The notes under the pieces: generated by a model
What the model was told of the DNA's origin: nothing
The model's input: only the letters and a program-made list of their open reading frames with translations
The model's database searches: none
Made by a program: the position numbers and the translations under genes
Shown: positions 1-12,392 of the stretch, piece after piece
Layout of the letters: every line of letters begins with the position of its first letter
How positions within the stretch are numbered: position 1 is the first letter of the stretch
Assembly: GCA_965541585.1 (NCBI GenBank)
Contig: CBEUCH010000030.1
Location: 1-12,392 of the forward strand
From: an uncultured bacterium
Lineage (GTDB): Bacteria; Zixibacteria; MSB-5A5; UBA10806
Length of the DNA stretch: 12,392 nucleotides
Reading direction: 5' to 3'

Positions 1-6
1 CTTCAT
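1..6 (-). CDS. Possible start (ATG AAG...) of a gene running off the left edge
   Basis: The minus strand reads CGGAGAAAAGTAGC-ATG-AAG, with a GGAG SD-like motif at 16-19. Only two codons are visible. Confidence 0.35.
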
Positions 7-200
7 GCTACTTTTCTCCGTGGTTTCTTGGTTGTATAAGTAATCTTGAGCGATTCTTAATAATAGTCCTCCCTTATGGATTGTTAAAAGCCTACATTTT
101 TTTTCAAACTATAATATTCTGCTAAAACAAATTCAATGGAACCATACCAAAAGAATAACGCCCCATTGGCTAATTTTTCCAAGTACTTCCTATCCGTTGC

Positions 201-228
201 AATATAATGATTTTCAATTCACTGTCAA
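201..228 (-). promoter_or_regulatory. Putative sigma70 promoter for the gene off the left edge
   Basis: Minus strand TTGACA (228-223), 16 nt, TATATT (206-201), in an AT-rich intergenic region. Confidence 0.5.
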
Positions 229-313
229 GGCTATTATTCATTCAACAGATCATTTTCCCGAATCAGCGATTTTGCAGATTTTTGTGTAATATGGAGTATA
301 TTACCCATTGTTA

Positions 314-1465
314 TTAGTCGAGACCGGGGGATTCGATTAGTCTTTCGTATTCGGCCATCGCAAATCTATCAGTCATCCCGGCAACATAATCGGCGACCAC
401 TTGATGCGCAGGTTCTTGTTTCAGCAGGGCCTCCACATGCGGCGGGAGGGTTTGCGGGTTATTTATATAGGCATTGAAAATCTCAGCGATTATCTTTCTG
501 GCTTTTTCAGCCATTCGTGCCATTTTATCATGCCGGTACATATTATCCTGAAGAAATCCTTCAAGCTGGTGGCTTTCCTTTTCCACAGAAGCTGAAAATT
601 TTAACAAGGGCCTGGAGTTACTGCGAATATCGTCTACGTTCCGGGGATCGATTTCCGCAATATTCGATCGGGACTGATCCACCAAGTCTGTCACCAAATC
701 GTTAATCAGTGCGCGCACAATAATATGACGTCGCATTCTGGCGTCGGCGTCCGGATAATCTTTCCTGACACGGTCTAAATGACGCTTCCAGATCGATACA
801 TCCTCGAGTTGTTCCTCCCAGATGATACCGGAGGCCAGGCCGTCGTCGACGTCGTGGCAGTCATAAGCGATCTCATCCGCTAGATTAACCACCTGGCATT
901 CCAGTGAAGGGCCACCATCGTCTTTCAGATCCGATTGTTTCTCCGGATTGTCATAAGAGGAATGATGTTTGAATATTCCTTCGCGAAGTTCATAGGTTAG
1001 GTTTAAACCCGGGAAATCGTGGTATCTTTTTTCAATGACCTCCACGACTCTGATACATTGACGGTTATGCTCGAATCCTCCGGTTTCCAGGAGGAGTTCA
1101 TTAAGGGCTTCCTCCCCGGAATGTCCGAACGGCGTATGTCCCAGGTCGTGCGCCAGAGATATAGCCTCGGTCAGATCTTCGTTTAAGCGTAGCGCCCGGG
1201 CAATCGAGCGAGCGATGATGGCTACCTCAAGACTATGCGTTAACCGCGTGCGATAATGGTCTCCCTCGTGATTTACAAATACCTGGGTTTTATATTCCAG
1301 TCTTCTGAATGCCGTGGAATGTACGATTCGGTCCCGGTCGCGCTGAAATTCAGTTCTGTAAGGATGTTTCGGTTCTGAGTACCTGCGGCCTCTCGATTCC
1401 CCGGATTTTATGGCGTAGTGGGCAAGTATCTGCCTCTCTCTTCTTTCTAATTCTTCCCTTAACAT
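314..1465 (-). CDS. dgt: Deoxyguanosinetriphosphate triphosphohydrolase (dGTPase, HD superfamily)
   Basis: Family motifs FQRDRDRIVHS, RRLEYKTQVF, RTRLTHSLEV, HDLGHTPFGHSGE, FEHN, ADEIAY and YVAGMTDRFA; 383 aa. Confidence 0.95.
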   Translation of the reverse strand: MLREELERRERQILAHYAIKSGESRGRRYSEPKHPYRTEFQRDRDRIVHSTAFRRLEYKTQVFVNHEGDHYRTRLTHSLEVAIIARSIARALRLNEDLTEAISLAHDLGHTPFGHSGEEALNELLLETGGFEHNRQCIRVVEVIEKRYHDFPGLNLTYELREGIFKHHSSYDNPEKQSDLKDDGGPSLECQVVNLADEIAYDCHDVDDGLASGIIWEEQLEDVSIWKRHLDRVRKDYPDADARMRRHIIVRALINDLVTDLVDQSRSNIAEIDPRNVDDIRSNSRPLLKFSASVEKESHQLEGFLQDNMYRHDKMARMAEKARKIIAEIFNAYINNPQTLPPHVEALLKQEPAHQVVADYVAGMTDRFAMAEYERLIESPGLD

Positions 1466-1471
1466 TACCGC

Positions 1472-2254
1472 TCAGCTCCCGAATGCAACCCCTATTACGA
1501 TGGTATCGTTAAGCCTGCTCACCGAATTGTATGACACAACCAATGTAATCGCTTTATAAGATAAATCAAGCCGTCCGAAGAAAACATTAGGACGATTCAG
1601 AAGACCTATCTGAATATCGATGGCATCCGAGATATCGATATATTGACCGAAAAGCCATCTGTTTCTATTGCTCTGAACCCTCTTCACGCTCGCGAATAGC
1701 TGGATGCCATTATTGAAAATACGGGATATGCAAGCCCAGGGTTTTGTACCTTTGCCGCCGAAAGTTTCATAATCACTCTTGAGATTAATACCGGATAAAC
1801 CCATAATACCAGTGAACCCCTGATATTTATATGAAAACCTGATACTCAGATCTGCTGAAGAATAATCCCCTGCCTGACCGAAGTCCTCCGTTTGAAGATT
1901 TCCGCTGGCGGCGGAGGAAATAGATTCGGTTATCCTGATCGCAGAGCCGAACGAATATGTATATCTTTTGTAATAGCCGTCCAGCCCGTAGGACCCAAAT
2001 TGGCCGAACAGGCCTGCCCGGCCAATTCCATACCTGACGATGGCATAATTCCAGTCTAACGAGCTGATTCCGTAAGGTTTCGCATGCAGGAATGTCGCCT
2101 CCGGGCCTCTTCGACAAAGCCTGGATGGTTCCAGATTGATGACCCTCGACGAATCCCCGGGAATATCGAATTGCCATAATATCATCTCGTCGAATCCTGA
2201 AGCCAGCAGGTTTGTAGAGTTCATCAAAGCGATTATAAACGCAATATATCTCAT
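1472..2254 (-). CDS. Hypothetical secreted protein, probable outer-membrane beta-barrel (PorV/PorP-like size class)
   Basis: N-terminal signal-like segment (MRYIAFIIALMNSTNLLA), many alternating amphipathic Gly/aromatic strands, and C-terminal ...IVIGVAFGS. It overlaps the upstream gene by 4 bp (ATGA). The family assignment is inference. Confidence 0.6.
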   Translation of the reverse strand: MRYIAFIIALMNSTNLLASGFDEMILWQFDIPGDSSRVINLEPSRLCRRGPEATFLHAKPYGISSLDWNYAIVRYGIGRAGLFGQFGSYGLDGYYKRYTYSFGSAIRITESISSAASGNLQTEDFGQAGDYSSADLSIRFSYKYQGFTGIMGLSGINLKSDYETFGGKGTKPWACISRIFNNGIQLFASVKRVQSNRNRWLFGQYIDISDAIDIQIGLLNRPNVFFGRLDLSYKAITLVVSYNSVSRLNDTIVIGVAFGS

Positions 2255-3111
2255 GGCGCCAGGACCACAGGTATGAATTTGCTACCGGTTTTTTGACCTG
2301 TCAGAAAAAATCCGATGATATACAGACCCGGAGACAACCGTTCGCCGTTGTGGTCACGACCGTCCCACTCAAAACTGCTAACTGCGGCATCGGACTCGTA
2401 ACGAAGATTTCTTATTTTCATAGCAGAGTCATCGAAAACATCAACCGTGATCTCAGTGCCTGCAGGAATGATGATATCAATTGCAAAATTATCATCAAAT
2501 CCGTCTCCGTCGGGAGTAATCAAGCGTGGTATAACGGAAATGCTGAGAACGCCTGCACCGCCTGCAGGGATGGATGAATTGGCTTGACCCGGTGTGGAAC
2601 CATCGGGATCGTAACAATCATGCCAACCGGAAAGATCATCGAAAAGATCATCTCTTTCAACAGAGCGGCCATCATCAGAAGGGGAATCCCAGGAAAAATA
2701 ATCGAGTAGATTACCTGAGGTGTCAGTCAGCGCGATTGATCCCTGGTTATTATTGAGGCCCATTCTAACATCGAAAGCAGGATAATTTTCGAATTCAGAA
2801 TCGCCCCATATGCCTGAGGAATCACCCCAATGTCCCTCAAAGGAATCGGAGCCATCCTCGGGCAATAGCTGACGGGCGAGTATTGCATAGGCACCGGCCT
2901 CCAGATACGAATAAGCCGGCAGGCGAGTCGTATCGGAGCCGGCAATCAACAGGAAATCGTGGAGATCCACAAGCGCATCCTGCCGGTTATAAACCTCCAC
3001 CCATTCGAGCCTGACCCTTCCCGACGGTTCGTTGGATAGGATTTCAGAGATTACAACCTGCCCGTAGGTATTTGCGCTCAACGAGAAGAATATGACAAGA
3101 GTCTTTACCAT
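2251..3111 (-). CDS. Secreted lamin-tail-domain (LTD) protein with C-terminal CHU_C/FlgD-Ig-like domain (type-B T9SS-CTD-like)
   Basis: Signal peptide; LTD motifs VVISEILSN, EWVEVYN, SVER and GSTPGQANS; C-terminal ITPDGDGFDDNF...VFD...WDGRDHNGERLSPGLYI. Confidence 0.8.
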   Translation of the reverse strand: MVKTLVIFFSLSANTYGQVVISEILSNEPSGRVRLEWVEVYNRQDALVDLHDFLLIAGSDTTRLPAYSYLEAGAYAILARQLLPEDGSDSFEGHWGDSSGIWGDSEFENYPAFDVRMGLNNNQGSIALTDTSGNLLDYFSWDSPSDDGRSVERDDLFDDLSGWHDCYDPDGSTPGQANSSIPAGGAGVLSISVIPRLITPDGDGFDDNFAIDIIIPAGTEITVDVFDDSAMKIRNLRYESDAAVSSFEWDGRDHNGERLSPGLYIIGFFLTGQKTGSKFIPVVLAP

Positions 3112-4637
3112 AAGCTTTCAACGACCAGGTACAACGGCCCCAGATCGCCTCTGTAGGAGTCATCCCATCTATAAGTAGCTTTTATGGAAAGAAACTTATC
3201 TATTCGCGTTCTTTCCTCGATAAAATAATCGAAATCTCCCGACAGGTTTCGTCGTGCTCTGCCGCTTATGGAAAAGCGAGACGTAACAGGCATCGAGACG
3301 TACAGGAAATACTTCGATTTATCTTTTTCGATTCGTTCCTGCTCCACCCACAAAGACATCAAAATTCCATATTCGATATGTTTCTGCAGGCTGGCGCCGA
3401 GTTCGACCAGGATGCGCTCGTTTTGTCTGTTATGTCGATCGGCATATCGAGCGATTGCCACCAGATCCGGTATTATCACAGGGCGGCGGGCCTGGATAGA
3501 ATTCTCGATGGCGATTGTCTGGTTGGGCGATTTCTTCCATATCTCGGTGGCGCCCGTAAACTCGATGCGTTCGACCGTGAAGCGTCTCTTAAGGAAAAGT
3601 CCGGTTTCACCTTTCTGGGGCTGCCTGAAAGACAGCTCGAATCGATCATCGCCGAAAGATTCGTAATCCGGGTGGGCAAATCCCGACGACTGCAAATTGA
3701 TAAAAGAATCATCATAATGCCAGAATCTGATATCATATCCGTATCTAAGGGCTTGAGCGCAAAAGCCTATCCCCGACTCTCCATAACCGAACTCCGATAT
3801 CAGTTTCCTGTCATCGCCTTGAATGAAAACGGATCCGGTTCCCAATGTCCTCGAAATATCATCAGATGATAATACCGTACCGGCGGCCGTCAAACCAACC
3901 GTAAAATCGCTAATTCCAATCGAAACGGAAGTGCCCACAAAACTCTTCTTAACATCATTATATTTCTTGATAGAATATATCAGGTTGAAATTATTTTTAT
4001 AGGATACAATCAGACCATTGTAATAGCTGTTATCCGGGAATAAGAACCCCTCCCCACGCCCCCGATCGGATTCATAAGATATCGGCCTGTAATCAAACCT
4101 TCCGATTCCCAGGCCGCAGCCTATACGGCTTGTGAAATTACCCAGCTTAATCCTGTAATCTCCGTGGGCAAAATTGATCGATCTGCGTTCAGTATTCCAG
4201 ACTCCATCCTCCTCTCGTCCCTTGAAGGCAATATCCATATCCCCGGTTGATCTTGTCAGCAGGAGGTATCCCTTATTCTTGCCTTCAAATATCTTTCTAC
4301 CGAATCTCACCCGCGCGGGCAATGCGAAGGATTTTGATGTCGCCGTTTCAGCTTTTAGAAATGATCGAGCATAGCTCTCAGAATAGATCGGGTTACTGAC
4401 CGTCTCTGTCGGAGGGGCTCCCATCGAGGAAACGATATATTCGACCGTATCGGATATCACTGCTCCTTCAGCCAGCTCCCTGTAAAGTTGATAGCTGTTA
4501 TAATCGAAATATCCAGCCCGAAAGAAAGATTCCCAATCCGATTCCGTCTGAATCTTATCGAACCACTGAGCAGTTGCCTGCGGCCCGATCAGTGTAAGAA
4601 TAATAAAGGTTTTTGAGATTAAAAAAAGTCGTCTCAC
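3105..4637 (-). CDS. Hypothetical secreted/outer-membrane protein resembling the barrel part of Bacteroidota 'helix-hairpin-helix domain' (ComEA-like) outer-membrane proteins
   Basis: GTG start and signal peptide ending ATA-Q. Motifs LGNFTSRIGCGLG, WHYDDSFIN and GETGLFL are recognised from memory of that family. The sequence is beta-rich with a terminal W and overlaps the next gene by 7 bp. No clear HhH motif is visible. Confidence 0.55.
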   Translation of the reverse strand: MRRLFLISKTFIILTLIGPQATAQWFDKIQTESDWESFFRAGYFDYNSYQLYRELAEGAVISDTVEYIVSSMGAPPTETVSNPIYSESYARSFLKAETATSKSFALPARVRFGRKIFEGKNKGYLLLTRSTGDMDIAFKGREEDGVWNTERRSINFAHGDYRIKLGNFTSRIGCGLGIGRFDYRPISYESDRGRGEGFLFPDNSYYNGLIVSYKNNFNLIYSIKKYNDVKKSFVGTSVSIGISDFTVGLTAAGTVLSSDDISRTLGTGSVFIQGDDRKLISEFGYGESGIGFCAQALRYGYDIRFWHYDDSFINLQSSGFAHPDYESFGDDRFELSFRQPQKGETGLFLKRRFTVERIEFTGATEIWKKSPNQTIAIENSIQARRPVIIPDLVAIARYADRHNRQNERILVELGASLQKHIEYGILMSLWVEQERIEKDKSKYFLYVSMPVTSRFSISGRARRNLSGDFDYFIEERTRIDKFLSIKATYRWDDSYRGDLGPLYLVVESLW

Positions 4638-4663
4638 CTCAAACCGTATTTATCCAGTTTGCG
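4615..4663. repeat. Direct repeat copy A of the activator-stop/next-gene-start junction
   Basis: Matches 6783-6831 at 46/49 positions. The core TCTCACCTCAAACCGTATTTATCCAGTTTGCG (4632-4663) is identical to 6800-6831. Confidence 0.95.
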
Positions 4664-4716
4664 GTAACTCGGACCGCCTTCTTTCTGTTGCCGCCGGCCT
4701 CGTTAAGTACTCTTAA
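4634..4716 (-). pseudogene. Relic 3' end (Fis HTH) of a sigma54 activator allele
   Basis: The minus strand translates LRVLNEAGGNRKKAVR, then a 25-nt deletion/frameshift, then YRKLDKYGLR*. The intact gene reads IRALDEANGNRKKAARILGIGERTLYRKLDKYGLR* at 6909-6802. Confidence 0.85.
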
Positions 4717-4736
4717 AGCCCTCGGAAAATCAATTC

Positions 4737-4769
4737 AAAAGAGGGGCTACCGAGGTTGCAGCCTCTTTG
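4737..4769 (-). terminator. Putative intrinsic terminator after the IPTL-CTERM gene
   Basis: Minus strand AAAGAGGCTGC-AACCTCG-GTAGCCCCTCTTTT: stem GGCUGC/GUAGCC, extendable with AAAGA/UCUUU, followed by a U-run, about 20 nt after the stop codon. Confidence 0.65.
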
Positions 4770-4790
4770 TTTATTTCTATGGGTGATCCT

Positions 4791-6563
4791 CTATGCGGCC
4801 TTGCTGATTACCGCCTTCCTTCTCCTCACAATCGCAACCGTCCCGATGGCCAACAGTAGCAGCGCCATAATGATCATCCCCCATTCGGAGAGGGTGGGGA
4901 TGTCTTGATGAGGATCGCAAACATCTCCGATACCATCACCGTTGGAATCGGCTTGATCTTCGTTATCAACATATGGACAATTGTCGCAGGCATCGCCATG
5001 GCTGTCATTATCCGAGTTCGTTTGATCAGGATTGTAAACATACGGACAGTTGTCTTCATCGAAGGGAATGCCATCCTCATCAATATCATAGATATCGCCT
5101 CCAAAAGCGCCCATATCGCTTCTTTCCTCACCTAAGCCCCAATCGCAATCGAGAATGTTATCCAGTATCGTAGGATCACCCGCATCGACACATGGGGAAT
5201 CATATGGATTTCCGCAGGTAGTGGACATCAGATGGAAATCGCCGTTTTCGAGATCACGGAAGAGGGGGTCAATATCTATATTCCCCTCGCCTTCCCAGCC
5301 CCCTCGAATATCGCTATATATAATTGCACTTGAAGATAATCCGTCAACATAAATCTCACGATTACCTTGCGCGTCGTTATACCAGATAATGGAATTAGCC
5401 ATTATCAAGCTGGAATACCACCTACAATATATTCCGCCGCCAATGTCGTTGGCCTTATTTTTGGCGATGGTATTGTTCTCGATCGTAGGATTGGATTGAC
5501 TAAAATAAACTCCGCCGCCGTAGTCCGCTGTGTTTCTCACAATCGTATTATTCTTTATTGTTGGAGTCGAATTATTAAGGCAGCATAATCCACCCCCATC
5601 GTGGGCTGAATTTTCAGCGATGAGATTATTAATGATCAACATACCACCGCTAAGAATACCACCGCCACGGTTGACGGCTGAATTCCCTATAACGATGTTG
5701 TTCATAATTGTGCCGTAAGCCGAAATCCCGCCGCCATCAAAGGCCGAATTTCCTATAATCATATTGTCCTTTATTGTTGCATTGCCGTATGTTCCGAATA
5801 TTCCGCCGCCCATAAAGTCGGCTGAATTGTAGGAGATCATATTGTTGATAATAAGACCGTTGCCATAAATCCCGCCGCCCATTCCGCCTTCATCTGGCGA
5901 CAAGGCTGAATTTCCGCTGATAGTATTGCCTGTGATTGTGCCATTGCCATAGATTCCACCACCCCGCCCCGAGGCTGAATTTCCGCTGATTCTATTATTG
6001 GTAATTGTAGGATAGGGATAATTTACACAATAAATTCCTCCCCCGTAATAGGCTACGTTTTCGTTGATAGTGTTATCGATGATCATTGCGTTTGAGTTAG
6101 AGCAATAGATTCCGCCACCCACCCCAATCCCATCAGATCTTGCCTCGTTTTCACGTATGACGTTATTGCTTATCAAAGGATCCGAACTATCGCAATAAAT
6201 CCCGCCGCCCTCGTCATCGTTATATCCACTCCGTATAGTAAAGCCAGTAATAACGGCGGTGCTGTCTTCGCCACTTTCAAACGTGACAACAGAGCCCGAA
6301 GAGTTGCCGTCAATGACTGTTGTCGAGACATATAAGATATCTCCTGTGGTAAGAAATAGCGAGCCGACTGTTATATTATGAGCGTCGAAATTAATATTCT
6401 CCACATATATCCCGGGGTGCACAAGCACCGTGTCGCCATCTATCGAAGCGTCTATACCTTGCTGGATAGTGGAATAATCATCGGGGATGTTGATGATGGT
6501 AGCTGAAACGGGCGAACGGGTAAAAACGACCAACGCAACAGCAAAAATGTATACTTTTTTCAC
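4791..6563 (-). CDS. Cell-surface protein: right-handed parallel beta-helix repeats + TSP type-3 Ca-binding repeats + IPTL-CTERM sorting signal
   Basis: Signal peptide; IPDDYSTIQQGID start; many NxIxxNSA..GGGI repeats; DEDGIPFDEDNCP/DNDSHGDACDNCP/DSNGDGIGDVCD repeats; C-terminal IPTLSEWG + TM helix + RRRK. GTG start with GGGAGG SD at 6574-6569. Confidence 0.9.
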   Translation of the reverse strand: MKKVYIFAVALVVFTRSPVSATIINIPDDYSTIQQGIDASIDGDTVLVHPGIYVENINFDAHNITVGSLFLTTGDILYVSTTVIDGNSSGSVVTFESGEDSTAVITGFTIRSGYNDDEGGGIYCDSSDPLISNNVIRENEARSDGIGVGGGIYCSNSNAMIIDNTINENVAYYGGGIYCVNYPYPTITNNRISGNSASGRGGGIYGNGTITGNTISGNSALSPDEGGMGGGIYGNGLIINNMISYNSADFMGGGIFGTYGNATIKDNMIIGNSAFDGGGISAYGTIMNNIVIGNSAVNRGGGILSGGMLIINNLIAENSAHDGGGLCCLNNSTPTIKNNTIVRNTADYGGGVYFSQSNPTIENNTIAKNKANDIGGGIYCRWYSSLIMANSIIWYNDAQGNREIYVDGLSSSAIIYSDIRGGWEGEGNIDIDPLFRDLENGDFHLMSTTCGNPYDSPCVDAGDPTILDNILDCDWGLGEERSDMGAFGGDIYDIDEDGIPFDEDNCPYVYNPDQTNSDNDSHGDACDNCPYVDNEDQADSNGDGIGDVCDPHQDIPTLSEWGMIIMALLLLAIGTVAIVRRRKAVISKAA

Positions 6564-6594
6564 ACAGTCCTCCCGCTCAATGGAGTCAATAATA

Positions 6595-6622
6595 ATAATA
6601 GGACATTCTCAGGGTTTGTCAA
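6595..6622 (-). promoter_or_regulatory. Putative sigma70 promoter of the IPTL-CTERM gene
   Basis: Minus strand TTGACA (6622-6617), 16 nt, TATTAT (6600-6595), about 30 nt upstream of the start codon. Confidence 0.6.
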
Positions 6623-6733
6623 GAGATTTCTGTTTTAGAGCTTCGCAGGGGAAAGAAATCGGGTCGTGCTCAAATATAGTGGCCTGGAGCCATGATTGCA
6701 AGGCTTTTTCGGGTGAAATAGGTTAGGCTACGC

Positions 6734-6805
6734 TCATTCTGAAGAGGGCATTATGGTGTTTTTTTCGAATATCATTAAAAAAGAGATCGAAAAAAGTCTT
6801 CTCAC
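6734..6805 (-). pseudogene. Relic 5' end of the 510-aa gene (MRRLFSIS..., 23 codons) overlapping the activator stop codon
   Basis: GTG AGA AGA CTT TTT TCG ATC TCT versus GTG AGA CGA CTT TTT TTA ATC TCA at 4637. It has the same GTGA overlap, and similarity ends after 8 codons. Confidence 0.75.
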
Positions 6806-6831
6806 CTCAAACCGTATTTATCCAGTTTGCG
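6783..6831. repeat. Direct repeat copy B of the activator-stop/next-gene-start junction
   Basis: 46/49 identical to 4615-4663, offset 2168 bp. Confidence 0.95.
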
Positions 6832-8235
6832 ATATAATGTTCTCTCGCCTATCCCCAGGATACGAGCCGCCTTCTTTCTATTGCCATTGGCTTCATCAAG
6901 CGCCCTAATCATAAGTTCTTTCTCCGCAGCTTCCATCTTGACGGGGCCGGATCTAAAACCCGCAGATTCTGCGAAGCCACCATTCGTAACCCTTACTCTC
7001 TCCATCTCCCTTTCAATCAGCCGCCGCAGGGAACTGACTTCGCCGGTAAGGGCCATTATTGCCTGCAACATAATTTGATGCTCTGCGGCTTCGGAGGTCC
7101 TCCCCGTTACTACCGGAAGCAACTCGGAACTGGGGCGTCTCTCCCGGACATATTGTTCGAAATCCGACGTCCTTATCCGACCTGACGCGCTGGTGACCGA
7201 AAATGAATCGATGACATTCTTCAACTCTCGCACATTGCCGGGCCATTCGTAGCGATAGAATAAACGCAGCGCCCCGGGTTCAATCGAGAGATTATCGGTT
7301 TTCAGTTCTTTTTTCCTCCGTGCCAGAAAATGAAATGCCAGAGGAGAGACGTCCGGTTTCCTGAGGCTCAGAGCGGGTAAATCTATTGTAACAACGCTTA
7401 AACGGTAATAGAGGTCATCGCGGAAACGGCCGGAGGCAACTTCATCCTGCAGGACCTTATTTGTGGCCGCCAGCAGCCTAAAATCGGCGTTTATCTGAAC
7501 GTTACCCCCGACCCGGGTGAAACTGCGCTGTTCGAGAACCCTCAAGAGTTTGGCTTGAATCTCAAGCGGTATATCGCCGATCTCATCTAAGAATATTATG
7601 CCGTCCGAGGCCTGTTCAAAAGCCCCGATTCTTCTGGAAGTCGCTCCCGTAAAAGCCCCTCTCTCATGGCCGAATAATTCGGATTCGATGATTCCGGGAG
7701 CCAGGGCGGCGACATTTACCGCTATAAACGGGTTACCGGATTGTCCCGATCCCGAATGGATGGCCCTGGCGATGATTTCCTTGCCTGTTCCCGACGGCCC
7801 CGTAATGAGAACATTGACATCGGATGATGCCACTTTCTTTACGGTTCCGGCGGCCTTGATAAGCTCGGCCGAACGGCCTATTATCCCGCACGATCCGAGG
7901 AGCTTCCTATCTCGAACGATCTTCTCAAAAGCCTCCACCACATCCACAGCTTCAACCGGCCAGAATAATTCTTTATCGCAGCTTAAATCCTCGGTAATTC
8001 CGATTGCAGGCATTATAACCACTGCTATAATCGATGGTTTCTCAACATAGGCACGTTCTATAAGCTTCAACGGTCTCATCCCGGAACGCAGATCGAAAAT
8101 TATCCCGTCCGGTTCAGTCTCGTTCAAGACCGAGGCCAGCCTGATTTCATCGGTAAAACTTTGAGCTTCCCGTCCGGGAAGAGATTTCAGCAATTGGTCC
8201 GAAAATGACAGGTCATGCGAAAACAGATAAATCAT
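6802..8235 (-). CDS. Sigma54-dependent Fis-family transcriptional activator (bEBP) with atypical receiver-like N-terminus
   Basis: Walker A GPSGTGKE, ESELFGHERGAFTGA, Walker B IFLDEIG, RDDLYYRL, WPGNVREL, and C-terminal Fis HTH GNRKKAARILGIGERTLYRKL. It overlaps rnr by 4 bp. Confidence 0.93.
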   Translation of the reverse strand: MIYLFSHDLSFSDQLLKSLPGREAQSFTDEIRLASVLNETEPDGIIFDLRSGMRPLKLIERAYVEKPSIIAVVIMPAIGITEDLSCDKELFWPVEAVDVVEAFEKIVRDRKLLGSCGIIGRSAELIKAAGTVKKVASSDVNVLITGPSGTGKEIIARAIHSGSGQSGNPFIAVNVAALAPGIIESELFGHERGAFTGATSRRIGAFEQASDGIIFLDEIGDIPLEIQAKLLRVLEQRSFTRVGGNVQINADFRLLAATNKVLQDEVASGRFRDDLYYRLSVVTIDLPALSLRKPDVSPLAFHFLARRKKELKTDNLSIEPGALRLFYRYEWPGNVRELKNVIDSFSVTSASGRIRTSDFEQYVRERRPSSELLPVVTGRTSEAAEHQIMLQAIMALTGEVSSLRRLIEREMERVRVTNGGFAESAGFRSGPVKMEAAEKELMIRALDEANGNRKKAARILGIGERTLYRKLDKYGLR

Positions 8236-10391
8236 CTCCGCCGTTTCCTCCTACCAACGGATTTTTTCCTGGGCTTTTCCTCATTCTGCACTAGAGAAAA
8301 GTCTGCTCTCCTTTCGTCGAGATCAACCCTGGCAACTATTATCCTGACCTTATCACCGAGTTTGAATACCTGTTTGCTCCTTCTGCCGACAGCCCTGTGC
8401 TTACCTTCTTCAAGCATAAAATAATCATTCTCCAGGGAGCTGAAAGGCACGAAGCCCTCCACCATGCTGCCCTGCAGCTCGACGAAGAATCCTGACTTCA
8501 TAACCCCGGATATTATGCCGTCGTAAACCCCGCCGACCCTTTCACTCAAGTATTCAAGTTTTTTTATCTTTACAGATTCACGTTCCGCTTCGGCTGCAGC
8601 GATCTCCGTGGCGGTGCAATGGGCGCCGATTCTCTTTAACGACGATTTTATTTCCGTTGTCAGCGGCGGTGTGAGTTTTTTATTCAGCATGAGCTTCAAT
8701 ATTCGATGTATCAGCAGGTCCGGGTATCGACGGATCGGAGATGTAAAATGTGTGTAGCTCTCGAACGCCAGCCCGAAATGGCCTATGTTCTCCGGTTGAT
8801 ATGCCGCTTTGGCCAGGGACCTCAATAGAATTCCCTCGATAAACTGTTCTTCCGGTTTCCCCTGCACCGCTTCTAATATTCTCTGCAGTTTCTTCGGCGT
8901 TACTTCCCCTCTGAAGCTGAATTTATATCCCATTTCATGCAATAGCTCTACAAAGTTCTCGATCTTTTGTTTATCGGGTTTAGCATGCGCACGAAACAGA
9001 ATCGGGGCGCCGGCAGCCTCCAGGAATTTAGCCGCATATTTGTTGGCCAGAAGCATGAATTCTTCGACGATCTGATGCGAGGGCGTCCTGGCCCTGGTGA
9101 ATATATCCAGAACTCTGCCCTCGGGATCAAGTAGCACGTGGGGCTCCGGAAGGTCAAAATCGAGGCTGCCTTTTTTTATTCTTTCGGATCTCAAAGCCAT
9201 TGAAATTTCAAGCATCTGCTTTAGCGCTTCGCCTGCTTTACGATCAATATTTTTACTCTCGCGGCCGTCGAGATAATCCTGAACGTCCTCATAGGTCAGA
9301 GAAGCCGCGCTCTTTATAACGCTTTCGGTAAATTCCCACCTATAAACCCTGCCGCTCTCATCGATCTCTGCCAGAAATGACACCGTTAGACGATCCTTAT
9401 CCTGGTGCAGGCTGCAGATATTGCCGGAGAGTTTTTCCGGCAACATCGGTATAACGCGGTCCACGAGGTAAACCGAATTCCCGCGCAGCAAGGCCTCCGA
9501 ATCGAGTACTCGACCCGAACGAACGTAATGAGAAACATCCGCTATATGAATCCCCAGTCTGAATCTGCCGCCCGTGAGGTTTTCTAAACTGATGGCATCG
9601 TCATGATCCTTGGCGTCCGCGGGATCAATCGTGAAAGTCAAGACATTCCGCAGATCGAGCCGCCGGGAAATTTCAGCTTTCGGTATGGCCGATCTGATGG
9701 CGGCCAGTTCTTTTGTTATGCGCGGATCGAATTCTCGCGGCAATCCGTGAGAGACAATCAAAGAATCAATGTCGACGCCGGGCGAACCGGCCATTCCCAG
9801 TATTTCCTCCACCTGCCCGCGCGGCGGCAGGAAAACCGCTTCCCAGGGATGAAGCCTGACAGTCACAACCATATCGTTTTTGACCGCCAGCCTTCTCGGA
9901 TTTTCGATATCGATCTCGGCCTTTATTCTCGGGTCTTCGGGGATCAGTGACATACCGAGTCTTTTTATGCTCAACCGTCCTACCACTCGCCCCTTTTCGC
10001 GGCCGATCACCCCCATGATCTTGCCTTCGCGAGCCCTTCCCCCACGGGCAGGTTTGAGAATAATCTTTACCTGCTCACCGTGTATGGCGCCGCCCAGATC
10101 GCGTGAGGATATATATATGTCGCCTTTATCATCGTCAGACAGAACAAATCCATGGCCGGCCCTGCTCACGAAAAGCTTGCCGGTTATGAAATCCTCTTTT
10201 GGGGGTAATACAATGCGGCCGCCACGAATCTTGCCCAGCTTGCCTTCGGCTACAGCTTCTCTTACCATTCTGCGAAAGGTTCTGTATTCGTTTTGGTCAA
10301 TCCCCATTTTCCGAGATAATTCCCGTGTCTTGATTGGCCGGGATAGCTTCCTGACCGAGTCTATGATACCCTCGATTGTTGTCTCTGCCAC
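8232..10391 (-). CDS. rnr: Ribonuclease R (about 719 aa; start re-assigned to GTG at 10391 rather than TTG at 10505)
   Basis: Cold-shock domains (GHGFV, AIHGEQV); RNB motifs TIDPADAKDHDDAIS, HIADVSHYV, VEEFMLLAN, GHFGLA and YTHFTSPIRRYPDL; S1 domain; basic tail. Confidence 0.95.
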   Translation of the reverse strand: MAETTIEGIIDSVRKLSRPIKTRELSRKMGIDQNEYRTFRRMVREAVAEGKLGKIRGGRIVLPPKEDFITGKLFVSRAGHGFVLSDDDKGDIYISSRDLGGAIHGEQVKIILKPARGGRAREGKIMGVIGREKGRVVGRLSIKRLGMSLIPEDPRIKAEIDIENPRRLAVKNDMVVTVRLHPWEAVFLPPRGQVEEILGMAGSPGVDIDSLIVSHGLPREFDPRITKELAAIRSAIPKAEISRRLDLRNVLTFTIDPADAKDHDDAISLENLTGGRFRLGIHIADVSHYVRSGRVLDSEALLRGNSVYLVDRVIPMLPEKLSGNICSLHQDKDRLTVSFLAEIDESGRVYRWEFTESVIKSAASLTYEDVQDYLDGRESKNIDRKAGEALKQMLEISMALRSERIKKGSLDFDLPEPHVLLDPEGRVLDIFTRARTPSHQIVEEFMLLANKYAAKFLEAAGAPILFRAHAKPDKQKIENFVELLHEMGYKFSFRGEVTPKKLQRILEAVQGKPEEQFIEGILLRSLAKAAYQPENIGHFGLAFESYTHFTSPIRRYPDLLIHRILKLMLNKKLTPPLTTEIKSSLKRIGAHCTATEIAAAEAERESVKIKKLEYLSERVGGVYDGIISGVMKSGFFVELQGSMVEGFVPFSSLENDYFMLEEGKHRAVGRRSKQVFKLGDKVRIIVARVDLDERRADFSLVQNEEKPRKKSVGRRKRRR

Positions 10392-10398
10392 GGCGGGA

Positions 10399-10427
10399 AT
10401 TATAAGATACGCGCAAAGATAATTCAA
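10399..10427 (-). promoter_or_regulatory. Putative sigma70 promoter giving a leaderless rnr transcript
   Basis: Minus strand TTGAAT (10427-10422), 17 nt, TATAAT (10404-10399), 7 nt, GTG. No SD sequence is present. Confidence 0.7.
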
Positions 10428-10532
10428 GCCAAAACTGCCATTTTGGCAGGAGCTATTTTCTGAGCCAAAATAGATATGTATGATGTGTTGGAATAAATTC
10501 TCCAATTGACCACAGGGGAATATAATAAAAGG

Positions 10533-10563
10533 AATTAACTTGACAAAAACATCTATATTTGCT
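10533..10563 (+). repeat. 31-bp promoter-containing repeat, copy 1
   Basis: AATTAACTTGACAAAAACATCTATATTTGCT, identical to 11451-11481; contains TTGACA at 10540-10545. Confidence 0.9.
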
Positions 10564-10652
10564 TAGATAAAGTGGATTACGTCTACAAAAGCTGGCATCT
10601 GGTTGCGAAGCGAGAATAATCTATAAGTTTTAACCTTAACTGAGGAGTGATC

Positions 10653-11213
10653 ATGTTATCACGAGCGAGATTGGTATTGGGGCTGGCAACATTGGTTGCC
10701 GTAGGCGCATTAATAATTCTAAGCGATTGTGCTTCCGGCTCCCTGAGTGGCGGTGGTTGGGTTGATGATGGTACGGTTGTCAGGTTAGAGACGCAAACTG
10801 ATTTTGTTGGCATAGGTACGACGACGCCAACTGAGAAACTTGACGTGGTCGGAAACGCTCATGTAACGGGAGATCTGACCGTAGATGGTAGTATCAATCC
10901 GTCTCCCTTAAATGTATATGATAGCGGGTGGTTTCCTGTAAGTCGCAATTCTTCACACACTTATCCTCATGATCTCGGAACTGTAAAGATGCTGATTACT
11001 GTCTTTGGCGCGACCGATATGAATGGCGCCAATATGTCAACGTTAGCAACACCAGAAGGTAATGATGGCCAAAATAAAACGGCTACTGTTGGACAGATAA
11101 CTGCGACTCATTTTACATTGCGAGTAGGAATTCATCAATTAGCGCATATTTGGGACGGCAGTAAGTGGGTAAACGCGACTCATGCAAGAATAATTGCTCT
11201 AGCACTCGAATAG
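10653..11213 (+). CDS. Hypothetical secreted/membrane-anchored protein with a GIGTTTP (fibre-like) motif and a YDSGWF C-terminal module
   Basis: GAGGAG SD at 10642-10647 favours ATG 10653. Hydrophobic N-terminus followed by LSDC; GWVDDGTVVRL..VGIGTTTPTEKLDVVGN; YDSGWFPV..HDLG. Confidence 0.75.
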   Translation: MLSRARLVLGLATLVAVGALIILSDCASGSLSGGGWVDDGTVVRLETQTDFVGIGTTTPTEKLDVVGNAHVTGDLTVDGSINPSPLNVYDSGWFPVSRNSSHTYPHDLGTVKMLITVFGATDMNGANMSTLATPEGNDGQNKTATVGQITATHFTLRVGIHQLAHIWDGSKWVNATHARIIALALE

Positions 11214-11450
11214 AAACAGCTTAGCTCAAAATCAGGAGCATCATACAACAAAACAAAATCACAGTTCAATATTCTCAGAGATACGACTGAAGATGTTGAG
11301 AATATTATTTTGGGCGATTTCACTGACACTATAAACCTTTGCTAAAAACTACTCCATCGACTGGTATGTCATCGCCTCCTGCTGCGGGCATGAGACACCG
11401 GCGAACTATGGGGCCGACGTCACTAAGATTATTGCGTAGCCATCAGAAGC

Positions 11451-11486
11451 AATTAACTTGACAAAAACATCTATATTTGCTAATGT
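11451..11486 (+). promoter_or_regulatory. 31-bp repeat copy 2, putative sigma70 promoter with extended -10
   Basis: TTGACA (11458-11463), 17 nt, TAATGT (11481-11486) preceded by TGC. Confidence 0.7.
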
Positions 11487-11582
11487 TAATTAGTCAATGT
11501 CTTCATATAGCCGTGAGGTGGCTGTTGTGCGAGAATAAAAACTCATACGTATGGTTAAAGTATTAAATAAAAAGGAGCGCTT

Positions 11583-11684
11583 ATGTTATTGCAGGTAAGA
11601 TGCTTAGCCGGCGATAACCGGCCGCTGGTGATGCCGATCCTGAAATCCAAGATCAAGATTGGCAAGGTAGGGACGACTGAATAA
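11583..11684 (+). pseudogene. 33-codon ORF (MLLQVRCLAGDNRPLVMPILKSKIKIGKVGTTE), probable relic paralog start or small protein
   Basis: AAGGAG SD followed by ATG TTA T, matching the start context of the 10653 gene (AGGAG...ATGTTAT). It lies downstream of the duplicated promoter and is followed by a terminator-like hairpin. Confidence 0.45.
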
Positions 11685-11710
11685 AGCTAAGGTCATAATT
11701 TCAAAATAGG

Positions 11711-11741
11711 AAGAGGGGCTGTATTGCGATGACCCCTTTTT
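11711..11741 (+). terminator. Putative intrinsic terminator
   Basis: AAGAGGGGCTGT-ATTGCG-ATGACCCCTTTTT: GGGG/CCCC stem with imperfect extension, followed by a U5 tract. Confidence 0.5.
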
Positions 11742-11863
11742 CGTTTCCACTAACAGGTAGTTAGTGGCAATGGCCTCGTTCTCTAAAATAGACTCCTGTA
11801 AACCACAATTGACAGAATTTACCAACCTATAATGGTTTTGATTATGTTCTTTTGAGAAATCTC

Positions 11864-11892
11864 TTGACATCTAAATCATGGGTCTCCATTTT
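11864..11892 (+). promoter_or_regulatory. Putative sigma70 promoter of the dockerin-domain gene
   Basis: TTGACA (11864-11869), 17 nt, CATTTT (11887-11892); the -10 element is weak. Confidence 0.4.
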
Positions 11893-11984
11893 AACGATGC
11901 TTAATTAGTGTGCAACTTGCGCGGCAACGGCGGTAAAAACAAAAATTAATATTAGTATTACCAACCGAAACAGGGGAGGTTTCA

Positions 11985-12392
11985 ATGAAACGGAATGGTT
12001 TAGGGTTGTTTCTTTTCGGCGCGTCGGTATCCATGTTTATTTTTGGTGGATTCTTTAATCCGGTCATTTGCGGTGAGGACGGGCCGATTGAACCACCGGA
12101 TATAGCATACTATGATTACGACCCATTCAGGAACGGTGATGTAAATTCCGACGGTTGGGTTAACGGAGCGGATATAATCGCTTTTCAGCAAGCCTTTTTT
12201 GGTATTCGCAGCATCTGTGAATCCGGTGCGGATATGAACGGCAATGAAGTTCTTTACGAACTCATGGATCTCGTGTTTCTTATTAATTGGGTCTGTAACG
12301 AAGCAGAAGGTTCCAACCTGGCAGACGAGTGCAGCGAAGCCATAATAGAGGCACCGCCCGGTGGAGCAATTGAGATTACTGAATGCTGGGGG
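11985..12392 (+). CDS. Secreted protein with N-terminal dockerin type I / EF-hand-like repeats (5' part only; runs off the window edge)
   Basis: GGGGAGG SD, then ATG 11985. Open for 136 codons: MKRNGLGLFLFGASVSMFIFGGFF...NGDVNSDGWVNGADIIAF...ADMNGNEVLYELMDLVFLINW... Absent from the ORF track because no stop codon lies in the window. Confidence 0.85.
   Translation, partial: MKRNGLGLFLFGASVSMFIFGGFFNPVICGEDGPIEPPDIAYYDYDPFRNGDVNSDGWVNGADIIAFQQAFFGIRSICESGADMNGNEVLYELMDLVFLINWVCNEAEGSNLADECSEAIIEAPPGGAIEITECWG

Follow-up and report, generated by a model that had tools for sequence, protein, structure and literature searches.

Gene content and features of the locus

The window analysed here, a 12,392-nt stretch that constitutes contig C30 of the genome of an uncultured member of the Zixibacteria (hereafter G000; 3.5 Mb in 40 contigs), encodes on its minus strand, in order, RNase R, a sigma-54 activator, a 590-aa cargo protein, a 510-aa protein, a lamin-tail protein, a 260-aa protein and dGTPase. 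The junction of the activator gene with the 510-aa gene occurs twice, as copy A (relic plus core, 4716-4615) and copy B (6909-6783), and the cargo unit between the two copies measures 2.1 kb. These features are given below, together with their likeness to the metagenome contig SDBT01002472.1 (hereafter MG), which carries three such junctions.

6802-8235, minus strand: intact sigma-54 activator gene (477 aa; AAA+ and Fis HTH), downstream of RNase R
6860-6909, minus strand: left part of copy B, activator codons homologous to the relic; probably the native allele here, with third-position divergence at background
6783-6834, minus strand: core of copy B, comprising the last 10 activator codons, a GTGA stop/start overlap and a relic of the 510-aa gene start (MRRLFSIS)
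6731-6782, minus strand: right arm of the cassette; arm and leader are 88-89% identical to MG junctions 1 and 2
6628-6730, minus strand: shared leader, with a sigma-70-like promoter (TTGCAA-17-TATATT) at 6701-6673
6564-6627, minus strand: the cargo's own putative promoter (TTGACA-16-TATTAT, 6622-6595) and RBS, common to paralogues on five other G000 contigs
4791-6563, minus strand: cargo gene for a predicted secreted beta-helix protein of 590 aa with TSP3 repeats and an IPTL-CTERM tail, of a large paralogue family in G000
4745-4763, minus strand: terminator-like hairpin 3' of the cargo gene, a consensus match only
4717-4744, minus strand: end motif of the cassette, which MG junctions 2 and 3 carry at the same position
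4667-4716, minus strand: left part of copy A, a dead activator-end relic of MG-type allele followed by a 25-nt deletion; with the end motif, 91-94% identical to the MG relics
4615-4666, minus strand: core of copy A, continuing into the intact start of the 510-aa gene; probable crossover or conversion zone
3105-4637, minus strand: intact, conserved 510-aa gene, first of four downstream host genes

Neither integrase nor transposase genes, and neither tRNAs nor Rfam families, were found within the window. The 510-aa protein has no Pfam or NCBIfam match, and its Atlas look-alikes carry HHH_3 in part (15%). Together with a lamin-tail/FlgD-Ig protein (2251-3111) and the 260-aa protein (1472-2254), it forms a conserved trio (3105-4637 for the first member), which we take to resemble the type IX secretion-linked operons of Bacteroidota. 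A consensus scan of 4500-4900 returned no promoter for the downstream operon, and a predicted side effect of the insertion is that the 510-aa gene, uncoupled from the activator, now lies behind a terminator-like hairpin and has no promoter recognizable by consensus. At the other end of the unit, the gene-start relic and right arm form a mini-ORF of 23 codons (6805-6734, minus strand) coupled to the activator stop; its counterpart in MG junction 1 is equal in length, with six nonsynonymous and three synonymous codon differences counted by eye, and that in MG junction 2 is frameshifted. Upstream of RNase R, a 59-nt direct repeat (80% identity; 10529-10587 and 11447-11505) with a TTGACA promoter-like core precedes two divergently transcribed accessory ORFs.

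Divergence of the two junction copies

The cores of copies A and B agree at 48 of 52 positions (4666-4615 against 6834-6783). Beyond them, 25 nt present in B (6859-6835) are missing from A, and past this gap 30 of 41 positions are identical (4707-4667 against 6900-6860; A reads LRVLNEAGGNRKKAVR and B reads IRALDEANGNRKKAAR), the codon alignment reaching 4716 and 6909. A preliminary description of the window, made from its letters alone, had noticed two diverged junction copies and the deletion, and the alignment bears it out: all five synonymous-only codon pairs that it named (AGA/AGG, GAG/GAA, AAC/AAT, CGA/CGT and TAC/TAT) are present, as is MRRLFSIS in copy B against MRRLFLIS, with AGA/CGA and TCT/TCA. 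Missing from its tally were five nonsynonymous codons that stand beside the synonymous-only ones. The differences are unevenly distributed, with 16 in 50 nt left of the deletion and 1 in 30 nt of the core up to the stop codon (Fisher p=0.002), and the core alleles TTG-AGG and CTT-TTT are common to A and B.

From this pattern, divergence under coding selection had been proposed, with a tally against neutral decay as its check. We let B decay at random by the same 16 changes across 26 full codons. At least five synonymous-only codons then arose with P=0.076-0.21, according to transition bias, which is not significant, and at least 10 of the 16 changes fell at third positions with P=0.008. The synonymous-codon count that had been put forward is thus a weak argument for coding selection when taken alone, and the third-position excess is a stronger one.

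The site in related genomes

Among 41 genomes searched, 38 possess the 510-aa gene, and the junction was compared across 13 family loci. An activator orthologue lies directly upstream in 12 of these, with its stop and the 510-aa gene's start overlapping, and the site is empty in 11; the locus of the family genome G013 has a scaffold gap at the site and is uninformative. Five order-level loci also appear contiguous at the junction. In the congener G001, the activator gene is followed by 37 codons of the 510-aa gene, a foreign 207-aa ORF, a leader of 100 nt that matches window 6730-6628 at 87% identity, and an ATG with which the contig breaks off, before the second junction copy and the cargo.

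When metagenome contigs were scanned by pattern, MG alone was recovered; in it, three junction copies delimit two units. Its order is the intact activator, junction 1, a leader, three cargo genes (beta-helix, PKD and one of no assigned family), the end motif, a relic, junction 2, a leader, a PQQ-propeller IPTL-CTERM gene, the end motif, a relic, junction 3 and the intact 510-aa gene. These units end where the unit of the window does (6628 and about 4744) but enclose different cargo, and in both MG and G001 the leader runs through an RBS to a cargo ATG. In the middle junction of MG, the end motif is followed by activator relic, core, gene-start relic and leader. Contigs of the sequencing run X1, whose long pieces are about 95% identical to the window, join 4741 to 6628 across other DNA, with 75 nt on the short side, and 4737 to 4456, which amounts to a longer gene-start relic; a third joint, with a 25-nt side, may derive from a second site (X1 joints were taken at 85% likeness, the sequence between them being unread). 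Another run, X2 (share 0.06), yielded short pieces alone and was left aside. Across these sources the gene-start relics vary in length (24, about 112 and about 180 nt), and the activator relics all begin at one identical base.

Inserts occupy three of the four genus lineages examined, plus run X1. Because empty, single and tandem states exist, and unit ends are conserved around unrelated cargo, the junction is a recurrent slot with interchangeable cargo, neither a one-off duplication nor an assembly error. Outside the genus (g1), a junction query over 14 family genomes matched only activator ends; the end motif had one match among genome contigs (L139); and no parent integrative element or phage was found in viral contigs by two patterns and a search with the activator protein.

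Inserts in so many lineages would also follow from a single ancient duplication that arose in the genus ancestor and was passed down vertically, with precise loss in G002 and with DNA-level selection or gene conversion holding the relics similar. Loss by recombination between direct repeats is easy. Against this, divergence between G000 and MG reaches 45% at four-fold sites, yet their non-coding arms remain 88-94% identical (91-94% for the left arm, relic plus end motif, and 88-89% for the right arm plus leader), and the G000 relic is visibly decaying and unconverted towards its own neighbour. Among these hosts, identity in two non-coding stretches used as controls is 58-77%. We consider vertical descent from an ancestral duplication very unlikely.

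Origin of the activator relic

Over its left 50 nt, the relic differs at 16 positions from the activator gene of its own genome, at 4 from the MG activator, at 3-4 from the MG relics and at 8 from each of G001 and G002 (the latter a further congener). The origin in a related lineage that had been proposed from the window alone thereby gains an intact activator of another lineage that lies closer to the relic than the genome's own gene does. The foreign gene start suspected at copy B was likewise recovered, as the tail TCG-ATC-TCT-TTT-TTA-ATG matches the cassette-side relics of MG and not the host gene. Relic and MG alone share the derived state CGA-GT. If the break is explained by one 25-nt deletion, the surrounding 21 nt contain 1 mismatch when the MG allele is taken as the source, compared with 5 for B and 3-5 for the others, and one base (position 9) is common to all three relics and absent from all four intact activators.

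Simple target duplication of the host's own junction with subsequent neutral decay, or an assembly chimera, would be compatible with a synonymous-only count that is not significant by itself. But at the 17 differing sites copy A mostly carries the state of the congeners and copy B mostly a private one; a tree that forces A and B to be sisters is rejected against one joining A to MG (AU p=0.006; 75 columns and 11 rows, unconstrained supports being low); and the architecture is repeated in independent assemblies. The MG layout and the affinity of the relic, whose left part groups with the MG lineage, refute this scarcely credible account, in keeping with the earlier view that the repeat is no simple target-site duplication.

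At third positions, copy A differs from MG at 1 of 26, against a background of 0.375, and the last 105 nt of copy B differ from the three congeners at 11-13 of 35, equal to the operon background of 0.35-0.38. The closeness of relic and MG, the identity of the arms and the background divergence of B together favour a relic that travelled on the cassette from a lineage resembling MG, B being the probable native copy. The activator end is itself conserved among G001, G002 and MG (6 of 35 third positions differ, through conservation or homogenisation), and closeness of the relic to all three is thus partly expected; at half the background rate, that to MG has P=0.03 and that to G001 and G002 is unremarkable. 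As the host phylogeny is star-like (supports 37-71%), the direction of donation is judged from a segment of 50 nt in four lineages.

The opposite polarity has also to be weighed. Under gene-end displacement of the classical kind, copy B and the cargo would have arrived on DNA that anchored by homology in the activator gene, copy A would be the native end thus displaced, and the joint would have been copied from a previous unit; Islander (PMC4383910) and rhs (PMC2935791) provide the textbook cases of this polarity. Copy B holds 11 of the 19 lineage-private changes of the last 105 nt (P=0.004; 1 of 43 control windows is as extreme), although 4 of the 43 reach P<=0.007. Informative sites further make G000 MG-like between about -545 and -260 of the activator, and G001-like thereafter: those shared with MG against G001 number 10 versus 2 in the 260 nt before -260, and then 1 versus 8 (post hoc Fisher p=0.002; permutation P=0.024 for the upstream edge at two of three window sizes and 0.33 at the third). 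Two readings of this upstream tract offer themselves: a patch received from a donor resembling MG, or a native resemblance to MG, in which case B was imported and A displaced. However, the third-position divergence of B equals background, A is nearer to MG (1/26) than the upstream MG-like tract is (26/95, codons 87-182 from the end), the three relics share a position-9 base that the four intact activators lack, and A and B share core alleles. We therefore judge a displaced native end rather unlikely, if the most substantial of the competing accounts.

Proposed mechanism

We lean, with somewhat more belief than doubt, towards an integrase-free cassette that entered from a different species within the genus, its own junction copy providing the homology for recombination; the species exchanging it are probably about 80% identical. 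In such a scheme, one insertion in an MG-like lineage would first have duplicated about 105 nt of the activator end and 24-180 nt of the start of the next gene, keeping both host genes whole. Recombination between the repeats might then free a circle (or a fragment be taken up), with the joint ordered as end motif, activator relic, core, gene-start relic and leader. In a related species, whether its junction was empty or already occupied, the joint would find its homologous partner there. Crossover in the core of about 50 nt would then place the foreign gene start, the cargo and the foreign activator end, flanked by a core on either side, between host activator and host gene. Repetition of the third step would stack units, the stretch enclosed by the shared leader and end motif could receive different cargo, and the relic would finally decay, here by two substitutions and the 25-nt deletion.

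That a circle carrying a homologous junction had integrated was already suggested in the preliminary description. The middle junction of MG displays the predicted joined form; neither a circle nor an empty allele was seen in reads, and a linear double crossover would give the same product. The interpretation given in that description is supported as a whole, the donor being either circular or linear and B probably the native copy. Genes of the ComEC family occur in two of three genus genomes and those of the DprA family in all three, with matches also in most control genomes; their presence allows for DNA uptake and does not show competence.

Homologous recombination is favoured over a fixed crossover because relic lengths vary, core alleles are shared, the affinity switch lies hundreds of bases into the activator gene, and the repeat is longer than usual att identity. 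The common start base of all activator relics speaks against it, being the expectation for a site-specific system. Such a system might have left CIME-like remnants, that is, att-flanked cassettes stacked by a recombinase supplied in trans, with the MG junctions as attL, chimeric attI and attR; this layout fits the accretion scheme set out in PMC5704250. G000 does encode six phage-integrase-family matches elsewhere, two of them probably XerC/XerD (naming inferred), it has recombinase-type palindromes elsewhere, and a 7-of-9 inverted repeat surrounds GATAAATA in the core. Yet no integrase lies within or beside any unit, neither palindrome type is on the window contig, viral contigs gave no match, relic lengths are variable and core alleles shared, and the repeat of about 130 bp exceeds the 8-60 bp that PMC5704250 gives as usual. 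The core inverted repeat was rejected as a recombinase site: in G001, G002 and each of the three junctions of MG it does not reach threshold, and 10 of 158 control windows contain a repeat of its type. We think site-specific stacking of this kind quite improbable. A Xer/dif reading was also discarded, as no convincing dif-like site emerged with a dif consensus.

Other slots and shared cassette ends

Leader and end motif also flank other cargo at a second site, between M23 peptidase and DUF72 genes, in G000 and G001, and paralogous leaders precede other secreted-protein genes in G001. As the shared ends flank different genes elsewhere, cargo has probably been swapped between them. The second site contains three genes of no assigned function in G000 (C26:4989-7411) and an IPTL-CTERM beta-helix gene in G001 (C98:1019-2713); G002 retains only about 170 nt, several outgroups are without an insert, and the end motif reads by eye as the -35 half of TTGATT-17-TAGAAT. 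At L050:661-936 and at L052 (contig C9 of G000), the leader adjoins, divergently, the FMN riboswitch of ribD; in G001 it is followed by the relic of an IPTL-CTERM gene end, and the same relic follows the MG cargo genes.

Self-comparison of G000 yielded 151 nearby direct repeats, and 6 of the 12 inspected duplicate the 3' end of a protein gene around other genes. One of these has a longer relic in G001. Since gene ends are duplicated in this manner elsewhere in the genome, the process would extend beyond the junction locus. At five of the six, alignments are suggestive as to polarity, with few sites, and the sixth had no match in four of four genomes. The duplicated ends, of 40-190 nt and with diverged relics, lie at C9:95605-98688, C6:61277-62480, C6:65254-66658, C26:22129-27494, C2:129289-131739 and C17:38445-43255, and belong by eye to yjbQ-like, nitroreductase-like, response regulator, M3-peptidase-like and GAF protein genes. 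Separately, an 11-7-11 palindrome, in full or half copies, stands just upstream of leader-type promoters (G000 C21:1692, C22:5519 and C18:57928; G001 C179, C71, C98 and C406), its left arm presumably resembling a XerC arm, and a second palindrome, 9-7-9, has about 20 copies on variable contigs.

Comparison with known systems

The locus is a variant of known gene-end displacement: it works like that of rhs loci and type VI secretion (T6SS) arrays, and it looks like the accretion of CIMEs, membership of which is unproven, or like islands of the Islander type, although it does not belong to the integrase-bearing islands. It is probably set apart by the duplication of both gene ends at an overlapped junction, by tandem units without an integrase and by a relic from another species. 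The e14 element at icd is an island that restores its target gene and leaves the displaced fragment behind. Islander describes such islands more generally (PMC4383910). As there, an intact gene and a fragment mark the ends of the insert; unlike those islands, the target is a junction of protein genes, no integrase lies inside, and the polarity of the native copy is probably reversed.

For displacement of rhs C-terminal ends, Jackson et al. 2009 (PMC2935791) propose two-step homologous recombination with a circle that carries a piece of the target gene and variable cargo, and describe tandem gene-end relics of variable length, exchange restricted to related lineages and no dedicated integrase. 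Stranded gene-end fragments likewise lie 3' of the intact gene here, in tandem (one relic in G000, two in MG), and are alleles of another lineage rather than in-place duplicates (AU p=0.006; 16 versus 3-4 differences). Gene-start relics vary in length here (24, about 112 and about 180 nt) and activator relics start at one fixed base, in units that lack an integrase. The target is a sigma-54 activator with a C-terminus that is still homologous, not a polymorphic toxin or Rhs gene, and the locus is therefore not a member of that class. Here the overlapping junction of two core genes has both ends duplicated with host proteins left functional, the variable part consists of whole separate genes behind a shared promoter, and the stranded end is apparently cassette-borne, not a displaced resident tip.

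Arrays of T6SS effector and immunity genes (Kirchberger et al. 2017, PMC5361080) grow by homology-facilitated illegitimate recombination from a homologous upstream anchor, with sequential stacking, and whole arrays later spread by ordinary homologous recombination. Anchor, stacking and later spread as given there have their likeness at the junction; there is no toxin-immunity logic here, and, unlike in those arrays, the illegitimate step would have happened once and not per addition, because all relics share one joint. As in CIMEs, an integrase-less unit lies between direct repeats, MG has an attL/chimeric attI/attR layout (PMC5704250), no integration or transfer genes lie inside, an attB-like site is empty in relatives and accretion is in tandem. 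In contrast to CIMEs, no cognate integrase or parent ICE/IME was found in 14 family genomes and viral contigs, the repeat is about 130 bp and no fixed crossover is evident. An integron array would have an integrase adjoining it, and here none does; the separators are copies of a host-gene junction, and the window has no Rfam match. Nor does the repeat resemble a transposon target-site duplication, at about 130 bp, with diverged alleles and no transposase match. Searches of the open-access literature found no paper on this locus, or pairing Zixibacteria with IPTL-CTERM.

Implications

At present the structure is best described, from comparative genomics, as a scar of known class in an uncultured lineage. 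It belongs to an unusually complete natural series, comprising the empty site, the single unit, the tandem and the cross-species relic, in which accessory genes for surface proteins are added inside a translationally coupled core operon, with both genes unbroken and no visible integrase. The series illustrates that the end left stranded beside a gene is not necessarily the native one pushed aside, which bears on the reading of many genome scars. More speculatively, and with considerable doubt, a RecA-driven economy may operate, in which a leader, a swappable secreted cargo and a junction copy of about 130 bp excise and re-enter, stack in the manner of an integron and cross between species 20% diverged, using several core-gene ends and homogenising host gene ends. 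If such traffic were real, short copies of conserved gene junctions would serve as portable docking sites across species.

Follow-up and report, generated by a model that had tools for sequence, protein, structure and literature searches.

Cassettes that carry cargo between copies of a duplicated gene tail and encode no integrase are already known as a general layout. The closest described systems are the cis-mobilizable elements (CIMEs), with their tandem accretion at gene 3' ends (PMC5704250), and the integrase-less Dehalococcoides islands with their repeat at ssrA (PMC3146451). They resemble a 2.2-kb unit in the window, the whole 12,392-nt stretch of DNA analysed here, in that integrase-less cassettes, likely decayed integrase elements, lie between direct repeats of a gene 3' end, leave the target intact and stack in tandem. 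They differ in the target, which is here the junction of a sigma-54 activator gene and p510, and in the repeat, which here spans ~126 bp and runs into the next gene, compared with 20 bp at ssrA. The arms of the present unit are, furthermore, mosaic and homogenised with host alleles, and its att sites and helper integrase are putative.

Campbell-type insertion-duplication, in which a circle with host sequence integrates by a single crossover, is known mainly as a laboratory method. It yields exactly the layout of the window, and gap repair can place host alleles in both copies, whereas here it would concern cassettes that occur in nature as a family whose ends are conserved. Other elements, namely e14 and phage 21, bring icd a long replacement 3' end. 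Their integration in this E. coli gene (PMC12540744) is similar in that a long duplicate of the 3' end of a protein-coding gene flanks the insert, but they bring an integrase and a functional tail, whereas the spare copy in the window looks foreign and no integrase accompanies it. Integrase-independent spread at a fixed site, donor-type sequence adjoining the insert and surface-related cargo varying by lineage are shared with pneumococcal Tn1207.1/Tn916 insertions imported by interspecies homologous recombination (PMC8321556) and with replacement flexible genomic islands (PMC4033161); the homologous arms there comprise hundreds to thousands of bases of flanking gene, whereas here a ~50-nt foreign tract lies inside the duplicated junction and cassettes are added in tandem. 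A literature search found no publication on the activator/p510 site, although the gene might be listed among the targets tabulated in island databases (TIGER/Islander).

The duplicated junction and its flanking genes

The 3' end of the activator gene is the target of the cassette (Table 1). A profile search of the window proteins assigned PF00158 and HTH_8 domains to the activator, and p510, matched in 51/61 genomes, is the first gene of a downstream run that continues with an LTD/FlgD-Ig gene, a 260-aa gene and a dGTPase. The Atlas look-alikes of p510 are hypothetical proteins, with HHH_3 in 15% of one cluster.

Table 1. Features of the occupied activator/p510 junction (window positions; L044 is a related locus with two cassettes)
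Feature	Position	Strand	Evidence or remark
p510, conserved gene of unknown function, 510 aa, intact	3105..4637	-	no Pfam/NCBIfam match
Spare junction copy, 25-nt deletion between 4667 and 4666	4615..4715	-	first 49 nt (4715-4667) L044-like; window-type from core on
Identical core, 32 bp (= 6800-6831)	4632..4663	.	overlaps imperfect 11-8-11 inverted repeat at 4636-4665
RE, conserved cassette end, 29 bp	4716..4744	-	-35 box and spacer of predicted integrase promoter
Terminator-like hairpin of cargo module	4745..4763	-	common to C3 paralogues
Cargo, predicted surface protein, 590 aa	4791..6563	-	right-handed Beta_helix, TSP_3 repeats, IPTL-CTERM (domain scans)
Promoter-like site of the cargo itself	6595..6622	-	11/12 consensus
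LE, conserved cassette end, ~155 bp	6628..6782	-	134/152 and 133/145 identical to two L044 cassette ends
LE 3' part, portable predicted sigma-70 promoter and leader	-35 at 6701-6696, -10 at 6678-6673	-	promoter-like site
Functional junction copy: activator codons 443-477, GTGA overlap, 7 codons of p510 start	6783..6908	-	alignment
Activator, sigma-54-dependent, Fis-type HTH, 477 aa, intact	6802..8235	-	PF00158 E 5.9e-66, PF02954 E 8.5e-15; orthologue beside p510 in relatives

The first-pass annotation of this DNA had described a junction repeated around a self-contained unit of promoter, IPTL-CTERM beta-helix gene and terminator, with both flanking genes intact; each of these points held, and the repeat proved longer (~126 bp) than the exact core then noted. 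A direct repeat of 52 nt (4615-4666 and 6783-6834; 92% identical, spacing 2168 bp) resumes beyond the 25-nt deletion, where 4674-4707 aligns with 6867-6900, and the full duplicated segment measures 126 bp (6783-6908) versus 101 bp (4615-4715). The search for further copies of the core that the annotation had suggested found none besides these two: blastn (E 2.5e-15) placed the core at this locus alone in the genome of 3.52 Mb. The inverted repeat forms 9/11 pairs in the spare copy, a degree of pairing expected by chance in ~0.5% for such a stretch, and native junctions reach only 7-8/11 pairs (hand count from the alignment). Two features of the core count against homologous recombination: its 11-8-11 inverted repeat has the layout of tyrosine-recombinase core sites, and a perfect match of this length is short for RecA.

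No integrase or transposase family match occurred among the 9 window proteins scanned. Integration and transfer genes are absent from the 2.2-kb unit, and neither its single cargo ORF nor the five in the L044 cassettes has a recombinase-family match. In comparison with an autonomous prophage, IME or ICE, the unit lacks its own integrase in family scans; in comparison with an insertion sequence or composite transposon, it lacks a transposase, its spare copy is probably no copy of the host's own tail, and no terminal inverted repeat was present among the 25 longest of 47 inverted repeats.

Cassette ends, cargo and occupancy in relatives

The activator/p510 junction is empty at 19 distinct related loci, which shows the window unit to be an insertion at a site empty in most relatives and bears out the earlier proposal of an ancestral operon running from the activator directly to p510. 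Occupied junctions were found in the window, in L044 (twice, in tandem) and in L033/G001, each with different cargo, as expected of the exchangeable slot that had been postulated. The three occupied loci are all related at genus level (activator 82-83% aa identity to the window), and 3/4 such genomes are occupied. L044 lies on an independent contig with the window's ends and fusion point and other cargo; its tandem array has constant ends and no integrase, and a 50-nt remnant recurs inside both of its cassettes. Two occupied loci are fully assembled, the other end of the G001/L033 cassette being cut off by the contig end. The G001 layout differs, passing from a 110-nt p510 stub through an antisense ORF to the LE promoter part only, and this counts against homologous recombination. 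G013, which has no activator beside p510 but an N-run at the junction, was left out. In G053 and G060, ~5 kb lie between activator and p510, and the intervening ORFs of G060 look housekeeping-type by ORF listing alone. The window unit has two conserved ends and a spare arm resembling another lineage; across the occupied loci the cargo varies, and cassettes can stack in tandem.

Copies related to LE occur in G001, G002 and contig C9 of G000, and weakly in C26 of G000. At RE, the predicted promoter breaks off before its -10 box and continues into activator codon 443; this fusion point is identical in 3/3 copies that follow an RE. RE is 26/29 and 27/29 identical to the L044 ends, 26/29 to G000 C26 and 23/29 to the DNA preceding an integrase in G002, where it directly precedes an intact PF00589 tyrosine integrase beside tRNA-Arg. 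At a second cassette site, in G000 and G001, RE is followed by an integrase-like stub of 16 codons, whose score was reached by 5 (G000) and 1 (G001) of 2000 shuffles. Rfam scans of 5 sources found only a tRNA, which led to the rejection of an ncRNA next to RE. Because this end matches a predicted integrase promoter, the cassette does show integrase traces, and its earlier description as integrase-free applies to the lack of integrase and transposase matches and not to its ends. The end pieces of the slot are likely remains of a lost tyrosine-integrase element.

The cargo belongs to a set of 31 ORFs whose tails are IPTL-like and to a set of 32 paralogous ORFs, itself included, at E<1e-20 (best paralogue 51%); its TSP3 part matches thrombospondin PDB chains. 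Its upstream region is common to paralogues on C3, C8, C15, C16 and C22, and the ends of the cargo module match the flanks of paralogues. The predicted promoter of the cargo and the coding-sequence nature of the repeats argue against an integron cassette.

Parent elements with an integrase at the junction were found neither in 24 order-level genomes and 13 metagenome loci nor, by the junction pattern, in 285 class-level genomes. That pattern matched 44/285 of the latter, with two matches in G000 and in three others (G033, G262, G267); of these three, G033 was inspected, and its second match is a full activator on another contig. Junction and LE patterns had 0 matches in viral contigs and none in phages or plasmids. 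The RE pattern matched 8 loci in genome contigs, two of them the G001 and G002 sites; the other six look like chance, with no integrase-like ORF start nearby. A recombinase acting in trans, also suggested by the annotation, was sought and no cognate was found: G000 (98% complete) has 6 PF00589 matches, none a close relative of the RE-linked integrase of G002 (best 24%), and 0 matches to the serine recombinase families PF00239 and PF07508. The G002 integrase itself has matches in 7/285 class genomes at E<=1e-45.

Neither a cassette circle nor an excision junction was found. The precise excision and switching envisaged by the annotation gained no support in run X1, since the empty-site joint was absent among the 12 joints listed, although this comparison of contigs is a weak test and no evidence against excision. 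One X1 contig joins 4741 to 6628 with unknown letters between and has the same frame boundaries. Six runs were listed, as contigs only and with no RNA run among them, and the best share of the window stretch was 0.16.

Allele mosaic and position of the crossover

Upstream, the activators of the window and L044 differ at 256/1324 nt. The first 49 nt of the spare arm show 3 differences from the L044 activator versus 15 from the window's own, and the informative sites side with the L044 activator in 12 cases and with the window's own in 0. At the core-gene rate, 3 or fewer differences have P=0.009. The same 49 nt are conserved among the functional genes of L044, G001 and G002 (4-5 differences), and because 3/49 is unremarkable at that rate (P=0.30), the roles could be reversed, with a native spare arm and a foreign functional tail. 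The resemblance to L044 (3 versus 15 differences) suggests that the spare arm likely travels with the cassette and, therefore, that the crossover probably lies in or adjoining the identical core, which would represent a crossover or conversion tract. The single crossover in the core claimed by the annotation is accordingly retained as to position, whereas the attL/attR-like layout is revised, the repeat being a ~126-bp junction copy borne by the element instead of an att core of 32 bp. Codon 443 was also considered as a Xer-like site, but the crossover maps further downstream, and this candidate was rejected.

To the right of the palindrome centre, the window copies agree at tail positions 99, 102, 115 and 116; the two copies borne by the L044 cassettes have other alleles at 99, 115 and 116, and one of them also at 102. 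Gap repair or conversion would equalise such alleles, whereas precise site-specific exchange would not. Shared alleles could also follow conversion after site-specific integration, which counts against homologous recombination. Among the features of a cassette spread by homologous recombination, donor-type sequence beside the insert and window-type alleles from the core on were both found. Identity between the window and L044 reaches 88-92% in LE, 26-27/29 in RE and 46/49 in the spare arm (against the L044 activator), compared with 81% in coding genes.

Origin of the slot and its routes of spread

The explanation we favour, at about even chances, is that the 2.2-kb unit descends from an integrative element, has no integrase of its own and now spreads by homologous recombination. 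An ancestral element, ordered as LE promoter, cargo, integrase promoter and integrase, would have integrated at the activator 3' end, and a deletion would then have removed the integrase and joined the -35 box and spacer of its promoter to the displaced tail at codon 443, so that long direct repeats remained. Donor DNA with the cassette frame, either a popped-out circle or a linear piece, would be taken up and recombine at the conserved core, the one place where a long stretch is nearly identical; the uptake genes ComEC and DprA are present. The ~126-bp junction copy borne by the cassette would supply the homology for entry and exchange, and recombination at the conserved core would keep both flanking genes intact. 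Cargo may be swapped inside the frame from a genus pool of secreted and IPTL-CTERM genes.

A classical CIME or satellite with functional att sites is a possible but doubtful alternative, in which a tyrosine integrase in trans, from a helper element outside the assembly or XerC/D, would act at the palindromic core and stack cassettes in tandem, the extra homology being captured host DNA that was later partly homogenised. The coincidence of the 11-8-11 quasi-palindrome with the identical core, the constant ends of the L044 array, the likely integrase-element origin of RE and the PF00589 matches in G000 all fit this account, and integration in trans is the accepted route to such arrays (PMC5704250, PMC3146451). 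Against it, the site has no integrase in the window or L044, nor in the part of L033 that is assembled, the RE-linked integrase has no close relative in G000, junction and LE patterns are unmatched in viral contigs, phages and plasmids, and host homology extends on both sides of the putative crossover with alleles shared across it. Accretion beside an autonomous ICE or IME was not seen, the L044 array consisting of two cassettes and the G001 cassette running into the contig end.

It is unlikely that one ancient integration in the genus ancestor left a vertically inherited, fixed frame in which the cargo alone was swapped, through shared promoter and terminator modules or whole-locus replacement via the flanking genes, with pop-out in G002 and unequal crossing-over in L044. 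The restriction of occupied loci to genus-level relatives, most of which are occupied, the frame boundaries of the X1 contig, the paralogue-like ends of the cargo module and the remnant common to both L044 cassettes would agree with such a history, but the non-coding ends of the window and L044 are closer than their coding genes, which vertical descent can hardly explain without selection on all of them. An assembly artefact, or the residue of a larger tandem duplication with independent gene insertion, is highly improbable: a contig of only 12.4 kb and the failure to find a run with most of the stretch speak for it, but the two copies differ by substitutions and the 25-nt deletion, and the independent L044 contig with its matching ends and fusion point largely refutes this reading.

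Beyond the favoured homologous-recombination origin of this unit, at least three other genes of the genome (the pepF, yjbQ and GAF sites) carry tail duplications around cargo absent from relatives. Tail duplications in unrelated genes of this genome measure 51-187 bp and no integrase-like ORF is evident there, which makes a general route more likely than a separate integrase for each site. Tentatively, and with rather low confidence, we suggest a genus-wide, recombinase-free cassette family whose members would be bounded by a portable promoter on one side and a broken integrase promoter on the other. Each would bring along a ~126-bp core-gene junction copy that serves as its homing address, and the cassettes would spread between species by homologous recombination and vary surface proteins by stacking. 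If this is true, the other duplicated gene tails in the genome would be further addresses of one gene-gain route.

How most islands without integrase or relaxase move is an open question, as stated for genomic islands in general (10.64898/2026.01.13.699239), and the defined ends and core of this cassette make RecA versus an integrase in trans directly testable. Island finders keyed to integrases would likely miss such slots. The locus provides a well-bounded natural case of an integrative element that may have lost its integrase but left behind a reusable, gene-preserving slot for surface-protein genes.

Duplicated junction and its empty counterparts

The insertion of a surface-protein cassette at a duplicated gene junction is real. 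The sigma-54-dependent activator gene and the 510-aa gene (p510) on either side of the insert are both intact, and the direct repeat covers 52 nt at 92% identity, with copies 2168 bp apart and an exact 32-nt core of which a genome-wide search returned no further copy. The first-pass annotation had spacing, core and flanking genes right, but the homology exceeds what it gave, since the duplicated segment spans 126 bp in the functional and 101 bp in the spare copy, where the left copy resumes beyond a 25-nt deletion and reaches activator codon 443. The cargo product is a 590-aa beta-helix/TSP3/IPTL-CTERM protein. Neither p510 nor the 260-aa protein has a Pfam or NCBIfam match, and p510 look-alikes are most frequent in Candidatus Zixiibacteriota. 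Past the cassette terminator, no promoter-like site was among those listed on the p510 strand (4745-4640).

Of the 61 related genomes compared, 51 have a match to p510, and the p510, LTD/FlgD-Ig and 260-aa genes (window 1472-4637) come after the activator in most relatives. The junction test comprised 25 loci (12 genomic, 13 metagenomic); the activator-end pattern was matched in 24 of them, three being duplicates. p510 directly overlaps the activator stop at 19 distinct loci, and two junctions are occupied (L033, the site in genus-level relative G001, and L044). At L049 the pattern was unmatched, yet activator and p510 are adjacent. Outside the test stood L007, which a contig end truncates, L010, where an N-run occurs, and 16 loci belonging to other families; in 13 of these 16 the activator falls inside the 1.5-kb flank. 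Among the four genus-level genomes G002 is the sole empty one. Given the 19 distinct empty junctions, the ancestral state is an empty junction, bearing out the operon running from activator to p510 that had been postulated.

Cargo variation and conserved cassette ends

Different cargo does occur at this site in related genomes, as the first proposal of an exchangeable slot would have it; any excision or switching of the cassette is putative. At L044, where the activator is 83% identical, two cassettes stand in tandem and the activator tail is present three times; one cassette carries a beta-helix gene, a PKD gene and a 147-aa gene, the other a PQQ-repeat IPTL-CTERM gene and a 72-aa ORF. In G001 the activator gives way to a p510 stub of 110 nt, then to an antisense ORF and, at the contig end, a cassette promoter. 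Sequencing run X1 represents a close relative (e.g., 72 differences in 1573 nt on the activator side), and one contig of it, which joins 4741 to 6628 across a stretch of unknown letters, fits other cargo within the same frame.

The activator-side cassette end (LE) is identical to the two L044 ends at 134/152 and 133/145 positions. A predicted sigma-70 promoter and leader make up its 3' part, which also precedes accessory genes at other sites in the window's genome (G000), G001 and G002. The p510-side end (RE) matches its L044 counterparts at 26/29 and 27/29, with an identical fusion point to codon 443. Of the 14 family genomes, 3 carry the RE pattern (at most two mismatches), and these all belong to the window's genus. 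In G002 it lies directly 5' of an intact 345-aa PF00589 integrase adjoining tRNA-Arg(CCT), where it forms the -35 box plus spacer of the predicted integrase promoter; the start codon falls 6 nt past the predicted -10 box, so the integrase mRNA is likely leaderless. The counterpart in G013 (L116) is broken and 71% identical.

A second cassette site, missing from G002 and most family loci, has an LE-type promoter and cargo that differs between G000 and G001; no long host duplication was seen there. It retains the full predicted integrase promoter, followed by a 16-codon stub, and these stubs resemble integrase N-termini (score reached by 5 and 1 of 2000 shuffles). Together with RE before the intact G002 integrase, they suggest that the cassettes descend from an integrase element. 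The promoter-like site and terminator of the cargo are common to paralogues elsewhere in the genome, and hence the cargo probably came into the frame as one module. In G000 an IPTL-CTERM-like tail is present on 31 ORFs, and the beta-helix paralogues number 32, the cargo itself counted.

Accessory genes in G000 are flanked by many short direct repeats. A near-identical pair of stretches carrying part of the LE motif adjoins short repeated motifs and an apparent fragment of a tRNA 3' end; the two stretches are probably ends of decayed tRNA-targeted elements. Conserved across family loci is a small Cys-rich ORF, unlisted and likely a zinc ribbon, just upstream of a DUF72 gene.

Coordinates of features in the window and in related genomes
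Feature	Location	Repeat length	Source
p510	window 3105-4637 (-)
Cargo gene	window 4791-6563 (-)
Activator	window 6802-8235 (-)
Core	window 4632-4663 / 6800-6831	32 nt
Spare / functional copy	window 4615-4715 / 6783-6908
RE	window 4716-4744
LE	window 6628-6782
TTGACA-box repeat	window 10529-10587 / 11447-11505
Second cassette site	G000 C26:5005-7411 (L079); G001 C98 (L077)
Integrase	G002 C113:9683-10720 (L059/L076)
Pair with partial LE motif	G000 C21:1500-2100, C22:5350-6000
Cys-rich ORF	G000 C26 ~7566-7690 (L058)
DprA-family matches above cut-off (three)	G000 C4:186036, C6:149480, C10:84205
pepF tail duplication	G000 C2:129289/131689	51 bp	genome scan
Nitroreductase tail duplications	G000 C6:61231/62235/62419	96 and 62 bp	genome scan
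yjbQ tail duplication	G000 C9:95605/98633	56 bp	genome scan
GAF gene tail duplication	G000 C17:38445/43069	187 bp	genome scan

Origin of the spare arm and route of acquisition

Between the activators of the window and L044, 256 of 1324 nt upstream of the repeat are different. Over its first 49 nt the spare copy departs from the L044 activator at 3 sites and from the window's own at 15, with informative sites there divided 12:0 for L044, and one allele is common to all three RE-following copies and missing from the four functional genes. Between the core and tail position ~116, the two window copies have the alleles at 99, 102, 115 and 116 in common, beyond which the functional copy is L044-cassette-like. 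Judging from these alleles, the spare arm probably moves together with the cassette, and an exchange or conversion tract likely spans the conserved core, in agreement with the crossover in the core envisaged earlier. However, the other three functional genes also conserve this 49-nt segment (4-5 differences), and the probability of 3/49 differences is 0.30 at that segment's rate versus 0.009 at the core-gene rate.

Spread of the cassette via homologous recombination, to which we give an even chance, is favoured by host homology flanking the crossover on both sides, with alleles equalised across it, and by the encoded ComEC and DprA. The tail duplications around cargo at other genes of G000 also count for it: the pepF, nitroreductase, yjbQ and GAF sites have no evident integrase-like ORF in their cargo. 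LE/RE profiles found no ends at these other sites. Checked in five relatives per gene, cargo is missing in four for pepF and two for GAF, and clearly missing in two for yjbQ, the remaining three having other or unmatched neighbours. The M20 peptidase duplication (46 bp) is of another kind, as its copies are 24 kb apart and core genes separate them. That an integrase acting in trans integrates the cassettes seems unlikely to us, although an imperfect inverted repeat of 11-8-11 layout falls on the core (9/11 in the spare copy, against a background of 0.00068 per start) and integrase-driven tandem accretion is the accepted route (PMC5704250, PMC3146451); G000 yielded no cognate integrase, the best of six PF00589 matches being 24% identical to the G002 enzyme, and no serine recombinases were found in it. 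A fixed inherited frame with exchange of cargo appears improbable.

Elsewhere in the window, a 188-aa gene upstream of rnr lies between two copies of a promoter-like stretch that contains a TTGACA box. These copies are 918 bp apart and match over 59 nt at 80% identity (35 nt at 97%); their region differs in relatives and may thus be another variable slot.

Relation to known systems

The cassettes of the window and L044 work like arrays of cis-mobilizable elements (CIMEs); with att function putative and no autonomous neighbour found, they are not classed as CIMEs. The window cassette is also similar to cassettes imported through homologous recombination, as described in PMC8321556 and PMC4033161. 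No published account of the activator/p510 target was found in the literature searched, which lay outside supplements and island databases. The activator/p510 cassette is a fresh variant of an already known layout.
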